Source: Chloroflexota bacterium (GTDB lineage Bacteria > Chloroflexota > Limnocylindria > P2-11E). Taken from it: a DNA stretch of 64,000 bases. A program made the translations under genes and the position numbers. The notes below the pieces were generated by a model that saw nothing but the letters and a program-made list of their open reading frames with translations, made no database searches and had not been told where the DNA came from. Of this stretch, positions 1 through 64,000 are shown piece by piece (the stretch's first letter is position 1; every line of letters starts with the position of its first letter). Location of the stretch: the NCBI GenBank assembly GCA_005889075.1, contig VBDQ01000024.1:6522-70521 (forward strand), written 5' to 3'.

Positions 1-456
1 CTCGATCTCAAGAGCGAAGCGCATCTGCGGCGCGCCGGCGCCGACGACATCGTCATCAGCGGCGAGTTCAACGGCTTCCTGCTGTCGTCGGCGGCGGTCG
101 CCCCCGGCGTCGCTCAGGTCGTTCGTCCGATGCTTTCGCTCTCCGGAAGCGAGCTGCGCCGCGTCCCGGTGCCCGCGCAGTACGTCGGACGCACCTTTGC
201 GGAGCTCTCGGCAGCCCTTCGCGCCCGGGACGGTTTCCTGACGATCGCCGTCATCAGCGAGAATCCCGGGCTCACTCTGGACCAGCTCCTCGCCGACGAC
301 ACGTCGCTCGTCGATCGGTTCATCAAAGACCAGTTCAGCGAGGCCGGTCGCGAATTCCTGCGTTTCGAGGGTGAGGCGACGAGGGCGCTCGTGAATCCCG
401 CCGATGACTACCGGATCGGACCGAACGATTCGGTCGTGGGCATCCCGCGCCGATGA
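1..456 (+). CDS. RCK/TrkA-C domain potassium-channel-family protein, C-terminal part (5' end outside window)
   Basis: Frame 1 is open from base 1 to TGA 454-456. The translated tail (ADDIVISGEFNG..., FLTIAVISENPG..., IGPNDSVVGIP) resembles an RCK/TrkA-C ligand-binding domain. The stop overlaps the next start (ATGA). Confidence 0.55.
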   Translation, partial: LDLKSEAHLRRAGADDIVISGEFNGFLLSSAAVAPGVAQVVRPMLSLSGSELRRVPVPAQYVGRTFAELSAALRARDGFLTIAVISENPGLTLDQLLADDTSLVDRFIKDQFSEAGREFLRFEGEATRALVNPADDYRIGPNDSVVGIPRR

Positions 457-956
457 GCGTCGAGGTCGAGCCGCTCCGCACATTGACGGTCTTCGCCGGA
501 CTCTCCGACGGACAGCTCGAGCGGGTGGCGGCCGTGCTCAAGCGTCACGCGATCCCAGCCGGAATGGAGGTCCTCACCGAGGGCGAGAAAAGCACGTCGC
601 TCTTCGTCCTCGCTCGAGGCTCCGTTGGCACGAGCAAGCGACTCGGTCTCGCGGTCCGCGGACCGATGGATGCGGCGAAACAGAAGTTCCTCCTTCACAT
701 CAACGCGCCCCAGTTCTTCGGTGAGATCGGGCTGCTCACCGATCACGAGCGCTCGGCGACGATCACCGCGCAGACGGAGTGCGAAGTGCTGGAGCTTCGA
801 CGCGCGGACTTCGACCGACTCGCCCAGGACGATGTTTCCTTCGGCTATCAGGTGGTCCGGAATATCGCGGGCGTGCTCGCCGATCGGCTTCGCAACACCG
901 ATCACGACGTTCTGAAGCTGACGGCCGCCCTCAGCCTTTCGCTCGGCAACCGGTGA
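453..956 (+). CDS. cyclic nucleotide-binding domain protein
   Basis: 167-aa ORF with the cNMP-binding signature (FFGEIGLL...RSATITA). ATGA overlap with the upstream gene. Confidence 0.8.
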   Translation: MSVEVEPLRTLTVFAGLSDGQLERVAAVLKRHAIPAGMEVLTEGEKSTSLFVLARGSVGTSKRLGLAVRGPMDAAKQKFLLHINAPQFFGEIGLLTDHERSATITAQTECEVLELRRADFDRLAQDDVSFGYQVVRNIAGVLADRLRNTDHDVLKLTAALSLSLGNR

Positions 957-2695
957 CAAACCTTGGGGGGCTTTGCCCCCCAAGCCCCCTGCGCGTCGCG
1001 CTCCTCGCGGTTCTCGCGATGTTCGCCGGTGCCGGCACCGCGGCAGCGGACGAGGGCTGGGTCATCACGAGCTTCGCCGCCGACATCGCGATCCAGCCAG
1101 ATGCTTCGCTCCACATCGTCGAAGCGATCGACCTCGACTTTGGGGCACTGGAGCGGCACGGCATCTTCAGAGACATCCCCGTCCGCTACCACTACGACGG
1201 CACGCACCTGCGGGTGTATCGGCTGGACGTGCGGTCCGTCTCCGACGCGGCCGGTCGCGGCGTCTCCTACGAAACGAGCGATCTGGGCGGCTACCGCCGC
1301 ATCAAGATCGGCGACGCCAATAAGCTGGTCAGCGGTCACCAGAGCTACCGGATCACGTACGACGTCGCCGGCGCGATGAACGCGTTCGCCGATCACGACG
1401 AGCTCTTCTGGAACGTGAACGGAGGCACGTGGCCTGTTGCCTCACGCTCGGTGAGCGCGACCGTGCATGCCCCCGGCGGCATCGGCCAGGTCACGTGCTA
1501 CGAAGGGCTGGGCGGTTCGCGCGAGCCGTGCCGGATGACCTCGTCCTCGACGACGGCGACCTTCGCCTCGGCCCGTACCCTGCCGTCGGGCGAGGGGCTC
1601 ACGCTGGTGGCATCGCTTGCGAAGGGGACGGTCGCCGAGCCGAGCCCCATCCTTCAGCTCGACACGTCGGATCCCGGCGTATTCCTCGCGGCTGGCCCGA
1701 TGGTCCCCGCGGTCGCGGTATTCGTCCTGATCGCCGGCGTCGTGATGCTGTACTGGCGGTGGTTTGCGGTCGGCCGCGACCTGCGAGAGCGCCAGACGAT
1801 CGTCCCGGAGTACGAGCCTCCGGATCAGCGCCGGCCGGCAGAGCTCGGCCTGCTGGTCGACGAGAGCGCGGATACGAAGGACGTGACCGCCACCATCGTG
1901 GACCTCGCGGTCCGTGGCTATCTCACGATCTCCGAGCTTCCCGCACACGGCCTCTTCTCGAAGAAGGACTGGCTCCTAAAGAAGGCGGTGACGCCCAGCG
2001 GTCTCGCGCTCTACGAGCGGACCGTCTACGACGGTCTCTTCGAGGGCCGCGGCGAGGTGAAGGTCTCCGAGCTGAAACGCCAATTCGTCGACACGCTCCG
2101 CTCGGCCGAGACGGATCTGTATCGGGAGTCGGTGAGTCAGGGGTGGTTCTCTCGCCGTCCGGATACGACGCGCTGGATCTATCTCGGCCTTGGGTTCCTC
2201 TTGGTCTTCGCCGGCGTCGCGCTGATGTTCGTGCTGGGCGGCGCTCTGGGCGCCGGGCTGGTCGGGCTCGCGGTCGCCGCCGTCGGCGTGGTCGCGATGC
2301 CGCTCGCGAGGGTGATGCCGTCCAAGACCGCCGCCGGCGCCGAGCTTCTGCGTCGCGCGCTTGGGTTCCGCATGTACATGGAGGTCGCGGAGAAGGACCG
2401 CGCGAAGTTCGCCGAGCGGGAGAACATCTTCTCGGCGTACCTGCCGTACGCGATCGTGTTCGGCTGCGTCGACAAGTGGGCGCGCGCCTTCGCGGGCATC
2501 GACACGGCGCGGCAGACCGGCGCGTGGTACGTGGGTACGTCGCCCTTCAACGCGCTGCAGCTCTCGTCCTCGTTGCAGGGCTTCTCCGGCGATCTTGGCT
2601 CGGCGATCGCCGCGACGGCCGGCTCGAGCGGAGGAAGCGGCTTCAGCGGAGGCGCTGGGGGAGGCGGTGGTGGGGGCGGCGGCGGAAGCTGGTGA
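953..2695 (+). CDS. DUF2207 domain-containing membrane protein
   Basis: Lies within the 779..2695 ORF. The in-frame GTG at 953 forms a GTGA overlap with the upstream stop. Signal-like N-terminus, internal TM segments and a poly-Gly C-terminal tail (GGGGGGGGGGSW) are typical of DUF2207. The start is inferred. Confidence 0.7.
   Translation: MTNLGGLCPPSPLRVALLAVLAMFAGAGTAAADEGWVITSFAADIAIQPDASLHIVEAIDLDFGALERHGIFRDIPVRYHYDGTHLRVYRLDVRSVSDAAGRGVSYETSDLGGYRRIKIGDANKLVSGHQSYRITYDVAGAMNAFADHDELFWNVNGGTWPVASRSVSATVHAPGGIGQVTCYEGLGGSREPCRMTSSSTTATFASARTLPSGEGLTLVASLAKGTVAEPSPILQLDTSDPGVFLAAGPMVPAVAVFVLIAGVVMLYWRWFAVGRDLRERQTIVPEYEPPDQRRPAELGLLVDESADTKDVTATIVDLAVRGYLTISELPAHGLFSKKDWLLKKAVTPSGLALYERTVYDGLFEGRGEVKVSELKRQFVDTLRSAETDLYRESVSQGWFSRRPDTTRWIYLGLGFLLVFAGVALMFVLGGALGAGLVGLAVAAVGVVAMPLARVMPSKTAAGAELLRRALGFRMYMEVAEKDRAKFAERENIFSAYLPYAIVFGCVDKWARAFAGIDTARQTGAWYVGTSPFNALQLSSSLQGFSGDLGSAIAATAGSSGGSGFSGGAGGGGGGGGGGSW
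962..989 (-). repeat. G/C hairpin repeat element, copy A (reverse orientation)
   Basis: CTTGGGGGGC-TTT-GCCCCCCAAG plus a CCCCC flank. Perfect 10-bp stem. The reverse complement matches the copies at 8601 and 22167. Confidence 0.8.
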
Positions 2696-2744
2696 GAGAC
2701 GCGGATACCGCTCGGACCGTACAACCTGGCGGGTCGAAAGTCGG

Positions 2745-3986
2745 ATGACCGCGGCGCGACGCGATCTCATCCTGGGTGGGGTGCATCGGCCTTCACGCGC
2801 GCTCGTCATGCTTGGAGTCGCGGTGATCACGGCGAGCTGCATGAGCGCGGGGACGCCGAGCTTGAGCCCGCCGGCGTCCGCCGCGGCGCCCACGACTCGA
2901 TCGATATCGGCGCCGGTCGTCACCCGATTGTCGATACCCCAGCAGACAGAGCGCGTGCGGCTCAAGGTCGCCCCCGATCACGAGCACGTGCTCGTCTGGG
3001 ACATAGACGCGCAGTCCTTCACCTTCTTCGACTTGCAGGGCAACGTGCTGGCCACGGTCGACGGCCGCGCGCTGGGCATCACCTGGGCGGCGTGGCTCCC
3101 GGACGGCTCCGGCGCGATCTTCGCGAATGGTCCGCAGGTGCCGCAGCCGCGTGAGCTCTCGGTCCTCCGCTGGGGCCGACCCCGCGTCGACCTCGGACTC
3201 GCACTCGCTCCGGACATCGACGGGCCACCGCAGTCCCCGGACGGCGATTGGATCGCGCTCTTTGTCGACTGCTGCCGTCGACATGTCGTGGCCTTTCGTC
3301 TCGATGCGTCTGATCGCCGCGAGCTCATCTCGAGTGCGGCTCCGATCTCGTTGCTTGGCTGGGACGCGCGGTCGCACGTCCTGGTGCAGAGAGGGAACGA
3401 CATCCTCCGCCTGGGTCTCGACGGCACGCGCATCTCGACGGATCTCGGGCTGCCGGCCGGCGCGCACGCCACGTCGGCCTACCTCTCGGACCAGTCGCCA
3501 GATCGGCGCGTCACCATCTTGCGAGTGGCTGCGGACCGTCCGCTCAGCGACTCGTTCAACGGCTTCGGCGTGCGGTCCCTGATCGACGATTCAGTGTCCG
3601 AGGTCCGGCCGCCGCGGGCATACGCGATCGGCTGGATTGGCGGTCACGAGAAGCTCATGTTCCCCTGGGAGACCGTCTCCGGGCGGCGCACGGTGACCGC
3701 GTACGACGCGATCATGGGCTCAGAACGCCCACTCGGCGTCATCGGCGACGGTGTGCCGCCGAGCGCTGTATCGGGACGGATCCTGCTGTTCTTGGGCGAG
3801 CCGTCCGTCAACGCCGGCGGCGCGGTGTTCGCTGTTCTGCGGCTCGGCCTTGATGACGGATACAAGAACGTCAGCGCGGGCATCGATCTGGACGTGAGCC
3901 CGTTTCCACTCGCAGAGGGGCGGTTCCTCGTTTACGGGCGAGATGGCTGGCTCTATGTCATCGACGGCGAGGCAGCGGCGAGATGA
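2745..3986 (+). CDS. hypothetical lipoprotein, possibly beta-propeller/TolB-like
   Basis: In-frame ATG at 2745 inside the 2361..3986 ORF. The N-terminus has a hydrophobic segment ending ITASC (lipobox-like). I recognise no specific family. Confidence 0.5.
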   Translation: MTAARRDLILGGVHRPSRALVMLGVAVITASCMSAGTPSLSPPASAAAPTTRSISAPVVTRLSIPQQTERVRLKVAPDHEHVLVWDIDAQSFTFFDLQGNVLATVDGRALGITWAAWLPDGSGAIFANGPQVPQPRELSVLRWGRPRVDLGLALAPDIDGPPQSPDGDWIALFVDCCRRHVVAFRLDASDRRELISSAAPISLLGWDARSHVLVQRGNDILRLGLDGTRISTDLGLPAGAHATSAYLSDQSPDRRVTILRVAADRPLSDSFNGFGVRSLIDDSVSEVRPPRAYAIGWIGGHEKLMFPWETVSGRRTVTAYDAIMGSERPLGVIGDGVPPSAVSGRILLFLGEPSVNAGGAVFAVLRLGLDDGYKNVSAGIDLDVSPFPLAEGRFLVYGRDGWLYVIDGEAAAR

Positions 3987-4002
3987 ATCCCGTGAGACCC
4001 AG

Positions 4003-4076
4003 TGGGCGATGTTGGATTCGAACCAACGACCTCACGGATGTGAACCGTGCGCACTAACCGGCTGTGCTAATCGCCC
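4003..4076 (-). tRNA. tRNA-Val (anticodon CAC)
   Basis: The reverse complement folds as a cloverleaf. Acceptor GGGCGAT/ATCGCCC, D stem GCAC/GTGC, anticodon stem CACGG/CCGTG with loop TTCACAT, and T arm GTTGG-TTCGAAT-CCAAC. No encoded CCA. Confidence 0.85.
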
Positions 4077-4088
4077 TCCAGGTCGATT

Positions 4089-4526
4089 CTAGGCTTCTGC
4101 GTCGTGCGGCTTCGCGCGTTGCGGCTGCCATCCGCGGCGTCGCGCTTCCTTGAAGGAGGCCGGCTCCGCAGCGGCGGCGCCGTTGAGCATGTGACAGCCG
4201 CCGTCGAAGACGACGCCTTTGTCGATCACCAGTGACGGCGTCGCGAGGTCCGCCTTGACCCGTGCGCGGTCGCGAAGCTCGATCGATTCGGTCGCCCGGA
4301 TGTTCCCGCTGACCTCGCCGCTGACGACGACGGACCCGCAGCTGATCGTCGCCGAGACCTTGGCCGCCTCTCCGATGATGAGCCGGTCGGGGGTGTTGAT
4401 CTCGCCGGTGAAGCTTCCGTCGATCCGCAGCGGACCCTCGAAGCTCAGCTTGCCCTCGACGACCGAGGATGGCCCGAGCATCGCGTTCATGGCCGAGTCG
4501 CCCACACCCTGCATCGGTTCCCGCAT
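4089..4526 (-). CDS. bactofilin family cytoskeletal protein
   Basis: 145 aa with beta-helical repeats (VEGKLSFEGPLRIDGSFTGEI..., VVSGEVSGNI..., VVFDG) typical of bactofilin/DUF583. GGAGGG lies about 6 nt upstream of the ATG. Confidence 0.85.
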   Translation of the reverse strand: MREPMQGVGDSAMNAMLGPSSVVEGKLSFEGPLRIDGSFTGEINTPDRLIIGEAAKVSATISCGSVVVSGEVSGNIRATESIELRDRARVKADLATPSLVIDKGVVFDGGCHMLNGAAAAEPASFKEARRRGWQPQRAKPHDAEA

Positions 4527-4617
4527 GGATCCCTCCTGTCAAACGCGCGCCCTGAAGAACGTCGCCGGTGGCCGGACGCTACGGGCAAGTGCGCGAAGCG
4601 ATACCGGGCCGGATCGG

Positions 4618-5061
4618 CTAGGAGCGGGGGGCCGGCTCCCCGGGCAGGTGGAGGAGGTTCTCCACGTCGGCCACGCCGCCGATCCGGCGCGTGCGGTCGA
4701 GGATCTCGACGATCAGGCTGGGGTCTTCGACCTCGCCGCGAAGCTGGACGACGCCGGCGCTCGCGTTCACGTTGATCGCGCCCTTTGGGATGCGCGGATC
4801 GCGGAAGAGCTCGCTCATGACCTTCTGCGCCAGCGTGGCGTCGTCGAGATCGCGGGCCGCGTCCTGTCGTCTGGTCCGCGCTTTCAACCCAGCCGCTTCC
4901 GAGGCGACGCGTCGTGCCTGCCGCTCGACCTGTCGGCGACTGCGACGGGTGAGGCCGCCGATGCGGTCGCGCGCGACGGAACGCCGGTAGCCTCCCGTGT
5001 CGGGGTCGAGGAAGAACGACACGAGCGCGCCGGCAAGTGCGGCGAGCACGAGCCCGTACAT
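4618..5061 (-). CDS. BON domain-containing protein with N-terminal TM helix
   Basis: 147-aa ORF. The C-terminal part (INVNASAGVVQLRGEV...) resembles a BON domain. Confidence 0.65.
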   Translation of the reverse strand: MYGLVLAALAGALVSFFLDPDTGGYRRSVARDRIGGLTRRSRRQVERQARRVASEAAGLKARTRRQDAARDLDDATLAQKVMSELFRDPRIPKGAINVNASAGVVQLRGEVEDPSLIVEILDRTRRIGGVADVENLLHLPGEPAPRS

Positions 5062-5092
5062 GGACGCGCGCCGCCGCAGGGCGCGTGCCAGC

Positions 5093-5398
5093 TCAGCGCT
5101 CCGCGACGTTGAGGATCAGCCCGCTCGCGACGAGGAGCGCGAGCGCGATCGCGACCATGACGGCGATGCGACGGAAGTCCTTCAGCACGAACGAACGCTC
5201 GAGCGCGGCCGCCCTTTCGAGCGAGGCCGAAGGCGCGCCGATCGCGCGCGCGGTCCCCGTCCGCGACCCGTACCGCAGCCGCGACGGCGCAGGGCGCGTC
5301 GCATCGCGCTCGATGATCTGCGGGCGTGGTACCGACGCGCGCCGGCCAGCCTCCACCGAGCGGCGCGGACGCGAGCGCATGCGGTGCTTCTTTGCCAC
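5093..5398 (-). CDS. hypothetical small membrane protein (basic N-terminus, C-terminal TM)
   Basis: 101-aa ORF with a clear C-terminal hydrophobic helix (IAVMVAIALALLVASGLIL). No recognised family. Confidence 0.4.
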   Translation of the reverse strand: MAKKHRMRSRPRRSVEAGRRASVPRPQIIERDATRPAPSRLRYGSRTGTARAIGAPSASLERAAALERSFVLKDFRRIAVMVAIALALLVASGLILNVAER

Positions 5399-5436
5399 GG
5401 GAGGACGAGGATAGCGGACCGATATGCTCGGCCGCG

Positions 5437-5925
5437 ATGCAGCTGGATGAGCGGACGCTCTCCATCGCCCTCCCAGTGCTCGTCGTGATGATGGCCGCGC
5501 TGGCCCTCTGGCTGGCCCTCCTGCAGCGCTCGTACTCGGCGCTTCGCCAGCGCCTCCGGCGGCTGGTGCCGGAGGGCGCGGGTTTCGACGAGGTGCTCGA
5601 TCGGCAGCACAGGCGCCTCGAGGACGTCGCCGGACGCGTCGACGCGCTCAACAAGCTCCACCGCGAGCTCGAAGAGCTGACCCAGCGCAGCATCCAGAAG
5701 GTGGGCGTCGTCCGCTTCAATCCGTTCGCGGACACCGGGGGCGACCAGTCGTTTGCGATCGCTCTCCTCGACGCCGAAGGGAACGGGGTCGTGCTCTCGA
5801 GCCTGCACAGCCGCGCGGACACGCGGATCTTCGCCAAGCAGGTGCTGGCCGGGCGCTCACGGCACCAGCTCTCGGACGAGGAGCAGGACGCGATCCGCAA
5901 AGCCCTCGCGCCCGCCGGCGCGTGA
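5437..5925 (+). CDS. DUF4446 family protein
   Basis: In-frame ATG at 5437. N-terminal TM, coiled-coil region and a C-terminal VGVVRFNPF...GGDQSFAIALLD...G motif typical of DUF4446. Confidence 0.6.
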   Translation: MQLDERTLSIALPVLVVMMAALALWLALLQRSYSALRQRLRRLVPEGAGFDEVLDRQHRRLEDVAGRVDALNKLHRELEELTQRSIQKVGVVRFNPFADTGGDQSFAIALLDAEGNGVVLSSLHSRADTRIFAKQVLAGRSRHQLSDEEQDAIRKALAPAGA

Positions 5926-6821
5926 GCGACGAGCCGGCCCTCGGGGACGCCCGAGCCCTCGCGATCATCAACCCGGCGGCAGGAAAGGGCGCCGGCGAGC
6001 GGATGTCGCGGCGCATCGCGGAGGACTTCCGTGCGCAGGGGCTAAAGGTCGACATCGTGCGCACTCCCGCCCGCGACGAGGCGGCGCGTCTTGCTCGTGA
6101 AGGCGCGGCCGATGGCTACCGAACCATCGTCGCCGTCGGCGGCGATGGCACGGCGAACGAGATCGCGAACGGCCTCGTGGGGAGCGGGGCGGTCCTCGCG
6201 CTCTATCCGATCGGATCGGGAAACGACCTCGCGCGCGCGCTGGGCTATCCGCGCCGCCGGCGCGACGTGCTCAAGTTCCTGCGCGGCGCACGTCGTCGCT
6301 CGATCGACGTCGGAGAGGTGAACGGTCGGGTCTTCGTGAACGCCGCGGGCGTTGGGATCGACGGTCACGTTGCCGCGCGCGTCGCCGCGGCGATACGCGT
6401 CGTCGGTCCGACATTCGGCTACCTCGCCGGCGCGCTTCTCGGCGTCGCCACCTACCGCCCACAGCCGATGCGGGTCCTCGTCGACGGAGAGCTCCGCAGT
6501 GGCCGTTTCCTCACCGTCGTTGCGGCGAACGGCACCCACTTCGGCGCGGGGATGCGCGTCGCCCCGGACGCGGTGATGGACGACGGGCAGCTCGACGTTC
6601 TGCTCGCAGGCGACCTTTCACGCGCTGCGTCACTCGTCGCTCTCGCAAAGCTCTATCGCGGCACGCATATCGACGGGCGAACGATCGTGCTCCGCCGGGC
6701 CCGGGTCGTCGAGATCGAGCTCGAGCGCCCGCTCGCGATGGAGCTCGACGGCGAGGTGTCTTCGCAATCGCGACTCTCGATCAGGATCCGACCGCGCGCG
6801 CTGCAGGTGCTCTCGCGATGA
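5922..6821 (+). CDS. diacylglycerol/lipid kinase family protein (YegS/BmrU-like)
   Basis: 299 aa with INPAAGKG and VAVGGDGTANE motifs. GTGA overlap upstream. Confidence 0.8.
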   Translation: MSDEPALGDARALAIINPAAGKGAGERMSRRIAEDFRAQGLKVDIVRTPARDEAARLAREGAADGYRTIVAVGGDGTANEIANGLVGSGAVLALYPIGSGNDLARALGYPRRRRDVLKFLRGARRRSIDVGEVNGRVFVNAAGVGIDGHVAARVAAAIRVVGPTFGYLAGALLGVATYRPQPMRVLVDGELRSGRFLTVVAANGTHFGAGMRVAPDAVMDDGQLDVLLAGDLSRAASLVALAKLYRGTHIDGRTIVLRRARVVEIELERPLAMELDGEVSSQSRLSIRIRPRALQVLSR

Positions 6822-8227
6822 GGCGGGCCGATCCGCGCCGCGGTCTGCCATCGGTCGACGCCGTCCTCAAGGCCGCGCGGCCGGCTGCCACCGAGCGCGA
6901 GCGGTTCGTGAACGCGGCTCGGGCGGTGCTCGCGGAGGCGCGCACCACGCACGAGTCCGGCAACGCGGAGGCGTTCGCGGATCGTGCTCGCGCACTCCTC
7001 GCCGAGCGAGAGCGCCGGACGCTGTTGCCGGTCATCAATGCGACCGGCGTGATCCTGCAGACCAACCTCGGACGTGCCCCGTTGTCGGAGCGCGCGATCG
7101 CCGCGATGGTGGAGGCCGCGGGAGCGACGAGCGTCGAATACGACCTCGTCGCAGGGAAGCGAGGCGAACGGCACGGCCACGCGGCGCGAATGCTCGCGGA
7201 CCTCGCCGCAGCCGAGGATGCGGTCGTCGTGAACAACAACGCCGCGGCTGTGCTTCTGGCGCTCGCAGCACTGGCTTCGCGCAAGGAGGTCATCGTCGCG
7301 CGCGGCGAGCTCGTCGAGATCGGCGGTGGGTTCCGCATTCCGGACGTGCTACGGCGCTCGGGCGCGAAACTGGTCGAGGTCGGGACGACGAACCGGACCT
7401 ACGCCCGTGACTATGCGAGCGCGATCGGCGAGCGGACCGGCGCGATCCTTCGCGTCCACGCGAGCAACTTCAAGCTCACGGGGTTCGTCGCTCGGGCCGA
7501 AGGGCGCGAGCTCGCGGCGCTGGCGCGCGAGCGCGGGGTTGCGTACATCCATGACCTCGGCAGCGGAACGCTGCTCGACACCGCGGCATACGGTCTCGGG
7601 GCCGAGATGACCGTCGCCGCCGCGGTCGGCGAGGGGGCTGACGTGGTGACGTTCAGCGGAGACAAGCTCCTCGGCGGACCCCAGGCCGGGCTCGCCGTTG
7701 GCCGCGTGACCGCGATCGGCGCGCTCCGCTCGCATCCGCTGATGCGCGCGCTGCGGCCCGACAAGATCACGATCGCCGCCCTCATCGCGACGCTCGCGAG
7801 CTACCGCGACGATCGCGCGACCGAGGAGCTCCCGGTCTGGCGGATGATCGCGGCGCCGTCGAGCGATCTCGCCGGACGCGCGGGCGTCATCGCGGACAAG
7901 CTATCGCGCGCCGGCGTGCACGCCGAGGTCATCGAGACACGGTCGACGGTGGGCGGGGGCTCGCTCCCCGAGGAGACGCAACCCTCGTACGCGGTGGCGC
8001 TCTCGGGCGCGCCCGCGACGTCGCTCGCCGCGCGCCTTCGCTCCGCGCAGCCGCCGGTGGTCGCGCGCATCATCGACGAGCGCGTCGCGCTCGACCTGCG
8101 GAGCGTGCTGGCGGAGCATGACGAGGAGCTCGCGCGCGCAGTGGCCGCCGCGCTCGCAAAAGGGGGAGAAGATGGACCTTCGGAGCACTCGGACGGACCG
8201 CGCGCCCGCGCCGGTCGGTCCGTATAG
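6818..8227 (+). CDS. selA: L-seryl-tRNA(Sec) selenium transferase
   Basis: 469 aa with VINATGVILQTNLGRAPL, GELVEIGGGFRIP and FSGDKLLGGPQAG (PLP-Lys region). ATGA overlap upstream. Confidence 0.9.
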   Translation: MRRADPRRGLPSVDAVLKAARPAATERERFVNAARAVLAEARTTHESGNAEAFADRARALLAERERRTLLPVINATGVILQTNLGRAPLSERAIAAMVEAAGATSVEYDLVAGKRGERHGHAARMLADLAAAEDAVVVNNNAAAVLLALAALASRKEVIVARGELVEIGGGFRIPDVLRRSGAKLVEVGTTNRTYARDYASAIGERTGAILRVHASNFKLTGFVARAEGRELAALARERGVAYIHDLGSGTLLDTAAYGLGAEMTVAAAVGEGADVVTFSGDKLLGGPQAGLAVGRVTAIGALRSHPLMRALRPDKITIAALIATLASYRDDRATEELPVWRMIAAPSSDLAGRAGVIADKLSRAGVHAEVIETRSTVGGGSLPEETQPSYAVALSGAPATSLAARLRSAQPPVVARIIDERVALDLRSVLAEHDEELARAVAAALAKGGEDGPSEHSDGPRARAGRSV

Positions 8228-8558
8228 CCAGGCGATCGTCGCAGGCGACTTTGTCTTCTGCGCAGGCCAGATCGCGCTCGATCCGACGACCGGCGAGCTC
8301 GTCGGCGGCGATGACATCCGCGCGCAAACGAGGCGAGTGCTCGACAACCTCGCCGCGGTCCTCGTCGAGTCCGGATCCGGGCTTGACCGCGTGACGAAGA
8401 CGACCGTGTTCCTCACCGATCTCGCCGACTTCGTGGCGATGAACGAGGTCTATGGCGAGCGCTTTGCCTCGATCAAGCCCGCGCGCTCGACCGTCCCGGT
8501 CGGCGCGCTCCCACGCGGAGCGAAGGTCGAGATCGAGTGCATCGCGGTGACACGTTGA
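8172..8558 (+). CDS. ridA: RidA family reactive enamine/imine deaminase
   Basis: ATG at 8172 follows GGGGGAGAAG. PVGPYSQAI...GQIALDP...VFLTDL...R.TV.V..LP.GAKVEIE is typical of YjgF/RidA. The first 56 nt overlap the selA 3' tail in another frame. Confidence 0.85.
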   Translation: MDLRSTRTDRAPAPVGPYSQAIVAGDFVFCAGQIALDPTTGELVGGDDIRAQTRRVLDNLAAVLVESGSGLDRVTKTTVFLTDLADFVAMNEVYGERFASIKPARSTVPVGALPRGAKVEIECIAVTR

Positions 8559-8584
8559 GGGGGCTGTGCCCCCTCAAGACCCCC
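8555..8584 (-). repeat. G/C hairpin repeat element, copy B1 (reverse orientation, diverged)
   Basis: TTGAGGGGGC-TGT-GCCCCCTCAA plus a GACCCCC flank. The 10-bp stem contains the ridA stop codon. Confidence 0.7.
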
Positions 8585-8592
8585 GCGTGCCC

Positions 8593-10545
8593 GTGACCTC
8601 GGGGGCTGGGGGGCAGAGCCCCCCAACTCGGGTCATCGCGACTGCCGGCCATGTCGACCACGGAAAATCCACCCTCATCACCGCGCTGACGGGCATCGAT
8701 CCCGACCGCTTGCCCCAAGAGCGCGAGCGCGGGATGACGATCGACCTCGGGTTCGCGTGGCTGCGACTTCCCGACGGTACGGACGTCGGGATCGTCGATG
8801 TCCCGGGGCATCAGGACTTCATCCGCAACATGCTCGCCGGCGTCGGCGCGGTCGACGCAGTCTTGCTGGTCGTGGCGCTCGATGAGGGCGTCATGCCGCA
8901 AACGCGCGAGCATCTCGCGATCCTCGGCGTGCTGGGCGTCGAGCGGGGCGTCGTCGCACTCACCAAGCGCGACCTCGTCGACGATGAGTGGGCGGCGCTC
9001 GTGCGAGCCGACCTCAGCGCCGCGCTTCGGAAGACGCCGCTCGCGACCGCGCCCATGGTCGAAGTCTCCGCCAAGATGAAGCGGGGACTCGGCGATCTCG
9101 TCGCCGCTGTCGGCGGTGTACTCGCCGACGCGCCTGCCCGTCGGGACATCTCCCGACCACGCCTACCGATCGATCGCGTCTTCACGCTCGCCGGTTTCGG
9201 CACGATCGTGACCGGCACGCTCGTCGACGGGACCTTCACGGTCGGCGACGAAGCGGCGATCCTGCCGTCCGGCCGGCGCGCACGGATCCGCGGCATCCAG
9301 ACGCACCGGAAGGGCCGTGAATCAGCGCAGCCCGGTAGCCGGGTCGCGCTCAACCTCGCCGGCGTGGACAAGGACGAGCTTGAACGCGGCATGGTCGTCG
9401 TCCGTCCCGGGACGGTCGCGGCGACGTCGCTGATCGCCGCGAGGCTTTCGCTCCTTCCCTCGGCGTCCGATCCTCTCGTCCACGACGAGACGGTGAAGGT
9501 CCACGTGGGCACCGCGGAGGTGATGGCTCGCGCGTCTCTGCTCGAGACGAACGCGATCGCTCCAGGTGGATCGTCGTGGGCGCAATTGCGACTCGCGGCG
9601 CCCACGGCCGTGGCCGTGGGCGACCGGTTCGTGATCCGGCGGCCTTCACCAGCGGAGACCCTCGGCGGGGGCGAGATCGCGGACGCCTCTGGCGAACGGG
9701 TACGGCGGCGCGCCGACGCGCTCGCGTCGCTCGAGCGGCGCGCGGGGCCCAGCCCGACGTCGAGGCTGCTCGCGGTGCTCGACGTCCCGCGCGACGTCGC
9801 CGACGCGGCCGCGCGCAGCGGCCTTGCGGCCGCTGAGGCAGAGGCCGCGCTAGTCGAGCTCATCGCCGAAGGACTCGCGCTACGGCTCGGCGATGCCGTT
9901 CTGGCGCGGGACGCGTTCGCCTCGCTCGCCGTTCGCATCGAGCGTGCGCTCGCCGCGGCCCATCGACGCGCGCCGCTGCGTCCCGGGATGCCGCGCGAGG
10001 AGCTTCGCTCGTCGCTCGGACTCATGCCACGCCGTTTCTCCGCGCTCGTCGAAGCGCTCGCTCGGGAGGGACGGCTTGTCGAACGGGGCAGCGCCCTCGC
10101 GCTTCCGGGCCACGTCCCGAGCCTGACGCCGTCACAGGAGGCGGCCTGGTCGCGAGCTCGTGAGTCGCTCGCTCGCGATCCCCTGCTGCCACCTTCCCCG
10201 GCGAGCCTTCAGACGGACCACGGGATCGACGCTGAGGTCGTCGCCGCTCTCGCCGAACGCGGCGATCTCGTGCGCATCGGCACCGAGGCCGTCTTCCTGC
10301 CCGACGCGGTGGAGCGCTTCGCGCAGGTCGTCGTCGACGAGCTTGCGGCCCGCCGGACGATCACGGTGTCGAGAGCCCGCGACCTGACCGGCTCGAGCCG
10401 GAAGCACGTCCTTCCGTTGCTGCAGCTCCTCGACGATCAGGGCATCACGCGGAGGACAGGCGACGACCGCGTGCTCGTCATCACGCCGGAGCAGGCGGCT
10501 CGTCGCATCGCTACGCTCACGCGTCGGAAAGAGGTAGCTCGATGA
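8593..10545 (+). CDS. selB: selenocysteine-specific translation elongation factor
   Basis: [16 protein letters not shown]-domain start, DVPGH, and C-terminal winged-helix repeats. The start is ambiguous: GTG 8593 or ATG 8566, both in frame. Confidence 0.9.
8601..8627 (+). repeat. G/C hairpin repeat element, copy B2
   Basis: GGGGGCTGGGGGGCAGAGCCCCCCAAC, near-identical to 22167..22193. Confidence 0.8.
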
Positions 10546-12002
10546 AGTTCCGCGCCGTCCGTGCCTCCGCGATCGGCAACGTCGATGCGATCGTGATCCC
10601 GGTCTTCGCCGAGGGACCGCTGCCGGCGTGGCTTCCGCGTGCGACGCGAAACGCGCTCGCGCGCATCCAGAAGACCGAGCACGGCACGACACGGCTTTAC
10701 GGCGTGACGACGTACCACGGCGAGCCGCGCGTCGTGCTCGTCGGCGCCGGCAAGGCCGCGGAGCTGGACGCGGAGCGGGCGCGGAACATCGCGAGCGCGG
10801 GGATCCGTGCCCTCTGGCGATCGTCTGTGCGCAAAGTCGCGCTTGCTGTCGCAGCCGCCGGCGCGGTCGGCGAAGAGCGCGCCGCCCAGGCCGCGGTCGA
10901 GGGCGCGATCTACGCGATGTGGCGACCCGAGGTCCATCGCACGCGCGACGAAGAAAAGCGTCTTCCGGCGATCGACTCGGTCTCGCTCGTCACGGAGAAG
11001 GCCGTCGGCGACGCGGTCGCGCGCGGCGAGGCGATCGGCGAAGCGACGAACGCCGCCCGCCGTCTCGCGAACGAGCCCGCGAACCGTATGACGCCGCGGC
11101 TCGTCGCCGAGGCCGCCAAGGAGCTCGCGAAGGACGCCGGCGTACGTATCGAGGTGCTCGACCGCGAGCGCTGCCAGGCCCTCGGGATGGGGAGCTATCT
11201 CTCCGTCGCGCAGGGAAGCCACGAGCCTCCCCAGTTCATCGTGATGCGGCACAAGGGCCGCGGTGGTAACGGGTACGACCTCGCCCTGGTGGGGAAGGGG
11301 ATCACCTTCGATTCCGGCGGGATCTCGATCAAACCAGCCGACAACATGCACCACATGAAGGCCGACATGACCGGCGCGGCCTCGGTCATCGCGGCGCTCG
11401 CGGCGATCGGCAAGCTGCATGTCAAAGCGAACGTCATCGCCGTCGCGCCGTGCACCGAGAACCTTCCCGGCGGCGGGGCGACAAAGCCCGGCGACGTGTT
11501 CACGGCCATGAGCGGCAAGACCGTCGAGGTCATCAACACCGACGCGGAGGGCCGTCTCGTCCTCGTCGACGGCATCACCTACGCCCAGCGCGAGGGCGCG
11601 AAGCGCGTGGTCGACGTGGCGACGTTGACGGGGGCGATCGCCGTGGCGCTGGGCAACCACTTCACCGGGCTGTTCGGCAAACCGGATGCGTTCGTCGAGA
11701 CCGTGCGCACGACCGCGACCGAAGCGGGTGACCGCCTCTGGGCCATGCCGCTCACCGACGAGTACCGCGACGAGATCAAGGGGGAGGTCGCCGACATCCG
11801 GAACTCCGCCGGACGCGAGGGTGGCGCGATAAAGGCCGCTGCGTTCCTGGACTCGGCCGTGGAGGACGGCACGGAGTGGGCGCACCTCGACATCGCCGGC
11901 ACGTTCTGGTTCGACCGTGATCGACCGCACGCGCCGAAAGGCCCGCAGGGCCCGGTCGTCCGCACGCTCGTCGCCCTCGCCGAGAGGTACGCGAAGACGT
12001 AG
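10542..12002 (+). CDS. pepA: leucyl aminopeptidase (M17)
   Basis: 486 aa with the NTDAEGRLVL motif and VGKGITFDSGG. ATGA overlap with selB. Confidence 0.9.
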   Translation: MKFRAVRASAIGNVDAIVIPVFAEGPLPAWLPRATRNALARIQKTEHGTTRLYGVTTYHGEPRVVLVGAGKAAELDAERARNIASAGIRALWRSSVRKVALAVAAAGAVGEERAAQAAVEGAIYAMWRPEVHRTRDEEKRLPAIDSVSLVTEKAVGDAVARGEAIGEATNAARRLANEPANRMTPRLVAEAAKELAKDAGVRIEVLDRERCQALGMGSYLSVAQGSHEPPQFIVMRHKGRGGNGYDLALVGKGITFDSGGISIKPADNMHHMKADMTGAASVIAALAAIGKLHVKANVIAVAPCTENLPGGGATKPGDVFTAMSGKTVEVINTDAEGRLVLVDGITYAQREGAKRVVDVATLTGAIAVALGNHFTGLFGKPDAFVETVRTTATEAGDRLWAMPLTDEYRDEIKGEVADIRNSAGREGGAIKAAAFLDSAVEDGTEWAHLDIAGTFWFDRDRPHAPKGPQGPVVRTLVALAERYAKT

Positions 12003-12041
12003 GCGTGGCGGTACTCACCGTCTGCTGACGGGTTTCTCCCA

Positions 12042-12061
12042 GATAGAACGTATGATCTATC
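12042..12061. promoter_or_regulatory. AT-rich imperfect palindrome: SOS-box-like site and/or -10 element of a leaderless promoter
   Basis: GATAGAAC-GTAT-GATCTATC, an 8-4-8 palindrome with 1 mismatch whose core is GAAC-N4-GATC. It contains TATGAT ending 7 nt before the ATG at 12063. No Shine-Dalgarno sequence is present. Confidence 0.4.
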
Positions 12062-12062
12062 G

Positions 12063-15053
12063 ATGACCGAGCAGCTCAGCTTCCGGCTTGGTGAGCCGCA
12101 GCCCAACATCCTCGCCGGCCTGACGCCCGAGCAGCGGCGCGCGGTCGATCACGGCGAAGGCCCGCTTCTCGTCGTAGCCGGCGCCGGAACGGGGAAGACC
12201 CACGTGCTCACCGCGCGGATCGTCCATCTCATCAGCTCGGGCATCGCCAAGCCTCACCAGATTCTGGCCGTGACCTTCACCGAGCGAGCCGCATCGCAGA
12301 TGCAGGAGCGGGTCGACATCAACACCCCGATCGGCCTGAACGATGCGGTCATCCGTACGTTTCACGGCTTCGGCGACGAGGTGTTCCGCGAGTTCGCTCT
12401 CGAGCTCGGACGTTCCGGCGAGCTTCGGGTCCTGTCGCCCGCTGAGCAGGTCATTCTCGTGCGGGAGCACCTCTACGGCTGCCCGACCTGCAACATCGCG
12501 CTCCCGCTCAAGCGATACCGGCCGGCGGGAGATCCGCTCGCGCACGTTCGGGCACTCCTCGAGCTCTTCGGCCGCGCGCGCGACGAGGACGTATCGCCGG
12601 AGGCGTACGTCGCGCATGCGCGCGCGATGCGCGAGGCCACAGGAGATTCGCTGGACGCCGATGTGAAGACGGACGAGGCCGCGATGCACGAGGAGCTCGC
12701 CGCGACGTTCGAGGCCTACACCCGCGTGAAGGAGCAGCACGGCGTCGTCGACTTCGGCGATCAGATCGCGCTCACGCTCAAGCTGCTGCGCGACCATCCC
12801 GCGGCGGCGTCGCGATTGCGGTCACGCTTCCGCTTCATCCTGGTCGACGAATTCCAGGACACGAACGATGCTCAGTTCGAGCTGCTGCGGCTCCTCGCCG
12901 AGCCGCATCGCAATCTCACCGTCGTCGGCGACGACGATCAATCGATCTTCGCCTGGCGTGGCGGGACGCTAAGGAACTTCGACCGTTTTCGCGAGGCATA
13001 TCCGGACCAGCGCACCGTGGCGCTCGTCGAGAACCGCCGCTCGCCACAGGACCTCCTCGATGCCGCCTATCGGCTCATCGCTCGGAACCCGGATCGCCTC
13101 GAGGCGACGCTCGCGATCGACAAGCACCTGCGGGGACGGCCCGCGGGCGACGTCGCGGCCATCGACCACATCCAGCGGGTGAGCGGGATCGAGGAAGCCG
13201 AGGCGGTCGCCGAGCTCATCGCGAGCGAAGCGATCCGCCGGCAGCGCCGCTACGGCGAGTTCGCGATCCTCGTCCGCAACAACGTCGACGCGACGCCCTT
13301 CCTCCGTGCCCTTGCGCAAAGACAGATCCCGACCCATTTCTCCGGCGGCGGTCAGCTCTACGAACGTCAGGAGATCCGGCTCCTCATCTCGTTCCTCTCG
13401 GCAGTGGCTCTCCCGTCCGACTCGCTGCACGTCTACAACCTCGCGGTCAGCTCGCTTTACGGCTTTCCCGCGGACGAGCTCGCCCGTGCGATGGAAGGAA
13501 GCGGGCGCCGCCAGAAGCCCCTGCGCGACGTGTTCGAGGAGATCTCCGCGGGCAAGACGGCCGCGAGCGACGAGGCCGTCGCGGCGGCGACGCGGCTCTG
13601 CCAGGACCTCGCGCACTACGCGGGCCGCGCGGCGGAGCTGACGACGGCCGCGCTCCTCTATGAGTTCCTCGAGCGCTCGAAGCTTCTCGAGCGCTATCTC
13701 GACCCGGATTCGGCGCTCGTCGAAGAGCAGGCCCGAAACGTCGCGAAGTTCCTGCGACTCGTCCAGAGCGCGGGGCGCGCGCTCGCCACGGACCGCGCGT
13801 CGTTCTTCGTCCCACACCTCGAGCTGCTGCGGGAGGCGGGGGACGACCCTGTCGCCGCTGACTTCGAGACCTCGCGCGACCAGGTGAATGTCCTCAGCAT
13901 CCACAAGGCGAAGGGCCTTGAGTTCCCGGTCGTGTTCCTGGTGCATGCGACCGACGAGCGCATTCCCGGGCAGGCTCGCCTCGACGCGTTCCGTCTTCCC
14001 GACGCGCTCGCACGCGTTCCGGTGCCCGATCGCGACCGGCACATCGCGGAGGAGCGTCGTCTCGCGTACGTGGCGATCACCCGCGCGCAGAACACCTTCT
14101 ACTTCGCGAACGCGATCGACTACGGATTCCAGCGGCCGTCGCGCCCCAGCCGCTTCATTGGCGAGGCGCTCGGCAGAGAGCCGTCGCGGATGAGCGGCCC
14201 TCTGCGGGTCTTCGAGGAGCTCCAGCGCTTCCAGCGCCCGCCTGCGGATGCCGATGCGCCGCTGCCCGCACTCGGCGCCGACGACGTGCTCACGATCTCC
14301 TACGACGCGATCGACGACTACCAGCGCTGCGCGCTCCTCTACCGGTTCAAACACGTTCTGCAGATCCCGGTCTTGCCGACGCCGCAGATGACCTACGGCC
14401 TCGCGCTCCACGAGGCGGTCCGCGACTACCTGCGCCGGAAGCGCGACGGCGAGAAGCCGACGCTCGCGGATCTTCAGGCCGTGTTCCGCGCCGCGTGGCT
14501 CGCCGAAGGCTTTATCAATCCGGCGCACGAGAGCGAGCGCTTCCAGGCGGGGCTCGACGCGCTGCGCCGCTTCCACGAGCAGGAGCGCGCGCTTCCGCCG
14601 CCGGAGCTCGTCGAGCAGCGCTTCAGCTTCATGCTCGGCAGCGATCGCGTCGTCGGTCGATGGGACCGCGTCGATCGCGCTGACGACGGCGCCGTCGTCG
14701 TCGATTACAAAGCCGGCGCGGACGAAGAGGGGAGCGGTCGAGCACAGCGTGCCGCGAACGAAAGCCTGCAGCTTCGGCTTTACGCGCTCGCACACGAGCG
14801 CGTCTACGGCGAGAGGCCGGTGCGCACGGTGCTGCACTTCCTCGAGAGCGGCGAGCGCGGATCTGTGGCCCCGAGCGAAGACAGCATCGGTGCGGTGCGC
14901 GCGCTCGTCAGCGCGACGGCTGGGCGGATCCGCTCGCGCGACTTCTTGCCGAACCCGAAGAGCCTGCGCACCTGCCAGCAATGTCCCTATCACCAGATCT
15001 GCCCGAGCTCGCTCACGGCGCGCTCCGCCACCGCCACAGCCGTCGCGGGCTAG
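12063..15053 (+). CDS. UvrD/PcrA-type ATP-dependent helicase fused to a C-terminal PD-(D/E)XK (Cas4/AddB-like, Cys-cluster) nuclease
   Basis: 996 aa. Motif [15 protein letters not shown] and the other UvrD motifs are present. The C-terminus has C-x..[22 protein letters not shown], typical of the Fe-S RecB-family nuclease domain. Confidence 0.85.
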
Positions 15054-15083
15054 CCGCGTCCTTGCGCACGGACGGAGCGCTGC

Positions 15084-15123
15084 TTCCGAAAAAGAAAAGC
15101 AGGGAGCGCGCCGCTCCCTGCTT
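15084..15123 (-). terminator. intrinsic terminator between convergent genes
   Basis: 12-bp stem AAGCAGGGAGCG-CGC-CGCTCCCTGCTT (15097..15123). On the minus strand it is followed by TTTCTTTTTCGG. The + strand side has only a weak CTTCTG tract. Confidence 0.7.
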
Positions 15124-15144
15124 CTGCCAGTCAGGTCAGTGGGG

Positions 15145-15675
15145 TTACGCGGTCGCTGGTGCGCGTCGCTGGGTGCGGATCAGCTGCGCGAGTCGGATCG
15201 CGCCGCCGAATGCGATGGCCAGCGCGACGAAGGGGATGGCTTGCCCGAGCGGGTCACTCGCCGGGGCCGGCGCGCCGCTCTGCGACTCGGACGTCGCGAC
15301 CGGGCCGAGGACGGTGATCGGGCCGAGGTCGTACGGGGCGAAGAACGAGCCCTGGGTGATCTGCCAGCTGTAGGTGCCCGCGGCCGGGAAGTAGACCTTG
15401 GCGGTGTAGTGGCCGGCGGGGCCGTCCGGCGTCCCGGGATAAGACAGGACCTTTCCCGTCCCGTTGCGGATCACGATCTCGGTGGTGTCCGCCTTGTACG
15501 GCTCGATGCCGTCCATGAGGATCGTCCAGCCGACGGTGATGTTCTGCCCAGCGTGAAGCCCGCCGGGTGGCAGCTGATCGAGCTTGCTCACCGCGCCTTC
15601 CTTCGCGAGGGCCGTTCCGGCAAGTGCGGCGAGCGCGAGAAGGCTGCCAACTGCGATGACCGAGAGGCGCCGCAT
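15145..15675 (-). CDS. hypothetical secreted protein with C-terminal membrane anchor
   Basis: ATG at 15675 preceded by GGAGG. Signal peptide MRRLSVIAVGSLLALAALAGTALA and a C-terminal TM plus basic tail. No recognised family. Confidence 0.55.
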   Translation of the reverse strand: MRRLSVIAVGSLLALAALAGTALAKEGAVSKLDQLPPGGLHAGQNITVGWTILMDGIEPYKADTTEIVIRNGTGKVLSYPGTPDGPAGHYTAKVYFPAAGTYSWQITQGSFFAPYDLGPITVLGPVATSESQSGAPAPASDPLGQAIPFVALAIAFGGAIRLAQLIRTQRRAPATA

Positions 15676-15772
15676 GCGTTCCTCCAATGGGTGGCTGCAT
15701 GGCCCTTGCGCCACTTGCCTTCCCTACAACAGCGCCGCGATTTGGTTCCGGCGGCACCGACCCTTCAGCCAG

Positions 15773-17008
15773 TCAGGCGGCCGCCGGTTCGGGCGGGAGC
15801 GCCGGCCGTGGCGGCGTCCGGACAAGGGCAAGAAGGAGCACGAGTGCGATCGCGATGTTGATCGCGAGCATCGTGAAGATGCCCTGATAGCCGAAGCGCG
15901 GCAGGAAGATCTCTGCCGCGACGAAGACCGACAGCGGGATCGCGACCGATTCGGACGAGGCCTTGAGGCCGGCGAAGACCCCTGCCTCGTCGGGCGGGAT
16001 CAGCTCGGTCAGGAGGGGCCAGGAGACCGCGCTTGCCGCGCCGTTGCCGATGCCGGCCACGACGATGACCGCGATGGTCGGGCCGAGCTCGTGGACGAGC
16101 GTTCCACCGACCGCGCCGAGGATGAGGATCGTCCAGCCGATGGCGAGGACCGTCCTCGTTCCAACGCGTTCGGCGAGCTTTCCCGAGACCACCGCGGAGG
16201 CTGCGGTCACGAGGAGCGTCAGCCCCGCGAGCGCGAAGGCGATGTCCTGGGTCTGGTGGATGTCTTCGATGATGAAGAGCGTGAGGTAAGGCAGCACGGC
16301 GTTGATGCCGAACTGGTAGACGAAGTTCGTCGCGAGGTAGCGCATGGCGCCGTGCTGACCCAGTACCGCCCCGACGTATCGGCGTAGGGAGTAGTGCTCC
16401 TTGCGCGCCACGAGCTCGTGGCGCTCGTTGATCCCAATTATGGTTGCAGCAAACGAGATGACCATGACGGTGCCAACGAGCGCATAGATCGCGAGTGGGA
16501 CCTCGCCCGCGGCCCGCGCCGCGAGAAAGACGATGAGCAGGAAGACCACCTGCGAGAAGTACTGGATCGCGGACGAGATGCCTGAGAGGAGGCCGCGCTC
16601 TAGGACCGGGGTTATGTCGGCGAGGAGGGCGGCATAGGGGTCGATGGCGGCGTTGAAAAAGATCGAGAAGAGGAAGATCGCCACCGCCAGCCCGATGAGC
16701 GTGTGGGTGAAGAAACCGGCGATCACGAAGAAGAATGCCGAGAGCGCGATCCCAATCGCGATGAACGGACGTCGGCGGCCGAGAGGTGTCCAGATACGGT
16801 CCGAGATCGCCCCGACGGTCGGCTGGATGACGACGCCTTCGATGCTCCGCGTGCTCGAGAGAAGACCGGTGAGGAGGTCGGGTGCGCCGAAGCTGTTGAG
16901 GATCGGCGGCAGGACGAAGTTGTTGAACGCGTAGAAGGCGCCGGCACCGATGGAGCCGGCGGAATAGAGCGCCGTCGTGCGTTTGTCGAGTCGGGGCCGG
17001 GTACCCAT
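15773..17008 (-). CDS. MFS transporter (GPH/SLC45-like)
   Basis: In-frame ATG at 17008 gives 412 aa with about 12 TM segments and an SDR..TPLGRRRPF motif. The remaining upstream part of the 589-aa ORF looks non-coding. Confidence 0.8.
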   Translation of the reverse strand: MGTRPRLDKRTTALYSAGSIGAGAFYAFNNFVLPPILNSFGAPDLLTGLLSSTRSIEGVVIQPTVGAISDRIWTPLGRRRPFIAIGIALSAFFFVIAGFFTHTLIGLAVAIFLFSIFFNAAIDPYAALLADITPVLERGLLSGISSAIQYFSQVVFLLIVFLAARAAGEVPLAIYALVGTVMVISFAATIIGINERHELVARKEHYSLRRYVGAVLGQHGAMRYLATNFVYQFGINAVLPYLTLFIIEDIHQTQDIAFALAGLTLLVTAASAVVSGKLAERVGTRTVLAIGWTILILGAVGGTLVHELGPTIAVIVVAGIGNGAASAVSWPLLTELIPPDEAGVFAGLKASSESVAIPLSVFVAAEIFLPRFGYQGIFTMLAINIAIALVLLLALVRTPPRPALPPEPAAA

Positions 17009-17078
17009 GGCGGCAGGTTGTACCGCACCATCGGACGGGGGAACGTCGGCCGGCCCACAGCGGCGCCAGAGAATCTTT

Positions 17079-17101
17079 CGTCGAACACTTGTGCTATCGA
17101 C
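17079..17101. promoter_or_regulatory. inverted repeat / degenerate SOS-box-like site upstream of rmuC
   Basis: CGTCGA-ACACTTGTGCTA-TCGACG containing GAAC-ACTT-GTGC. It shares GAAC-NNNT-GNNCTATCGA with the site at 12042. Confidence 0.3.
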
Positions 17102-17125
17102 GGTTCGTCGCGACAATCGGCCGCG

Positions 17126-18214
17126 ATGGAGCCCATCGTCCTCGTCGCCGTCGCGGCGCTCGCGGTGGCTGCCGTGGCCGTCGCGATCGCGTTGCGGCGC
17201 CCGATCCCCGAGAGCGGCGCGATGGTAGCGGCGAGCGTTTCGGCGCAGGTTCAGGCGGCGCAGCAGGGGATTCAGGGAAACGTCCAGCTGCTCGCGACGA
17301 CCATCGAGGATCTGCGCTCCGAGGTCCATCGCTCGCTCGGAGCGGCGGAACAGAATCTCGCGACCCAAGCGACCTCGACGCAGCGGACGCTGACGGAGCT
17401 GTCGCGGCAGCTTGGGACGCTCGGCGAGCAGAGTCAGCGGATCGGCGATCTCGCCAAAGACATCGGCTCGCTGCAGGATCTGCTCCGCGCCCCCAAGGCG
17501 CGCGGCGGCTTCGGCGAGCTCCTTCTCGAGCGCCTCTTGCACGATGTCCTACCTGATTCGGCCTACGAGATCCAGTACACGTACCGCGACGGCTCGCGGG
17601 TCGACGCGATCGTGCGCTACGCCGGGAGGATCGTCCCGATCGACGCGAAATTCCCGAACGAGTCGTGGACCGCGCTCGTCGGCGCCGGGGACGATGCCGC
17701 GCGGCGCGCGAAGCGGCGAGCGTTCCTCGCGCAGGTCCGTCGTCACATCGATGCGGTCGCCAAGTACGTCTCGCCGGCCGACGGCACCATCGACTTCGCA
17801 TTGATGTACGTGCCGTCAGAGGCCGTCTTCTACGACATCGTGTTGCGCGAGGATGAGGGAGAGCCGGATCTCGCGGCGTATTGCGCCGGGCGTCATGTGA
17901 TACCGGCGTCGCCGAACACCCTGCTCGCGTACCTGCAGGTCATCGCGCTCGGTGTGCGCGGTCTGGCGATGCAGGAGCGCACGCGCGAGCTGCAGCAGGG
18001 GATCGCCGCTGTACGCCGCGAGTTCGAGCGTTTCGTCGAGCTGCACGATCAGCTCGGCCGGCATCTTGACAACGCGACGAAGAAGTTCGATGAGACGGAC
18101 CGCGCACTCTCGCGCGCGTCCGGCGCGATCGAGACGTTGGCCCAGGCCCCGATCGCCGCCGGTGGAGAGCAGGTGGCGCTCCCGCTGCGGGTCGAACGAG
18201 AGCCGGAGCGCTGA
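17126..18214 (+). CDS. rmuC: DNA recombination protein RmuC
   Basis: In-frame ATG at 17126. N-terminal TM, long coiled coil, and C-terminal region (VPIDAKFP..., MYVPSEAVFY, IPASPNTLLAYLQ) typical of RmuC. Confidence 0.85.
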   Translation: MEPIVLVAVAALAVAAVAVAIALRRPIPESGAMVAASVSAQVQAAQQGIQGNVQLLATTIEDLRSEVHRSLGAAEQNLATQATSTQRTLTELSRQLGTLGEQSQRIGDLAKDIGSLQDLLRAPKARGGFGELLLERLLHDVLPDSAYEIQYTYRDGSRVDAIVRYAGRIVPIDAKFPNESWTALVGAGDDAARRAKRRAFLAQVRRHIDAVAKYVSPADGTIDFALMYVPSEAVFYDIVLREDEGEPDLAAYCAGRHVIPASPNTLLAYLQVIALGVRGLAMQERTRELQQGIAAVRREFERFVELHDQLGRHLDNATKKFDETDRALSRASGAIETLAQAPIAAGGEQVALPLRVEREPER

Positions 18215-18261
18215 CCAAGCCGCTGCTCGCCTTCGGTTGCGGGGCCGGCGTCGCCGACATC

Positions 18262-18588
18262 GTGCTCGTCGCCGGCACGCGCGATCCGAGCGATCTCGTC
18301 GCAGTGATCGCGGTCATCGCCGGCGCGTCGCTCGCGATCGGCGCAACAGCGGCGCTGGTCGGGCTGTGGCTTGAGGAGCGATGGGCGCCGCTCGGCCGAC
18401 GGCGTGTGCTCCGTGCGCAGTGGATCCGGGCTTTGCGTCGCGGTCTGGAGGTCGGCGCACTCGTCGCAGCGCTCGCCTCGCTTCGCGCGACCGACGGTCT
18501 CACTCCCGTCACCGCGGGATTCGTCGTCGGCGGATTCGCCCTCGGGGAGATTGTCCTCGCGGCGCGGCCGCTGCGCTCTTCGGGTTAG
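18262..18588 (+). CDS. hypothetical membrane protein
   Basis: 108-aa ORF with 2-3 hydrophobic helices. The hydrophobic sequence continues upstream to an in-frame CTG at 18211 that overlaps the rmuC TGA. Confidence 0.4.
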   Translation: MLVAGTRDPSDLVAVIAVIAGASLAIGATAALVGLWLEERWAPLGRRRVLRAQWIRALRRGLEVGALVAALASLRATDGLTPVTAGFVVGGFALGEIVLAARPLRSSG

Positions 18589-18599
18589 CCTCGCCGGAC

Positions 18600-19772
18600 G
18601 TGGGTTCCGGCGAGGCGAAGACACGTATCGCCCAGGGCGTCGACGCGCGCGCGGGCGAGCTCGACCGGCTGGCCCTCGAGATCCACGCACATCCCGAGCT
18701 GGCGTTCGAGGAGCGTTATGCATCCGACGCGCTTTGCGCCTACCTCGAGCGGGAGCAGGCGATGGTGCGGCGGCACGCGGGTGGCCTCGAGACGGCCTTC
18801 GTCGCCGAGGCAGGCAATGGCGGCGACCTCGTGGCGATCCTCGGGGAATATGACGCCCTCCCCGGTCTCGGCCACGGCTGCGGCCACAACCTCATCGGCG
18901 CGGCGGCGGTCGGGGCGTTCCTGGCCGCGCGGGACGCGCTCGACGGAACACGCGGTCGCGTCCGACTCATCGGCTGTCCGGCCGAGGAGAGCGGCAACGG
19001 AAAGGTCCGCCTTCTGAAGGCAGGCGTCTTCGCCGAGGTCGACGCCGCGCTCATGTTCCATCCGGGCGACCGGGACGAGATCGACCCAATGATGCTCGCC
19101 CTGGCGACGCTCGAGGTCACGTTCGTCGGGAAGGCCGCGCATGCCGCGGCGGAGCCGTATGAAGGTGTGAACGCTCTCGATGGGTTGCTTCTTGGGTGGA
19201 GCGCGATGTCGGCGCTGCGGTTGCTCGTGCGGAGCGACTCGCGCGCTCACGGGATCATCACCGACGGCGGAAAGGCGCCGAACATCATTCCGGACCGCGC
19301 TGCGGCGAGGCTCATGGTGCGTTCGCCCGACGAATCGTATCTCGCCGAGCTCCGAAAGAGAGTGCTCGCGTGCTTCGAAGGAGCGGCGCTCGCGACCGGC
19401 TGCGAGCTCCGCCACGAATGGAGCGACCTGTGCGACCTGGTGAAGACGAACCGACCTCTCGCCGACGCGTTCGCGCAGAACGCGCAGTCCCTCGGACGGA
19501 CGCTGCATCCGCGGCGCCCGTCCGACACCCACGGGTCCACCGACATGGGGAACGTCACGACGGCGCTGCCTGGCATCCATCCGTATCTCGCGATCTGCGA
19601 GGAGCCGGTACCCTCGCACTCCGTCGCGTTCGCTGCGGCTGCGAAAACGCCGTCGGCCCTCGCGACGATGCGGCTCGCCGCAAAGGCGCTGGCGATGACC
19701 GCGTTCGACGTGCTCGCGGACCCCGCGATGGCCAAGCGCGCGAAGGAGGCACACGACGGACGCAGGAGCTGA
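18600..19772 (+). CDS. M20 family amidohydrolase/metallopeptidase (AbgB-like)
   Basis: In-frame GTG at 18600, 12 nt after the preceding stop. HAHPELAFEE and GEYDALPGLGHGCGHNLIG motifs. Confidence 0.8.
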   Translation: MGSGEAKTRIAQGVDARAGELDRLALEIHAHPELAFEERYASDALCAYLEREQAMVRRHAGGLETAFVAEAGNGGDLVAILGEYDALPGLGHGCGHNLIGAAAVGAFLAARDALDGTRGRVRLIGCPAEESGNGKVRLLKAGVFAEVDAALMFHPGDRDEIDPMMLALATLEVTFVGKAAHAAAEPYEGVNALDGLLLGWSAMSALRLLVRSDSRAHGIITDGGKAPNIIPDRAAARLMVRSPDESYLAELRKRVLACFEGAALATGCELRHEWSDLCDLVKTNRPLADAFAQNAQSLGRTLHPRRPSDTHGSTDMGNVTTALPGIHPYLAICEEPVPSHSVAFAAAAKTPSALATMRLAAKALAMTAFDVLADPAMAKRAKEAHDGRRS

Positions 19773-19995
19773 TTGGCAGGGCGCCGACCGCCGCCCCGAA
19801 GACGCAGCACGTCTGGCCGCGCTCTACGACCTCGACAGCGCCCCGCTGGAAGGGTCTGCGGACGTCGAATGGTTCGGCGGGCTCGCCCGGCGCACGGGCG
19901 GGCCGATCCTCGAGCTCGGTTGCGGGACCGGCCGCATCGCGGTTCCGCTGGCGCAGGACGGGCACCAGGTCGTCGGTCTCGATCGGTCGCAGGCC

Positions 19996-20580
19996 ATGCT
20001 CGAACGCGCCGAACGGAGGGCGCGGCGTGCCAATGTTGAGGTGCGGTGGGTCGAAGGCGACATGCGCGCGTTCTCGTTCGACGAGTCTTTCGCACTCATC
20101 TTCATCGCCGCCAACACGTTCCTGATGCTCAAGCCCGACGACCGCTGGGCGTGCCTCGCGCGCGTTCGCGAGCATCTCGCCCCGCGCGGCAGATTCGCGA
20201 TCGACGTCTTCCAGCCTGACCCGAATCTCATCGCGGGCATGGAAGGCGGCGTCATCGATGAGTGGGAGCGCGAAGATCCCGAGACCGGCCGGCTCGTGCG
20301 CAAATTCTCGTCGACGCGCGCGAACGTGGACGGCGTCACGCAGCGGATCTGGTTCGAGGAGATCGGCGACGATGGCACGGTGCGCCGCGTCGGCGGCACG
20401 ACGACGCTCCACTACCTCTGGCGGCGCGAGACCGAGCTCCTGTTCAGCGAGGCCGGGTTCAAGGTCGAGAGCCTTCACGGCGACTACGACGGCGGCCCAG
20501 TGGACGCCGCCTCGCGCAAGCTGCTCGCCGTCGGCAAGCGCAAAGAGCGGGGGACCGGGAGGGAGCGCCGCCGCACGTGA
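19996..20580 (+). CDS. class I SAM-dependent methyltransferase (canonical-start version; homology continues upstream)
   Basis: 194-aa ORF. The SAM-binding motif ILELGCGTGRIAVPLA is encoded upstream in the same open frame (about 19900-19950), where no ATG/GTG/TTG exists. See findings. Confidence 0.7.
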
Positions 20581-22163
20581 GCGCCGACCTGCTCATGCGG
20601 GGCGGCACGGTCGTCGACGGCACGGGTGCACCCGAGCGCCGCGCCGACGTGCTGGTGCGCGATGGACGGATCGCGGCGGTCGGACGTGACCTCGCGGCCG
20701 ACGGCGCGCGGGTCATCGACGCCGCCGGACACGTGGTCGCGCCCGGCTTCATCGACATCCACTCGCACTCGGACGAGGCGATGTTCGTCAACGACGCCCT
20801 GGAGAGCGCGCTGCACATGGGAGTCACCCTGGTGGTGTGCGGGAACTGCGGCGGGTCGAGCGCGCCCGTGAGCGGCCTCGCCGAGGCCGAGCTCGATCGC
20901 GAGCTGGCGCGTCTCGCCGTGAAGCGGACCTGGTCGTCGTTTGGGGAGTACGCGGACGCTGTGGATCGCGTCAAACCCGCGATCAACGTGTGCTCGTTCG
21001 TCGGGCACGGCACGCTGCGCTCGTGCGTGATGGGAGCCGAGGCGCGCCCACCGACCGCAGAGGAGCTGGACCGGATGCGCACGCTCCTCGGACGTTCGAT
21101 GGACGAGGGTGCGATCGGCCTTGCCTCCGGGCTCATCTACCCGCCGAGCGCCTTCGCCGACACGGCGGAGCTTGCCTCACTCGGCAAAGTCGTGAAGGAA
21201 AAGGGCGGTCTCTATGCCAGCCACATCCGCAACGAGTCGACGAAGCTGCTCGAAGCCGTCGGGGAGAACATCGAGATCGGCCGGCGGTCTGGGGTGCGCG
21301 TCGAGCTCTCGCACCACAAGGCCGCGGGGCAGAAGAACTGGGGCCGCGTACGCGAGTCCACCGCGCTCATCGACGAGGCGCGTGGGTCAGGCGTCGACGT
21401 TACGGCCGATCAGTACCCGTACACGGCGTCGTCGACGGGCCTCGCGGTAACGATCCCGAACTGGGTGCACGAAGGCGGGACCGCCAGGATGTGCGAACGC
21501 CTCGCTGATCCTGCGGTGCGCGAGCGGATCCGCGGCGAAGAGGTCGAGACCGGCAGGGCCTGGGACCGCATCGTGATCGCGCGCGCTCGCCAGCATCCCG
21601 AATGGGCCGGGAAGAGCGTCGCCGACCTCGCGCGTTCCGCGGGACGCGACCCCCTCGAGTGGACCGCAGACGCGCTCATCGAGCACGAGGGGGCGGTCGA
21701 CATCGTTCACCACTCCATGAACGAGGACGACGTGCGTTATGTCATGGCGAAGCGCTGGGTCGCCATCGGAAGCGACTCGCGTGCGAACGCGCCCTACGGC
21801 CCGCTCTCGTTCGGCAAACCGCATCCGCGCTCCTACGGCACATTCGCGCGCGTGCTCGGAAAGTACGTGCGCGAGGAGAGGGTGCTCACGCTCGTCGACG
21901 CGGTCCGCAAGATGACCGGCCTGACTGCCTCGCGGCTCCGCCTTCGCGATCGCGGCATCGTCCGCGAAGGTGCGAGAGCGGACCTCGTCGTGTTCGATCC
22001 AGCGACGATCGTCGATACGGCGACGTACGACGATCCGCATCGCTATCCGGTCGGCATCGAGCAGGTCATCGTCAACGGCGCCGTTGCCCTCGATCGGGGC
22101 GAGACGACGCGCGAACGCGCCGGGCGGTTCCTCCGCCACGGCCGCGATCTAGGAGGTCGGTGA
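20577..22163 (+). CDS. D-aminoacylase (N-acyl-D-amino-acid deacylase) family amidohydrolase
   Basis: GTG at 20577 (GTGA overlap). GGTVVDGTG...DGRIAAVG...[12 protein letters not shown] is typical of the family. Confidence 0.85.
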
Positions 22164-23251
22164 ACCGGGGGCTGGGGGGCAAAGCCCCCCAAGTCGCGAT
22201 CCTGGCGGAGGGGCAGTTCGCGCCGGCCACGGCCAAGACCGCGATCGGCGTCCTGCGCTACGCGCCATATCCCGTCGTCGCGGTCGTCGACTCGACGAAG
22301 GCAGGGACCGATGCGGCGCGACACGTTGGCATCGGCGCCGGCGTGCCTGTGGTCGCGACCGTCGACGACGCGGTCGCGCTCGGCGCCGACGTCCTGCTCA
22401 TCGGGACCGCGGCCGCGGGCGGGCGCATCGCGGATTCGTACCGGCCATTTATCGCGCGGGCGCTCGAGCGGGGGTTGGCGGTATGGAACGGGCTGCACGA
22501 GCGCGTCCTCTCGGATCCGCACCTCGCGGAGGCCGCGAAGCGCGGCGGCGGCACGGTGCGTGAGCTCCGCGAGCCTCCGTCCGACCTTCCGATCGGCGGC
22601 CACCGTCGGCACCGCGATGGTGCGCGGGTCGTGCTCACCGTCGGAAGCGATGCGGCGGTCGGGAAGATGACCGCGTCGCTCGAGATCGTTCGCGCTCTGG
22701 AACGCGCCGGCGAGCGAGCGGCCTTCGTTGCGACGGGCCAGACCGGCATCGCGATCGCAGGCGAGGGCATCAGCGTCGACGCGGTCGTCGCCGACTTCGT
22801 TGCCGGCGCCACCGAGCGGATGGTGTGCGACGCCGCCGAGCGTGCCGACTGGGTCATCGTCGAAGGCCAGGGATCCTTGACCCATCCGGGGTTCTCTGGC
22901 GTGACGCTCGGGCTACTCCACGGGGCCGGGCCGGACGCCATGGTGCTGTGCCACGCGGCGTTCAGGCAGACCATGAAAGGTTATGAGCGCGAAGGCCTGC
23001 CCGTGCGCGATCTTCGCGATCTCGTGCGCATCTATGAGGACGCCGCGGAGTGGCGGCGGCCGCCGGGGTACCCGCGGGCGCGCGTGGTGGCGATCGCCCT
23101 CAATACGATCGGCATGAGTCCCGAGCATGCGCGCTCCGAAATCGGCGGCGCGACCCATGCGACCAAGCTTCCGGCCGCCGATCCGATCCGCGAAGGTGTC
23201 GCAGGGGCCGATCGTCTTGCGGAGGCGATCCGCGGCGCTGTCCCCGCGTGA
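22160..23251 (+). CDS. DUF1611 domain protein (DgcN-like)
   Basis: GTG at 22160 (GTGA overlap), the only canonical start before the conserved AILAEG...KTA.G.LRY N-terminus. P-loop-like [10 protein letters not shown]. Confidence 0.8.
22167..22193 (+). repeat. G/C hairpin repeat element, copy C
   Basis: GGGGGCTGGGGGGCAAAGCCCCCCAAG, 7 nt downstream of the GTG at 22160. Confidence 0.8.
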
Positions 23252-24267
23252 ACGCCACCATCCGCACGGTCGAGCTCCATCTCGCTGTTCCCTTCGAGAT
23301 ATCGCGGGCAAAGCACACATCGAAGAAGGTCGTGCTCGTCGAGCTCAAGGAGGGGGACCGCATCTCGCGCGGAGAAGGCGTGCCCGATGCGTTCTTCGGC
23401 GAAACCGCCGAGTCGGTCGAGCGCGACATCCGTGATGCGCTTTCGCTGCTGCCGGAAGACCCCGAGGACATCGCTTCTCTCGGAGCGCGCCTCGACGAGC
23501 GTTTCCCCCATGGCGGTGCGGCGTGCTGCGCGATCGACATCCTGGCGCACGACCGCGCGTCGCTCGCCGCGGGGGTGCCGCTGCGCAACCTTCTCGGCCT
23601 CGCGCCGGCGGAGCCGCCGCCGACGTCGTTCACGGTCGGGATCGACGAGCCCGAGCTCATGGCGGGTCGGGCGGCGAACGCCGCCGTGATGGGCTTCGCG
23701 ATCCTGAAGGTCAAGCTGGGACGAGGTGACGACGTCGCGATCCTCCGCGCGATACGCGAACGCTTCACGGGGACCATCCGTGTGGATCCGAACGCGGCCT
23801 GGGGCGCGGACGAAGCACCTGAGCGCATCGCGCGGCTCGTTCCGTTCGGCATCGAGTTCGTGGAGCAACCGATCGCGCCGGAGGACCTCGATGGCCTTCG
23901 GCGTGTGCGCGAGCGCTCCGAGCTTCCGATCGTGGTCGACGAAGCGGCCGTCCGCGCGAGCGACGTGCCGAAGCTCGCGGACCGGTGCGACGGCATCAAC
24001 GTGAAGCTCCAGAAATGCGGCGGCGTCCTCGCGGCTCGCGCGATGATCGAGGCCGCCCACGACCGCGGGCTCAAGGTGATGCTCGGCTGCCGCGCGGCGG
24101 AGACGAGCGTCGCGATCGCGGCCGCCGCGCACCTCGCGCCCGCCGTCGACTGGTGTGACCTCGACGGAAATCTCCTCATCACCGACGACCCGTTCCGCGC
24201 GGTCACGGTCAAGCGCGGACGATTTGTCTTCCCATCTCGTCCAGGTCTCGGCGCGATCCCCGCGTGA
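23248..24267 (+). CDS. dipeptide epimerase (enolase superfamily, L-Ala-D/L-Glu epimerase-like)
   Basis: GTG at 23248 (GTGA overlap). KVKLG, EQP and other MLE-subgroup-like metal/acid-base motifs. Confidence 0.8.
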   Translation: MNATIRTVELHLAVPFEISRAKHTSKKVVLVELKEGDRISRGEGVPDAFFGETAESVERDIRDALSLLPEDPEDIASLGARLDERFPHGGAACCAIDILAHDRASLAAGVPLRNLLGLAPAEPPPTSFTVGIDEPELMAGRAANAAVMGFAILKVKLGRGDDVAILRAIRERFTGTIRVDPNAAWGADEAPERIARLVPFGIEFVEQPIAPEDLDGLRRVRERSELPIVVDEAAVRASDVPKLADRCDGINVKLQKCGGVLAARAMIEAAHDRGLKVMLGCRAAETSVAIAAAAHLAPAVDWCDLDGNLLITDDPFRAVTVKRGRFVFPSRPGLGAIPA

Positions 24268-24968
24268 GATCGCATCGTGTCGATGTCGCGGTGTTCGCCA
24301 TCGCCCTCGCGATCGTCGGGCTCGTCGCACTCGCGCTCGTGTGGAGCGGCGATTGGGCCTATGCGGCGCTCGCGAAGGCGGCTGGTGGCACGAGCACGAC
24401 GATTCTCGTCCCGCGCCAGCCGGACGGCTCCCGCGTCGAAGCAACGGCCAACATCGACACGTGGATCGGTTGGCATCACGCGTGGGCGTCGTACGTGATC
24501 GGCGCCGCAGCGAACCCGCCGATCGCGTATGGCACGGGACCGATCTTCACTTCCGACGAGTACGCGCACATGGCCGACGTTCGCTCGGTCTTTCGAGGCG
24601 CCGAGACGGTCGCGGTCCTCGCCCTCGGCATCGTCGCCTTTCGCCTGACCCGTGCGCGCGGGCAACGGAGGGCAACGATGCTCGTTCGGGACGCGAGTCT
24701 CGCCGCCGCGGGGATCGTTCTGATCGTTGGCATCGCTGCGGCGCTGGCGTTCGATCCGCTGTTCCTCCTCTTCCACGAGATCTTCTTTCCGCAGGGGAAC
24801 TTCCTCTTCGATCCGGCTACGAGCAACCTGTTGCGCCTGTATCCGGAGTGGTACTGGCAGGGCATAACGGCGGGCGTCGGCGTGTCGTTCATCGGACTCG
24901 CGCTCATCGGCGCGGCGGCCTCGAACATGGCTCTGGGCCGAGCGGCCACATACACTCGCGCCGCATGA
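24264..24968 (+). CDS. integral membrane protein, TIGR01906/DUF1461-like
   Basis: 234 aa with 4-5 TM segments and an HEIFFPQGNFLFDP motif. GTGA overlap upstream. Confidence 0.6.
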   Translation: MRSHRVDVAVFAIALAIVGLVALALVWSGDWAYAALAKAAGGTSTTILVPRQPDGSRVEATANIDTWIGWHHAWASYVIGAAANPPIAYGTGPIFTSDEYAHMADVRSVFRGAETVAVLALGIVAFRLTRARGQRRATMLVRDASLAAAGIVLIVGIAAALAFDPLFLLFHEIFFPQGNFLFDPATSNLLRLYPEWYWQGITAGVGVSFIGLALIGAAASNMALGRAATYTRAA

Positions 24969-26071
24969 AACGAGTCCTGCTCATCGAGGACCTGCCGCAG
25001 GTCGCGCAGCACCTGCAGCAGATGCTCGCGCGCGAGAAGGAAGCCGAGCTCGTCGGCGCGGAAAAGGACCCGGACTCCGCGATGACGCGCATCACCACCG
25101 AGAAGCCCGATGTGGTGATGATCGATGCCTTGCTTCAGGGGAAGGTCACCGGGTTCGATCTCGCCAAGCGGATCCGGTCGGTATCGCCAGGGACGCGGAT
25201 CATCATCGTCACCGTCCCGCAGCGACCGGTCGATCCCAAGCCGGATCAGGGCGTCGACGCCGTGTTCGTCTTGCCGGGCGGCGCGATCGAGCTCGCGAAC
25301 GCGCTCGCGATCCCGCCGAAGGGCGCGATCCGTCCGAAGGGAAAGATGATCGTCTGCTACTCGCCGAAGGGCGGCTCGGGCAAGACGACGATCGCCGTGA
25401 ACCTCGCGACGATCCTTCGTCGCCGCGGCAGCTCCGTTGCGCTAATGGACGGCGTGATGCAATTCGGATCGCTCCGTTACGTGCTGCAGGTGCCCCCGTC
25501 GACGCGATCCATCGTCGATCTTCCGACGGGCCAAGGGATGAAGACGTCGCTCAGCGAAGTGCTCTGGGAGGGGCCTTCGGGCATCGCGGTGCTGCTCGGA
25601 CCGTCGCGGCCGGAGGAGGCCGACCTCATGGCCGCTCCCGACGTCGCCAACGCGATGACCATGCTCGCGCAGGATCACGATTACGTGGTCGTCGACGCGC
25701 CTTCGCGTCTCACCGACGACACCCTCGCGGTGCTCGACGCAGCCGACGTGATCCTGCTCATCGTCACGTACATGCAGGCTTCCGTCGCCAACACCAAGGC
25801 CGCGGTCGATACCTTCGAGGCCCTCGGTTACAAGGGGACGAAGCCGATCCTCCTCGTCGTGAACCAGTCCGACTCGATGGCGGGCATGTCGAAAGGCGGG
25901 ATCGAGCACACGCTGAATCTGCCGGTCGTCGCCGAGATCCCCACCGATTGGAAGACCGTCGCCGAGTCGCTCAACAAGCAACAGCCCTTCGTGCTTTCGA
26001 GCCCCAACTCGGCGGTCTCGAAGGCCATGGACTCGCTCGCGAACTCGCTCGTCACACAGCAGCGCCGTTAG
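24965..26071 (+). CDS. CpaE/TadZ-like protein: receiver domain fused to a MinD/ParA-type ATPase
   Basis: ATG at 24965 (ATGA overlap). N-terminal REC-like domain (LLIEDLP..., DVVMIDAL) followed by a deviant Walker A (SPKGGSGKTT). Confidence 0.75.
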   Translation: MKRVLLIEDLPQVAQHLQQMLAREKEAELVGAEKDPDSAMTRITTEKPDVVMIDALLQGKVTGFDLAKRIRSVSPGTRIIIVTVPQRPVDPKPDQGVDAVFVLPGGAIELANALAIPPKGAIRPKGKMIVCYSPKGGSGKTTIAVNLATILRRRGSSVALMDGVMQFGSLRYVLQVPPSTRSIVDLPTGQGMKTSLSEVLWEGPSGIAVLLGPSRPEEADLMAAPDVANAMTMLAQDHDYVVVDAPSRLTDDTLAVLDAADVILLIVTYMQASVANTKAAVDTFEALGYKGTKPILLVVNQSDSMAGMSKGGIEHTLNLPVVAEIPTDWKTVAESLNKQQPFVLSSPNSAVSKAMDSLANSLVTQQRR

Positions 26072-26084
26072 TGCACTAGCCGAC

Positions 26085-26912
26085 ATGCGCGCCGCCGACG
26101 CCGACCGGCCGATCGGCCTTTTCGACTCGGGCGTCGGAGGGCTTACGGTCCTCCGCGAGCTGCGCCGACAGCTTCCAGCGGAGTCCACGATCTATCTGGG
26201 CGACGAGGCGCGCATGCCCTACGGCCCCCGCGAGCCCGCGGAAGTGGTCGGCTTCACGCGCGAGGCGATGCGCTGGTTCGCCGGCCGCGATTGCAAGCTC
26301 GTGGTCATCGCCTGCAACACCGCCACTTCGGTGGCGCTCGAGGCGGTCCGTGACGAGAACGTCTTCCCGGTGATCGGCGTGGTACGCCCCGGAGCGGCCG
26401 CGGCGCTGACGGCGACGTCGCGGCGAGCGGTCGGCGTGCTCGCCACGGCGCTCACGGTGCGTTCGGGCGCGTACATCCGCGCGCTGCGCGATCTCGATCC
26501 GCTCGTTGACGTCGCTCAGCAGCCCTGCCCGAAGCTGGTGCCGCTCGTCGAGGCCGGCAAGGCCGGGAGCCCCGAGGCGCTAGCGGCCGTGCGCGAGTAC
26601 GTCGGACCATTGCTCACCGAGGGCGGCGTGGTCCGGCCGGTCGTCGACACGGTCCTCCTCGGCTGCACCCACTATCCCTTGCTCCGCCGGGAGATCGAGC
26701 GGGTGGCCGGCCGCGACGTACGCGTCGTCGACTCGGCCACGACGACCGCACTTGCGGTCCGCGAGGTCCTCGCATCGCACCGACTCACCCGAGCCGGCGG
26801 CACCGCGGTGCATGAGGTGTTCGCGACCGGTCCCGCGGAGCGCTTCCGCGAGATCGCCCGTGCGATCTTCAAGGAGGACCCGCCCGACGTGCGCGAGACG
26901 CGGCTCCCGTGA
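26085..26912 (+). CDS. murI: glutamate racemase
   Basis: GLFDSGVGGLTVL, IACNTA and GCTHYP motifs. Confidence 0.9.
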   Translation: MRAADADRPIGLFDSGVGGLTVLRELRRQLPAESTIYLGDEARMPYGPREPAEVVGFTREAMRWFAGRDCKLVVIACNTATSVALEAVRDENVFPVIGVVRPGAAAALTATSRRAVGVLATALTVRSGAYIRALRDLDPLVDVAQQPCPKLVPLVEAGKAGSPEALAAVREYVGPLLTEGGVVRPVVDTVLLGCTHYPLLRREIERVAGRDVRVVDSATTTALAVREVLASHRLTRAGGTAVHEVFATGPAERFREIARAIFKEDPPDVRETRLP

Positions 26913-28015
26913 ACGTCGTCTCGGCGATCACGGGGCTGCCGTACGTTGGGAAGACCACCCTCTTCAACCTGCTCACCGGCGGACATGCCAAGACGGGATC
27001 GTTCTCCGGCGCGGAGGCCGAGACGAACGTCGGCATCGCGAAGGTGCCCGACCACCGCGTCGACGAGCTCGCCGCGCTCTTCAAGCCGAAGAAGACCACG
27101 CACGCCGAGGTGCTGTACCGCGACCTGGGTCTCGCGCACGCGAAAGAACCGGGGCAAGGCATCTCTCCGCAGAAGCTCGGCGATCTCCGCACCGCCGACG
27201 CGATCGTCCACGTCGTGCGGGCCTTCCGCGATCCCAGCGTTCCGCACGTCGACGGCTCCATCGATCCGGTGCGGGACCTCGCCAGCGTCGAGCTCGAGCT
27301 GCTCTTCGCGGATCACGGGGTCGTCGAGCGCCGCCTCGAGCGCATCGAGCCGGAGCTCCGCGCGGCGAAGGGTCTCGAGCGAGAGACGAAGGAGCGCGAG
27401 AAGGCGGTCCTCGCGAAGGCGGGCGCCGCGCTCGCCAGCGAGCGGCCGCTACGCGACGTCGACTTCGACGCGGACGAGCGCAAGACCATGCGCGGCTTCC
27501 GTTTCCTGACCCTGATGCCCACGCTCGCCGTGGTGAACCTCGACGAGGTCGACGTCGCCTCGCCCGACGCCATCCTCGCGCCGGTGCGCAAGGCCGCGTC
27601 GGCGCATCGCGCGACGAGCGTCATCCCTGTTTGCGCGAAGATCGAAGCGGAGATGGCGGAGCTCTCAGACGAGGAAGCCGCGGAGTTCCGCGCCGAGCTC
27701 GGTCTCGTCGAATCCGCCCTCGAGAGGCTCGTCCGCGCGACCTACGAGCTGCTCGGACTCTGCTCGTTCTTCACGACCGGCGAGGACGAGGTCCGTGCCT
27801 GGACAACCCCTTGCGGGACGCCGGCGCAGCAGGCCGCAGGCGCGATCCACTCCGATCTCGAGCGCGGCTTCATCCGGGCCGAGGTCATCAAATGGGACGA
27901 GCTGCTCAAGGCGGGGTCGGAGGCGAACGCGAAGAAGCTCGGGATCATGCGGACCGAGGGGAAAACCTACGCGGTGCAGGACGGCGAGGTATTTCACGTG
28001 CTCTTCAACGTCTGA
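26909..28015 (+). CDS. ychF: redox-regulated ATPase YchF
   Basis: GLPYVGKTTLFNLLT G1 motif and a C-terminal TGS-like end (GKTYAVQDGEVFHVLFNV). Confidence 0.9.
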   Translation: MNVVSAITGLPYVGKTTLFNLLTGGHAKTGSFSGAEAETNVGIAKVPDHRVDELAALFKPKKTTHAEVLYRDLGLAHAKEPGQGISPQKLGDLRTADAIVHVVRAFRDPSVPHVDGSIDPVRDLASVELELLFADHGVVERRLERIEPELRAAKGLERETKEREKAVLAKAGAALASERPLRDVDFDADERKTMRGFRFLTLMPTLAVVNLDEVDVASPDAILAPVRKAASAHRATSVIPVCAKIEAEMAELSDEEAAEFRAELGLVESALERLVRATYELLGLCSFFTTGEDEVRAWTTPCGTPAQQAAGAIHSDLERGFIRAEVIKWDELLKAGSEANAKKLGIMRTEGKTYAVQDGEVFHVLFNV

Positions 28016-28890
28016 TGTTCGACCTGGTCACGATCGGTCATGCGGCGCGCGACGAGTTCGAGGGCGAGGACGACTGGCGCATCGGCGGGACGGCCGTGTA
28101 CGCGGCCGCAGCCGCCGCGCGGCTCGGCGATCGCGTCGCGCTCCTTACGCGCGCCGGACCGAACGAGCGCGAGCGACTGGCAGCACGGTGCCGCGAGCTG
28201 GGCATCGAGTTCCATCCGCTCGACAGCGCCGTGACCACCACGTTCGCCTTCCGCTACGTTGACGGCAGGCGGCGTCTTCGCTTGAAGGCGCGCGCCAAGG
28301 CGATCTCCGCGGCGGACGTGAGTGCGACCCTGCGAGAAACACGCGCAGTCGTCTTCGCCTCCATCGCGCACGAGCTCGAGCCCTCGCTCTTCGCGCTCTA
28401 CGGCGATGTGCCGCGCGTGATGGCCGCGCAGGGCTACCTGCGGACGTGGGAGGCCGACGGGTCGATCCACCGTCGCGAGTGGGAAGAAGCGCACACGATT
28501 CTCGCGCGCGTGACCGTCGCGGTGGTGAGCGAGGAGGACATCGACTCCGACATCGACCTCGCCCGCGACTGGGCGCGCACCGCCCCGGTCATCGTCACCG
28601 TCGCAGAGCGCGGAGCCTTGGTCCTACGCGACCGGCGGGAGGTCCTCATAGCCGGTTTCCCGGCTGATCGCGTGGTGGATCCGACGGGCGCCGGCGACGC
28701 GTTCTGCGCGGGTCTCGCACTGGCACTTGCCGACGGCGGCGTGCTCGAGGAGGCCGCCCGCTTCGCCAACGCCGTCGCGTCGTTCGCGGTCGAGGACGTC
28801 GGCGTCGCTGGACTTGCCACCAGGGATCGCGTGCAGGCACGGATGGTCGCTCATTCGTCCTCCTCGCCGTCCTCAGGGCGCAGCGCATAG
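28015..28890 (+). CDS. PfkB family carbohydrate kinase
   Basis: ATG at 28015 (TGATG junction). The C-terminal DPTGAGDAF motif is present. The upstream part of the 712-aa ORF is an Arg-rich shadow frame across ychF. Confidence 0.75.
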   Translation: MFDLVTIGHAARDEFEGEDDWRIGGTAVYAAAAAARLGDRVALLTRAGPNERERLAARCRELGIEFHPLDSAVTTTFAFRYVDGRRRLRLKARAKAISAADVSATLRETRAVVFASIAHELEPSLFALYGDVPRVMAAQGYLRTWEADGSIHRREWEEAHTILARVTVAVVSEEDIDSDIDLARDWARTAPVIVTVAERGALVLRDRREVLIAGFPADRVVDPTGAGDAFCAGLALALADGGVLEEAARFANAVASFAVEDVGVAGLATRDRVQARMVAHSSSSPSSGRSA

Positions 28891-29105
28891 CCGAGGTCGT
28901 GCTGGATCGGGTCGCGTAGCACGTAACCCGCGGCCGCAAGGTCTTCGATCTCGTCGGCGTACTCGCGGAACATGAGCGCTGCCTCGGGGAGAGTGCGTGC
29001 GCCATCGATCGCCCATGCGCCACGAAATGTGACGCTGCCGCAGTCCGGGCACTCCTCCATGGCCCCGTGGGGAGAACGCTCGTCCGATCGCGAACGAGCG
29101 CTCAC
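28851..29105 (-). CDS. small acidic hypothetical protein (paralogue of the next gene)
   Basis: 84 aa with a GTGA overlap to the upstream paralogue. The core W.IDGA.TL.EAA..FRE.ADE...LA..G is shared. Confidence 0.45.
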   Translation of the reverse strand: MSARSRSDERSPHGAMEECPDCGSVTFRGAWAIDGARTLPEAALMFREYADEIEDLAAAGYVLRDPIQHDLGYALRPEDGEEDE

Positions 29106-29380
29106 TCCTCGTCTTCCACGAGCCGCATCGGCGACTCCTCGCCCGGCCGGATCAGGAATCCGTAGTCGTCCTGCACCGCTTGTTCGAGCTCGAACCCGTG
29201 TCGAGCGAGCTGGTCGAGCTCGTCCGCTCGCTCGCGGAACCGTGCCGCCGCCTCAGCGAGCGTGGTCGCGCCATCCATCGTCCACTTCGCGCGGACGGTG
29301 CAGTGCCCCCAGTCACGCCACTCCTCCATCCAGTCGTCGATCCAGCTCTCGTCGATCACCCGGCGGAACGCGGCATCCAT
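29102..29380 (-). CDS. small acidic hypothetical protein (paralogue)
   Basis: 92 aa, aligns with the 28851..29105 product at roughly 40-45 percent identity by eye. Confidence 0.5.
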   Translation of the reverse strand: MDAAFRRVIDESWIDDWMEEWRDWGHCTVRAKWTMDGATTLAEAAARFRERADELDQLARHGFELEQAVQDDYGFLIRPGEESPMRLVEDEE

Positions 29381-29410
29381 ACCGGCTCATACATCGGCGC
29401 GTGCTTGCGC

Positions 29411-30298
29411 TCAGGGGACGGGGGTCGTCTTCGTTTCCTTCGAGAAGGGAGAGATGTCCAAGCCATAGAGACGCGCCCAGGTCCCGTCGCGGATGGCGCC
29501 AGCGAGCCAGCCGTCGATGAAGGAGAGGAACCCTTCCCGGTCGTTGGCGGCGCTCTTCTTGACGCCGATGGCGTGCTCTTCGGTGGTGAGGTAACGGCCC
29601 ACCAGCTTCGTCCCCGGGTCCTCTTTCATGAGCTGCCAGCACGTCGCCTCGTCGGCCACGATCGCGTCGACTTGACTCCGCCGGAGCGCGCCAAGGCACG
29701 AGGCGTAGGAGTCGAGCGTGAGGGTCTTCGCGAACTCATTCGCCATCTGGACGTCATCACCGACAGAAGTGCCCTGCGTGACGCACACGGTCTGCGAGTC
29801 GAGATCGGGGATGTCCTTGATCTCGTCATTCGTCGCCGCGATGAGGATCCGCTCGCCGCTCAACAGGTACGGATCCGAGAGGTCCACCGCCGAAGAGCTC
29901 GCGGGCGTCGGGATGATCGACGCGAACGAGACATCCGCGGCGGGGCTCGGTAAGCCCGCCAGCGCATTCACGGCGGTCGAGCGGTCGACCGCGACCCACT
30001 CGATGACCGAATCCTCGTTCGGCAGCGGCCCGAAGATGGCCTTCGCCAGCTCGCGTCCGAGATCAGCCTCGAACCCGCTGTACGTGCCATTCGGCTCGCG
30101 AAATGCGAACGGCGGCGCGTTTTCGAGCACGGCGATGCGGATCTTGCCTTTCGTCTGCAGGGCGTACATGTACGAGGCGAGCTCGAAGCGGGGCCGGGCT
30201 GCGCTTGGCCTCGCCGTCGGCGTAGGTGAGCTCGTCCCTTGCTGGGGCAGACACGAGACGAGAGCGATGCCGACGAGAGCGAGCGCCACCAACCTCAT
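29411..30298 (-). CDS. amino-acid ABC transporter substrate-binding lipoprotein (family 3)
   Basis: ATG at 30298 gives MRLVALALVGIALVSC (lipobox). The body resembles polar amino-acid SBPs (IRIAVLENAPPFAF, GFEADL). Confidence 0.75.
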   Translation of the reverse strand: MRLVALALVGIALVSCLPQQGTSSPTPTARPSAARPRFELASYMYALQTKGKIRIAVLENAPPFAFREPNGTYSGFEADLGRELAKAIFGPLPNEDSVIEWVAVDRSTAVNALAGLPSPAADVSFASIIPTPASSSAVDLSDPYLLSGERILIAATNDEIKDIPDLDSQTVCVTQGTSVGDDVQMANEFAKTLTLDSYASCLGALRRSQVDAIVADEATCWQLMKEDPGTKLVGRYLTTEEHAIGVKKSAANDREGFLSFIDGWLAGAIRDGTWARLYGLDISPFSKETKTTPVP

Positions 30299-30309
30299 CT
30301 CACGAGCGT

Positions 30310-31152
30310 ATGCCCGCCCTAGCGGGCGGTAGGCTCGCCAGGGTGAGCGAATTCTTCGCCGCGGCACGGGACGCGCTGCGCTCGCTGCCCGGCGAAGCGA
30401 GCGCATTCGCCTGCGATCTCGATGGTCGCGAGCTTTTCTGCGAACGCGCGGACGAGTTGTTCCCCGCGGCCTCGGTGATCAAGCTCCCGTTGGTCATGGC
30501 GCTCTATGCGGACGCGGCGCGTGGACACATCGACCTCGAGGAGCGCCTACCGGTCGGCGATCGGATCGATGGCAGCGGCGTGCTGAGGCATCTTCGCGAC
30601 GTCGAGACGTCGAGCCTCCGGGACCTCGCGATGCTCGCGATCATCGTCTCCGACAACACCGCCACGAACAGGCTGATCGAGCGCTTTGGGATCGCTCGGG
30701 TGAACGAGCGAATGCGCGAATGGGGTTGTCCGCACAGCCTCCTCGCCCGCGCCATGTTCGACTTCGAAGCGGCGAAGCGCGGCCACGAGAACGTCATGAC
30801 CGCTCGCGAGACGGCCGCGCTGCTGCTGCGACTGATGCGCGGCGAGTGCGAGGGCCGCGCGGCGAGCGATGCCGTCCTCGCGCTGCTGGCGCAATGCCAG
30901 GACCGGTCGATGCTGCGCCGCTACCTGCCGCACGGCGCAAAGGTGGCGCACAAGACGGGAACCCTCGACGAATCGCGCAACGACGCCGGGATCATCACCG
31001 GCGAGCCGACGATCGTGGTGGCGGGGTTCACGCGCCGCCTGCGCGATACCGAGGCCGCTGTCTCTTGGCTGGGCGTGCTGGGATGGTGCGCATACCGCGC
31101 CGCCGGTCACGAGGGCGCACCCCTTCCCCCGGAGCTGGTCCGTACTGCATGA
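30310..31152 (+). CDS. serine hydrolase, class A beta-lactamase-related
   Basis: SxxK (ASVIK), SDN and KTG motifs in order. The start is ATG 30310 or GTG 30343. Confidence 0.7.
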   Translation: MPALAGGRLARVSEFFAAARDALRSLPGEASAFACDLDGRELFCERADELFPAASVIKLPLVMALYADAARGHIDLEERLPVGDRIDGSGVLRHLRDVETSSLRDLAMLAIIVSDNTATNRLIERFGIARVNERMREWGCPHSLLARAMFDFEAAKRGHENVMTARETAALLLRLMRGECEGRAASDAVLALLAQCQDRSMLRRYLPHGAKVAHKTGTLDESRNDAGIITGEPTIVVAGFTRRLRDTEAAVSWLGVLGWCAYRAAGHEGAPLPPELVRTA

Positions 31153-31556
31153 TGCGGGCGATGCATCGGCATCGCGCGCATCGATCACCGCCCACGCGTG
31201 CGCGCCGGTGGCGTTCGGTGGTCGCGCTCGCGCTGTGCCTTTCCGGTCTCGTGCTCGCGGCGGCGTTTGTTGGGATCACCGTGCAGGCGAACGCGCTCGC
31301 ACGCGAGATCACCGGCCTCCACGCCGACATCACGGCGGCGCAGGCGCAGGGTGACGCGCTGCGACAGGTGATCAGCAACCAGCACACGGACGATTACGTC
31401 GTGCAGAAGGCGCGTGATTTCGGGTACATCGGTGCGAACGAGTCCCTGTATGCGGTGCAGAGGAACGAGCAGGGGAGCGCTGGATCTGCGGCGAGCGTGA
31501 AGGCGGGGCCGTCGCGACTCGAGCGGTGGATCGCCTTCTTCTTCGGACCGCGATAG
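31149..31556 (+). CDS. septum formation initiator (FtsB/DivIC-like) protein
   Basis: ATG at 31149 (ATGA overlap). Basic N-terminus, single TM, then a coiled-coil segment. Confidence 0.55.
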   Translation: MMRAMHRHRAHRSPPTRARRWRSVVALALCLSGLVLAAAFVGITVQANALAREITGLHADITAAQAQGDALRQVISNQHTDDYVVQKARDFGYIGANESLYAVQRNEQGSAGSAASVKAGPSRLERWIAFFFGPR

Positions 31557-31594
31557 CGCTGTCGCTGTCACGAGCGAGCCCAGACGAGAACGGA

Positions 31595-31600
31595 TAAAAT
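31595..31600 (+). promoter_or_regulatory. candidate -10 hexamer (TAAAAT) for tRNA-fMet
   Basis: AT-only hexamer in a GC-rich context, ending 6 nt before the tRNA 5' end. No convincing -35. Confidence 0.3.
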
Positions 31601-31605
31601 GAGCG

Positions 31606-31677
<72 letters not shown>

Positions 31678-31758
31678 CAGATGGCGCAGCCGGAAGGCTG
31701 CGCTTCGTTCTCTCTGAGTCCTATTGGCACGCTCTTCGTGTTCTGGTATTCGAGGTCG

Positions 31759-32322
31759 ATGCCCCACAAGGATCCTGAGCGACGTCGCGCCTATGCTCGC
31801 GATTGGATTCGTCACAATCCGGATAAAGCCCGCGCCGCGATGCGACGGTGGCGGGAACGACATCCGACGGAACACAACGAAGATTCGCGCGCCTACTACG
31901 CTCGCCATCGCGAGGCGCTTGCGAAGTACTTCTCGGAGTATCAGCGGACCCACCGCGACCTGAGGCGCGCTCTCGCGGCTCGGCGGCGAGCCCGTAAGGT
32001 CGCAGCGGCCGGACGATACTCGGTGGCGCAATGGCATGCGCTCGCCAGGTTTTGGCTTGGTCGCTGCGCTTATTGCGGGAGCGAGGGACCGCTCGAGGCA
32101 GACCATCGTGTCCCTCTCGCTAGAGGCGGGTCCAATCTGATCGATAACATCCTGCCCGCATGCGGGCCTTGCAATCGTCGCAAGTACGCGATGACCGAAG
32201 CAGAGTTTCTCGAGCGCCTGCGCCGCGACGGGCACCGCGTCCGTCCGCGCCTACGTCCGGGGCTGTGTCCGAAGCACGAGAAACACCAGAGCGGCGATGA
32301 GCAAGATGGGGAGCATGCTTAG
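31759..32322 (+). CDS. HNH endonuclease (phage-like)
   Basis: ATG at 31759. C-terminal CAYCG...EADHRVPLARGG...DNILPACGPCNRRK is an HNH/zinc-finger motif. The N-terminus carries repeated RRAY..(D/H)..(N/H)P.K basic repeats seen in phage HNH proteins. The region looks less GC-rich than its neighbours. Confidence 0.8.
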   Translation: MPHKDPERRRAYARDWIRHNPDKARAAMRRWRERHPTEHNEDSRAYYARHREALAKYFSEYQRTHRDLRRALAARRRARKVAAAGRYSVAQWHALARFWLGRCAYCGSEGPLEADHRVPLARGGSNLIDNILPACGPCNRRKYAMTEAEFLERLRRDGHRVRPRLRPGLCPKHEKHQSGDEQDGEHA

Positions 32323-32868
32323 CAATACCGGGCCGACCGTCTGGAGCGGGCCGTTCGCGTTCTCGTACCTGAGATTCACTTTTTGCGGATGCGTGGCGTT
32401 GTAGTCGAGCACCGCCTTCGCGAAGACCTCGTCCGGCTGTGGGACCGTCGTTCGCTCGCGCGACCCACTCGCGAGCTCGAGAGTCCCCTGCTCTCCAGCG
32501 ATCGTCACGGAAACGACGCGGCCCGCCTGCACGTCCTGGATCGCCGCGCTCATGGGGACGGTAAACACCGAGGGCGTCTGCGATCGGTACGCATAGAGCA
32601 GCATCAAACCGAGCACGACGAACACGAGAACGAGCGCCAGAGTTTGCGCTCCGCGCAGCGCATCGGGTCTACGCGAAGCGCTCACCGGAGGGACCGCGAT
32701 CTCGCCCGACTCCCGGAACCCTACGCACCGGCATGGCGCGCCGCCGACCTCGCGGTAACAGGGACGCTCGATACCTGGCTCTGCCCCGAGAAGTGGGCGC
32801 GCCGCGGCTCGATCGTGCCACCGCCGTGTGTGACCGCAGACCTCACAGATCGCGCGCATATCGAGCAC
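32251..32868 (-). CDS. Cys-rich (zinc-ribbon-like) N-terminal domain fused to an FtsH N-terminal module (TM1-extracytoplasmic domain-TM2); no AAA/protease part
   Basis: 205 aa, starting at GTG 32868 or ATG 32859. Residues about 87-191 align with FtsH residues 4-109 from this window at roughly 60 percent identity by eye. The N-terminus has CEVCGH..WH...C..C.C. Confidence 0.7.
   Translation of the reverse strand: MLDMRAICEVCGHTRRWHDRAAARPLLGAEPGIERPCYREVGGAPCRCVGFRESGEIAVPPVSASRRPDALRGAQTLALVLVFVVLGLMLLYAYRSQTPSVFTVPMSAAIQDVQAGRVVSVTIAGEQGTLELASGSRERTTVPQPDEVFAKAVLDYNATHPQKVNLRYENANGPLQTVGPVLLSMLPILLIAALVFLVLRTQPRT
32296..32610 (-). repeat. diverged inverted duplicate of the ftsH 5' coding region (partner 34420..34737)
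   Basis: Protein-level alignment LLYAYRSQTPSV..SAAIQDVQAGRV..SGSRE..PDE.FAK.VLDYNAT. The nucleotide similarity is also visible. Confidence 0.7.
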
Positions 32869-32878
32869 ACCCGAACTC

Positions 32879-32884
32879 TAGAAT
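32879..32884 (+). promoter_or_regulatory. candidate -10 hexamer (TAGAAT) for tRNA(CAU)-tilS-ftsH
   Basis: TAGAAT lies 14 nt upstream of the tRNA 5' end. No convincing -35. Confidence 0.3.
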
Positions 32885-32897
32885 TGGATCGCAACCC

Positions 32898-32973
32898 GGC
32901 TGGGTAGCTCAGTGGTCAGAGCAGGCGACTCATAACCGCCAGGTCGTGGGTCCAATCCCCACCCCAGCCACCA
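32898..32973 (+). tRNA. tRNA with CAT anticodon, probably tRNA-Ile2 (lysidine-dependent) rather than elongator Met; CCA encoded
   Basis: Acceptor GGCTGGG/CCCAGCC. The D arm and anticodon arm (TAGCTCAGTGGTCAGAGCAGGCGACTCATAACCGCC) are close to E. coli ileX and B. subtilis tRNA-Ile(CAU) as I recall them. The T loop is unusual (TCCAATC) and there is an A31:C39 mismatch. Confidence 0.8.
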
Positions 32974-32974
32974 G

Positions 32975-34363
32975 TTGATCCCAGCGCACATCCGCGCGAC
33001 CGTCCGCGACTACATCCACGCGCACCGCATCCTCGAACCCGGTCCCCTCGTCGTGGCCGTCTCCGGTGGCCCGGACTCCACAGCGCTGTTGCTCCTGCTC
33101 GCCGATCTCGCGGACGAGCTCGGACTCGTGCTCCATGTCGCGCACTTCGACCACCGCACGCGGCCGCGCCAGAACGCGCTCGACGCGGACTTCGTCGCGA
33201 AGCTCGCCAACCGCGTCGGCGCACCGATCCGCGTCGGCCGGGCGGAGCGACCGACGAAGAGCGAGGACGATGCGCGCCAGGCGCGGTACGCGTTCCTGCG
33301 GCGCGCGGCCCGCGAGATCGGCGCGACCGCGATCGCCACAGGGCACACCCGCGACGACCAGGTGGAGACCGTGCTCCTCCACCTCGTGCGCGGTGCGGGT
33401 CTCGCGGGGCTCGCCGGGATGCGACCGCTCCGCGATGGGATCGCGCGGCCGCTCCTCGCCATCGGTCGAGCTGACACCGTCGCCGTGTGTCGCGCGGCTC
33501 GGATCAGTCCACGCATCGATCCGACGAATCGATCGCTTCGCTACGCTCGCAACCGGCTCCGCGCCAAGGTGCTTCCGGAGCTCGCGAAGCTGAACCCGCG
33601 CGTCGTCGACGCGATCGCGCGGTTCGCCGATGCGGCGGCGTCGCTGAACGCGACGGAGGCGAGCGCCGCCGCGGCGTCGCTGGATGGCGCAACAAAGCCT
33701 GAAGGCATCGCGCTCGACGCGCTGCCCGCCGGGGAGCTTCGCGATGGAGCGCTCGCGCTCGCGTGGGCCCGCGCGACCGGCCGGACCCTCGCGGCGCGCC
33801 ATCGTGCCGCACTTTCGCGGCTTGCTGCGACTACGAATGGATCGCGTTCGCTCGATCTTCCGGGTGGCCGCGCCGTACGTGAGTACGGCGTGCTCCGCAT
33901 CGTCACCGCCGAAACCGAGCCCGGCGGCGAGGCCGAGACGCCCCTCGAACCGGGTCGCGACATCGAATGGAACGGCTGGCGGATCTTCTTCGGAACCGCC
34001 GACGAAAGCGCCGCCGACGGAGACAGCGAAGCCTTGGTACCTGAGAACATCCTAAAAAGTCTCGTGGTCCGCCGGCGCGAGGATGGCGACCGGATCGGCG
34101 CCGGCCGGCGCAAGCTCCAGGATCTCTTCACCGATGCGAAAGTCCCCGCGGCGATCAGGCCGTTTTGGCCGGTAATCGCGACCGAAACCGGCGTGTTCTG
34201 GGTCCCGTTCTTGATGCCACCGCCTCGTTCGCACGGCGGAACACGGCTTGCGGTAGCGGCTCCGAAGCAGATGGGGAACGTCCTTTGGGGGCCCCGCGTT
34301 AGGGAAGTAGCATCGAAAGCGGAAGCGACCGCAGGCCGGCCGCGGAAGGGACCATCCAGCTGA
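32975..34363 (+). CDS. tilS: tRNA(Ile)-lysidine synthase
   Basis: TTG at 32975, the only start upstream of the PP-loop VAVSGGPDSTAL. 462 aa. Confidence 0.85.
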   Translation: MIPAHIRATVRDYIHAHRILEPGPLVVAVSGGPDSTALLLLLADLADELGLVLHVAHFDHRTRPRQNALDADFVAKLANRVGAPIRVGRAERPTKSEDDARQARYAFLRRAAREIGATAIATGHTRDDQVETVLLHLVRGAGLAGLAGMRPLRDGIARPLLAIGRADTVAVCRAARISPRIDPTNRSLRYARNRLRAKVLPELAKLNPRVVDAIARFADAAASLNATEASAAAASLDGATKPEGIALDALPAGELRDGALALAWARATGRTLAARHRAALSRLAATTNGSRSLDLPGGRAVREYGVLRIVTAETEPGGEAETPLEPGRDIEWNGWRIFFGTADESAADGDSEALVPENILKSLVVRRREDGDRIGAGRRKLQDLFTDAKVPAAIRPFWPVIATETGVFWVPFLMPPPRSHGGTRLAVAAPKQMGNVLWGPRVREVASKAEATAGRPRKGPSS

Positions 34364-34410
34364 ACCTCGACAACCGGATCTTCAAGAACGGCATCCTGAC
34401 GCTGCTGCTG

Positions 34411-36288
<1,878 letters not shown>

Positions 36289-36354
36289 CACGCTCGGTTA
36301 CCCGACGCACGCATACATAACGAACGGCACGCCGCTTGCTTGTACTGATTGCCG

Positions 36355-36501
36355 GTGGCTGATTTGATCGTCGCGACGTTGGCGCGGTTCGACAAGAGCG
36401 AAGCACTGCGCACCGCCGCGCTCTGGGGGGTCACCGCGCTCCTCGCCGTCGCGTTCCTCGCGCTGCTGATCAGCGACCAGGTGCACGCCGCGAGCTTGTA
36501 G
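36355..36501 (+). CDS. possible small hydrophobic protein (48 aa; not in the ORF track)
   Basis: GTG 36355 (or TTG 36364) to TAG 36499-36501. Encodes ...ALWGVTALLAVAFLALLI.... Supported only by an open frame and hydrophobicity. Confidence 0.2.
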   Translation: MADLIVATLARFDKSEALRTAALWGVTALLAVAFLALLISDQVHAASL

Positions 36502-36523
36502 CACCCGAGCTAGCGTCATCGGC

Positions 36524-37141
36524 GTGCGGCTTTTCATCGCGATCCCCCTGCCCTCGTCTTTGGCCGTACGCGCGTCGCAGCTCATTCCCGAGGGTCTGCC
36601 CGGTCTTCGCCGCGTCCCGCCGGAGAACCTTCACGTCACCCTCGCCTTTCTCGGCTACACGCCCGACGAGCGCCTGCCCGACGCGACGTCCGCGGCGAGC
36701 GTCGGCGCTGCCGAGGTCGGCCCATTCCGCCTCTCCTTTGAAGGTGCGGGGCGTTTCCCGGAGCGGGGCCGGCCGCGCGTGCTCTGGCTCGCCATCACCG
36801 AGGGGCGGGAGAGCCTCCTGCGTTTGGGTACGGCGGTCGCCGCCGCGCTGCGCGCGCGCGACCTGCGGTTCGATGACCGGCCGCTCTCCCCGCACCTGAC
36901 CCTCGCGCGCGTTCCCGACGCCGTTGGCCTGACCGAGGCCCGCGCCGTCGCCGCGGCGGTCGAGCAGCTCCAACCGCCAAAGCTCGCGACCGACGTACGC
37001 GAGATCGTCGTCATGCAGAGCGTTCTCTCGCGGAGCGGCCCGACCTACACCGCGCTATCGCACGCCGCGCTGCGCGGGAGCTCTCCCCCGGGTGATTTCC
37101 GAGCGCTAAACTCGGAATTCACAGAGGGGAGCTTCGAATGA
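36524..37141 (+). CDS. thpR: RNA 2',3'-cyclic phosphodiesterase (2H family, ThpR/LigT)
   Basis: Two H-x-T-x motifs (HVTLAFLG, HLTLARV). Confidence 0.8.
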   Translation: MRLFIAIPLPSSLAVRASQLIPEGLPGLRRVPPENLHVTLAFLGYTPDERLPDATSAASVGAAEVGPFRLSFEGAGRFPERGRPRVLWLAITEGRESLLRLGTAVAAALRARDLRFDDRPLSPHLTLARVPDAVGLTEARAVAAAVEQLQPPKLATDVREIVVMQSVLSRSGPTYTALSHAALRGSSPPGDFRALNSEFTEGSFE

Positions 37142-37833
37142 TCCGCACGGCAGATCCATACCGCGACACGGACGTGATCGATGCGCGCGCGCCACGCACG
37201 AACCAGGCGATCGTGGGGGCGCTCTCGCTGATCGCGGTGATCACGGGTTGGTGGCCGATCCTCGGTGTGGTTGGCGCACAGCTCGCGATCGGCCTCGCGT
37301 TCGGACGGCGGTACTGCGTGCCGTGTCTGCTGTACTTCGAGGTCATCCAGCCCCGGATCGGCGAGGGTCCGATCGAGGACAGCCGCCCGCCGCGCTTCGC
37401 GAACCTCGTCGGGGCGATCTTCCTTCTTGGCGCGACCGCCGCTTACCTCGCTGGATTTGGCGGAGTCGGTCTCGTCCTCGGCACGATCGTTGCCGCGCTC
37501 GCGCTCCTCGCCGCGTCGACCGGACTTTGCGTCGGGTGCGAGATGTACCGGATCGCCGCGAAGACACGCGGAGTCCGCACACGCCGGATCGAGACGGTCG
37601 ACCTCGCTGAGCTTGGTGCGGCAAGCGTGAGCGGCGAGATCGTGGTCGAGTTCACCCATCCGCTGTGCACCGACTGCCGCAGCCTGGAGAAGGAGCTTCG
37701 CGCTTCGGGGCGGACAGTCGTGACGGTCGACGTCTCGCGGCGCCCCGAGCTGGCACGCAAGTACGGGGTCGCGCTCGTGCCGACCGCCGTGTCCGTCGCG
37801 CCGGGCGGCGCGGTCGTCGAGCGGCTCGCCTGA
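37138..37833 (+). CDS. DUF4395 membrane domain fused to a thioredoxin-fold domain
   Basis: 4 TM segments with a PPRFAN motif, CVPC and CVGC pairs, and a C-terminal Trx-like domain with CTDC. Confidence 0.6.
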   Translation: MIRTADPYRDTDVIDARAPRTNQAIVGALSLIAVITGWWPILGVVGAQLAIGLAFGRRYCVPCLLYFEVIQPRIGEGPIEDSRPPRFANLVGAIFLLGATAAYLAGFGGVGLVLGTIVAALALLAASTGLCVGCEMYRIAAKTRGVRTRRIETVDLAELGAASVSGEIVVEFTHPLCTDCRSLEKELRASGRTVVTVDVSRRPELARKYGVALVPTAVSVAPGGAVVERLA

Positions 37834-37849
37834 CCACCCGTCGGATCGA

Positions 37850-38338
37850 ATGGACGACATCCGTACGCCGAAGATCAGCGAGACGCGAGTGGAGCAGCAG
37901 CTCCGCGAGCTTCGCGACTCGGGCGCGCTGCGTGGACTTCCCGGCGAGGGCGCGCCGCTCCCGGCCGATCCCGATGCGGATGCCGGCGATGCGTGGGCGG
38001 CACGACATCTCTCGCGGGGTTCCGCAGCGCGGCCGGCGTGGGCCGACCTACGTCAGGAGATCCAGCACAGGACGGCGGGACTGATCGCGCGGCTCCGCGC
38101 ACACGACGGATGGCTGAGCGCGCGGGCAGCGCTGCTCGAGAGGCTTCCGGCGGAGCGGATCGTCCGCGAGACAGCGCGAACGCGCGAGACCGACCGCCGC
38201 GTCCGCGAAGAGGTCACGGCGGCCGTCGACGAGGTGAACGCGCTCGTGCGCCGGCACAACATCCTGATGAGTGCGCCGTCGCTGCATCTGCCCGTGATCA
38301 CCGTCGACGAGCTGGTCGCCGCGGCGCGCTCGTCCTAG
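37850..38338 (+). CDS. DUF1992 (DnaJC28-like) domain protein
   Basis: N-terminal E.QLRE....G....LPG.G.PL motif typical of DUF1992. Confidence 0.6.
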   Translation: MDDIRTPKISETRVEQQLRELRDSGALRGLPGEGAPLPADPDADAGDAWAARHLSRGSAARPAWADLRQEIQHRTAGLIARLRAHDGWLSARAALLERLPAERIVRETARTRETDRRVREEVTAAVDEVNALVRRHNILMSAPSLHLPVITVDELVAAARSS

Positions 38339-38805
38339 GCGATCGGGACCCGGCGGAGCACCGGCGGACGGACCGGCCCGTGGCGCCGGTAGTTCGCGAA
38401 GGCGTAGCGGTCGCAGGCGATTTCGGCGGCCGAGCCCCAGCCGTCGGTCAGGTAGAGCCACCAGTGACAGAACTCGTGGAGATAAAGGAAGCGGATCACC
38501 TCGCGGCGCGTGCGGAAAAGTACGATGGGCGACCCTTCGCTCCCGAGGTCGACCATCTCGCGGAACGGCAGGAAGGGCTCGGGGACCTGCAGGACGATCT
38601 CGGGCTCGTCCCAGTAGGTGAAGGCCTGCAGATGTGGCGCGGTGCGATAGCGCAGCGGCTTGACCGTGACGCGGTAGCCCGTCGCGGTGGGCAAGCCGCG
38701 CAGGACCTCGCGCAGGCGTGCCGGCGAGTAGCCGCTCAGCGTCGAGCGCACCGTCATCGGCCCGCGCGGGCGGCCTCGGCCGCGGACTGACCTCACGTCC
38801 TCCAA
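38335..38805 (-). CDS. hypothetical protein with an HExxH motif (putative metallopeptidase-like)
   Basis: 156-aa ORF containing LHEFCHW. The start is uncertain: TTG 38805, GTG 38796 or ATG 38757. Confidence 0.45.
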   Translation of the reverse strand: MEDVRSVRGRGRPRGPMTVRSTLSGYSPARLREVLRGLPTATGYRVTVKPLRYRTAPHLQAFTYWDEPEIVLQVPEPFLPFREMVDLGSEGSPIVLFRTRREVIRFLYLHEFCHWWLYLTDGWGSAAEIACDRYAFANYRRHGPVRPPVLRRVPIA

Positions 38806-38924
38806 TCTAATTTGCCGTCGGGCTCGCCCCCATTGCGGTGGAGGGGAGCAGGGGGCCAGGTGCGTCGGGGAGCGGTGCGCGCTACGATTCCTTCGAACGT
38901 CGCTCGAGCGGGAGCGATTAGGCC

Positions 38925-39153
38925 GCGCGATGCCGAAAGAGAACCGGGGTGAGGTGGAAGCCCGGGCGGCGGAGACGGCGCGAATGGGTCCCGCGAGACG
39001 GCGCCCCGAAGCACGCTTAGGGGCGCTCGGAAGCCCTCCGTTATCAAGGGGCGCTCCGTGACCGCGGAGGCTGAGGGTCCGCCAGCGATGGCGTACCGAG
39101 ATCGGGTGGCACCACGAGCCCTCGTCCCGAAATGCGGGCGAGGGTTTTTATTT
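38925..39153 (+). promoter_or_regulatory. T-box leader (tRNA-Trp-sensing transcription attenuator) of the trp/aro operon
   Basis: Conserved T-box sequence CGGGTGGCACCACGAG...CTCGTCCC at 39103-39129. Stem I-like elements are GCGATGCCGAAAGAGAA and a distal hairpin CCGGG-GTGAGGTGGAAG-CCCGG. A candidate specifier GAA-TGG-G has the TGG at 38985-38987. A terminator hairpin follows. Confidence 0.75.
39119..39153 (+). terminator. T-box terminator hairpin
   Basis: CCCTCGTCC...GGGCGAGGG stem (9 bp including one G:U) followed by TTTTTATTT, 20 nt before the trpE ATG. Confidence 0.75.
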
Positions 39154-39172
39154 GCCCGGAAACGAGGATGAG

Positions 39173-40611
39173 ATGGCGACCGTGGTGAAGCAGCTCGAAA
39201 CGCGAACGCTCGTGCCGGTGGTGCGCGAGCGCCTCGCTGACCTCGAGACGCCGGTCTCGGCGTTCGCGAAGCTCCGGCCGCTGGGCGGCGCCTTCCTTCT
39301 CGAGAGCGTCGAAGGTGGCGAGCGGATGGGTCGGTATTCGTTCATCGGCGTGATGCCGCGCGCGACGCTGGTGTTCCGCGACGGCACCGCGACGATCCTC
39401 GAGAACACCGGCGCGCGGACGGTGGACTACGCGGATCCGCTCGATCTCCTGCGCAACGAGCTCGGGACATACCGGCGCGAAGGCGGCCGCGACCTTCCGC
39501 GTTTCTCCGGGGGGGCGGTCGGGTACGTCTCGTACGAGGCCGCCCGGCGCTTCGAGCGACTGCCGGCGGCGGAGCGCGACGTCCTGCGGGCGCCCGAGGC
39601 GGCGTTCGCGATCTACGACACCGTCGTCTGCTTCGATCACGTGCGCCATTCGCTGCTCGTGATCGCGCACGATGAGACCGGAGAGCGCGAGCGCGCCGAG
39701 CAGCGCATCGCGCGGGTCTTTGCCGCCCTCGATGCACCGCTCGCCTTACCGCACGAGCCCGAGCGGCGCGTTCGGACCGTGACCGCGAACGGGACGCCCG
39801 AGCAATTCCGCGAGCGCGTGAGCCGCGCCCGCGAGCTCATCGTCGACGGCGACTGCATCCAGATCGTCGTCGCTCAGCGCTTCGACGTTCGGCCCGCGCC
39901 CGAGCCGCTCGCGCTCTATCGCGCCCTCCGGCATGTGAACCCGTCCCCATACATGTTCCTTATCGAGGCCGCCGGAACGACGCTGGTCGGCGCGTCGCCC
40001 GAGCCGTTCGTCCGCGTCGAAGACGGCCGCGTGGTCATGCATCCGATCGCGGGAACACGGCCCCGCGGGCGCGACGATGCCGAGGACGCTCTCAACGAGC
40101 GCGAGCTGCGTGCTTCCGAGAAAGAACGGGCCGAGCACGTCATGCTTGTCGATCTCACCCGCAACGATGTCGGCCGTGTCTCGCGTGCCGGTACCGTGCG
40201 CGTCCGCGAGCTCATGCGGGTCGACCGCTTCTCGCACGTCATGCACCTCACCTCGGTCGTCGACGGCGAGCTCGCGCCCGGCCTCGACGCGCTCGATGCC
40301 TTCAGGGCTTGCTTCCCGGCGGGCACCGTATCCGGCGCGCCCAAGATCCGGGCCATGGAGCGCATCGCCGAGCTCGAGCAGGACCGTCGCGGCCCGTACG
40401 CCGGTGCGGTGGGTTACATCGGATTCGACGGTCGCCTCGACACGTGCATCGCGATCCGTACGGCGGTGATCGCCGACGGCGTGTGCCGGATCGAGGCCGG
40501 CGCGGGTATCGTCGCTGACTCGGATCCGGCCGCCGAGGAAGCGGAGACGCGGGCGAAGGCGCGGGCGCTGCTGCGCGCGATCGAGCTCGTCGACGGCGAG
40601 GCGGTGACGCG

Positions 40612-40615
<4 letters not shown>
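39173..40615 (+). CDS. trpE: anthranilate synthase component I
   Basis: ATG at 39173 preceded by GAGGA. LESV.GGER.GRYSF and GAGIVADS motifs. Confidence 0.9.
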
Positions 40616-41173
<558 letters not shown>

Positions 41174-41187
<14 letters not shown>

Positions 41188-42211
41188 AGCGCTCGGCATC
41201 ATCGCGGCGGGCCGGACCCTCACGCGCGACGAGGCCCGCGGCGCGATGTCCTCGGTCATGGCCGGCGAGGCGACGCCCGCGCAGCTCGGCGCGCTGCTGG
41301 CGGCCCTGCACATCCGAGGAGAGACGGTCGACGAGATCGCTGGTTGTGCCGCGGCGTTGCGCGACGTCGCGGTGCGCGTGACGCTCGGCGGCGATGCGAT
41401 CGACGTCGTCGGCACGGGCGGTGATCGCTCGAACAGCTTCAACATCTCGACGGTCGCAGCCATCGTGGTCGCCGCATGCGGCGGCCGGGTCGCGAAGCAC
41501 GGCAACCGTGCCGCGACGAGCGCGTGCGGGAGCGCTGACGTGCTGGAGGCGCTCGGCGTCCGCATCGACCTTGGTCCCGAGGCGGTCGTGCGCTGCGTCG
41601 ATGAGACGCGGGTCGGGTTCATGTTCGCGCCGCGATACCACCCCGCGATGCGTCACGCCGGGCCGGTGCGCCGAGAGATCGGGATCCGCACGGTCTTCAA
41701 CGTCCTCGGACCGCTCGCGAATCCCGCCGGGGTGCGGCGCATGCTGCTCGGCGTCCCGTCGCCGGCGCTCGGGGAGAAGATCGCCCGCGTCCTCGCCGAG
41801 CTCGGCGTCGAGCACGCGCTCGTCGTTCACGGCGAGGACGGCCTCGACGAGATCAGCCCGAGCGGCCCGACGCGTACGTGGGAGGTGCGTGGCGACATCG
41901 TGCGTGAGGGCAGGCTCGAGCCACTCGAGCTGGGCGCCACGCCCGCGAGCCGCACGGAGATCGTCGGCGGCGACCCCGCGAAGAACGCGACGATGGCGCG
42001 CCGCGTCCTGGACGGTGCCAAGGACGGGACGCGCGTCGCGATCCTGCTCAACGCCGGGGCCGGGTGCTACGTCGCCGGTGTCGCGAGAGACGTGCGCGAG
42101 GGAATGAAGCTCGCCGCGGAGGCGATCGATCGCGGTCGCGCTGGCGATACGCTTGCGCGGTTCGTCGCGACGAGCCAGCGGATCGGCGCGACGGAAGCCG
42201 CCCCCGCATGA
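41174..42211 (+). CDS. trpD: anthranilate phosphoribosyltransferase
   Basis: VGTGGDRSNSFNIST and KHGNRA motifs. TTG start. Confidence 0.9.
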
Positions 42212-43020
42212 CCGACTTCCTCGAGCAGGTGGTCGCCGAGCGCCGCGCCGACGTGGAACGCGCGCGAGGGCGCGTACCGAACATCGTCGTCGGCACCCGC
42301 GAAAGTCCGCGCAGGGGCGCGCGCGACGCGCTTGCGTGGGCGCTCTCGCTGAGGCGCAACGCCGGACGGCTCGCGGTCATCGCTGAGGTAAAGCGGGTCT
42401 CGCCTGCGCTCGGCGCCTTGCGATCGGACGTGGATCCGATCGCGCAAGCGCTCGCGTACGCCGGTGCCGGCGCGACCGCGATCTCCGTTTTGACCGAGCC
42501 GCGCCACTGGGGTGGGTCGATCGAGGATCTCGTCGCCGTCGCGGAGGCCGTCGATGTCCCTGTGCTCTGCAAGGACATCATCGTCGACGCGTATCAGATC
42601 GACGAAGCCTGCGCGGCGGGAGCCGACGCCGTCCTCTTGATAGCCGAAGCCCTCGACGCCGATCTGCTTCATCGACTTGTCGCGCACGCTCGCGATCTCG
42701 GACTCGGCGCGTTGGTGGAAGCACACGAGCCCGCCGCGTTCAGTCGCGCCGTCGGCTCCGGCGCCACGGTCGTCGGCGTGAATGCTCGAAACCTGCGACG
42801 GCCGAGCGAGCTCGACATCGGAAGAGTCCGACAGCTCCACGCCTTCGTGCGTGCCGACCAGTTCCTCGTCGCCGAATCGGGCATCAGCTCGGTCGACGAC
42901 GCGCGGCTGCTGCCGGCACGCGTCGACGCGGTCCTCGTCGGCACCGCGCTCATGAGAGCCGACGATCCGGCCCCGCTCATTCGCGGGATCGCCGGGGTCC
43001 GGCGTACGGTGCACGCGTGA
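42208..43020 (+). CDS. trpC: indole-3-glycerol phosphate synthase (no fused TrpF domain)
   Basis: ATG at 42208 (ATGA overlap). IAEVKR.SP, SVLTE and VGVNARNL motifs. 270 aa. Confidence 0.9.
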
Positions 43021-44201
43021 TCGTCCAGACTCGCCCTGGTCGCTACGGCGAATTCGGGGGCCAGTACCTGCCCGAGACGCTCATGCCCGCCGTCGCGGAG
43101 CTCGAGCGCGCCTGGCTCGACGCTCGCGAGGACCGCGCGTTCCAGGACGAGCTCGCGCGCGTGCTCCGTGATTGGGTCGGCCGCCCGACGCCGCTCACCG
43201 ACGCGCCGCATCTCGCGCGCCACGTCGGTCTCGCGCGCGTGCTCTTGAAGCGCGAGGACCTGGCGCACACGGGCGCGCACAAGATCAACAGCGCGGTCGG
43301 CCAGGCGCTGCTTGCGAAACGAATGGGGAAGCCGCGGATCGTCGCGGAAACCGGGGCGGGCCAGCACGGCGTGGCGACGGCCGCGGCGTGCGCGTTGTTC
43401 GGTCTCGAGTGCGTGGTCTACATGGGCACGGTCGACGCGCGCCGGCAGCAGGCGAATGTCTTTCGGATGAAGCTGCTGGGCGCCGAGGTGCGCGAGGTCG
43501 ACGCGGGCAGCCGGACGCTCAAGGACGCGGTGAACGAAGCGATACGCGACTGGGTCACCAACGTCCGGAGCACCTATTACCTGCTCGGCTCGGCCATCGG
43601 GCCGCATCCATATCCGGCGATGGTCCGCGACTTCCAATCGGTCATCGGACGCGAGGCCAAGGACCAGGCGCGAGCGGCGATTGGCAGGTCTCCAGACGTC
43701 GTCGTCGCGTGCGTCGGCGGTGGATCCAATGCCATCGGGATCTTCAGCGCGTTCATCGACGACCCGGCGGTGAAGCTCGTCGGCGTCGAGGCGGGTGGCG
43801 AGGGCATCGAGACCGGGCATCACGCCGCGTCGATCGTCGGCGGAGAGGTGGGCGTGCTCCACGGCTCGCGCACGCTCGTCCTTCAGGACGAGCACGGCCA
43901 GATCCGCGAGACCCACTCGGTCTCGGCGGGGCTCGACTATCCAGGCGTCGGACCGGAGCACGCGTCGCTCGCACGCAGCGGTCGCGTACGGTATGTCGCG
44001 CGCACCGACCGCGAGGCGCTCGACGCCTTCGCGCTCCTTTCGCGCGCCGAGGGCATCATCCCCGCACTCGAGCCCGCGCACGCGATCGCCGAGCTGCCCT
44101 CGATCGCGCGCGAGGGCGCTGGGCAGACCGTGGTGGTCTGTCTTTCGGGGCGTGGTGACAAGGATCTCGAGATCGTGATGAGCGAAGGAACGCGCGAGTG
44201 A
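43017..44201 (+). CDS. trpB: tryptophan synthase beta chain
   Basis: [20 protein letters not shown] and GGGSNAIG motifs. GTGA overlap. Confidence 0.9.
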
Positions 44202-44930
44202 GCGTGACCGTCAGCGTGACGGGGACGGAACGCATCGCTCGCGCGTTTCGGCGCGCGCGCGAAGAGCAGCGGCTCGCGATCGTGGTGTACCTGACCGTCG
44301 GCTTTCCCGACCTCGCGGCAACCATCCCGCTGGCACGCGCGGCGCTCGATGGCGGTGCGGACGTGCTCGAGCTCGGCGTCCCGTTCAGCGACCCGCTGGC
44401 GGATGGCGCGACGGTGCAGCGCGCGAGCGAGATCGCGCTGCGGAGCGGGACCACTCTTGCCCGATGCGTCGCCGAGGCCGGTCGACTCGCGGGGGAGCGA
44501 GACGCCACGGTGCTCCTCATGGGTTACGCGAATCCGTTCCTTCGCTATGCGGGCGGCCTCGCCGCGTTCGCGCGCGATGCGGCGAAGGCCGGCATCGCCG
44601 GGATCATCGTTCCCGATCTTCCGGCCGAAGAGTCGGCTGAGTTCGACGCGGCGCTCGATCCGCAGAGGCTCGCGCGGACCGACCTGTACGCGCCGACGAC
44701 CGGCCGACGTCGGAAGCTTCGTGGCGCGCGTGCGCCGGCACACGACGCTCCCGATCGTGGTCGGGTTCGGCGTGAGCACGCCCGCGCACGTTTCGACTCT
44801 TCGGGGCATTGCGGACGGCGTCGTCGTTGGGAGCGCCGCCCTCGACACGGTCGCGGCCGCCCCCGAAGCGCGGCGCGCGGACGCGCTTCGCAGCTTCGTC
44901 GCCTCGCTCGCCGCCGCGGGGAGGGCGTGA
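44198..44930 (+). pseudogene. trpA: tryptophan synthase alpha chain with an internal out-of-frame deletion
   Basis: Residues 1-168 are read in one frame (ELGVPFSDPLADG ... DLYAPTT, ending 44701). The C-terminal part (ADVGSFVARVRRHTTLPIVVGFGVS...DGVVVGSA) is read in another frame from about 44703 to TGA 44928-30. About 30 aa, including the GF.Y.VS..GVTG loop-6 region, are missing relative to E. coli TrpA. Confidence 0.7.
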
Positions 44931-45328
44931 TGGCCGTTCGCGGCATCCGCGGCGCGACGACCGTCGCGCGCAACGAAGCCGGCGCGATCTACGAGGGGAC
45001 GCTCGAGCTCCTCCGCACGATCGTGCAGCTGAACGGCGTGCGGCCGGAGGACGTCGGCTACATCGCCTTCACGGTGACGGACGACCTGAACGCCGCGTTC
45101 CCCGCCGATGCGGCGCGTGCCGGGCTCGGCTGGACCGCGGTCCCGCTGATCTGCGGGCGGGAGATCCCTGTCCCCGAGTCGCTCGACCGATGTGTCCGGG
45201 TGCTCATCGCATGGAACACCGCGAAGACCCAGGCCGACGTGCGGCACGTATTTCTGCACGGTGCGCGGACGCTCCGCCCAGCGTGGGCCGTCGATCTGCC
45301 CGGCGATACGCCGCTTGGAGTTCCCTGA
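44930..45328 (+). CDS. aroH: chorismate mutase, AroH class
   Basis: [12 protein letters not shown]...RPEDV...FTVTDDL.A.FPA closely parallels B. subtilis AroH. It lies in the same frame as the trpA 5' part, so the raw ORF is 44198..45328. Confidence 0.85.
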
Positions 45329-45329
45329 C

Positions 45330-46361
45330 GTGCTGGTGGTGATGAAGCGCGATGCCACGAAGGAAGAGATCGACGCGGTCGTGCAGCGAATCAAGGAGTT
45401 CGGCATCACGCCGGTGCCGCTGCCGGGTGCGGAGCGGACGGCGATCGGCACCTTCGGGACTACCTCGCGCGACGCCGCCGAGGCGGTCGAGTCTCTGCCG
45501 GGGGTCGCCGAGGTCGTCCCGGTCAGCCGCCCGTTCAAGCTCGCCTCGCGCGAGGTCATTCCCAGCGACACGACGGTCCGCATCGGAAGCGTGTCCGTCG
45601 GGGCCGGTCATCCTCTCGCGGTCATCGCCGGTCCGTGCGCGGTCGAATCGCGCGAGGTCACCCTCGAAGCCGCGCGCGGCGTTCGCTCGGCCGGCGGTTC
45701 GGCGCTTCGGGGCGGTGCGTACAAGCCTCGCACCTCGCCGTATAGCTTCCGCGGCATGGGCGAGGAAGGGCTCGAAGTCCTGGCCGAGGCCCGCGACGCG
45801 ACCGGTCTACCGATAGTCACCGAGGTGCTCGCGCCGAGCGACGTCGACGCGGTGGCGCGCGTGGCCGACTGTCTTCAGGTCGGAGCGCGCAACATGCAGA
45901 ATTACTCGCTCCTCGATGCGATCGGCGACCAGCCCAAGCCGGTCCTGCTGAAACGCGGAATGTCCGCGACGGTCGAGGAGCTTCTCCTCTCAGCCGAGTA
46001 CGTCCTCGCGCGCGGGAACCGGAACGTGATCCTCTGCGAGCGCGGGATCCGCACGTTCGAGCGATACACCCGCAACACCTTCGACGTGAACGCGATCCCG
46101 ATGCTGAAGCGGCTCACGCACCTTCCGGTCATCGCCGACCCCTCGCACGGCACCGGCAAGTGGTACCTCGTCACCCCGGTCGCGCTGGCGGCGGTCGCAG
46201 CCGGGGCCGACGGGCTTCTCATCGAGGTCCATCCGACGCCCGACCACGCGCTCTCGGACGGGTTCCAATCGCTCACGATCGACAACTTCCGCGCGCTGAT
46301 GGCCGCCGTCCCGCACGTCGCGAGGGCGATCGGCAGGACGGAACGCGTAGCCGCCTCTTGA
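45330..46361 (+). CDS. aroF: 3-deoxy-7-phosphoheptulonate (DAHP) synthase, type I-beta with N-terminal regulatory domain
   Basis: GTG at 45330 gives [13 protein letters not shown], aligning with the T. maritima DAHPS N-terminus. IAGPCAVES and [15 protein letters not shown] motifs. Confidence 0.9.
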
Positions 46362-47182
46362 AGATCGGAATCGTCGGCCTCGGTCTCATCGGTGGCTCGT
46401 TCGCGCTGGCCTTGCGCGCGCGTCATGACGTCGTCGGCTTCGATCGCTCCGCGGCCGCGCGCGGCGCGGCGGCGAACGCCGGCGTGAACGTCGTCGCACG
46501 GCTCGAGGAGATCTCCGGCGCAATGACGATCGTTGCCACGCCGATGAGCGAGATCGTGCCGATCGCAGAGCGGCTCGCGTCGCGGACCGACGTCGGCGTC
46601 GTCCTCGACACGGGGTCGCTGAAGCGTCACCTCGCCGCATACGCCGCCCGCGCGCCGGAGCGGTCCCGGCTCGTCGGCGGCCATCCAATGGCCGGGGGGA
46701 CCGCGTCGGGCTTCGCGGCGGCGACAGCCGACCTCTTCCGCGACCGGCCCTTCCTGCTGGTCCCGACAGCGCGGAGCGACGCCGACGCCATGGCTGTTGC
46801 GGGCGAGATCGTGCGGGACTGCGGGGCGCTGGCAACGGTGTGCTCGGCCGAAGTGCACGATCGCGCGATGGCCCGTCTCATCACCGCTCCTCTTGCGACA
46901 GCGACGGCCCTGGCCGTCGGGGCCGCGGAGGCGGCTCCCTTGCTCGACGCGGCGGGTCCGGGGTTTCGCGATTCGACGCGGCTCGCCGAGACCTCGACCG
47001 ACCTCGCCCTCGAGCTTCTCTTCGGCGATGTCCACGCCGCGTCCGCCGCGATCGGTTCTGTCGTGGATGGACTGGAGCAGCTCCGTGAACGTCTCGAGCA
47101 GGGCGACCGCGAATACGTACGAAGCTTCCTCCTCGCTGCCCAGTCGGTGCGTGCCGAGCTCGACGCGGACCAGCTGCCCTGA
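46358..47182 (+). CDS. tyrA: prephenate dehydrogenase
   Basis: TTG at 46358 overlaps the aroF stop. [11 protein letters not shown] Rossmann motif and HPMAG. Confidence 0.8.
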
Positions 47183-48451
47183 TCAGCGCGCGAGCTCGCC
47201 GACCATCTCATAGAACTGGGGAAAGGTCTTCTTTACCGCACCGGCGCCCTTGACCGCGACGCCGGGGATCTGCAGCCCGAGGATCGAAAAGGCCATCGCG
47301 ACGCGGTGATCGCCGCACGAATCGACGACCCCCTCGTGCAATGGCCGCGGATCGATACGGATGGCATCCCCGAAGGCCTGAGCGCTGCCGCCAAGGGCGT
47401 TGATGCCGTCGGCCACCGCCCTCACCCGATCGCTCTCCTGCTTGCGAGTGTGAGCGATGCCGGTGAGCTCCGTCGGATCTGCTGCCTGCGTCGCGATGAC
47501 CGCCAGGGTTGGAAAGACGTCGGAGCAGTCGCGCACGTTCTCGCGGATCCCGTGCAGATCTCCGGTCCGGCGGACCGTCACCGCTCCCGACCGTCGTGAA
47601 ACGGTGCAGTCCATGGCCTCGAGAAGCGCGAAGAAGCGCGCGTCGCCCTGCGCCCCTTCGCGGACGCGGCCGTCGACGTTTTCGATGGTGACCGATCCGC
47701 CGAGGACCGCTGCGGCTGCAGCGGGATACGTCGCCGCTGTCACGTCGCCTGGGATGCGGACGTTTCGCGCGCGCAGCTTGCCTTCACGCACGGTGATCTC
47801 GTTGCCACTCCGTTCGATCCGCGCGCCCCGAGCGCGAAGCGCCGCGACGGTCATGGCGACGAATGGCTCCGAGACGAGCGTGCCGGTGATCCGAAGGTGG
47901 AGGCCGCCGGCGAGCCGCGGCGCGACAAGCAGCAGGGCCGACGCGAACTGGCTCGACTCATTTCCTCCGATCGTGACCCCTCCGCCACTGATGGGGCCGA
48001 CGATCGTCATCGGCAAACTGTCGCCTTTGACGCTCGCGCCGAGGTCGCGCAGGGCTTGCGCGAGCGGCGCCATCGGCCGCTCGCGCATGCGCGGGGAGCC
48101 GGTGATCGTCACAAAGCCGCTCCCGAGGGCGGCGAGCGCTGCCGCGAAGCGCGCCACCGTACCGGCCTCGTGCGCGTCGATCGCGCCGCCCTCGCGCCGA
48201 CGGCCGCTTGCCCCCTGCACGACGAGCTCGCCGCCATCGCGCTCGACCCGGTAACCGAGCGACTCGACCGCTGCCGCCATCGCCCAGACATCGTCGCCCG
48301 GATCCAGCGCGCCGAGCTCGAGCCGGGATCTGCCCTGCGCAAGTGCGGAAAGGACGATCTCCCGGTTCGCGACGCTCTTGGATGCCGGAACTTTCACCCG
48401 ACGCTCGACGAGCGGGTGGCGGATGGGCGTGATGGGTCGGAGATCGTCCAA
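47183..48451 (-). CDS. aroA: 3-phosphoshikimate 1-carboxyvinyltransferase (EPSP synthase)
   Basis: VKVPASKSVANR motif. TTG at 48451 is chosen as the start from N-terminal length. The stop abuts the tyrA stop (TGATCA). Confidence 0.85.
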   Translation of the reverse strand: MDDLRPITPIRHPLVERRVKVPASKSVANREIVLSALAQGRSRLELGALDPGDDVWAMAAAVESLGYRVERDGGELVVQGASGRRREGGAIDAHEAGTVARFAAALAALGSGFVTITGSPRMRERPMAPLAQALRDLGASVKGDSLPMTIVGPISGGGVTIGGNESSQFASALLLVAPRLAGGLHLRITGTLVSEPFVAMTVAALRARGARIERSGNEITVREGKLRARNVRIPGDVTAATYPAAAAAVLGGSVTIENVDGRVREGAQGDARFFALLEAMDCTVSRRSGAVTVRRTGDLHGIRENVRDCSDVFPTLAVIATQAADPTELTGIAHTRKQESDRVRAVADGINALGGSAQAFGDAIRIDPRPLHEGVVDSCGDHRVAMAFSILGLQIPGVAVKGAGAVKKTFPQFYEMVGELAR

Positions 48452-48455
48452 GGGG

Positions 48456-49619
48456 ATGCGAGGATTATCCGCGCAGATGCGGTACACGCGAGCCGAGCGC
48501 GTCGCGCAGATGGTCGTCGTCGCTACGGCGCTCGTCTTCGCCGTGACGGCTGGAGGATTCCTGTTCCGGGGTGGCCGCGACAACGGATCGCAGGCCAGCC
48601 CAACGCCGAGCGCCGCACCCGGCATGCCGGACGTCACGTTCAACCACGATCCCTGCTGCGCGCAAGCGGCGCGCTACTTCAACATCACCTGGCAGTCCAA
48701 CGTGCGCGTGAGCTCCGCCAAGGTCACGGTGACCCCTGACCCGGGATTCGGCTGCGAGGCAACGCTGGACACCACGTCGCTCAAGGGCACCGTAAGCTGC
48801 GCCGGGCTGCTCAAGGGCGCGACCGACTACGTCGCGCGTCTCGTCGTGACGACCGTCGCGGGGAGCTTCCCGATCGAGCACAAATTCAAGACGATGGGGG
48901 ACAAGCTCGCCGACGTGAAATGGTTCACTGAGTTCGAGGATCCCGTGGCGGATCCGCTCGCGTGCGCGGCGGCGAGCTGCCGGATCATCCAGAACTACAC
49001 GACCGGCAAAGATCCGATGACCGCGCAGCAGATCCTCGATACCGGCAAGCAATTCAACAAGAGCCGCGACCCGGGCCTCGACCCGGTCGCGATCGCGACC
49101 ATCCTCCAGCGCATGGACGCGCGCAACCACTACCACTACTACCGCTACGACACGCGCGATGACGCGACCGGCGCCGCCGTCTACTGGCTGCTCCGCAGCG
49201 GCAAGCCGGTGATGGTGATCAGCCTCGCGGGGCAGCACGGCCCGGTGTTGATGGGATTCCAGGGCGCGTACGGCACGTACTACGACGATCCCGCTAACAA
49301 CATCACCGGCGTGATCGTCGAGGACCCGCAGCGGGGCGACCTCGACCCCCGCACCGCGAGCCATCGTCCCGACAAGCCGCGCGCCGCGGACTACCAGACG
49401 GGTCACCTCATCGCGCTCGACGAGTGGAACCGTGACGAGTGGTGGCTCGGCTTCCCGTACGCGAGCCCGATCAAGATGCCTGACGGTTCGTTCCTCGCCG
49501 TCGATCGCAACGACGGCGTGTATCCGATGCCGCACTGGGCGGGGAAGTTCGTGATCCTGGTCGACGACGGCGATGCCGACAACCCGCCGGACCGCGAGGG
49601 CCGCGTGAAGTTCCGCTAG
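48456..49619 (+). CDS. hypothetical membrane-anchored protein, possible papain/C39-like cysteine peptidase domain
   Basis: ATG at 48456 or 48477. TM anchor, Cys-rich Ig-like region, then ACAAASCRII ... GQHGPVLMGF, suggesting a Cys/His pair. The family assignment is weak. Confidence 0.45.
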   Translation: MRGLSAQMRYTRAERVAQMVVVATALVFAVTAGGFLFRGGRDNGSQASPTPSAAPGMPDVTFNHDPCCAQAARYFNITWQSNVRVSSAKVTVTPDPGFGCEATLDTTSLKGTVSCAGLLKGATDYVARLVVTTVAGSFPIEHKFKTMGDKLADVKWFTEFEDPVADPLACAAASCRIIQNYTTGKDPMTAQQILDTGKQFNKSRDPGLDPVAIATILQRMDARNHYHYYRYDTRDDATGAAVYWLLRSGKPVMVISLAGQHGPVLMGFQGAYGTYYDDPANNITGVIVEDPQRGDLDPRTASHRPDKPRAADYQTGHLIALDEWNRDEWWLGFPYASPIKMPDGSFLAVDRNDGVYPMPHWAGKFVILVDDGDADNPPDREGRVKFR

Positions 49620-49659
49620 GTCCGGCGCAGCCCGACCATGGCGAACATATGATGCGAAC

Positions 49660-51111
49660 GTGGCCACGACGCGTGCAGCTCCTTCGCTCCTGACCGGGGA
49701 GCTCTCACCGATCCAGTCCGAGATCGAGAAACGGCACGACGAGAGCATCGCGCGCTTCCAGAACTGGGTGAGGAACCCGTCCATCGCGGCGGAGGACCGC
49801 GGCATGGACGAGGGCTGCGACCTCATGATCCGGATGGCGCGCGATGCCGGGTTCCAGACGGCGAAGCGCATCGACACGGACGGCCATCCCGGCGTCTTCG
49901 CGACGCTCGATGCCGGCGCGCCGAAGACCTTCGGCCTCTACTTCATGTACGACGTGAAGCAGGCCGAGCCGGCCGAGTGGTCCTCACCGCCGTTCGAGGC
50001 GGCGATCGTCGACAAGCCAGGCTTCGGGAAGGTGCTGATGGGCCGAGGCGCGGTCAACCAGAAGGGTCCCGAGGCCGCGTTCCTCGCGGCGCTGCACGCG
50101 ATCAAGGGCGCGGGCAAGAAGGTGCCCGTGAACATCGTCCTCGTCGCCGAGGGCGAGGAGGAGATCGGCTCCCCGCACTTCAAGCAGGTCGTGACGAACC
50201 CCGAGGTCATGGCGGCGCTCAAGAAGACGGTCGGCGTCGTAATGCCCGCGGCGTGGCAGGACCCCGACGGCAATGTGAGCATCTACCTCGGCGCGAAGGG
50301 CGTCATCGAGTGCGAGCTGATCGCGAGTGGCGAGAAGTGGGGCCGCGGCCCGGGCATCGACGTGCACTCGTCGAACCGCGCGCGGCTCGACAGCCCGGCC
50401 TTTCACCTCGTGCAGGCACTCGCGACCCTCGTCGACGAGAATGGCGATCCCGCGATCGAAGGGTTTGGTCGCGAAGCGCGGCCCGCGACTGCGCAGCAGA
50501 AGAAGCTGCTCGACGAGGCGGCGACGCGTCTTTCAGAGGACACCGCGAAGAAGCTCATGAAGGTGAAGCGCTGGGCGCACGATCTCGGCTGGCGCGAGTC
50601 GCTCGAGCGCTTCCTCTTCACGCCGACCGTGAATATCGAGGGGCTCGTCGCGGGCTACACCGGCCCGGGCGGGAAAACGATCCAGCCGCACCGCGCCGTC
50701 GCCAAGCTCGACCTGCGTCTCGTCCCCGACATGAAGTTCGACACCGCGCTCGCGCAGCTGAAGGCGCACCTCGCGAAGCGCGGTTTCGGTGACATCGAGG
50801 TCGTCCCGAGCGGCGGCTACGACCCGACCGACACACCGTTCGAGGCCGAGCTCATCCAGGCGCAGATCTCGATGCTCCGCCGTGCGGGTATCGAGCCCGC
50901 GGTGATGCCGCGTATCGCCGGGAGCTACCCCGGATACGTGTTCACCGGCGATCCGCTCCGACTGCCCGCAGGGCACTTCGGTATGGGCCACGGCAACGGC
51001 GCGCACGCGCCGGACGAGTACTTCGTCATCGAGTCGGAGAACCCGCGTGTCGCTGACTGGGACGGCGCGGTGGCCTCGCACGTCGCGTACCTATTCGCAC
51101 TGGCTGGATAG
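49660..51111 (+). CDS. M20/M25/M40 family dipeptidase
   Basis: 483 aa with VAEGEEEIGSP and a typical M20 dimerisation insert. TATGAT ends 7 nt upstream of the GTG start and there is no SD. Confidence 0.8.
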   Translation: MATTRAAPSLLTGELSPIQSEIEKRHDESIARFQNWVRNPSIAAEDRGMDEGCDLMIRMARDAGFQTAKRIDTDGHPGVFATLDAGAPKTFGLYFMYDVKQAEPAEWSSPPFEAAIVDKPGFGKVLMGRGAVNQKGPEAAFLAALHAIKGAGKKVPVNIVLVAEGEEEIGSPHFKQVVTNPEVMAALKKTVGVVMPAAWQDPDGNVSIYLGAKGVIECELIASGEKWGRGPGIDVHSSNRARLDSPAFHLVQALATLVDENGDPAIEGFGREARPATAQQKKLLDEAATRLSEDTAKKLMKVKRWAHDLGWRESLERFLFTPTVNIEGLVAGYTGPGGKTIQPHRAVAKLDLRLVPDMKFDTALAQLKAHLAKRGFGDIEVVPSGGYDPTDTPFEAELIQAQISMLRRAGIEPAVMPRIAGSYPGYVFTGDPLRLPAGHFGMGHGNGAHAPDEYFVIESENPRVADWDGAVASHVAYLFALAG

Positions 51112-51121
51112 GAGACGCGTC

Positions 51122-51721
51122 TTGGCGCATCCGGTGGTCGAGCAGCTGCGCTTCACCCGCGGGGAGTGGCTGCGCGGATTGCGTGGCGTGAGCGAGGCCG
51201 ACGGCGCCCGGCACTTCGGGCAGATGAACTCGATCAGCTGGATCGTCGGCCATCTGACCTGGCAGGAGCAGCGCTACCTGCTGCATCGGCCTCAGGGCAT
51301 CATGTTGCGTCCCGACATCCAGGCTGAGTTCGTCTCCGGCGGTCCGATGAGCACGCCCTCGCTCCGCGACATGCTCGCAGCGTGGCGGAAGGTGACCGCG
51401 ACGACGGAAGATTTTCTGGACAGGCTTACGACGCAGGCGCTTCTCGTCGACCTGCCGCTCGATGGAAAAAGAACGGGGCAGAGCCAGGGCTCGGCGATCC
51501 GTCGCATGACGTATCACTACTGGTATCACATCGGCGAGATCCAGGCGATCCGCCAGATGCTCGGCCAGCAGAAGCTCCCGATCTACGTCGGAGCGATCGA
51601 AGTGAAAGCGCCGTATCGCTCGGAAGCTACGCGCGTCGCAGCGCGACGGGCGGCACGTACTCGTCGACGAGGTCGCGGTGCCACCACGCCCCGGTCTCGC
51701 GCCGCTCCGCGGAAGTTGTGA
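51122..51721 (+). CDS. DinB family (DUF664-like) protein
   Basis: TTG at 51122, 7 nt after AGGAG. IVGHL and YHYWYHIGE motifs. The 3' tail overlaps the convergent gene. Confidence 0.65.
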   Translation: MAHPVVEQLRFTRGEWLRGLRGVSEADGARHFGQMNSISWIVGHLTWQEQRYLLHRPQGIMLRPDIQAEFVSGGPMSTPSLRDMLAAWRKVTATTEDFLDRLTTQALLVDLPLDGKRTGQSQGSAIRRMTYHYWYHIGEIQAIRQMLGQQKLPIYVGAIEVKAPYRSEATRVAARRAARTRRRGRGATTPRSRAAPRKL

Positions 51722-53051
51722 AGCGATAGAGGTAGAGCCGCGCGCGGACGAATCGCGGCCGCTTTCCTGCGAAGGGGTCCGCGCGCAGCAGGCGAAGGAC
51801 AGCGCGGTCCGCTTCGAGCAGCTTTCCGAGCAGCGGCATGAACCACTCGTGGTACATCGGCGAGCTCATGGCCGCGAACCACATCAGCCAGTCGAGCCGC
51901 AGGTGATACGGCGCGAACTGGGGCGGGCGGCGGCGGACGTCGCCGGGCTTTCCTTTGAACTCGTACTCCCGCCACGTCGTTTGCGCGGTGAGCGGCAGCG
52001 CGTCCGTGCCCTCGATGACGATCTCGTACCGCTCTTTGGTGATCGAACCGAAGGCGCCGTACGTCCCGACGATGTGGAGCGGATCGAAGCTGTAGTTCAT
52101 CAGCTGGTGGCGTGACACCAGGTTCCGCGCCGGGCGGTAGCTGAGCAGCAGGATGAGCGCCGTGACGATCAGCGCAAGCGCGAGGTAGGGCACCGGAAGC
52201 TCGAGGGCGCCGGGTGCGGACGGGATCAGACGGCGAAGCGCCGCGTCGTCGAAAGCGGAGATAGCGAGCGCGATCGTGATCACGTTGAGCCACGAGAAGT
52301 TGCCGGAGAGGAGCAGCCACGCCTGCGTGACGGTGATGACGATCCCGGCGAGTGTCGCGATCGGCTGCGGAAAGAACAGGAACCACGGTACGACGAGCTG
52401 TGCGAAGTGGTTGCCGAGCACCTCCGCGCGGTGAAGCCGCTTGGGCAGGTGATGGAAATACCAGCTCAGCGGATTTGGCATGGGCTGCGTCTCGTGGTGG
52501 TAGTAGAGGCAGGTGAGGTCGCGCCAGCAGCGATCGCCGCGCATCTTGATCAGCCCCGCGCCGAACTCGACCCGAAAGAGGAGCCATCTGAGCAGCACGA
52601 TGAGCGGGAAGAACGGTGTCACGCTCGCGGGGCCGAGGAAGATCGCGAGGAACCCGGTCTCGCACAGGAGCGATTCCCAGCCGAACGCGTAGAAGGTCTG
52701 GCCGACGTTCACGATCGAGAGATAGAGCGCCCAGAGCGCCGCCCACCACGCCATCGTGAGCGGGAGCGGAAGAAGGTCGGGCGCGCCGACGATCGCGCCC
52801 GCGGCAAGGGCGAACCCGGTCCACGCGACCGCGAGAAGGATTCGATCGGAGTAACGGACGTAGAAGAGGCTCGGCGAGCGACGGAACGGGACCGCACGAA
52901 TGAAATCGGGAACGGGGAGCAGCCCGTGCTCGCCGAGGAGGGGACGGAACTGGTTGACCGCGACCAGGAACGCGACGAGATAGATCGCGGCGAGCGCACG
53001 CTGAAAGACGAGGCGGGTCAGCCAGTAGTCCGATGCGCCGAGCCAGTCCAT
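51627..53051 (-). CDS. lipase maturation factor family (DUF1222) membrane protein
   Basis: Multi-TM protein. The N-terminus YWLTRLVFQRALAAIYLVAFLVAVNQFRPLLGEHGLLP is typical of the LMF family. ATG 53051 is preferred over 53159, which would overlap the divergent gene. Confidence 0.7.
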   Translation of the reverse strand: MDWLGASDYWLTRLVFQRALAAIYLVAFLVAVNQFRPLLGEHGLLPVPDFIRAVPFRRSPSLFYVRYSDRILLAVAWTGFALAAGAIVGAPDLLPLPLTMAWWAALWALYLSIVNVGQTFYAFGWESLLCETGFLAIFLGPASVTPFFPLIVLLRWLLFRVEFGAGLIKMRGDRCWRDLTCLYYHHETQPMPNPLSWYFHHLPKRLHRAEVLGNHFAQLVVPWFLFFPQPIATLAGIVITVTQAWLLLSGNFSWLNVITIALAISAFDDAALRRLIPSAPGALELPVPYLALALIVTALILLLSYRPARNLVSRHQLMNYSFDPLHIVGTYGAFGSITKERYEIVIEGTDALPLTAQTTWREYEFKGKPGDVRRRPPQFAPYHLRLDWLMWFAAMSSPMYHEWFMPLLGKLLEADRAVLRLLRADPFAGKRPRFVRARLYLYRFTTSAERRETGAWWHRDLVDEYVPPVALRRA

Positions 53052-53075
53052 CGGCGCGGCTAGGCTAATCGGGCG

Positions 53076-53483
53076 GTGGACCGGACCGTCGAACGGGCGC
53101 TCCGCGATGCTTCGGAGCTCGAGCTCGTGACGAGCGGCCGCGCGAGCGGCCGCGAACATTCGGTGCGGCTCCTGTTCGCGTACGACGACGGCCTGATCTG
53201 GCTACGCACGGACGAACGGCCACCGCCGCCCGACGCGAGTGGCGTGCGCCGGCGCACTGGCCGCGAGCGGGACCCTGATTGGCTCCGCAACCTCGTCGCA
53301 GCGCCCACCGCCGAGGTACGCGTGGGCGGCCTCACGCTCGCCGTCCGGTACGAAGCCTCGAGCGATCCGGTGGCGGACCTCGGGCGCGTGGTCGAGCTCA
53401 TGCGAACGAAGTACGGGGCGGACTGGGTCGAGGACTGGTATATCGATCGCGGACGCGTGCCGGTGAGGCTGCGCGTCGAGTGA
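53076..53483 (+). CDS. DUF385/deazaflavin-dependent nitroreductase-family protein
   Basis: 135 aa. A DWLRNL...P.AEVRVGG motif resembles the Ddn/DUF385 split-barrel family. Confidence 0.55.
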   Translation: MDRTVERALRDASELELVTSGRASGREHSVRLLFAYDDGLIWLRTDERPPPPDASGVRRRTGRERDPDWLRNLVAAPTAEVRVGGLTLAVRYEASSDPVADLGRVVELMRTKYGADWVEDWYIDRGRVPVRLRVE

Positions 53484-53508
53484 TCCTTTGCGAAGGGTCG
53501 ACAATGGG

Positions 53509-54861
53509 ATGGTGAACGGAATCAGATCGTTGGCGCGCGGAACGGCCGCGCTGCTCGCCGCGGTGGGTGCGGTCGGACTGGGCGCCTCGGCGTTCGGCGC
53601 CGGTTCGGGGCCGATCGTCGTCGGTCACATCTCGGGAGAGATCAATCCGATCACGGCGCGGTACGTCGACCGCGTAGTCGGCGACGGCGAAGAGAACGCC
53701 GCTGCGGCCGTGATCTTCATCATCGACACACCGGGCGGCGACATCGACTCCACGTACAAGATCACCGCGCGATTCCTTGCCGCGCGGGTCCCGATCGTGA
53801 CTTTCGTCGCTCCACAGGGCGCTCGGGCGGCGTCAGCCGGCACCTTCATCACGCTCGCGGGGAACGTCGCCGCAATGGCACCCGCTACCAACATCGGCGC
53901 GGCGCACCCGGTCGATTCGAACGGGAATGACATCCAGGGTGACCTTCGCACGAAGATCGAGAACGACGCCGTGGCGCACATCGTGAACATCGCGAAGGCG
54001 CGCGGCCGCAACGAGCAGTGGGCCGAGGACGCGGTGCGCAAAAGCGTAAGCGCGCGGGTGGACGAAGCGCTTGCCCAGAACGTCGTCGACCTTCAGGCCA
54101 ACGACGTCCCGGACCTCGCGGCGAAGATGGATGGCCGTACGGCGAAGACCGCGGCGGGCGATGTCGTCCTCGCCACCAAGGCCGCGCCGATCGAGGACGA
54201 CGCTCTCAATCCGATCGAGAGCCTGCTGCACTTCGTCGTCGACCCCCAGATCGCGGTGCTGCTGTTCACGCTCGGCACGTACGGGCTGATCTTCGAGCTC
54301 TCGAACCCTGGTTTGATCTTTCCGGGGATCGTCGGTGTGATCGCGATCTTCCTGGCGCTCTTCGCCTTCGGCACGCTCGACGCGAACGGCGCGGGGATCG
54401 CGTTCATGGTGTTCGCGATCGTCCTCTTCGCTCTCGAGATCAAGCTACCGGCGCACGGCCTCCTGACCGTCGGAGGCATCGTCTCGCTGCTGCTCGGGCT
54501 CGTGATCCTGTTCCCGCCGTTTAGGCCAACCTTCCCGGGCGTGCGGGCGACCGTCGATCCCGCGATCATCGCGGTCGTCGTTGCCGTCACCGCGGGCTTC
54601 TTCGTGTTCCTCGTGCGGATGGCCGCGCGCCTGCTTCGCCAGCCCGGCCTCGTTCCGGTACCTCTCCTCGGCCTAGTGGGGGTCGCGAAGAGCGACATCG
54701 CCCCGCAGGGTGTTGCCTACGTCGGAACCGAGGACTGGACTGCCGTCTCCGAAGGAGCCGCGATACCGCGGGGAAGCAAGGTGCGCGTCAAGCGTGTCGA
54801 GGGCATGCGGCTTATCGTCGAACCGGCGCCGGCAGGCGCCGAGGCTAGGGGAGGATCCTGA
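53509..54861 (+). CDS. NfeD family membrane-bound ClpP-class serine protease
   Basis: Signal/TM, ClpP-like domain (IDTPGG, GARAASAGTFI), TM block and C-terminal OB-like NfeD domain. Confidence 0.8.
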   Translation: MVNGIRSLARGTAALLAAVGAVGLGASAFGAGSGPIVVGHISGEINPITARYVDRVVGDGEENAAAAVIFIIDTPGGDIDSTYKITARFLAARVPIVTFVAPQGARAASAGTFITLAGNVAAMAPATNIGAAHPVDSNGNDIQGDLRTKIENDAVAHIVNIAKARGRNEQWAEDAVRKSVSARVDEALAQNVVDLQANDVPDLAAKMDGRTAKTAAGDVVLATKAAPIEDDALNPIESLLHFVVDPQIAVLLFTLGTYGLIFELSNPGLIFPGIVGVIAIFLALFAFGTLDANGAGIAFMVFAIVLFALEIKLPAHGLLTVGGIVSLLLGLVILFPPFRPTFPGVRATVDPAIIAVVVAVTAGFFVFLVRMAARLLRQPGLVPVPLLGLVGVAKSDIAPQGVAYVGTEDWTAVSEGAAIPRGSKVRVKRVEGMRLIVEPAPAGAEARGGS

Positions 54862-55766
54862 TGCAACTAACCGGTGTCGTCGCGCTCATCCTCGTGGTTA
54901 TCGCGATCATCATCCTGCGGGCGATCATTCACATCGTCCCGCAGTTCCAGCGGCTTGTGGTGTTCTCTTTCGGACGGTTCCAGGGCATGTACGGTCCGGG
55001 TCTCGTGATCATCGCTCCACCACCGATCCAGACAGTCGCCCAGACGATCGACCTCCGAGAGTTCGTCGTCGAGATCCCGCAGCAGACGTGCATCACCCAG
55101 GACAACGCCCCGATCTCGATCGACTTTCTTATCTACCAGCGGGTCATCGAAGAGCAGGCCAAGGACTCGTTCCTGAACATCCAGAACTTCCGCCAGGCCA
55201 TCCAGGGCATCGCGCAGACGACCCTGCGTGCGGTCATCGGCAACATCCCGCTCGACGATGTCCTCGCCAAGCGCGAGCAGATCAACGAATCACTGCGCGT
55301 CAAGCTCGACGAGATCACCCACCGTTGGGGGGTCAAAGTCACGAATGTCGAGATCAAAGAGCTCACACCGCCTCGCGACGTCCAGGACGCAATGAACCGG
55401 CAGCTCACCGCCGAGCGGACCCGGCGCGCCGCTGTCACCGAGGCCGAGGGCAAGAAGGCGTCGGCCATCCTCGTGGCCGATGGCGCCAAGCAGGCAGCCA
55501 TTCTCGAAGCCGAGGGGGCGCGGCAGGCGGCGATCCTGCGCGCGGAAGGATTCGCTCTCGCGCTGTCGACGATCAATCAGCAGGCGATGAACGCCGACGC
55601 GCGCACGATGACGCTTCAGTACTTCAACACGCTCAATCAGCTTGGCGCCTCGCCAGCGACGAAGTTCATCATCCCGACCGAATTCACTAACCTCGCCGGG
55701 CCGATCGCCGCGCTCGTGACGGCGCGCGGCGATGGCGACGGCGGTCAGAAGAAGGCGGGCACCTAA
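54861..55766 (+). CDS. SPFH/band-7 (stomatin-like) protein
   Basis: TGATG junction with nfeD. PHB-domain motifs (RVKLDEIT..WG.KV..VEIKE) and an Ala-rich coiled coil. Confidence 0.9.
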   Translation: MQLTGVVALILVVIAIIILRAIIHIVPQFQRLVVFSFGRFQGMYGPGLVIIAPPPIQTVAQTIDLREFVVEIPQQTCITQDNAPISIDFLIYQRVIEEQAKDSFLNIQNFRQAIQGIAQTTLRAVIGNIPLDDVLAKREQINESLRVKLDEITHRWGVKVTNVEIKELTPPRDVQDAMNRQLTAERTRRAAVTEAEGKKASAILVADGAKQAAILEAEGARQAAILRAEGFALALSTINQQAMNADARTMTLQYFNTLNQLGASPATKFIIPTEFTNLAGPIAALVTARGDGDGGQKKAGT

Positions 55767-56021
55767 AGACGGCGCTCGCGGAGAAGGTGTCGCCACGCTC
55801 GGCCAGATCGCGTGGCGTCCACCTCCTGCCTCGAGGCGGGCACGGCCATCGGCCGGACCTTCGCTCGAGCCCGGAAGGGTGAGTACACGCGTGGCGGCAC
55901 CCGCCAGGGGGCGGATGCCGCCAGCGTGTGGCGTGGTGATGGGGAGGGGGTCTCCCCTGGGCGAAGGGACCAGAGAACGAGCGATGCGACAGCCACGAAA
56001 CACCTCGATTGGGAGAGAGTT

Positions 56022-56055
56022 CGAACGGGTGTTCGCATGATAGAACGGATGTTCA
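56022..56055. promoter_or_regulatory. two tandem LexA (Cheo-type) SOS boxes
   Basis: CGAAC-GGGT-GTTCG (56022-56035) and AGAAC-GGAT-GTTCA (56042-56055). Both have perfect GAAC-N4-GTTC cores with centres 20 bp apart, in a 330-nt intergenic region. Confidence 0.65.
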
Positions 56056-56092
56056 CCATGTCAAGCGTGACGGATACTGGGGTTCTGACGGG

Positions 56093-56692
56093 GTGACGAC
56101 GCTCCTTGGCGCGCAGATCCTGCCGCAACGGCCTAGGTTCGTCCGCGAGCGCGCGGAGCTACCCGGCCACATCCTGGAGCCGGCCTGGGCGGGTACCCGG
56201 GTGCTCGTCCGGATCGGCCACGGCGAGCCGCATTTCCTCGGCTATGAGGGCCCCGTGGACGGTCCGCGTGAGCTCTACGAGGCCATCGTCGCGGTGGCAC
56301 GGTGCGAGACCGCGACCCTCGACGGCGTCCTCGTCGACGACTGGAAAGACGAGAGCGATCTCGAGGTCGATGACTCCGGCAACGCCTATACCCGACAGTT
56401 CGGCAGCCGTCAGATCTTCGCGGCGTTCGACCTGCTCGAGGTCGACGCAGAGGGGCTCCTCGAGGTCCCGCTCCTCGAGCGCAAACGCCACCTCGAGGGA
56501 GTCTTGACGTCGAGCCAGAACGTCCGGCTCACGCCGTTCGTGACCCGCGCGCTACGGACGTGGCACGACACGCTCGTGACGCAGGGATTCCGGCGCGCGG
56601 TGCTCAAGAATTGGAACAGCTCCTACGCCCCCGGCAAGACGAACGATGATTGGCTCCTGGTTGAGAAGCTGAAGGCGCCACCACCCCGATGA
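56093..56692 (+). CDS. ATP-dependent DNA ligase-like protein with substituted catalytic motifs
   Basis: The ORF is 56009..56692. GTG 56093 is the first start downstream of the SOS boxes. The LigD/LigC-like scaffold is visible: FAAFDLLEVD.EGLLEVPLLERKRHL, and SSYAPGKTNDDWLLVEKLK. Motif I reads EPAWAG instead of EPKWDG. Confidence 0.55.
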   Translation: MTTLLGAQILPQRPRFVRERAELPGHILEPAWAGTRVLVRIGHGEPHFLGYEGPVDGPRELYEAIVAVARCETATLDGVLVDDWKDESDLEVDDSGNAYTRQFGSRQIFAAFDLLEVDAEGLLEVPLLERKRHLEGVLTSSQNVRLTPFVTRALRTWHDTLVTQGFRRAVLKNWNSSYAPGKTNDDWLLVEKLKAPPPR

Positions 56693-56705
56693 TGCGGAGG
56701 CTTGC

Positions 56706-57980
56706 GTGAAGACATCGGCAGCGGTCATCGATCACACCCAGCGGGATCCATGGGAGGTGGCGCTCGAACAGTTCGGCATCGCTGCCGACAAGCTTCATCT
56801 CGATCCGAACATGCGCCGGATCCTGAGCACCACCCAGCGCGAGCTCACCGTGCATTTCCCGGTGCGTATGGCCGATGGCGTCGTCCAGGTCTTCACCGGC
56901 TACCGGGTGCAGCACAACACCACCCGCGGTCCAGGGAAGGGCGGGATCCGGTACCACCCGTCGGTCACGCTCAACGAGGTCAAGGCGCTCGCGATGTGGA
57001 TGACCTGGAAGTGCGCGGTCGTCGGCATCCCGTACGGTGGTGCGAAGGGCGGCGTCGTCTGCGACCCGAAGACGATGAGCGCGCAGCAGCTCGAGACTCT
57101 CACGCGCCGCTACACGACGGAGATCGCGCTGCTCATCGGACCGGAGCGCGACATCCCCGCGCCCGACGTCAACACGAATGCGCAGACCATGGCCTGGATC
57201 ATGGACACGTACTCGATGCACCACGGGTACACGGCACTCGCGGTCGTCACAGGGAAGCCGCTCTCGATCGGCGGCAGCGAAGGTCGCAACGAGGCGACAG
57301 CCCGAGGGGCGGTTTACACGATCATCGAGGCCTCGAAGCACCTGGGCATGGATCTGGAGGGCGCACGCGTGGTCGTCCAGGGTTACGGGAACGCCGGCAG
57401 CTTCTCGGCCAAGCTGATGGCCGAGCTCGGCGCCACGATCGTCGGTGTCTCAGATACGAGCGGCGGCATCACGAGCACGAAGGGCATCGATCCCAATCGC
57501 GTCGATGCCTATAAGCGCGAGACCGGAGCGGTCACGGGGTTCCCGGGGAGCGAGAGGATCTCGAACGCGCAGCTTCTCGAGCTCGATTGCGACATCCTCA
57601 TTCCCGCTGCGATCGAGAACCAGATCGGCGAGCACAACGCTCCGCGGATCAAGGCCAAGGTCGTCGCCGAGGCCGCGAACGGGCCGACCAGCCCAGAGGC
57701 CGACCGCATCCTGCACGACAAGGGTGTATTCCTGATCCCGGACATCCTCTGCAACGCCGGCGGCGTCACCGTCTCCTACTTCGAGTGGGTGCAGGATCTA
57801 CAAAACCTTTTCTGGCGCGAAGCGACGATCAACGCCCGCCTCAAAGAAGTCATGGTGAAGTCGTTCAACGACGTGCTGGAGATGTCCAAGAAGCACAAGG
57901 TCGACATGCGCACCGCCGCGTACATGGTGGCCGTCGCCCGCGTCGCCGAGGCAACGCAGACGCGAGGGATATACCCCTAG
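56706..57980 (+). CDS. gdhA: Glu/Leu/Phe/Val dehydrogenase family, glutamate dehydrogenase
   Basis: GPGKGGIRYHP, GGAKGG and GYGNAG motifs. Confidence 0.9.
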   Translation: MKTSAAVIDHTQRDPWEVALEQFGIAADKLHLDPNMRRILSTTQRELTVHFPVRMADGVVQVFTGYRVQHNTTRGPGKGGIRYHPSVTLNEVKALAMWMTWKCAVVGIPYGGAKGGVVCDPKTMSAQQLETLTRRYTTEIALLIGPERDIPAPDVNTNAQTMAWIMDTYSMHHGYTALAVVTGKPLSIGGSEGRNEATARGAVYTIIEASKHLGMDLEGARVVVQGYGNAGSFSAKLMAELGATIVGVSDTSGGITSTKGIDPNRVDAYKRETGAVTGFPGSERISNAQLLELDCDILIPAAIENQIGEHNAPRIKAKVVAEAANGPTSPEADRILHDKGVFLIPDILCNAGGVTVSYFEWVQDLQNLFWREATINARLKEVMVKSFNDVLEMSKKHKVDMRTAAYMVAVARVAEATQTRGIYP

Positions 57981-59089
57981 CGGAAGGACACCGCCGCGAG
58001 CAGCTGCTCGCCCGTCATGGGGACCGGAGCGGTGCGACCAGACGCGAGATCGATCGCGGCCGCGGTGCGTCCCTGGTCCGAGCTCACGATCGCGATCGCC
58101 CCATCTTCGCTGACCAGCAGGTCGCTCGCGTTCGGCAATCCGCGAGCAACGACGCGATGGTCCCCGCCCGCGGCGGGCCAGAGCTCGAGACGGTCGGCGA
58201 TCGAGACCACGATGTCCGTCGCGCCCGGGCGCCATCGAGCGAAAGCGATGCGGTCGCCAGGATTGGCGCCGAGCTCGCGGTGGTCCGCGTATGAGGCGAT
58301 GCTCCACACGCGGATGACGACGCCGTTCATGACTCCCAGTACCGCGGTACCGCTCGAGCGGACGGTCGCGGCGGGGATCCCCTCGTCCATGGGCGTGCGC
58401 GCGCTGATCGCGTCCTCGCCGATGACGGCGTACGCGATCGCGGCCCCATCCGCGCCGACGACGCACGAGCCGGTCAGTCGCGAATCGCGATCCCACCCCA
58501 CCGGCCAAAACTGGCTGCCGTCGACGAGGCGGGCGATCTCGTGCACACCGCGCGTCGGCGTATCGAGGACCCGGAGCGCCGAGAACGGACTGCCTTGATC
58601 GGCCGTTCCGTTCGCCTCGACGACCAGCAGCAGCCCCGTTCGATCGACCGACCACACCGCCGAGGCGCCCCGCTCGCCCTGCAACAGCGAGAGCATCGCT
58701 GCGTCCTGATCCGGCGCGGTCGCATCGAATACGCGCAACTCGCGCGTATCGGACGCATTCGCGACCCAATAGGCGACCCGCCGGCCCGTCCCCGAAACGG
58801 CGCCGATGAACCCCTGGCCGTGAAGGGACGTGATCGGGGCGGCGTCGGTCTCGCGCCGCAGCGACGCGGGCGCGTCCTTTCCCGCGAGCGCGATGAAGCC
58901 CCGCGTGTCCGAGAGCACGGGACCCGACGGAGCGACGACCGGCGTACGCGAGGGACGCGTCGCAGGCGAGGGCGTGGCCGGTGCTTCGGCCGGAAGGGTC
59001 GCCGAGGCGAGGGCGAGCCCGGCGAGCAGAGCCATGAGCACGACGACGGCCGTCCAGAAAAGCGCCGGCCGTGGGTTGCGATCACGCAC
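57977..59089 (-). CDS. hypothetical membrane-anchored protein (beta-propeller-like)
   Basis: 370-aa ORF with an N-terminal TM and a Pro/Thr linker. No family recognised. Confidence 0.5.
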   Translation of the reverse strand: MRDRNPRPALFWTAVVVLMALLAGLALASATLPAEAPATPSPATRPSRTPVVAPSGPVLSDTRGFIALAGKDAPASLRRETDAAPITSLHGQGFIGAVSGTGRRVAYWVANASDTRELRVFDATAPDQDAAMLSLLQGERGASAVWSVDRTGLLLVVEANGTADQGSPFSALRVLDTPTRGVHEIARLVDGSQFWPVGWDRDSRLTGSCVVGADGAAIAYAVIGEDAISARTPMDEGIPAATVRSSGTAVLGVMNGVVIRVWSIASYADHRELGANPGDRIAFARWRPGATDIVVSIADRLELWPAAGGDHRVVARGLPNASDLLVSEDGAIAIVSSDQGRTAAAIDLASGRTAPVPMTGEQLLAAVSFR

Positions 59090-59215
59090 TGACCACCGCT
59101 CGCCCGCACGGTCGGTGCCAGCCGGTACCCTTGTGATGGCGCGTCCTGGCGACGCGACGACAGACCGCCCGCTCGGCGGCTAGATCGGCGACCTCTGGAA
59201 CGCGACCTCGTCGCG

Positions 59216-62056
59216 GTGGATCTCGAGACCACCGGTTACGACAACGAGAGCGAGCGGATCATCGAGATCGGCGCCGTGCGCGTGCGCCTCGGCGACGACG
59301 GCGCAGTCACGTTGGGCGAGCGCTTCGTCACGTTCGTCGATCCCGGGCGTGAGCTGAGTCGGACGATCACGCGGTTGACCGGGATCGTCAACGCGGACCT
59401 CGTAGGAGCTCTGCCTCCCGAGTCGGCGGTCGCGGAGTTCACCCGTTTCGCGTTCCGCGACGGTATTCCGTGGCTTCTAGGACACAACGTCGGGTTCGAC
59501 GTCGCCTTCCTCGAGCGATCGGGGATGCCAATCGGCGCCGAGCGCATCGACACCGCGGAGCTCGCGTCGATCGTCCTGCCGTCGGCCCCGAGCTACGCCT
59601 TGCAGCGCCTCGCCGCCGATGCCGCGATCACACCTGTGAGCGCACACCGCGCACTCGACGACGCGATCACGTCCGCGCTCGTGCTGGGCCATCTGGCGCG
59701 GATCGCTCGCGGGCTGCCGCCGCTCGTATTGAGCGAGATCGCCGCCGTGAGCGCGCTGCTCGGTATCGCTCCCGCGAACTTCTTCCAAGATGCAGCCGCG
59801 AACGCGACACGAAATGCATGGAACCAGGACGGGATTTCGCACGCCGACGAGGCTCGAGAGGTAACAAGGACCGACGACGCCCGCGAGGTGCCTCCAGGCG
59901 ACGAGGCGCGAGGGGTGTCTCTCGGCGCAGCGGGAGAGGGGCGGGGGGTCCCCAGGGACCCGCGAGCACGAGAGATACCCCGAGAAGCCTCGTCGGCCGG
60001 TGGTCGCGAAGCCGCGTCGGCCTCCACGGATTCCGTTGGCGACGCAGCCTCGCCCGCATTCACGGTCGAGAGCGCGTTCGCACCCGACGGTCCGCTCGCG
60101 ACGTCGATGCACGGCTACGAGGATCGACCCGAGCAGCGCGAGCTCGCGGCGGCGATCGAACGCACCCTGGCCGACGGCGGCGCCCTCGTCGCCGAAGCGG
60201 GGACGGGAGTGGGGAAGTCGATCGCGTACATCGTCCCGCTGCTCGGCGCGGCTGCGGTCGGGGAGCGCGGGATCGTGTCGACGCACACCCTTCCGCTCCA
60301 AGACCAGCTTGTCCGCAAGGACATTCCCGCGGTGCAGGCGGCGCTCGGCACGGAGGTCAAAGTCGCGGTGCTCAAAGGTCGGGCCAACTATCTCTGCCCG
60401 CGTCGCTGGCAGATCTTCCGCGGCGCGGTCGCCACGCGCGAGGAAGCGCGGCTGCTGTCCAAGACCTTGGTATGGCGGTCGGCGACCGAGACCGGTGACC
60501 GCGCCGAGCTCAATCTCATGAGCGGGGAGAGCGAGCTCTGGTCGCGTATCTCGGCCAACGACGAGTCGTGCGATCAGCGTCGGTGCAAGCGGACCCCCGG
60601 CGGCTGCTACCTTCAGCGCGCGCGCGAAGCGGCAGCGGAGGCGGCGATCGTGGTGGTCAACCACGCGTTGCTGCTCCAGGACGCGAGGATGCGTGGCGCG
60701 CTGCTTCCGCAGGCGGAGAACCTCGTCGTCGACGAAGCCCACCGGCTCGAGGATGTCGCGACCGATGCGTTCGGGCTCGAGCTCTCCGAACCACGGCTGC
60801 GCCGCGATCTCGCGCGGGCCTCGCACTCGCTTGCGGTCACATCCGCTCTTCGCGATCCCGCCCGAGCCCAAGGCGCCGAGCGGATTCGCGCCGAGGTCCA
60901 GCGCGCGCTCGAGCGGACCGACGAGCTTTTCGTGTCACTCGCGCGGCTGCTTGCGACGCCGGCCGGGCCCGCCGAGGACCGAGTTCGCGTTACCGCGGGA
61001 CTGCGCGCGAGCGACGACCGCTGGCTTCCCGTCGAGCTCGCCGGCGAGCGGCTCGCCGATGCGCTCGCGGGCATCGGCTTCGGCGCCGAGAGCCTCGCGG
61101 GGCTGGGAGGCGATGAAGACGAGCTGGCCGAGCTGGCGACCGCGATGGCCGATATCGCCGCCGCGCGCAACACGATCGACCGCGGGGTGCACAAACCGCG
61201 TGACAACGACATCGTGTGGGTCGATCGCGATAACGATGGCGCGCTCGTGCTCCATGTCGCCCAGACGCATCTCGGCGGGGTACTGCGGCGGCGGCTCGTC
61301 GACGCGCACCGTTCCGTCGTCTTGACCTCGGCAACGCTCGCGGTCGCGGGCTCGTTCGAGTTCGCGGTCGATCGGTTCGGGATCAGGGACATCGCCGACA
61401 CCATCTCCGTCGGCTCGCCGTTCGACCACCGCCGTCAGGCGCTTCTCGTGCTCCCGGACGACATCGCGCTTCCCGGCGAGGAGCGGTTCGCGGAAGACGC
61501 GGCGCGGACGATCGACGGCGTCGCGCGCGCGCTCGGCGGACGGACGCTCGTGCTCTTCACGGCGCATCGGACCCTCCGCGACGTCGCCGCCCGCTTGGGT
61601 GCCCTCGAGCAGGAAGGCCTCGCGGTCCTGGTGCAAGGTGTGGATGGCTCGCGTCGCGCCCTTCTCGAACGGTTCGCGCAAGGGCGCGCGGTGCTGCTCG
61701 GGACGCAATCGTTCTGGGAGGGCGTCGATCTTCCGGGCGACATCCTGCGGTGCGTCGTCATCGCGCGCTTACCATTCAGCGTCCCGGACGATCCCCTCAT
61801 CCAGGGGCGCGCGGAGCGCTACGACGATCCTTTCGCGGAGTTCCAGCTTCCGCAAGCGGCGCTGCGGCTGCGGCAAGGGTTCGGGCGGCTCATTCGCACC
61901 AAGAGCGACTACGGTGCGGTCGTCCTCCTTGATCGCCGCGTCGTCACCAAGGATTACGGCGAGGTGCTTCTCGCGTCGCTTCCCGACGCACGGACCGAGA
62001 CTCTCGCGTGCGATGCGATCGCGCGGCGCGTCCAGGAATGGTGCGACCGGGGATGA
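59216..62056 (+). CDS. dinG: bifunctional DnaQ-like 3'-5' exonuclease / DinG family helicase (canonical-start version)
   Basis: ExoI DLETTG, ExoII, ExoIII H..LDDA. Helicase motif I AGTGVGKS, DEAH box (VVDEAHRL) and C-terminal DinG/Rad3 motifs. The beta-1 strand of the exonuclease lies upstream of 59216 (in-frame CTG at 59195). Confidence 0.85.
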   Translation: MDLETTGYDNESERIIEIGAVRVRLGDDGAVTLGERFVTFVDPGRELSRTITRLTGIVNADLVGALPPESAVAEFTRFAFRDGIPWLLGHNVGFDVAFLERSGMPIGAERIDTAELASIVLPSAPSYALQRLAADAAITPVSAHRALDDAITSALVLGHLARIARGLPPLVLSEIAAVSALLGIAPANFFQDAAANATRNAWNQDGISHADEAREVTRTDDAREVPPGDEARGVSLGAAGEGRGVPRDPRAREIPREASSAGGREAASASTDSVGDAASPAFTVESAFAPDGPLATSMHGYEDRPEQRELAAAIERTLADGGALVAEAGTGVGKSIAYIVPLLGAAAVGERGIVSTHTLPLQDQLVRKDIPAVQAALGTEVKVAVLKGRANYLCPRRWQIFRGAVATREEARLLSKTLVWRSATETGDRAELNLMSGESELWSRISANDESCDQRRCKRTPGGCYLQRAREAAAEAAIVVVNHALLLQDARMRGALLPQAENLVVDEAHRLEDVATDAFGLELSEPRLRRDLARASHSLAVTSALRDPARAQGAERIRAEVQRALERTDELFVSLARLLATPAGPAEDRVRVTAGLRASDDRWLPVELAGERLADALAGIGFGAESLAGLGGDEDELAELATAMADIAAARNTIDRGVHKPRDNDIVWVDRDNDGALVLHVAQTHLGGVLRRRLVDAHRSVVLTSATLAVAGSFEFAVDRFGIRDIADTISVGSPFDHRRQALLVLPDDIALPGEERFAEDAARTIDGVARALGGRTLVLFTAHRTLRDVAARLGALEQEGLAVLVQGVDGSRRALLERFAQGRAVLLGTQSFWEGVDLPGDILRCVVIARLPFSVPDDPLIQGRAERYDDPFAEFQLPQAALRLRQGFGRLIRTKSDYGAVVLLDRRVVTKDYGEVLLASLPDARTETLACDAIARRVQEWCDRG
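59844..59990 (+). repeat. imperfect tandem repeats encoding a D(E/D)AR(E/G)V-type low-complexity linker
   Basis: DEAREV TRTDDAREV PPGDEARGV ...GEGRGV PRDPRAREI, located between the exonuclease and helicase domains. Confidence 0.6.
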
Positions 62057-62184
62057 TCTCGAAGGCATCCGTGACGCGGTCGCTGCGACACTTGGCGCGG
62101 ACGCCTTCAAACGGCTCCGATTCCGCTAGGAAATAACGTTGTCGCCGTCGGGTATCAGGGACCGGGGTAGTACGCGCGGGGGAC

Positions 62185-62212
62185 TTGTCCCGACCCCACC
62201 CTCTCCTAGACT
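62185..62212 (+). promoter_or_regulatory. candidate sigma-70-type promoter for flp
   Basis: TTGTCC, a 16-nt spacer, then TAGACT. About 55 nt upstream of the flp start. Confidence 0.25.
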
Positions 62213-62265
62213 TTTTCGCGGTCGGCATTCGCCGGCCAACATGGAAGGAAGGAGGTGCTTAGTCG

Positions 62266-62418
62266 GTGCTCACATTCTTCCGTGACGACGAAGGCCAGGG
62301 GTTGGTGGAATACGCACTCATCATTGCCGTCATCGCCATCGCGGTCATCGTCGCCATGATCTTCCTGCGCGGTCAGCTGCAGAACATCTTCAGCAACATC
62401 GGCAACAACCTCACCTAG
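62266..62418 (+). CDS. flp: Flp family type IVb pilin (50 aa; below the ORF-track cutoff)
   Basis: GTG at 62266, 10 nt after GGAAGGAAGGAGG. Encodes VLTFFRDDEGQGLVEYALIIAVIAIAVIVAMIFL..., the Flp signature G/xxxxEY plus a hydrophobic helix. A strong terminator follows. Confidence 0.75.
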   Translation: MLTFFRDDEGQGLVEYALIIAVIAIAVIVAMIFLRGQLQNIFSNIGNNLT

Positions 62419-62441
62419 ATTCGCCGACGGTCTGAAGCATC

Positions 62442-62480
62442 GATCGACCCGGCCGTTGGCCGGGTCGATCTCTTTTCTCC
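62442..62480 (+). terminator. intrinsic terminator after flp
   Basis: Perfect 13-bp stem GATCGACCCGGCC-GTT-GGCCGGGTCGATC followed by TCTTTTCTCC. Confidence 0.8.
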
Positions 62481-62879
62481 CTAGACGGCGGGTCGGAGAC
62501 GCACGGGCGTCCGACGACCGAGCACGGCGTCGCACGCGCGACGCAGCTCCTCCCAGATCGCGTCGTCCACTTCCTTGCGGGCGACGACGTGCTGGCCCGG
62601 GTCGACGACCTCGTCACCCTCGGCGACGAACTCGCCGCGCGCCGGATCGTGAAGGTCCAGATACCAAGCGCGTCGCGCGAGGCGCGTGCCCTCGGCCACC
62701 AGAGGAACGGCCTCGAGGTCTTCGTCGGAGAAACCCTGAAGCACGCGGTGCTCGGCCCGGACCTCGATGGCCCGACGGCGCGGCTGGTCTCGCCGTTGCT
62801 CGGTCTCCTCCTCGGAGAGGAGCACTTCCCAGCGGCGCGAGGTCCCGCGGGGTACAGGCATCTCGTCGTACTTCGCCAT
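62481..62879 (-). CDS. hypothetical protein
   Basis: 132-aa ORF starting with ATG. Acidic/basic mixed composition. No family recognised. Confidence 0.4.
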   Translation of the reverse strand: MAKYDEMPVPRGTSRRWEVLLSEEETEQRRDQPRRRAIEVRAEHRVLQGFSDEDLEAVPLVAEGTRLARRAWYLDLHDPARGEFVAEGDEVVDPGQHVVARKEVDDAIWEELRRACDAVLGRRTPVRLRPAV

Positions 62880-63062
62880 CGGAAGGCATACCCCGCACCG
62901 GGCGTGCCAGTGTCGGACAGGGCTTCAGGTGCCTACAATTGAGCGTGAACCGGGCGAACTGCTCGGTACCTCGCACGCCTCCCCGGGCCGGCGGACCCTC
63001 GCCGCACGCGCGGCGCCCAGCACGGCGCAGGAGAGGCGGAGGATAAGAAAAGGGAGAGACGC

Positions 63063-63956
63063 GTGGCCGTTGTCACTATGAAGCAGCTTCTCGAATCCGG
63101 CGTCCACTTCGGGCACCAGGCTCGCCGGTGGAACCCCAAGATGCGCCGCTTCATCTTCATGGAGCGGAACGGGATCCACATCATCGATCTCCAGCAGACC
63201 CTCACGCGCGTGGAAGAGGCATACGCATTCATGCGCGACCTCGCCGGAGATGGAGGACAGATGCTTTTCGTCGGGACCAAAAAGCAGGCGCAGGAATCCA
63301 TTTCCGAGGAGGCAAAGCGCTGCGGGATGCACTACGTGAACCAGCGTTGGCTCGGCGGATTCCTCACGAACTTCGTGACCATCCAGAAGCGCATCCAGCG
63401 CCTCAACGATCTCGCTGAGCGGAAGGAGCGCGGCGACTTCGCGACGCTGCCCAAGAAGGACGCGCAGCGGCTCGAGGACGAGCTCACACACCTCGACCGC
63501 TATTTCTCAGGGGTGCGCGAGTTGCACCGGCCGCCGAGCGCGCTCTTCGTCGTCGATCCGCATCGCGAGCACATCGCCGTCGAGGAGGCGCGACGTCTCG
63601 AGATCCCGATCGTCGCGATGGTCGACACCAACTGCGACCCGGATCTGATCGACGTGATCATCCCCGCGAACGACGACGCCATCCGCGCGGTGAAGCTCAT
63701 CTGCCAGAAGATGGCCGACGCGATCATCGAAGGCCGGACCCAGTTCGACGCGGAACGTAAGGAGGCGTCCCCCGAGGACATGGGCTACGCACCCGCGACG
63801 ACCGCGGCCGAGTACGAAGGTCTCGGTGTCCCGCGCGCGAAGCGCACGCCGCGTGTCTACGAGCCGGAGGAAGACGAGGAGTATCCGATCGGCGGCTACG
63901 AAGAGCCCGCCGTCGAGGAGACGGACACGACCGCCGAGAAGAAAGAGGGCGAGTAG
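63063..63956 (+). CDS. rpsB: 30S ribosomal protein S2 with an acidic C-terminal extension
   Basis: [25 protein letters not shown] closely parallels bacterial S2. GGGAGAG lies upstream of the GTG. Confidence 0.95.
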
Positions 63957-64000
63957 TGCCAAAGGAAGATGTTCAGCGGCTACGAAGCGAGACCGGCGCG
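63956..64000 (+). CDS. tsf: elongation factor Ts, N-terminal fragment (continues beyond window)
   Basis: GTG overlaps the rps[19 protein letters not shown] matches the EF-Ts N-terminal ..V..LR..TGA motif. The position after rpsB is conserved. Confidence 0.6.
   Translation, partial: MPKEDVQRLRSETGA

What the first reader, a model, noticed from the sequence alone, without database searches (positions are those of the whole stretch)
8555..8627. Family of about 28-nt G/C hairpin repeats (REP-like), here as a head-to-head pair
Four copies share the consensus GGGGGCT(T)GGGGGGC-AAA-GCCCCCCAAG. The + orientation copies are at 8601-8627 and 22167-22193 (2 differences, by eye); the reverse orientation copies are at 962-989 and 8555-8584 (diverged). 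Each gives an 8-10 bp nearly all-G:C stem with a 3-nt loop. The flanking G5 run could pair alternatively with the C6 arm. Between ridA and selB two copies face each other about 20 nt apart, like a BIME/REP doublet. This is the only dispersed short repeat I found in the window, apart from the inverted ftsH 5' duplication, and no annotated gene explains it.
Basis: seen in the sequence. Interest (0 to 1): 0.6.

Follow-up and report, generated by a model that had tools for sequence, protein, structure and literature searches.

The report
G/C hairpin repeats that colonise genes
A soil Chloroflexota genome carries about 63 copies of a 27-36-base G/C hairpin repeat of the REP type, with no matching transposase gene found; most copies sit at gene junctions or in frame inside genes, where they are probably translated as short Gly/Pro/Ala loops.

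Summary
All four window copies exist as described. The assembly (a 'Candidatus Limnocylindria' MAG, 2.83 Mb, 67.6% GC) holds about 63 copies in two subfamilies. A is GGGGG-CY-GGGGGGC-RRM-GCCCCCC-RA. B is GGGGG-TCTTGA-GGGGGC-NNN-GCCCCC-TCAA.

The family is multi-copy in only 10 of 22 species of this genus. A sample of 401 genomes of the class showed no other multi-copy carrier.

It behaves as a mobile REP-type repeat:
- Each genome has its own consensus, and the outer stem pairs covary.
- Sister genomes differ sharply. G012 has at least 52 copies and G019 has 2, with about 97% identical flanks. Nine of ten sampled G012 sites are empty in G019 and in an outgroup.

It is not extragenic. About 46 of 63 copies overlap predicted ORFs, at first codons, last codons or internal loops. 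CarB carries a clean in-frame 36-nt insert that 16 relatives lack. Filled-minus-empty length differences are always multiples of 3 but vary from -6 to +30 per copy.

No RAYT/IS200 transposase gene was found in any of the 22 genomes. Reverse transcriptase and TnpB do not track copy number. No target-site duplication was detected. The mobilising mechanism is unknown.

Verdict: a new variant of a known kind (REP/RPE-like), of moderate interest.

The parts
962..989 (-). Subfamily A copy, read on the + strand as CTTGGGGGGC-TTT-GCCCCCCAAG-CCCCC. It lies 5 nt after the TGA of the cNMP-binding gene. It most likely sits inside codons 3-12 of the DUF2207 gene, in the n-region of the signal peptide.
   Evidence: The orthologue in G001 reads GTGA-CC-TTC-GCG (M T F A R A P L V...). 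G000 reads M T [NLGGLCPPSP] L R V A L L. The only canonical start after the element (ATG 1019) would truncate the signal peptide.
953..956 (+). GTGA start/stop overlap: the stop of the cNMP-binding gene and the GTG start of the DUF2207 gene.
8555..8584 (-). Subfamily B copy, read on the + strand as TTGAGGGGGC-TGT-GCCCCCTCAA-GA-CCCCC. The TGA in its 5' arm (8556-8558) is the ridA stop codon.
   Evidence: (stop:-4). ridA orthologues end ...IECIAVRR(NV)* without the element.
8601..8627 (+). Subfamily A copy (GGGGG-CT-GGGGGGC-AGA-GCCCCCC-AAC) between ridA and selB. It is translated only if selB starts at GTG 8593. It is 5'-untranslated if selB starts at ATC 8635.
   Evidence: The spacer is 25 nt and empty in 14 genus genomes. 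One copy is present at the same place in G017, G009 and G012, and a complex insert in G008.
8555..8627 (.). Inverted (-,+) doublet of REPIN/BIME type, with the C5 and G5 tails facing each other across 16 nt.
   Evidence: folds as one hairpin, -55.2 kcal/mol on the + strand and -56.9 on the - strand, z = -4.2 and -4.5; 7 of 8 adjacent pairs in three genomes have this orientation.
22167..22193 (+). Subfamily A copy inside codons 3-11 of the DUF1611 gene. It is translated as ..RGLGGKAPQ.. between the GTG start and the conserved VAILAEG.
   Evidence: Many orthologues read GGAGG-N3-ATGA-AG-GTCGCGATC (M K V A I L A E G). G000 has 11 in-frame codons there and no canonical start after the element.
22160..22163 (+). 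GTGA start/stop overlap: the stop of the amidohydrolase gene and the start of the DUF1611 gene. A GGAGG Shine-Dalgarno sequence lies at 22152-22156.

Best explanation
This is a lineage-specific family of non-autonomous mobile palindromic repeats of the REP type. The unit is about 27-36 nt: an unpaired C-GGGGG tag, a 2-3 nt linker, an 8-10 bp almost pure G:C stem with a purine-rich 3-nt loop, and a short RA tail.

Shown here:
- It has amplified in separate bursts in some species of one Limnocylindria genus.
- New copies appear at sites that are empty in a sister genome and in an outgroup.
- Copies persist where they do least harm. These places are 0-9 nt after stop codons at operon junctions, in the first or last codons of ORFs next to overlapping stop/start signals, and in frame inside large conserved proteins.
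- Subfamily A is free of stop codons in all six frames. It encodes mainly Gly, Pro and Ala.

Inferred:
- Copies inside ORFs are translated as short flexible loops.
- Copying goes through a single-stranded hairpin that is recognised in trans by an enzyme not detectable as a Y1/RAYT transposase. I give this about 0.45. Alternatively it goes through an imprecise repair or template-switch process, at about 0.25.
- Arrival usually removes 0-33 nt of target, and only in-frame outcomes survive.
- Effects on mRNA, such as 3'-end protection or stricter translational coupling, are possible by-products. They are not the reason the family exists.
For: Copy number and specificity:
- About 63 copies, 50 of subfamily A and 13 of B.
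- Reversed-pattern controls give 0.

Distribution:
- Multi-copy in 10 of 22 genus genomes.
- Multi-copy in none of the other roughly 380 class genomes sampled across 65 genera.
- Carriers are scattered on a CarB tree.

Consensus and structure:
- Per-genome consensus differs: CT..AA in G000, CC..GA in G012 and G013.
- Stem pairs -8/8 and -9/9 covary and are 93-100% paired in 111 distinct copies.

Gain events:
- G012 versus sister G019 (flanks 92.5-99.5% identical) and outgroup G004: 9 of 10 sampled sites are empty in both, and G019 and G004 have the same length at 7 of those 9 sites.
- One clean 30-nt insertion after codon 2.
- One nested copy (fragment 3).

Coding location:
- By my own gene caller: 15 internal, 12 C-terminal, 19 N-terminal, 14 intergenic and 3 partial.
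- CarB has a clean 36-nt in-frame insert in G000. Opposite-orientation copies sit in the same loop in G012 and G013. Sixteen genomes are empty there, and E. coli CarB aligns with a 12-residue gap.
- The DUF1611 gene has in-frame copies in both orientations in two species, plus a decayed in-frame copy in a third.
- All nine filled-minus-empty length differences are multiples of 3.

Position:
- 23 of 63 copies lie 0-9 nt from a called stop.
- 64% lie within 45 nt of a stop, against 7% for random positions.

Coding neutrality:
- 46 of 50 subfamily A copies are stop-free in six frames, against 45% of random 27-mers.
- Encoded residues are Gly 27%, Pro 26% and Ala 12%.

Precedent: intragenic REPs, REPs less than 20 bp after stops, and REP families without a dedicated transposase are all described (PMC3733652).
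Against: - No mobilising enzyme was found. PF01797 is 0 of 22, reverse transcriptase 1 of 22, and TnpB 6 of 22 without correlation. MAGs are incomplete and may lose plasmids or insertion sequences.
- There is no target-site duplication.
- Net length change per single copy varies from -6 to +30 nt. This is not what precise transposition gives.
- Translation of the embedded copies is inferred from frames and homologues. It was not observed.
- Gene calls come from my own simple caller, so N-terminal assignments are uncertain. Thirteen of 19 have an alternative downstream start.
- This genus seems to use near-cognate starts, which blurs start assignment further.
- Recurrent hits at the same site may be chance saturation rather than targeting.
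- Public sequencing runs could not be queried, so there is no check against raw reads.
Confidence: 0.78

Rival explanations
1. The hairpins are host regulatory signals kept by selection at each site. They could be U-tract-less terminators or attenuators, mRNA 3'-end stabilisers, sites that enforce translational coupling, or a protein-binding site. On this view they are not mobile DNA.
For: - There is strong proximity to stop codons and a bias to co-directional junctions: 39 co-directional, 5 divergent and 2 convergent.
- The hairpins are very stable.
- N-terminal copies are mostly in the C5-sense orientation, 15 of 19.
- REPs are known to stabilise upstream mRNA (general knowledge; PMC3733652 discusses RNA roles).
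Against: - Overall, both orientations are used about equally: 17 against 22 at co-directional junctions.
- By my gene caller, 15 copies lie more than 60 nt from either end of an ORF; those inside recognisable conserved enzymes include CarB, GltB, Mfd and Lhr.
- Sister species with about 97% identical flanks lack them at 9 of 10 sites.
- Twelve of 22 congeners have none.
- Near-identical sequence rather than mere structure, together with a genome-specific consensus, points to copying.
- No T-run follows the hairpins.
Confidence: 0.07
2. The repeats are not moved by a dedicated transposase. They are written in by an imprecise host process. One option is capture of an abundant hairpin oligonucleotide during end-joining repair. 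Another is microhomology-mediated template switching to an existing copy during replication. Either would replace a short stretch of target.
For: - Net length change per single copy varies: -3, +21, +12, +9, -6, +18, +30.
- Flanking bases next to the element are often changed while sequence further out is about 97% identical.
- There is no target-site duplication.
- There is no Y1 transposase, and reverse transcriptase and TnpB do not track copy number.
- One ancestral target resembles the element. In fragment 3 the empty site reads GGCGCGGAGGCGGG.
Against: - The tag-stem-loop-tail architecture is strict, the loop is strand-asymmetric, and doublets have a fixed (-,+) geometry. These features suggest recognition by a specific protein.
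- The on/off pattern between sister species is abrupt, 52 copies against 2. That fits gain or loss of an activity.
- Clean insertions exist: 30 nt at L136 and 36 nt in CarB.
- No such mechanism is documented for REPs, to my knowledge.
Confidence: 0.2
3. The repeats are a conserved protein-coding motif, a Gly/Pro-rich module, whose nucleotide palindrome is incidental.
For: Many copies are inside ORFs and encode similar G-G-x-x-P-P peptides.
Against: - All three frames and both strands are used, giving different peptides: [33 protein letters not shown].
- Fourteen copies are intergenic.
- Homologues lack the segment.
- Conservation is at the DNA level and includes the non-coding strand features.
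Confidence: 0.01

Closest known systems
REP sequences (repetitive extragenic palindromes), including the GTAG- and CGTC-tagged super-families (Di Nocera et al. 2013, PMC3733652)
   Same: - The unit is a 20-40 nt imperfect palindrome with an unpaired tag at one end and a short tail at the other.
- It is dispersed, with tens of copies.
- The consensus is species-specific.
- Inverted dimers occur.
- Copies usually lie less than 20 nt after the upstream stop.
- Occasional copies inside ORFs encode extra residues.
- CGTC REPs also lack a dedicated transposase.
   Different: - The tag is GGGGG, not GTAG or CGTC. CGTC occurs in 0 of 32 G000 copies and 6 of 21 G013 copies.
- The loop is 3 nt and the stem is almost pure G:C.
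- Most copies overlap predicted ORFs, about 46 of 63. In P. fluorescens only 14 of 1,067 do (PMC3116915).
- Convergent junctions are avoided, with 2 of 46 copies there.
- Copy number is modest.
REPIN-RAYT systems (Bertels and Rainey 2011, PMC3116915)
   Same: - Inverted doublets can fold into one long hairpin.
- The family amplifies within a genome.
- The hairpin-plus-5'-tag logic recalls IS200/IS605 ends.
   Different: - No RAYT (PF01797) is present in any of the 22 genus genomes.
- Most copies are singlets. Only 3 doublets occur among 63 copies in G000.
- Distribution among close relatives is patchy rather than long-term vertical persistence.
Rickettsia palindromic elements (RPEs; Ogata et al. 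2000, as summarised in PMC10969869 and PMC3733652)
   Same: - Palindromic selfish DNA is inserted in frame into unrelated housekeeping genes.
- It is apparently tolerated because it codes for surface-compatible peptides.
- The short RPE-4 and RPE-6 are themselves REP-type units.
   Different: - RPE-1-type elements are about 100-150 bp and encode a conserved peptide in one frame.
- Here the unit is 27-36 nt, is used in all six frames, and is from a free-living soil Chloroflexota.
- No sequence similarity was tested or is expected.
MIRUs of Mycobacterium tuberculosis (Supply et al. 1997; cited from my own knowledge)
   Same: Dispersed repeats sit at intercistronic junctions of operons. Their small reading frames overlap the stop and start codons of the flanking genes.
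   Different: - MIRUs are 46-100 bp direct, often tandem, repeats without a dominant hairpin.
- They have a fixed orientation relative to transcription.

Membership tests
REP (repetitive extragenic palindromes) | Short (20-40 nt) imperfect palindrome forming a stable stem-loop | tested here: met
   Stem of 8-10 bp, 3-nt loop, -20 to -23.5 kcal/mol. Pairing is 93-100% at positions -2 to -9, with covariation at -8/8 and -9/9.
REP (repetitive extragenic palindromes) | Many dispersed copies per genome, above chance | tested here: met
   About 63 copies on 40 or more contigs. Shuffles expect 0.06 per 64 kb. Reversed-pattern control gives 0.
REP (repetitive extragenic palindromes) | Extragenic location | tested here: not met
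   Only 14 of 63 copies are fully intergenic by my gene calls, and 15 lie more than 60 nt inside ORFs. The CarB and DUF1611 cases are confirmed against orthologues. N-terminal assignments are uncertain.
REP (repetitive extragenic palindromes) | Unpaired GTAG or CGTC tag at one end | tested here: not met
   The tag is C-GGGGG. On the opposite end CGTC occurs in 0 of 32 (G000), 4 of 24 (G012) and 6 of 21 (G013) copies. NGTC occurs in 16 of 21 G013 copies.
REPIN-RAYT system | A RAYT (Y1 HUH transposase, PF01797) gene in the genome, typically flanked by the repeats | tested here: not met
   Six-frame HMM search found 0 of 22 genus genomes, while controls were positive in 6 of 14 reference genomes. 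Caveat: the MAGs are 60-92% complete.
REPIN-RAYT system | Inverted doublets as the predominant, better conserved unit | tested here: inconclusive
   Seven of 8 adjacent pairs are inverted (-,+) and the window doublet folds as one hairpin. Only 3 doublets occur among 63 copies in G000. Conservation of doublets against singlets was not compared.
Rickettsia palindromic elements (RPE) | In-frame insertion into unrelated protein-coding genes, absent from orthologues | tested here: met
   CarB +36 nt, with 16 genus genomes empty at the site and a 12-residue gap against E. coli CarB. DUF1611. Nine of 9 length differences are multiples of 3.
Rickettsia palindromic elements (RPE) | About 100-150 bp unit encoding a conserved peptide in one frame; rickettsial lineage | tested here: not met
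   The unit is 27-36 nt. All frames and both strands are used. The host is Chloroflexota.
MITE | Terminal inverted repeats plus a target-site duplication of fixed length | tested here: not met
   There is no flank-repeat signal beyond shuffled pairings. Twenty-seven of 500 shuffles reach the observed mean. The net insert length is not constant.
Intrinsic (Rho-independent) terminator | G+C-rich hairpin followed by a U-run, located after genes | tested here: not met
   No T-run follows any window copy. Copies occur inside ORFs and in both orientations.

The most novel reading that the evidence does not exclude
The family is spread by a mechanism that does not use a RAYT/IS200 transposase and is inherently imprecise: a 'patch replacement' that swaps 0-33 nt of target for the hairpin. 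The activity has been switched on and off between sister species. G012 has at least 52 copies and G019 has 2, with about 97% identical flanks. That contrast is a natural experiment that could identify what mobilises transposase-less REPs, an open question since the CGTC REPs were described.
Probability: 0.3. Interest if true: 0.75.

Novelty: new variant of a known kind. Interest (0 to 1): 0.5.

Why it matters
REP-type repeats are common, but how those without a RAYT spread is unknown. Their invasion of coding sequence is documented in only a few lineages.

This case shows a minimal hairpin that is almost neutral for coding. It has no stop in six frames and encodes only loop-friendly residues. 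It has entered essential genes such as carB, gltB, mfd and the end of rplM in a compact genome that is about 90% coding.

The genus has almost no other mobile elements and contains very close species pairs with and without the burst. That makes the mobilising activity findable by comparative genomics.

There is also a practical point for annotation. Gene starts, stops and short 'insertions' in these MAGs will be misjudged unless the repeat is recognised.

Tried and rejected
- Rfam scan of the window found only three tRNAs.
- RAYT/IS200 TnpA (PF01797) was absent from the own genome and from all 22 genus genomes.
- Reverse transcriptase (PF00078) was present in 1 of 22 and TnpB (PF07282) in 6 of 22. 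Neither correlated with copy number.
- The target-site duplication test was not significant.
- The position-weight profile of the flanks showed no target-site consensus beyond a C before the G-run.
- Membership of the CGTC-tagged REPs was considered and not supported for G000.
- SECIS or another selB-related role was considered because of the neighbourhood. It was rejected because the family is genome-wide and absent from most congeners that have selB.
- A G-quadruplex was considered and rejected because there are only two G-runs per copy.
- An IS-end or composite-element origin was considered. No pair of copies flanks a single gene in inverted orientation, and no similarity longer than about 55 nt was found between copies.
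- The window-based frame caller gave too many undecided flanks. The gene-call-based tables were used instead.
- PDB alignments for Lhr and GltB were uninformative about a clean insertion.
Full report
**Observation**

- The plus-strand copies at 8601-8627 and 22167-22193 differ at two positions.
- The copy at 962-989 is the same unit on the other strand.
- The copy at 8555-8584 belongs to a second subfamily.
- The palindromic core occurs three times in the window against 0.06 expected.

The window lies on contig C68 of a 2.83-Mb, 144-contig assembly with 67.6% G+C and an estimated 87% completeness. Record titles of the nearest relatives name it a soil MAG of Chloroflexota, class 'Candidatus Limnocylindria'.

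**Census and anatomy**

The assembly holds about 63 copies.
- Subfamily A has 50 copies: C-GGGGG, a 2-3 nt linker (CT, CTT, CC, AT), GGGGGGC, a 3-nt loop, GCCCCCC, then AA or GA.
- Subfamily B has 13 copies: GGGGG-TCTTGA-GGGGGC-NNN-GCCCCC-TCAA. Its arms carry TGA on both strands.

The loop is purine-rich on the G-run strand (AGA, GGA, GAA, AGC), so the unit is strand-asymmetric.

In 111 distinct copies from three genomes, the six inner pairs are nearly invariant G:C. The two outer pairs covary: GC/AT/TA/CG and TA/CG/GC/AT, 93-100% paired.

Single hairpins fold at -20 to -23.5 kcal/mol. The ridA-selB doublet can fold as one long hairpin at -55 kcal/mol (z = -4.2).

Adjacent copies are almost always in the (-,+) arrangement, with the C5 and G5 tails facing each other, in 7 of 8 pairs.

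Rfam has nothing at these sites.

**Distribution**

A strict pattern finds the family in 10 of 22 species of the same genus, with 2 to 52 matches each.

Among 401 genomes sampled across 65 genera of the class, no genome outside the genus has more than one match. Three genomes of a sister genus have one consensus copy each. A reversed-pattern control gives zero everywhere.

On a CarB tree the carriers are scattered:
- G013 (37 matches) is sister to G003 (0).
- G000 groups with G018 and G001 (0).
- G012 (52) is sister to G019 (2).
- G010 (17) is sister to G007 (0).

This is a single-gene tree with several weak nodes.

Each genome has its own consensus: CT...AA in G000 and CC...GA in G012 and G013. 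This is the signature of amplification within each genome.

**Evidence of gain**

I compared ten G012 element sites with its sister G019 and with an outgroup, G004. G012-G019 flank identity is 92.5-99.5%.

Nine sites are empty in both G019 and G004, and at seven of them the two have the same length. The empty state is therefore ancestral and G012 gained the copies. One site is filled in both G012 and G019 and is decaying in G019.

The nine length differences are -3, +21, +12, +24, +9, +54, -6, +18 and +30 nt. All are multiples of three; the chance of that is about 5e-5 if frame did not matter. They are not constant.
- One case is a clean 30-nt insertion after the second codon of a gene.
- In the others the bases next to the element are also changed and 3-33 nt of target are gone.
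- One site holds a copy nested inside another.

No target-site duplication is detectable. The flanks show no consensus beyond a C before the G-run.

**Location relative to genes**

I wrote a simple codon-usage gene caller. It gave 2,636 genes and 90.6% coding.
- 23 of 63 copies begin or end 0-9 nt from a called stop.
- 64% lie within 45 nt of a stop, against 7% of random positions and 39% of random non-core-coding positions.
- Junction copies are mostly between co-directional genes: 39, against 5 divergent and 2 convergent.
- Both orientations occur at those junctions, 17 against 22.

More importantly, only 14 copies are fully intergenic. Of the rest, 19 are in the first 20 codons of the called ORF, 12 in the last 20, 15 further inside and 3 partly overlapping. 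Thirteen of the N-terminal cases have an alternative downstream start, so they may be 5'-untranslated.

**Proof cases**

1. DUF1611 gene (window 22160-23251).
   - Many orthologues read GGAGG-N3-ATGA-AG-GTCGCGATC (M K V A I L A E G).
   - G000 has GTGA, the element, then GTCGCGATC. That is 11 in-frame codons with no canonical start after the element.
   - Another species has a copy in the opposite orientation at the same place, also in frame.
   - A third species has a decayed in-frame copy.

2. CarB.
   - Sixteen genus genomes read IV-E(N/H/S)G(R/N/K/T)-VW(V/M)LEVNPR.
   - G000 has a clean 36-nt insert (GCTGGGGGGAATTTGGGGGGCGAAGCCCCTCAAACT) between the Gly and Arg codons.
   - G012 and G013 carry opposite-orientation copies in the same loop.
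   - E. coli CarB aligns with a 12-residue gap there.

3. DUF2207 gene (window 953-2695).
   - G001 reads GTGA-CC-TTC-GCG (M T F A R A P L V...).
   - G000 reads M T [NLGGLCPPSP] L R V A L L. This places the 962-989 copy in the n-region of the signal peptide.

4. Other in-frame internal copies lie in GltB, Mfd, an Lhr-type helicase, an ECF sigma factor, an amidohydrolase and others. They use all three frames and both strands.

5. In G012 the end of rplM is extended through a copy that also supplies a new stop.

In the window, the TGA inside the arm of the 8555 copy is the ridA stop.

The status of the 8601 copy depends on where selB starts (see 'Side observations' below).

**Why the copies are tolerated**

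Forty-six of 50 subfamily A copies have no stop codon in any of the six frames, against 45% of random 27-mers from this genome. The encoded residues are 27% Gly, 26% Pro and 12% Ala. These are loop-friendly.

Subfamily B, which carries TGA in its arms, is found mainly at junctions.

I infer, but have not shown, that the internal copies are translated and sit in surface loops. The CarB site aligns between the segment ...NVQFAVKNN and the conserved EVNPR motif of E. coli CarB.

**Mobilising activity**

- The Y1/RAYT family (PF01797) is absent from all 22 genus genomes, while the control genomes respond.
- Reverse transcriptase is present in one genome.
- TnpB is present in six genomes, with no relation to copy number.

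The MAGs are incomplete and may lack plasmids. Even so, a single-copy chromosomal RAYT would not be missed in ten carriers.

The varying net insert length and the altered flanks point to an imprecise step. I cannot say whether that step belongs to an unknown enzyme or to host repair or replication.

**Comparison with known systems**

Di Nocera et al. (PMC3733652) describe:
- REPs with an unpaired tag, a stem-loop and a tail;
- REPs usually less than 20 bp after the upstream stop, sometimes supplying the stop codon;
- REPs sometimes inside ORFs, notably in Opitutus terrae and Rickettsia conorii, where the short RPE-4 and RPE-6 are REP units;
- CGTC REPs with no dedicated transposase.

Bertels and Rainey (PMC3116915) define REPINs as inverted REP doublets mobilised by RAYTs. 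They report only 14 of 1,067 repeats overlapping genes in P. fluorescens.

The present family shares the REP architecture and behaviour. It differs in its GGGGG tag, its almost pure G:C stem with a 3-nt loop, the absence of any RAYT in the genus, the majority of copies overlapping ORFs, its avoidance of convergent junctions, and the target loss that accompanies insertion.

I therefore file it as a new variant of the REP/RPE kind. It is not a member of the REPIN-RAYT system.

**Limits**

- Gene calls are my own.
- Translation is inferred.
- The CarB tree is a single-gene tree.
- Recurrent insertions at the same loop or junction could reflect saturation of the few tolerant sites rather than targeting.

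**Side observations**

- selB has no in-frame ATG, GTG or TTG near its conserved [12 protein letters not shown] start in most genus genomes.
- The homologous start position of the DUF2207 gene is ATG, GTG, CTG, ACG or ATC in different species.
- Together with earlier first-reader notes on CTG and ATA starts in this genome, this suggests frequent near-cognate initiation at stop/start junctions in this genus.

Noticed in passing
window 8559-8640, and loci L002-L024 (ridA-selB junction): In most of the 22 genus genomes, selB has no in-frame ATG, GTG or TTG within about 40 codons upstream of the conserved ...(R)[12 protein letters not shown]. The 25-nt ridA-selB spacer is conserved in length. A near-cognate start is possible, for example the conserved ATC in GTC-ATC-GCG-ACC (window 8635-8637). 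Termination-reinitiation is another possibility.
   Followed up: partly
loci L191-L207 (start of the DUF2207 gene; window 953): The homologous start-codon position of the DUF2207 gene is occupied by ATG (G006, G007, G009), GTG (G004), CTG (G015), ACG (G012) and ATC (G014) in different species. This suggests regular use of near-cognate start codons in this genus.
   Followed up: partly
G000 contigs C41:48381, C77:9655, C124:7200 and C54:18023 (outside the window); locus L026:2457: A second, different G-rich repeat occurs in several copies and in another Limnocylindria MAG. It reads roughly GGGGCAGGGGCCCAGGGGGCRGGGGCCCCC followed by ...GCGGAGCGGAGCG.
   Followed up: no
whole genus (G000-G021): The genus is very poor in classic mobile-element genes. 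No Y1 transposase was found in 22 genomes, RVT_1 reverse transcriptase in 1 of 22, and TnpB in 6 of 22.
   Followed up: partly
G147:C86:6065, G159:C219:836 and G192:C80:103479 (sister genus g15): Three genomes of a neighbouring genus each hold a single consensus-perfect copy of the repeat. These could be rare transfers, the seeds of new bursts, or bin contamination.
   Followed up: no
G000 contig C3:26103-27956 (outside the window): An MsbA-like ABC transporter appears split into two ORFs at 26810/26820. This may be a frameshift or an assembly error. The C-terminal tail of the second ORF runs through a repeat copy that ends in a TGATG stop/start overlap with the next ABC gene.
   Followed up: no
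loci L178 and L184 against L131 (G019 and G004 against G012): At one G012 insertion site, the 'empty' ancestral sequence is itself a small covarying hairpin: GGACG-GCGAA-CGTCC in G019 and GAGCG-GCGA-CGCTC in G004. At another site (L133) the G004 sequence looks like a decayed copy. Old, eroded copies may therefore exist in genomes that scored as free of the family.
   Followed up: no

Follow-up and report, generated by a model that had tools for sequence, protein, structure and literature searches.

A putative LexA-repressed divergent promoter region between an unannotated small gene and a lysine-less ligase-like gene in Candidatus Limnocylindria (Chloroflexota)

LexA operators of the Gram-positive type, also known as Cheo boxes and described in Bacillus subtilis and Mycobacterium tuberculosis, are built on the palindrome GAAC-N4-GTTC (PMC3323433). 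In divergent regions with several boxes, such as lexA-yneA, two of these operators stand about two helical turns apart over the core promoter. Among the genes controlled in this way are the SOS cell-division inhibitors YneA, SosA, ChiZ, and DivS, small, lineage-restricted and fast-evolving proteins from divergent pairs whose promoter is occluded by LexA boxes; they are encoded beside lexA, span the membrane once and in most cases carry a LysM domain (PMC6851548). Another system is the bacterial LigD ligase domain (e.g., Mycobacterium tuberculosis LigD, PDB 1VS0, 6NHZ), which is grouped here with the ligases of Pfam family PF01068. Our literature search returned no paper on lysine-less ligase domains or on the SOS response of Limnocylindria. 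This class of Chloroflexota, which is found chiefly in metagenomes of soil and freshwater, has seen hardly any experimental genetics. Chloroflexi (Dehalococcoides) reportedly use the GAAC-N4-GTTC box (Fernandez de Henestrosa et al., 2002).

Here we describe a locus in which elements of these systems stand side by side. It lies in a 64-kb window, by which we mean the whole stretch of 64,000 nucleotides that was analyzed, and with a probability of roughly 0.7 we read it as a LexA-repressed divergent promoter region of the Candidatus Limnocylindria chromosome, in which a minus-strand promoter would drive a conserved and previously unannotated gene of 77 residues. The palindrome, its flanks, the R...Y pattern of its center and the tandem placement over a core promoter are all shared with the Gram-positive operators, but the regulated pair consists of an orphan small open reading frame (ORF) and possibly a ligase-like gene followed by gdh, instead of lexA or a known SOS gene. 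The small protein likewise shares the described traits of the division inhibitors and even the length of SosA (77 aa; PMC6851548), whereas it adjoins a ligase-like gene with no lexA in the flanks, lacks both the transmembrane segment and the LysM domain, and is extremely basic and rich in proline and arginine. The ligase-like protein, hereafter pseudoligase, has the fold and motif order of LigD and the PF01068 ligases; it differs from LigD in that polymerase and phosphoesterase modules are missing, ku is not encoded nearby, and the residues that carry the chemistry are lost. The features of the locus are listed in Table 1.

Table 1. Features of the divergent region and its flanking genes, in window coordinates.
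Feature	Position	Strand	Description
Stomatin/Band_7 gene	54861..55766	+	Convergent with the small ORF, with a 4-nt overlap of the two stop codons
Unannotated small ORF	55763..55996	-	GTG start 55996; Shine-Dalgarno GAGG 56006-56003; stop 55765-55763
LexA box 1	56022..56035	.	CGAACGGGTGTTCG; lies over the start site predicted for the minus-strand promoter
Sigma-70-type promoter	56037..56064	-	-35 TTGACA (56064-56059), 16-nt spacer, -10 TATCAT (56042-56037)
LexA box 2	56042..56055	.	AGAACGGATGTTCA; occupies the 16-nt spacer of the minus-strand promoter
-10-like hexamer GATACT of the putative pseudoligase promoter	56073..56078	+	14 nt upstream of the GTG start
Pseudoligase	56093..56692	+	199-aa adenylation (nucleotidyltransferase) domain of the LigD type; substitutions in motifs I, III, V and the Glu-Gly of IV
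Glutamate dehydrogenase gene (gdh)	56706..57980	+	Pfam ELFV_dehydrog; own GGAGG

A preliminary description of this DNA had reported twin perfect boxes 20 bp apart from center to center and had read them as a LexA operator pair, and both statements hold. The two boxes are the sole exact GAAC-N4-GTTC sites in the window, and since just 0.85 such sites are expected per window, a pair within 32 nt is far beyond chance. Sites with one mismatch occur at chance frequency (27 observed against 24 expected), and further SOS boxes in the window were rejected on this ground. We compared the boxes with loci from about 80 related soil Chloroflexota species, where both boxes are found upstream of the orthologue in 64 of 80 cases and a single box in 12. 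For the comparison with the extended LexA consensus CGAAC-RNRY-GTTCG (its 3' end is also written GTTYC), a copy of box 1 was scored in 67 of the 80 loci plus the window, and box 2 in all 80 sequences with upstream sequence. The family consensus of box 1 is TCGAAC-RGRC-GTTCG, and its inner four bases fit RNRY in 66/67 copies, while those of box 2 do so in 46/80. The arms are invariant and the centers vary among loci (10 and 27 different tetramers), with the R...Y pattern kept. Judged by flanks, inner bases and conservation, the boxes are bona fide LexA-type operators. The LexA of the source organism itself we infer, because tblastn searches of the window and the 80 loci with the Escherichia coli proteins located neither lexA nor recA.

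The promoter on the minus strand is the sole sigma-70-like site called between 55700 and 56750, matching 11 of 12 positions, with a predicted start at about 56030. As is typical of LexA operators, the boxes overlap this core promoter, box 2 forming the spacer and box 1 covering the start-site region. Its TTGACA is exact in 80/80 loci, the -10 element takes the form TAnnnT in 78/80, and the spacer measures 16 nt in 73/80. Box 2 stands exactly 4 nt from TTGACA (TGTCAA on the plus strand) in 73 of the 80 loci, whereas the boxes and the ligase-like ORF are anywhere between 29 and 233 nt apart. The earlier statement that the boxes can control no gene other than the ligase-like ORF is not supported, since the one called promoter points the opposite way, at a conserved ORF of 77 aa, and the offset of the boxes is fixed to that promoter. 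An alternative reading of TGTCAAG-N7-GATACT as a RecA-NDp/PafBC-like element was rejected, because the spacing of TGTCAA is preserved relative to the LexA box but not relative to GATACT, from which it is separated by 6 to 200 nt in different loci. As a positive control, an unbiased scan of metagenomes for TTGACA-N4-GAAC-N4-GTTCTA placed the pattern directly upstream of eight lexA, two imuA-like and two Lhr-like helicase genes, so that the same promoter-embedded layout precedes lexA and imuA-like genes elsewhere, in line with the LexA reading. The scan also returned 13 copies of the small ORF; one of these contigs stops 40 nt from the site, and in 11 of the other 12 copies the pseudoligase is present.

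The preliminary description had placed a gap of about 330 nt behind the stomatin gene. Its length is nearly right, with 326 nt between the stomatin stop (55766) and the pseudoligase GTG (56093), but it is not empty, and a conserved minus-strand ORF fills it. The 77-aa product, MAVASLVLWSL...WRVPPRVYSPFRARAKVRPMAVPA...GRAWRHLLRERRL, has a pI of 12.0, a net charge of +10.7, a composition rich in proline and arginine, and the core motif WRxPPRVYSP(F/Y)xxRRLxRPMAV. An HMM of the small ORF matches 78 of 79 sequences, every one on the minus strand, and the Shine-Dalgarno sequence, start codon and MA(I/V)A N-terminus are conserved. The dN/dS of the 23-codon core is 0.27, and that of the remainder 0.67, indicating weak constraint outside the core. 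In this frame pN/pS is 0.43, compared with values of 1.2-1.8 for four of the remaining five and 0.57 for the last, a frame of the plus strand that the majority of loci do not keep open. A gene on the plus strand was rejected for the gap, as the frames of that strand are open in just 17-25 of 64 loci and all HMM matches are on the minus strand. The small ORF was called independently 27 times among 5.8 billion proteins, with products starting MAIAIA..., which means that gene callers mostly miss it. The protein has no family match in Pfam, NCBIfam, PADLOC, or PHROGs, and its structure model (pTM 0.19) is mostly coil with no predicted fold. Kyte-Doolittle means over 19 residues yield no transmembrane segment, the per-protein maximum having a median of 0.59 and a highest value of 1.33 against a threshold of about 1.6. 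A known RNA in the gap was also rejected: Rfam has no match in this region, and its only matches in the window are three tRNAs elsewhere.

On the other side of the boxes, the pseudoligase ORF is intact from its GTG start, and an independent gene call (P0001) gives a protein of 199 aa that is 99% identical. It scores 29.8 bits against Pfam PF01068 (DNA_ligase_A_M; cutoff 26.2), a match that covers the C-terminal half only; a PDB sequence search matches archaeal DNA ligases, and the top 50 Foldseek matches are ATP-dependent DNA ligases only, obtained with a mediocre model (pLDDT 59.5) whose N-terminal 32 and C-terminal 50 residues are unreliable. The best of 12 NCBIfam matches is TIGR02779, an NHEJ ligase domain, with 45 bits against a cutoff of 228, and all 12 are far under their cutoffs. 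The adenylation-domain scaffold and the intact frame of some 200 codons originally ascribed to this ORF are therefore well founded. Substitutions were read from an alignment with active LigD-like proteins. Motif I, E-x-K-W-D-G-x-R, has become E-P-A-W-A-G-T-R, with the loss of the lysine nucleophile (Ala) and the Asp, and throughout the family the Lys position is occupied by A, E, D or C and never by K. In motif III, DGE has become DGV with a Val that is invariant in the family; motif IV, L-E-G-x-x-A-K, reads F-R-R-A-V-L-K, without the Glu-Gly but with Lys172 retained; and motif V, W-L-K-x-K, reads W-L-L-V-E, without its lysines. The OB domain with motif VI is absent, as the protein ends about 10 residues past motif V, where active relatives run for more than 100 further. 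To say that the catalytic residues are all replaced is a slight overstatement, because the motif I Arg, the motif III Asp-Gly, motif IIIa (FAAFDLL) and the motif IV Lys remain. From these losses the pseudoligase is expected to be unable to self-adenylylate or to seal DNA by the canonical mechanism. A conserved acidic loop, W-x-D-E-x-D-L-E-x-D-x-x-G-N-A, is specific to the family and lies between motifs III and IIIa. PADLOC gave the pseudoligase no match that would indicate a defence role, and no ExKxDGxR motif of a canonical ligase occurs in any frame elsewhere in the window.

The argument that an intact frame speaks against decay, and the proposed check by alignment of orthologues, were both borne out: dN/dS is 0.25 across 79 sequences, a sign of purifying selection, and the same catalytic substitutions are fixed across the family. 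A decaying pseudogene, which the loss of chemistry-bearing residues and the truncation ahead of the OB domain might suggest, has a negligible probability and is refuted by these values, together with a frame that stays intact in 79 sequences and more than 500 metagenomic proteins, and 66 residues that are invariant among 27 sequences.

The -35 position matching the GATACT of the pseudoligase, TGTTCA (56050-56055), falls inside box 2. By the standards of E. coli this plus-strand promoter is weak, and the consensus scan of 55700-56750 passed it over; a hexamer xATACT occurs no more than 45 nt from the pseudoligase ORF in 68 of 80 loci, in 44 of them with a TG extension. Box 2 overlaps the -35 position in the window and in 41 of these 68 loci, ending 16-24 nt before xATACT, whereas in the remaining 27 the boxes stand 29-210 nt upstream of the plus-strand -10. 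The view of the pseudoligase as damage-inducible is accordingly possible for the window, where LexA control is geometrically plausible, but this position is not conserved in the family. Between the pseudoligase stop and the start of gdh, a stretch of 13 nt, there is no terminator-like site, and gdh is directly downstream in 79/80 loci as well as in the most distant member, locus L084, so the two are probably co-transcribed. A stomatin/Band_7 gene is kept upstream in 77 loci, the divergent partner of the small ORF is the pseudoligase in all loci, and the syntenic block as a whole runs NfeD-Band7-small ORF-pseudoligase-GDH-DinG.

The reading that we prefer can be put as follows. In the undamaged cell two LexA dimers would occlude the promoter of the small gene, and the geometry of promoter and boxes suggests that the small protein is under direct LexA control. 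Upon DNA damage, RecA-stimulated self-cleavage of LexA would release this promoter, and the small protein would therefore be the primary SOS output of the locus. The pseudoligase-gdh transcript is probably co-induced in the source lineage, because box 2 covers the -35 position of the pseudoligase promoter there. This arrangement is not conserved across the family. The pseudoligase itself most likely serves as a binding module, whose target may be nicked or 5'-phosphate DNA, an adenine nucleotide or a partner protein, and the basic small protein encoded beside it would be the obvious candidate partner, given the charge complementarity of the two (pI 5.6 for the pseudoligase, 12.0 for the small protein). 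A more speculative extension, which we hold to be rather improbable, is that an undescribed two-part SOS module of Limnocylindria, made up of the basic small protein and the catalytically dead ligase domain, marks, protects or hands over broken DNA ends, or holds cell-cycle progression. After LexA cleavage the WRxPPRVYSP...RPMAV motif of the Pro/Arg-rich peptide would then dock on the acidic loop of the pseudoligase, which would keep a ligase-like pocket for a nick or 5'-phosphate without sealing it.

Several other explanations must be weighed against the LexA-repressed small gene. One may suppose that the purpose of the boxes is repression of the ligase-like gene, whose product would be the damage-inducible one, and that the minus-strand features are incidental. 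The pseudoligase is next to the boxes in every locus and box 2 covers its -35 position in the window and 41 of 68 loci, yet in L084 and 26 other loci the boxes lie outside the plus-strand core promoter, while they are locked to the minus-strand TTGACA, the sole strong promoter, with a conserved coding ORF downstream; we regard this explanation as unlikely. It is about equally unlikely that the minus-strand transcript is non-coding, an SOS-induced antisense RNA running into the 3' end of the nfeD-stomatin operon, with the small ORF as a by-product of GC-rich DNA. The transcript does converge on Band_7 with overlapping stop codons and no terminator-like site was found; the small ORF has neither a predicted fold nor a family match, and in this GC-rich DNA the other frames of the minus strand, too, are open in 41-51 of 64 loci. 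What argues for a protein is the frame-specific constraint, a peptide motif that is kept across loci with diverged DNA, the conserved translation start signals and N-terminus, and the empty Rfam result. A coding small ORF would be compatible with an additional antisense effect. Less probable still is that the palindromes serve a different regulator, such as one of the TetR family, as its operators instead of LexA, and that the locus is outside the SOS response. The palindrome alone is not exclusive to LexA, because four leaderless TetR-family genes in the metagenome scan share the promoter pattern, possibly as their own operators, and lexA was not found around the locus. However, the TetR-linked sites have a near-fixed center (GATC or GGTC) whereas the centers here vary, a regulator gene adjoins the locus in none of the 80 species, and the tandem layout of 20-22 bp and the identical architecture before the lexA and imuA-like genes point to LexA.

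With respect to the pseudoligase, it is also conceivable, though doubtful, that the protein has nothing to do with DNA and is a nucleotide-binding accessory or regulatory partner of glutamate dehydrogenase (GDH), its place beside an SOS promoter being inherited synteny. The near-universal adjacency to gdh without an intervening terminator is consistent with this, as are the box geometry that is not conserved relative to the pseudoligase promoter and the retention of adenine-pocket elements (motif I Arg, IIIa, IV Lys) where the chemistry is lost. On the other hand, the whole block is syntenic and the adjacency of pseudoligase and gdh may for this reason be inherited without functional meaning; the sister pseudoligase subfamily is not beside gdh, and we know of no precedent.

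Beyond this locus, the LexA-repressed small gene would bring an orphan protein into the small group of SOS effectors that are specific to a lineage, and a ligase fold that is under selection without its chemistry, beside an SOS promoter, offers a testable entry to the non-catalytic roles of ligase domains. The pseudoligase belongs to a large uncharacterised clade of lysine-less ligase-like proteins that databases label as ligases; its own subfamily has at least 535 proteins and the sister clade at least 1557 clusters. This indicates that a large set of entries labeled "ATP-dependent DNA ligase" or "LigD" cannot be ligases, and such mislabeling affects the inference of NHEJ capacity from metagenomes. 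If the two-part module were true, the "EPxWxGxR" clade would consist of general ligase-derived readers of DNA breaks or nucleotides that are mislabeled as ligases. An SOS link for the wider clade was rejected, as GAAC-N4-GTTC boxes, the small ORF and gdh are all absent from the sister subfamilies (loci L082, L205 and L206), whose neighbors differ and include a CCA/polyA polymerase, an epimerase, an MFS transporter, and an unknown protein of 380-464 aa. Like the pseudoligase, metagenomic members of the "EPxWxGxR" clade consist of the domain only (approximately 200-250 aa) and have no catalytic lysine; in 68/70 the residue before the former Lys position is Pro, motif IV retains its Lys, and the Glu of motif III is replaced by Val, Tyr or Ile.

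The 326-nt gap between the stop codon of the Band_7/stomatin gene (55766) and the GTG of a ligase-like ORF (56093), here termed the pseudoligase, holds two LexA-type palindromes within the sequence ...gagttCGAACGGGTGTTCGcatgatAGAACGGATGTTCAccatgtcaag..., box 1 (56022-56035) and box 2 (56042-56055). The pair noted in the preliminary description was confirmed: the centres lie 20 bp apart, and these are the only exact GAAC-N4-GTTC sites in 64 kb, against 0.85 expected by chance, while one-mismatch sites are about as frequent as chance predicts (27 vs. 24 expected). By the names of its nearest proteins and contigs, the organism belongs to Candidatus Limnocylindria, a class of Chloroflexota. This motif is the LexA site of Firmicutes and Actinobacteria (PMC3323433). 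Among 80 species-level loci, retrieved by way of their pseudoligase gene, both boxes precede that gene in 64 and one in 12. The box arms are invariant across loci and the centres vary, with 10 (box 1) and 27 (box 2) different tetramers. In the Gram-positive consensus the inner four bases are RNRY, a pattern found in 66/67 centres of box 1 and 46/80 of box 2. Judged by its sequence, the operator has nothing unusual for an SOS operator of the Gram-positive type. No lexA was found in the window or the 80 loci by tblastn with an E. coli query.

A consensus scan of 55700-56750 returned a single sigma-70-like promoter, and it lies on the minus strand. Its spacer is box 2, and box 1 starts 2 nt past the -10 element, spanning the predicted start site near 56030. 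Promoter counts were made over 80 sequences, the loci plus the window minus L076, which has no upstream sequence. TTGACA is exact in all 80, the -10 element is TAnnnT in 78, and the 16-nt spacer recurs in 73. In 73/80 the interval between the last box and TGTCAA is exactly 4 nt, and the distance from that box to the pseudoligase ORF varies from 29 to 233 nt. By sequence and comparison, the anatomy of operator and promoter is established.

Positions of the features in the window and of the sister pseudoligases in their own loci
Feature	Position	Strand	Remarks
Lipase maturation factor homologue	51627-53159	minus	510 aa; Pfam LMF1 and LMF1_C
nfeD and stomatin genes	53488-55766		overlapping pair; stomatin ATG 54861 overlaps nfeD stop
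Small ORF	55763-55996	minus	GTG 55996, stop 55765-55763; downstream of boxed promoter
Shine-Dalgarno GAGG of small ORF	56006-56003	minus	precedes GTG 55996
GAAC-N4-GTTC cores	56023-56034; 56043-56054		exact matches
Sigma-70-like promoter	-35 TTGACA 56064-56059; -10 TATCAT 56042-56037	minus	16-nt spacer; 11/12 consensus positions
GATACT (-10-like)	56073-56078	plus	14 nt ahead of GTG
Pseudoligase ORF	56093-56692	plus	GTG 56093 to stop 56692; 199 aa
RNase T-type exonuclease/DinG-type helicase fusion	59216-62056	plus	946 aa
Sister pseudoligase, L082	4001-4699
Sister pseudoligase, L205	5001-5693
Sister pseudoligase, L206	5001-5705

Behind this promoter lies an unannotated small ORF with the product MAVASLVLWSLRPGETPSPSPRHTLAASAPWRVPPRVYSPFRARAKVRPMAVPASRQEVDATRSGRAWRHLLRERRL. 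A family HMM recovered homologues, always on the minus strand, in 78 of the 79 sequences with enough upstream DNA, among them the most distant loci (L072, L073, L078, L084); the (nearly) invariant positions give the motif M-A-x-A ... (W)R-x-P-P-R-V-Y-S-P-(F/Y)-x-x-R-R-L-x-R-P-M-A-V. Over the whole ORF dN/dS is 0.50; a 23-codon core has 0.27 and the remainder 0.67. Pooled pN/pS is 0.43 in the small-ORF frame vs. 1.2–1.8 in four other frames, with 0.57 in one plus-strand frame that has its third positions in common with the small-ORF frame; in the majority of loci the plus-strand frames are not open. On these ratios the constraint is confined to the small-ORF frame, and the comparison establishes the small ORF as a conserved coding gene at the sequence level. 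Its product is strongly basic (pI 12, net charge +10.7), no transmembrane segment was found in it, and the structure model (pTM 0.19) is mostly coil with a C-terminal helix and no predicted fold. Searches of Pfam, NCBIfam, PADLOC and PHROGs gave no match, and a collection of 5.8 billion proteins holds only 27 gene calls for it, all unnamed. The protein resembles YneA, SosA, ChiZ and DivS in size, divergent arrangement and presumed regulation, but differs from them in being without the lexA adjacency, transmembrane segment and LysM domain that are their defining features (PMC6851548). The stomatin gene (plus) and the small ORF (minus) overlap by 4 nt at their stop codons (55763-55766) and no terminator-like sequence was found at this convergence, so SOS-induced transcription would run antisense into the nfeD-stomatin operon.

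The ligase-like ORF had been taken as the only gene that the boxes could control. That part is not supported, since the sole strong promoter is on the minus strand with a conserved small ORF behind it; LexA control of the ligase-like ORF itself is plausible in the window and is not a conserved feature. A -10-like xATACT lies within 45 nt of the pseudoligase start in 68/80 loci (TG-extended in 44), and its position tracks the ORF and not the boxes. In the window and 41 of these 68 loci, box 2 ends 16–24 nt upstream of xATACT, over the -35 position, and thus LexA could repress the pseudoligase. In the other 27 the box lies 29–210 nt upstream, and in L084 a TATACT sits ~37 nt beyond TGTCAAG, well away from the boxes. 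The pseudoligase is probably not the primary target of the boxes, and the finding is less clear-cut for that reason. In one respect it is more interesting, because it brings to light a putative SOS gene that had been hidden and, with it, a large clade of pseudoligases that are mis-annotated; the original observation is confirmed and its interpretation partly supported. In the closest relatives (L001-L017) no ATG, GTG or TTG was found near the conserved pseudoligase N-terminus and a CTG ~6 nt past the GATACT hexamer is the sole in-frame candidate, suggesting a leaderless or non-canonical start. In some database gene calls (P0007, P0009) the ORF instead starts further upstream and reads across the LexA boxes.

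The ligase adenylation-domain fold proposed for the pseudoligase is borne out by Pfam PF01068 (29.8 bits vs. a cutoff of 26.2, covering the C-terminal half), by archaeal DNA ligases in a PDB sequence search, and by Foldseek, whose top 50 matches are ATP-dependent DNA ligases only (AlphaFold model modest, pLDDT 59.5). NHEJ-ligase NCBIfam models score it far under their cutoffs (45 bits vs. 228). The independent gene call P0001 is likewise 199 aa and 99% identical. Alignment with active LigD-like proteins bears out the reported substitutions in motifs I (E-x-K-W-D-G-x-R to E-P-A-W-A-G-T-R), III (D-G-E to D-G-V) and IV (L-E-G-x-x-A-K to F-R-R-A-V-L-K); motif V is also changed (W-L-K-x-K to W-L-L-V-E), motif IIIa is kept (FAAFDLL), and the chain stops where the OB domain should start. 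The protein has the fold of the LigD ligase domain but departs from it at every catalytic feature that defines membership, and the alignment shows a predicted protein unable to use canonical lysine-AMP chemistry. Among 27 family members (65–87% identity to the window protein) the motif III Val is invariant, no member has Lys at the former Lys position and 66 residues are invariant, and the median dN/dS (Nei-Gojobori, 79 sequences) is 0.25. A decaying gene is ruled out by these fixed substitutions, invariant residues and dN/dS; by the same comparison the pseudoligase is a selected pseudoenzyme.

By sequence similarity the pseudoligase belongs to a far larger clade, in which it forms a single branch. 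Among the best 150 representatives at 50% identity, 101 have a recognisable motif I; the lysine is absent in 70 (E-P-x-W-x-G-x-R, median 232 aa) and KxDG is retained in 27 (median 330 aa). The profile of a sister branch (EPLWxGxR, no catalytic lysine, about 230 aa) yields at least 1557 clusters, named 'ATP-dependent DNA ligase', 'LigD' or 'hypothetical protein' at source. In L082, L205 and L206 the sister gene has a conserved neighbourhood of another kind: it follows HNH, CCA/polyA polymerase, TPR, epimerase and sometimes MFS transporter genes, and is followed by a 380–464 aa protein, then a glycosyltransferase. No Pfam family matches the 380–464 aa protein significantly; the one match, to Glycos_transf_2 in L082, is below threshold. 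No LexA boxes were found in L082, where the 69-nt upstream gap is too short for a small ORF. We found no papers on lysine-less ligase domains or on the Limnocylindria SOS regulon.

The syntenic block reads NfeD-Band_7-small ORF-pseudoligase-GDH-DinG-like helicase. The gdh gene, with its own GGAGG, starts 13 nt past the pseudoligase, with no terminator-like site found between them, and it is the next gene downstream in 79/80 loci and in L084. The exonuclease/DinG fusion, without an upstream LexA box, is conserved 1.3–4.9 kb downstream of the pseudoligase in 69 loci. NfeD is a ClpP-like membrane protease and its overlap with stomatin a classic arrangement. In 41 loci the bacterial lipase maturation factor homologue, of a family best known as eukaryotic ER proteins, is conserved on the upstream side. 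This Limnocylindria-specific locus also turns up on contigs (L001, L009, L062, L063, L065) assigned to MAGs under the labels Udaeobacter, Bathyarchaeia, Saccharimonadales and Acidiferrales, probably through binning contamination, and matches to pseudoligase and GDH on both strands of the 4.4-kb contig L131 are likely an inverted-repeat assembly artefact.

We infer that LexA dimers on the two boxes would block the small-gene promoter and that DNA damage would lift the block, with the small basic protein as the primary SOS output and the pseudoligase-gdh transcript probably co-induced in the window's lineage. The pseudoligase may serve as a binding protein whose ligand is a DNA nick or end, a nucleotide or a partner; as it is acidic (pI 5.6), the basic small protein would be the first candidate. 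All functions at the locus are putative in this sense.

As an unbiased control, public metagenomes were scanned for TTGACA-N4-GAAC-N4-GTTCTA, giving 120 stretches. Directly downstream is lexA in 8, an imuA-like gene in 2 and an Lhr-like helicase in 2; 4 of the 120 are, as a caveat, leaderless TetR-family genes with a nearly fixed GATC palindrome centre. The small ORF is present in 13, and the pseudoligase in 11 of the 12 testable, the thirteenth contig stopping 40 nt from the site. The TetR-family regulator genes (L143, L147, L159, L160) lie behind TTGACA-N4-GAAC-(GATC/GGTC)-GTTCTA, sites that may be either LexA targets or auto-operators mimicking a LexA box. In the high-GC contigs L121, L204, L190 and L203, Lhr-like DEAD-box helicase and imuA-like genes likewise have a promoter with the box as its spacer; their start codons lie ~38 nt from the -35 element, and they look like leaderless SOS genes.
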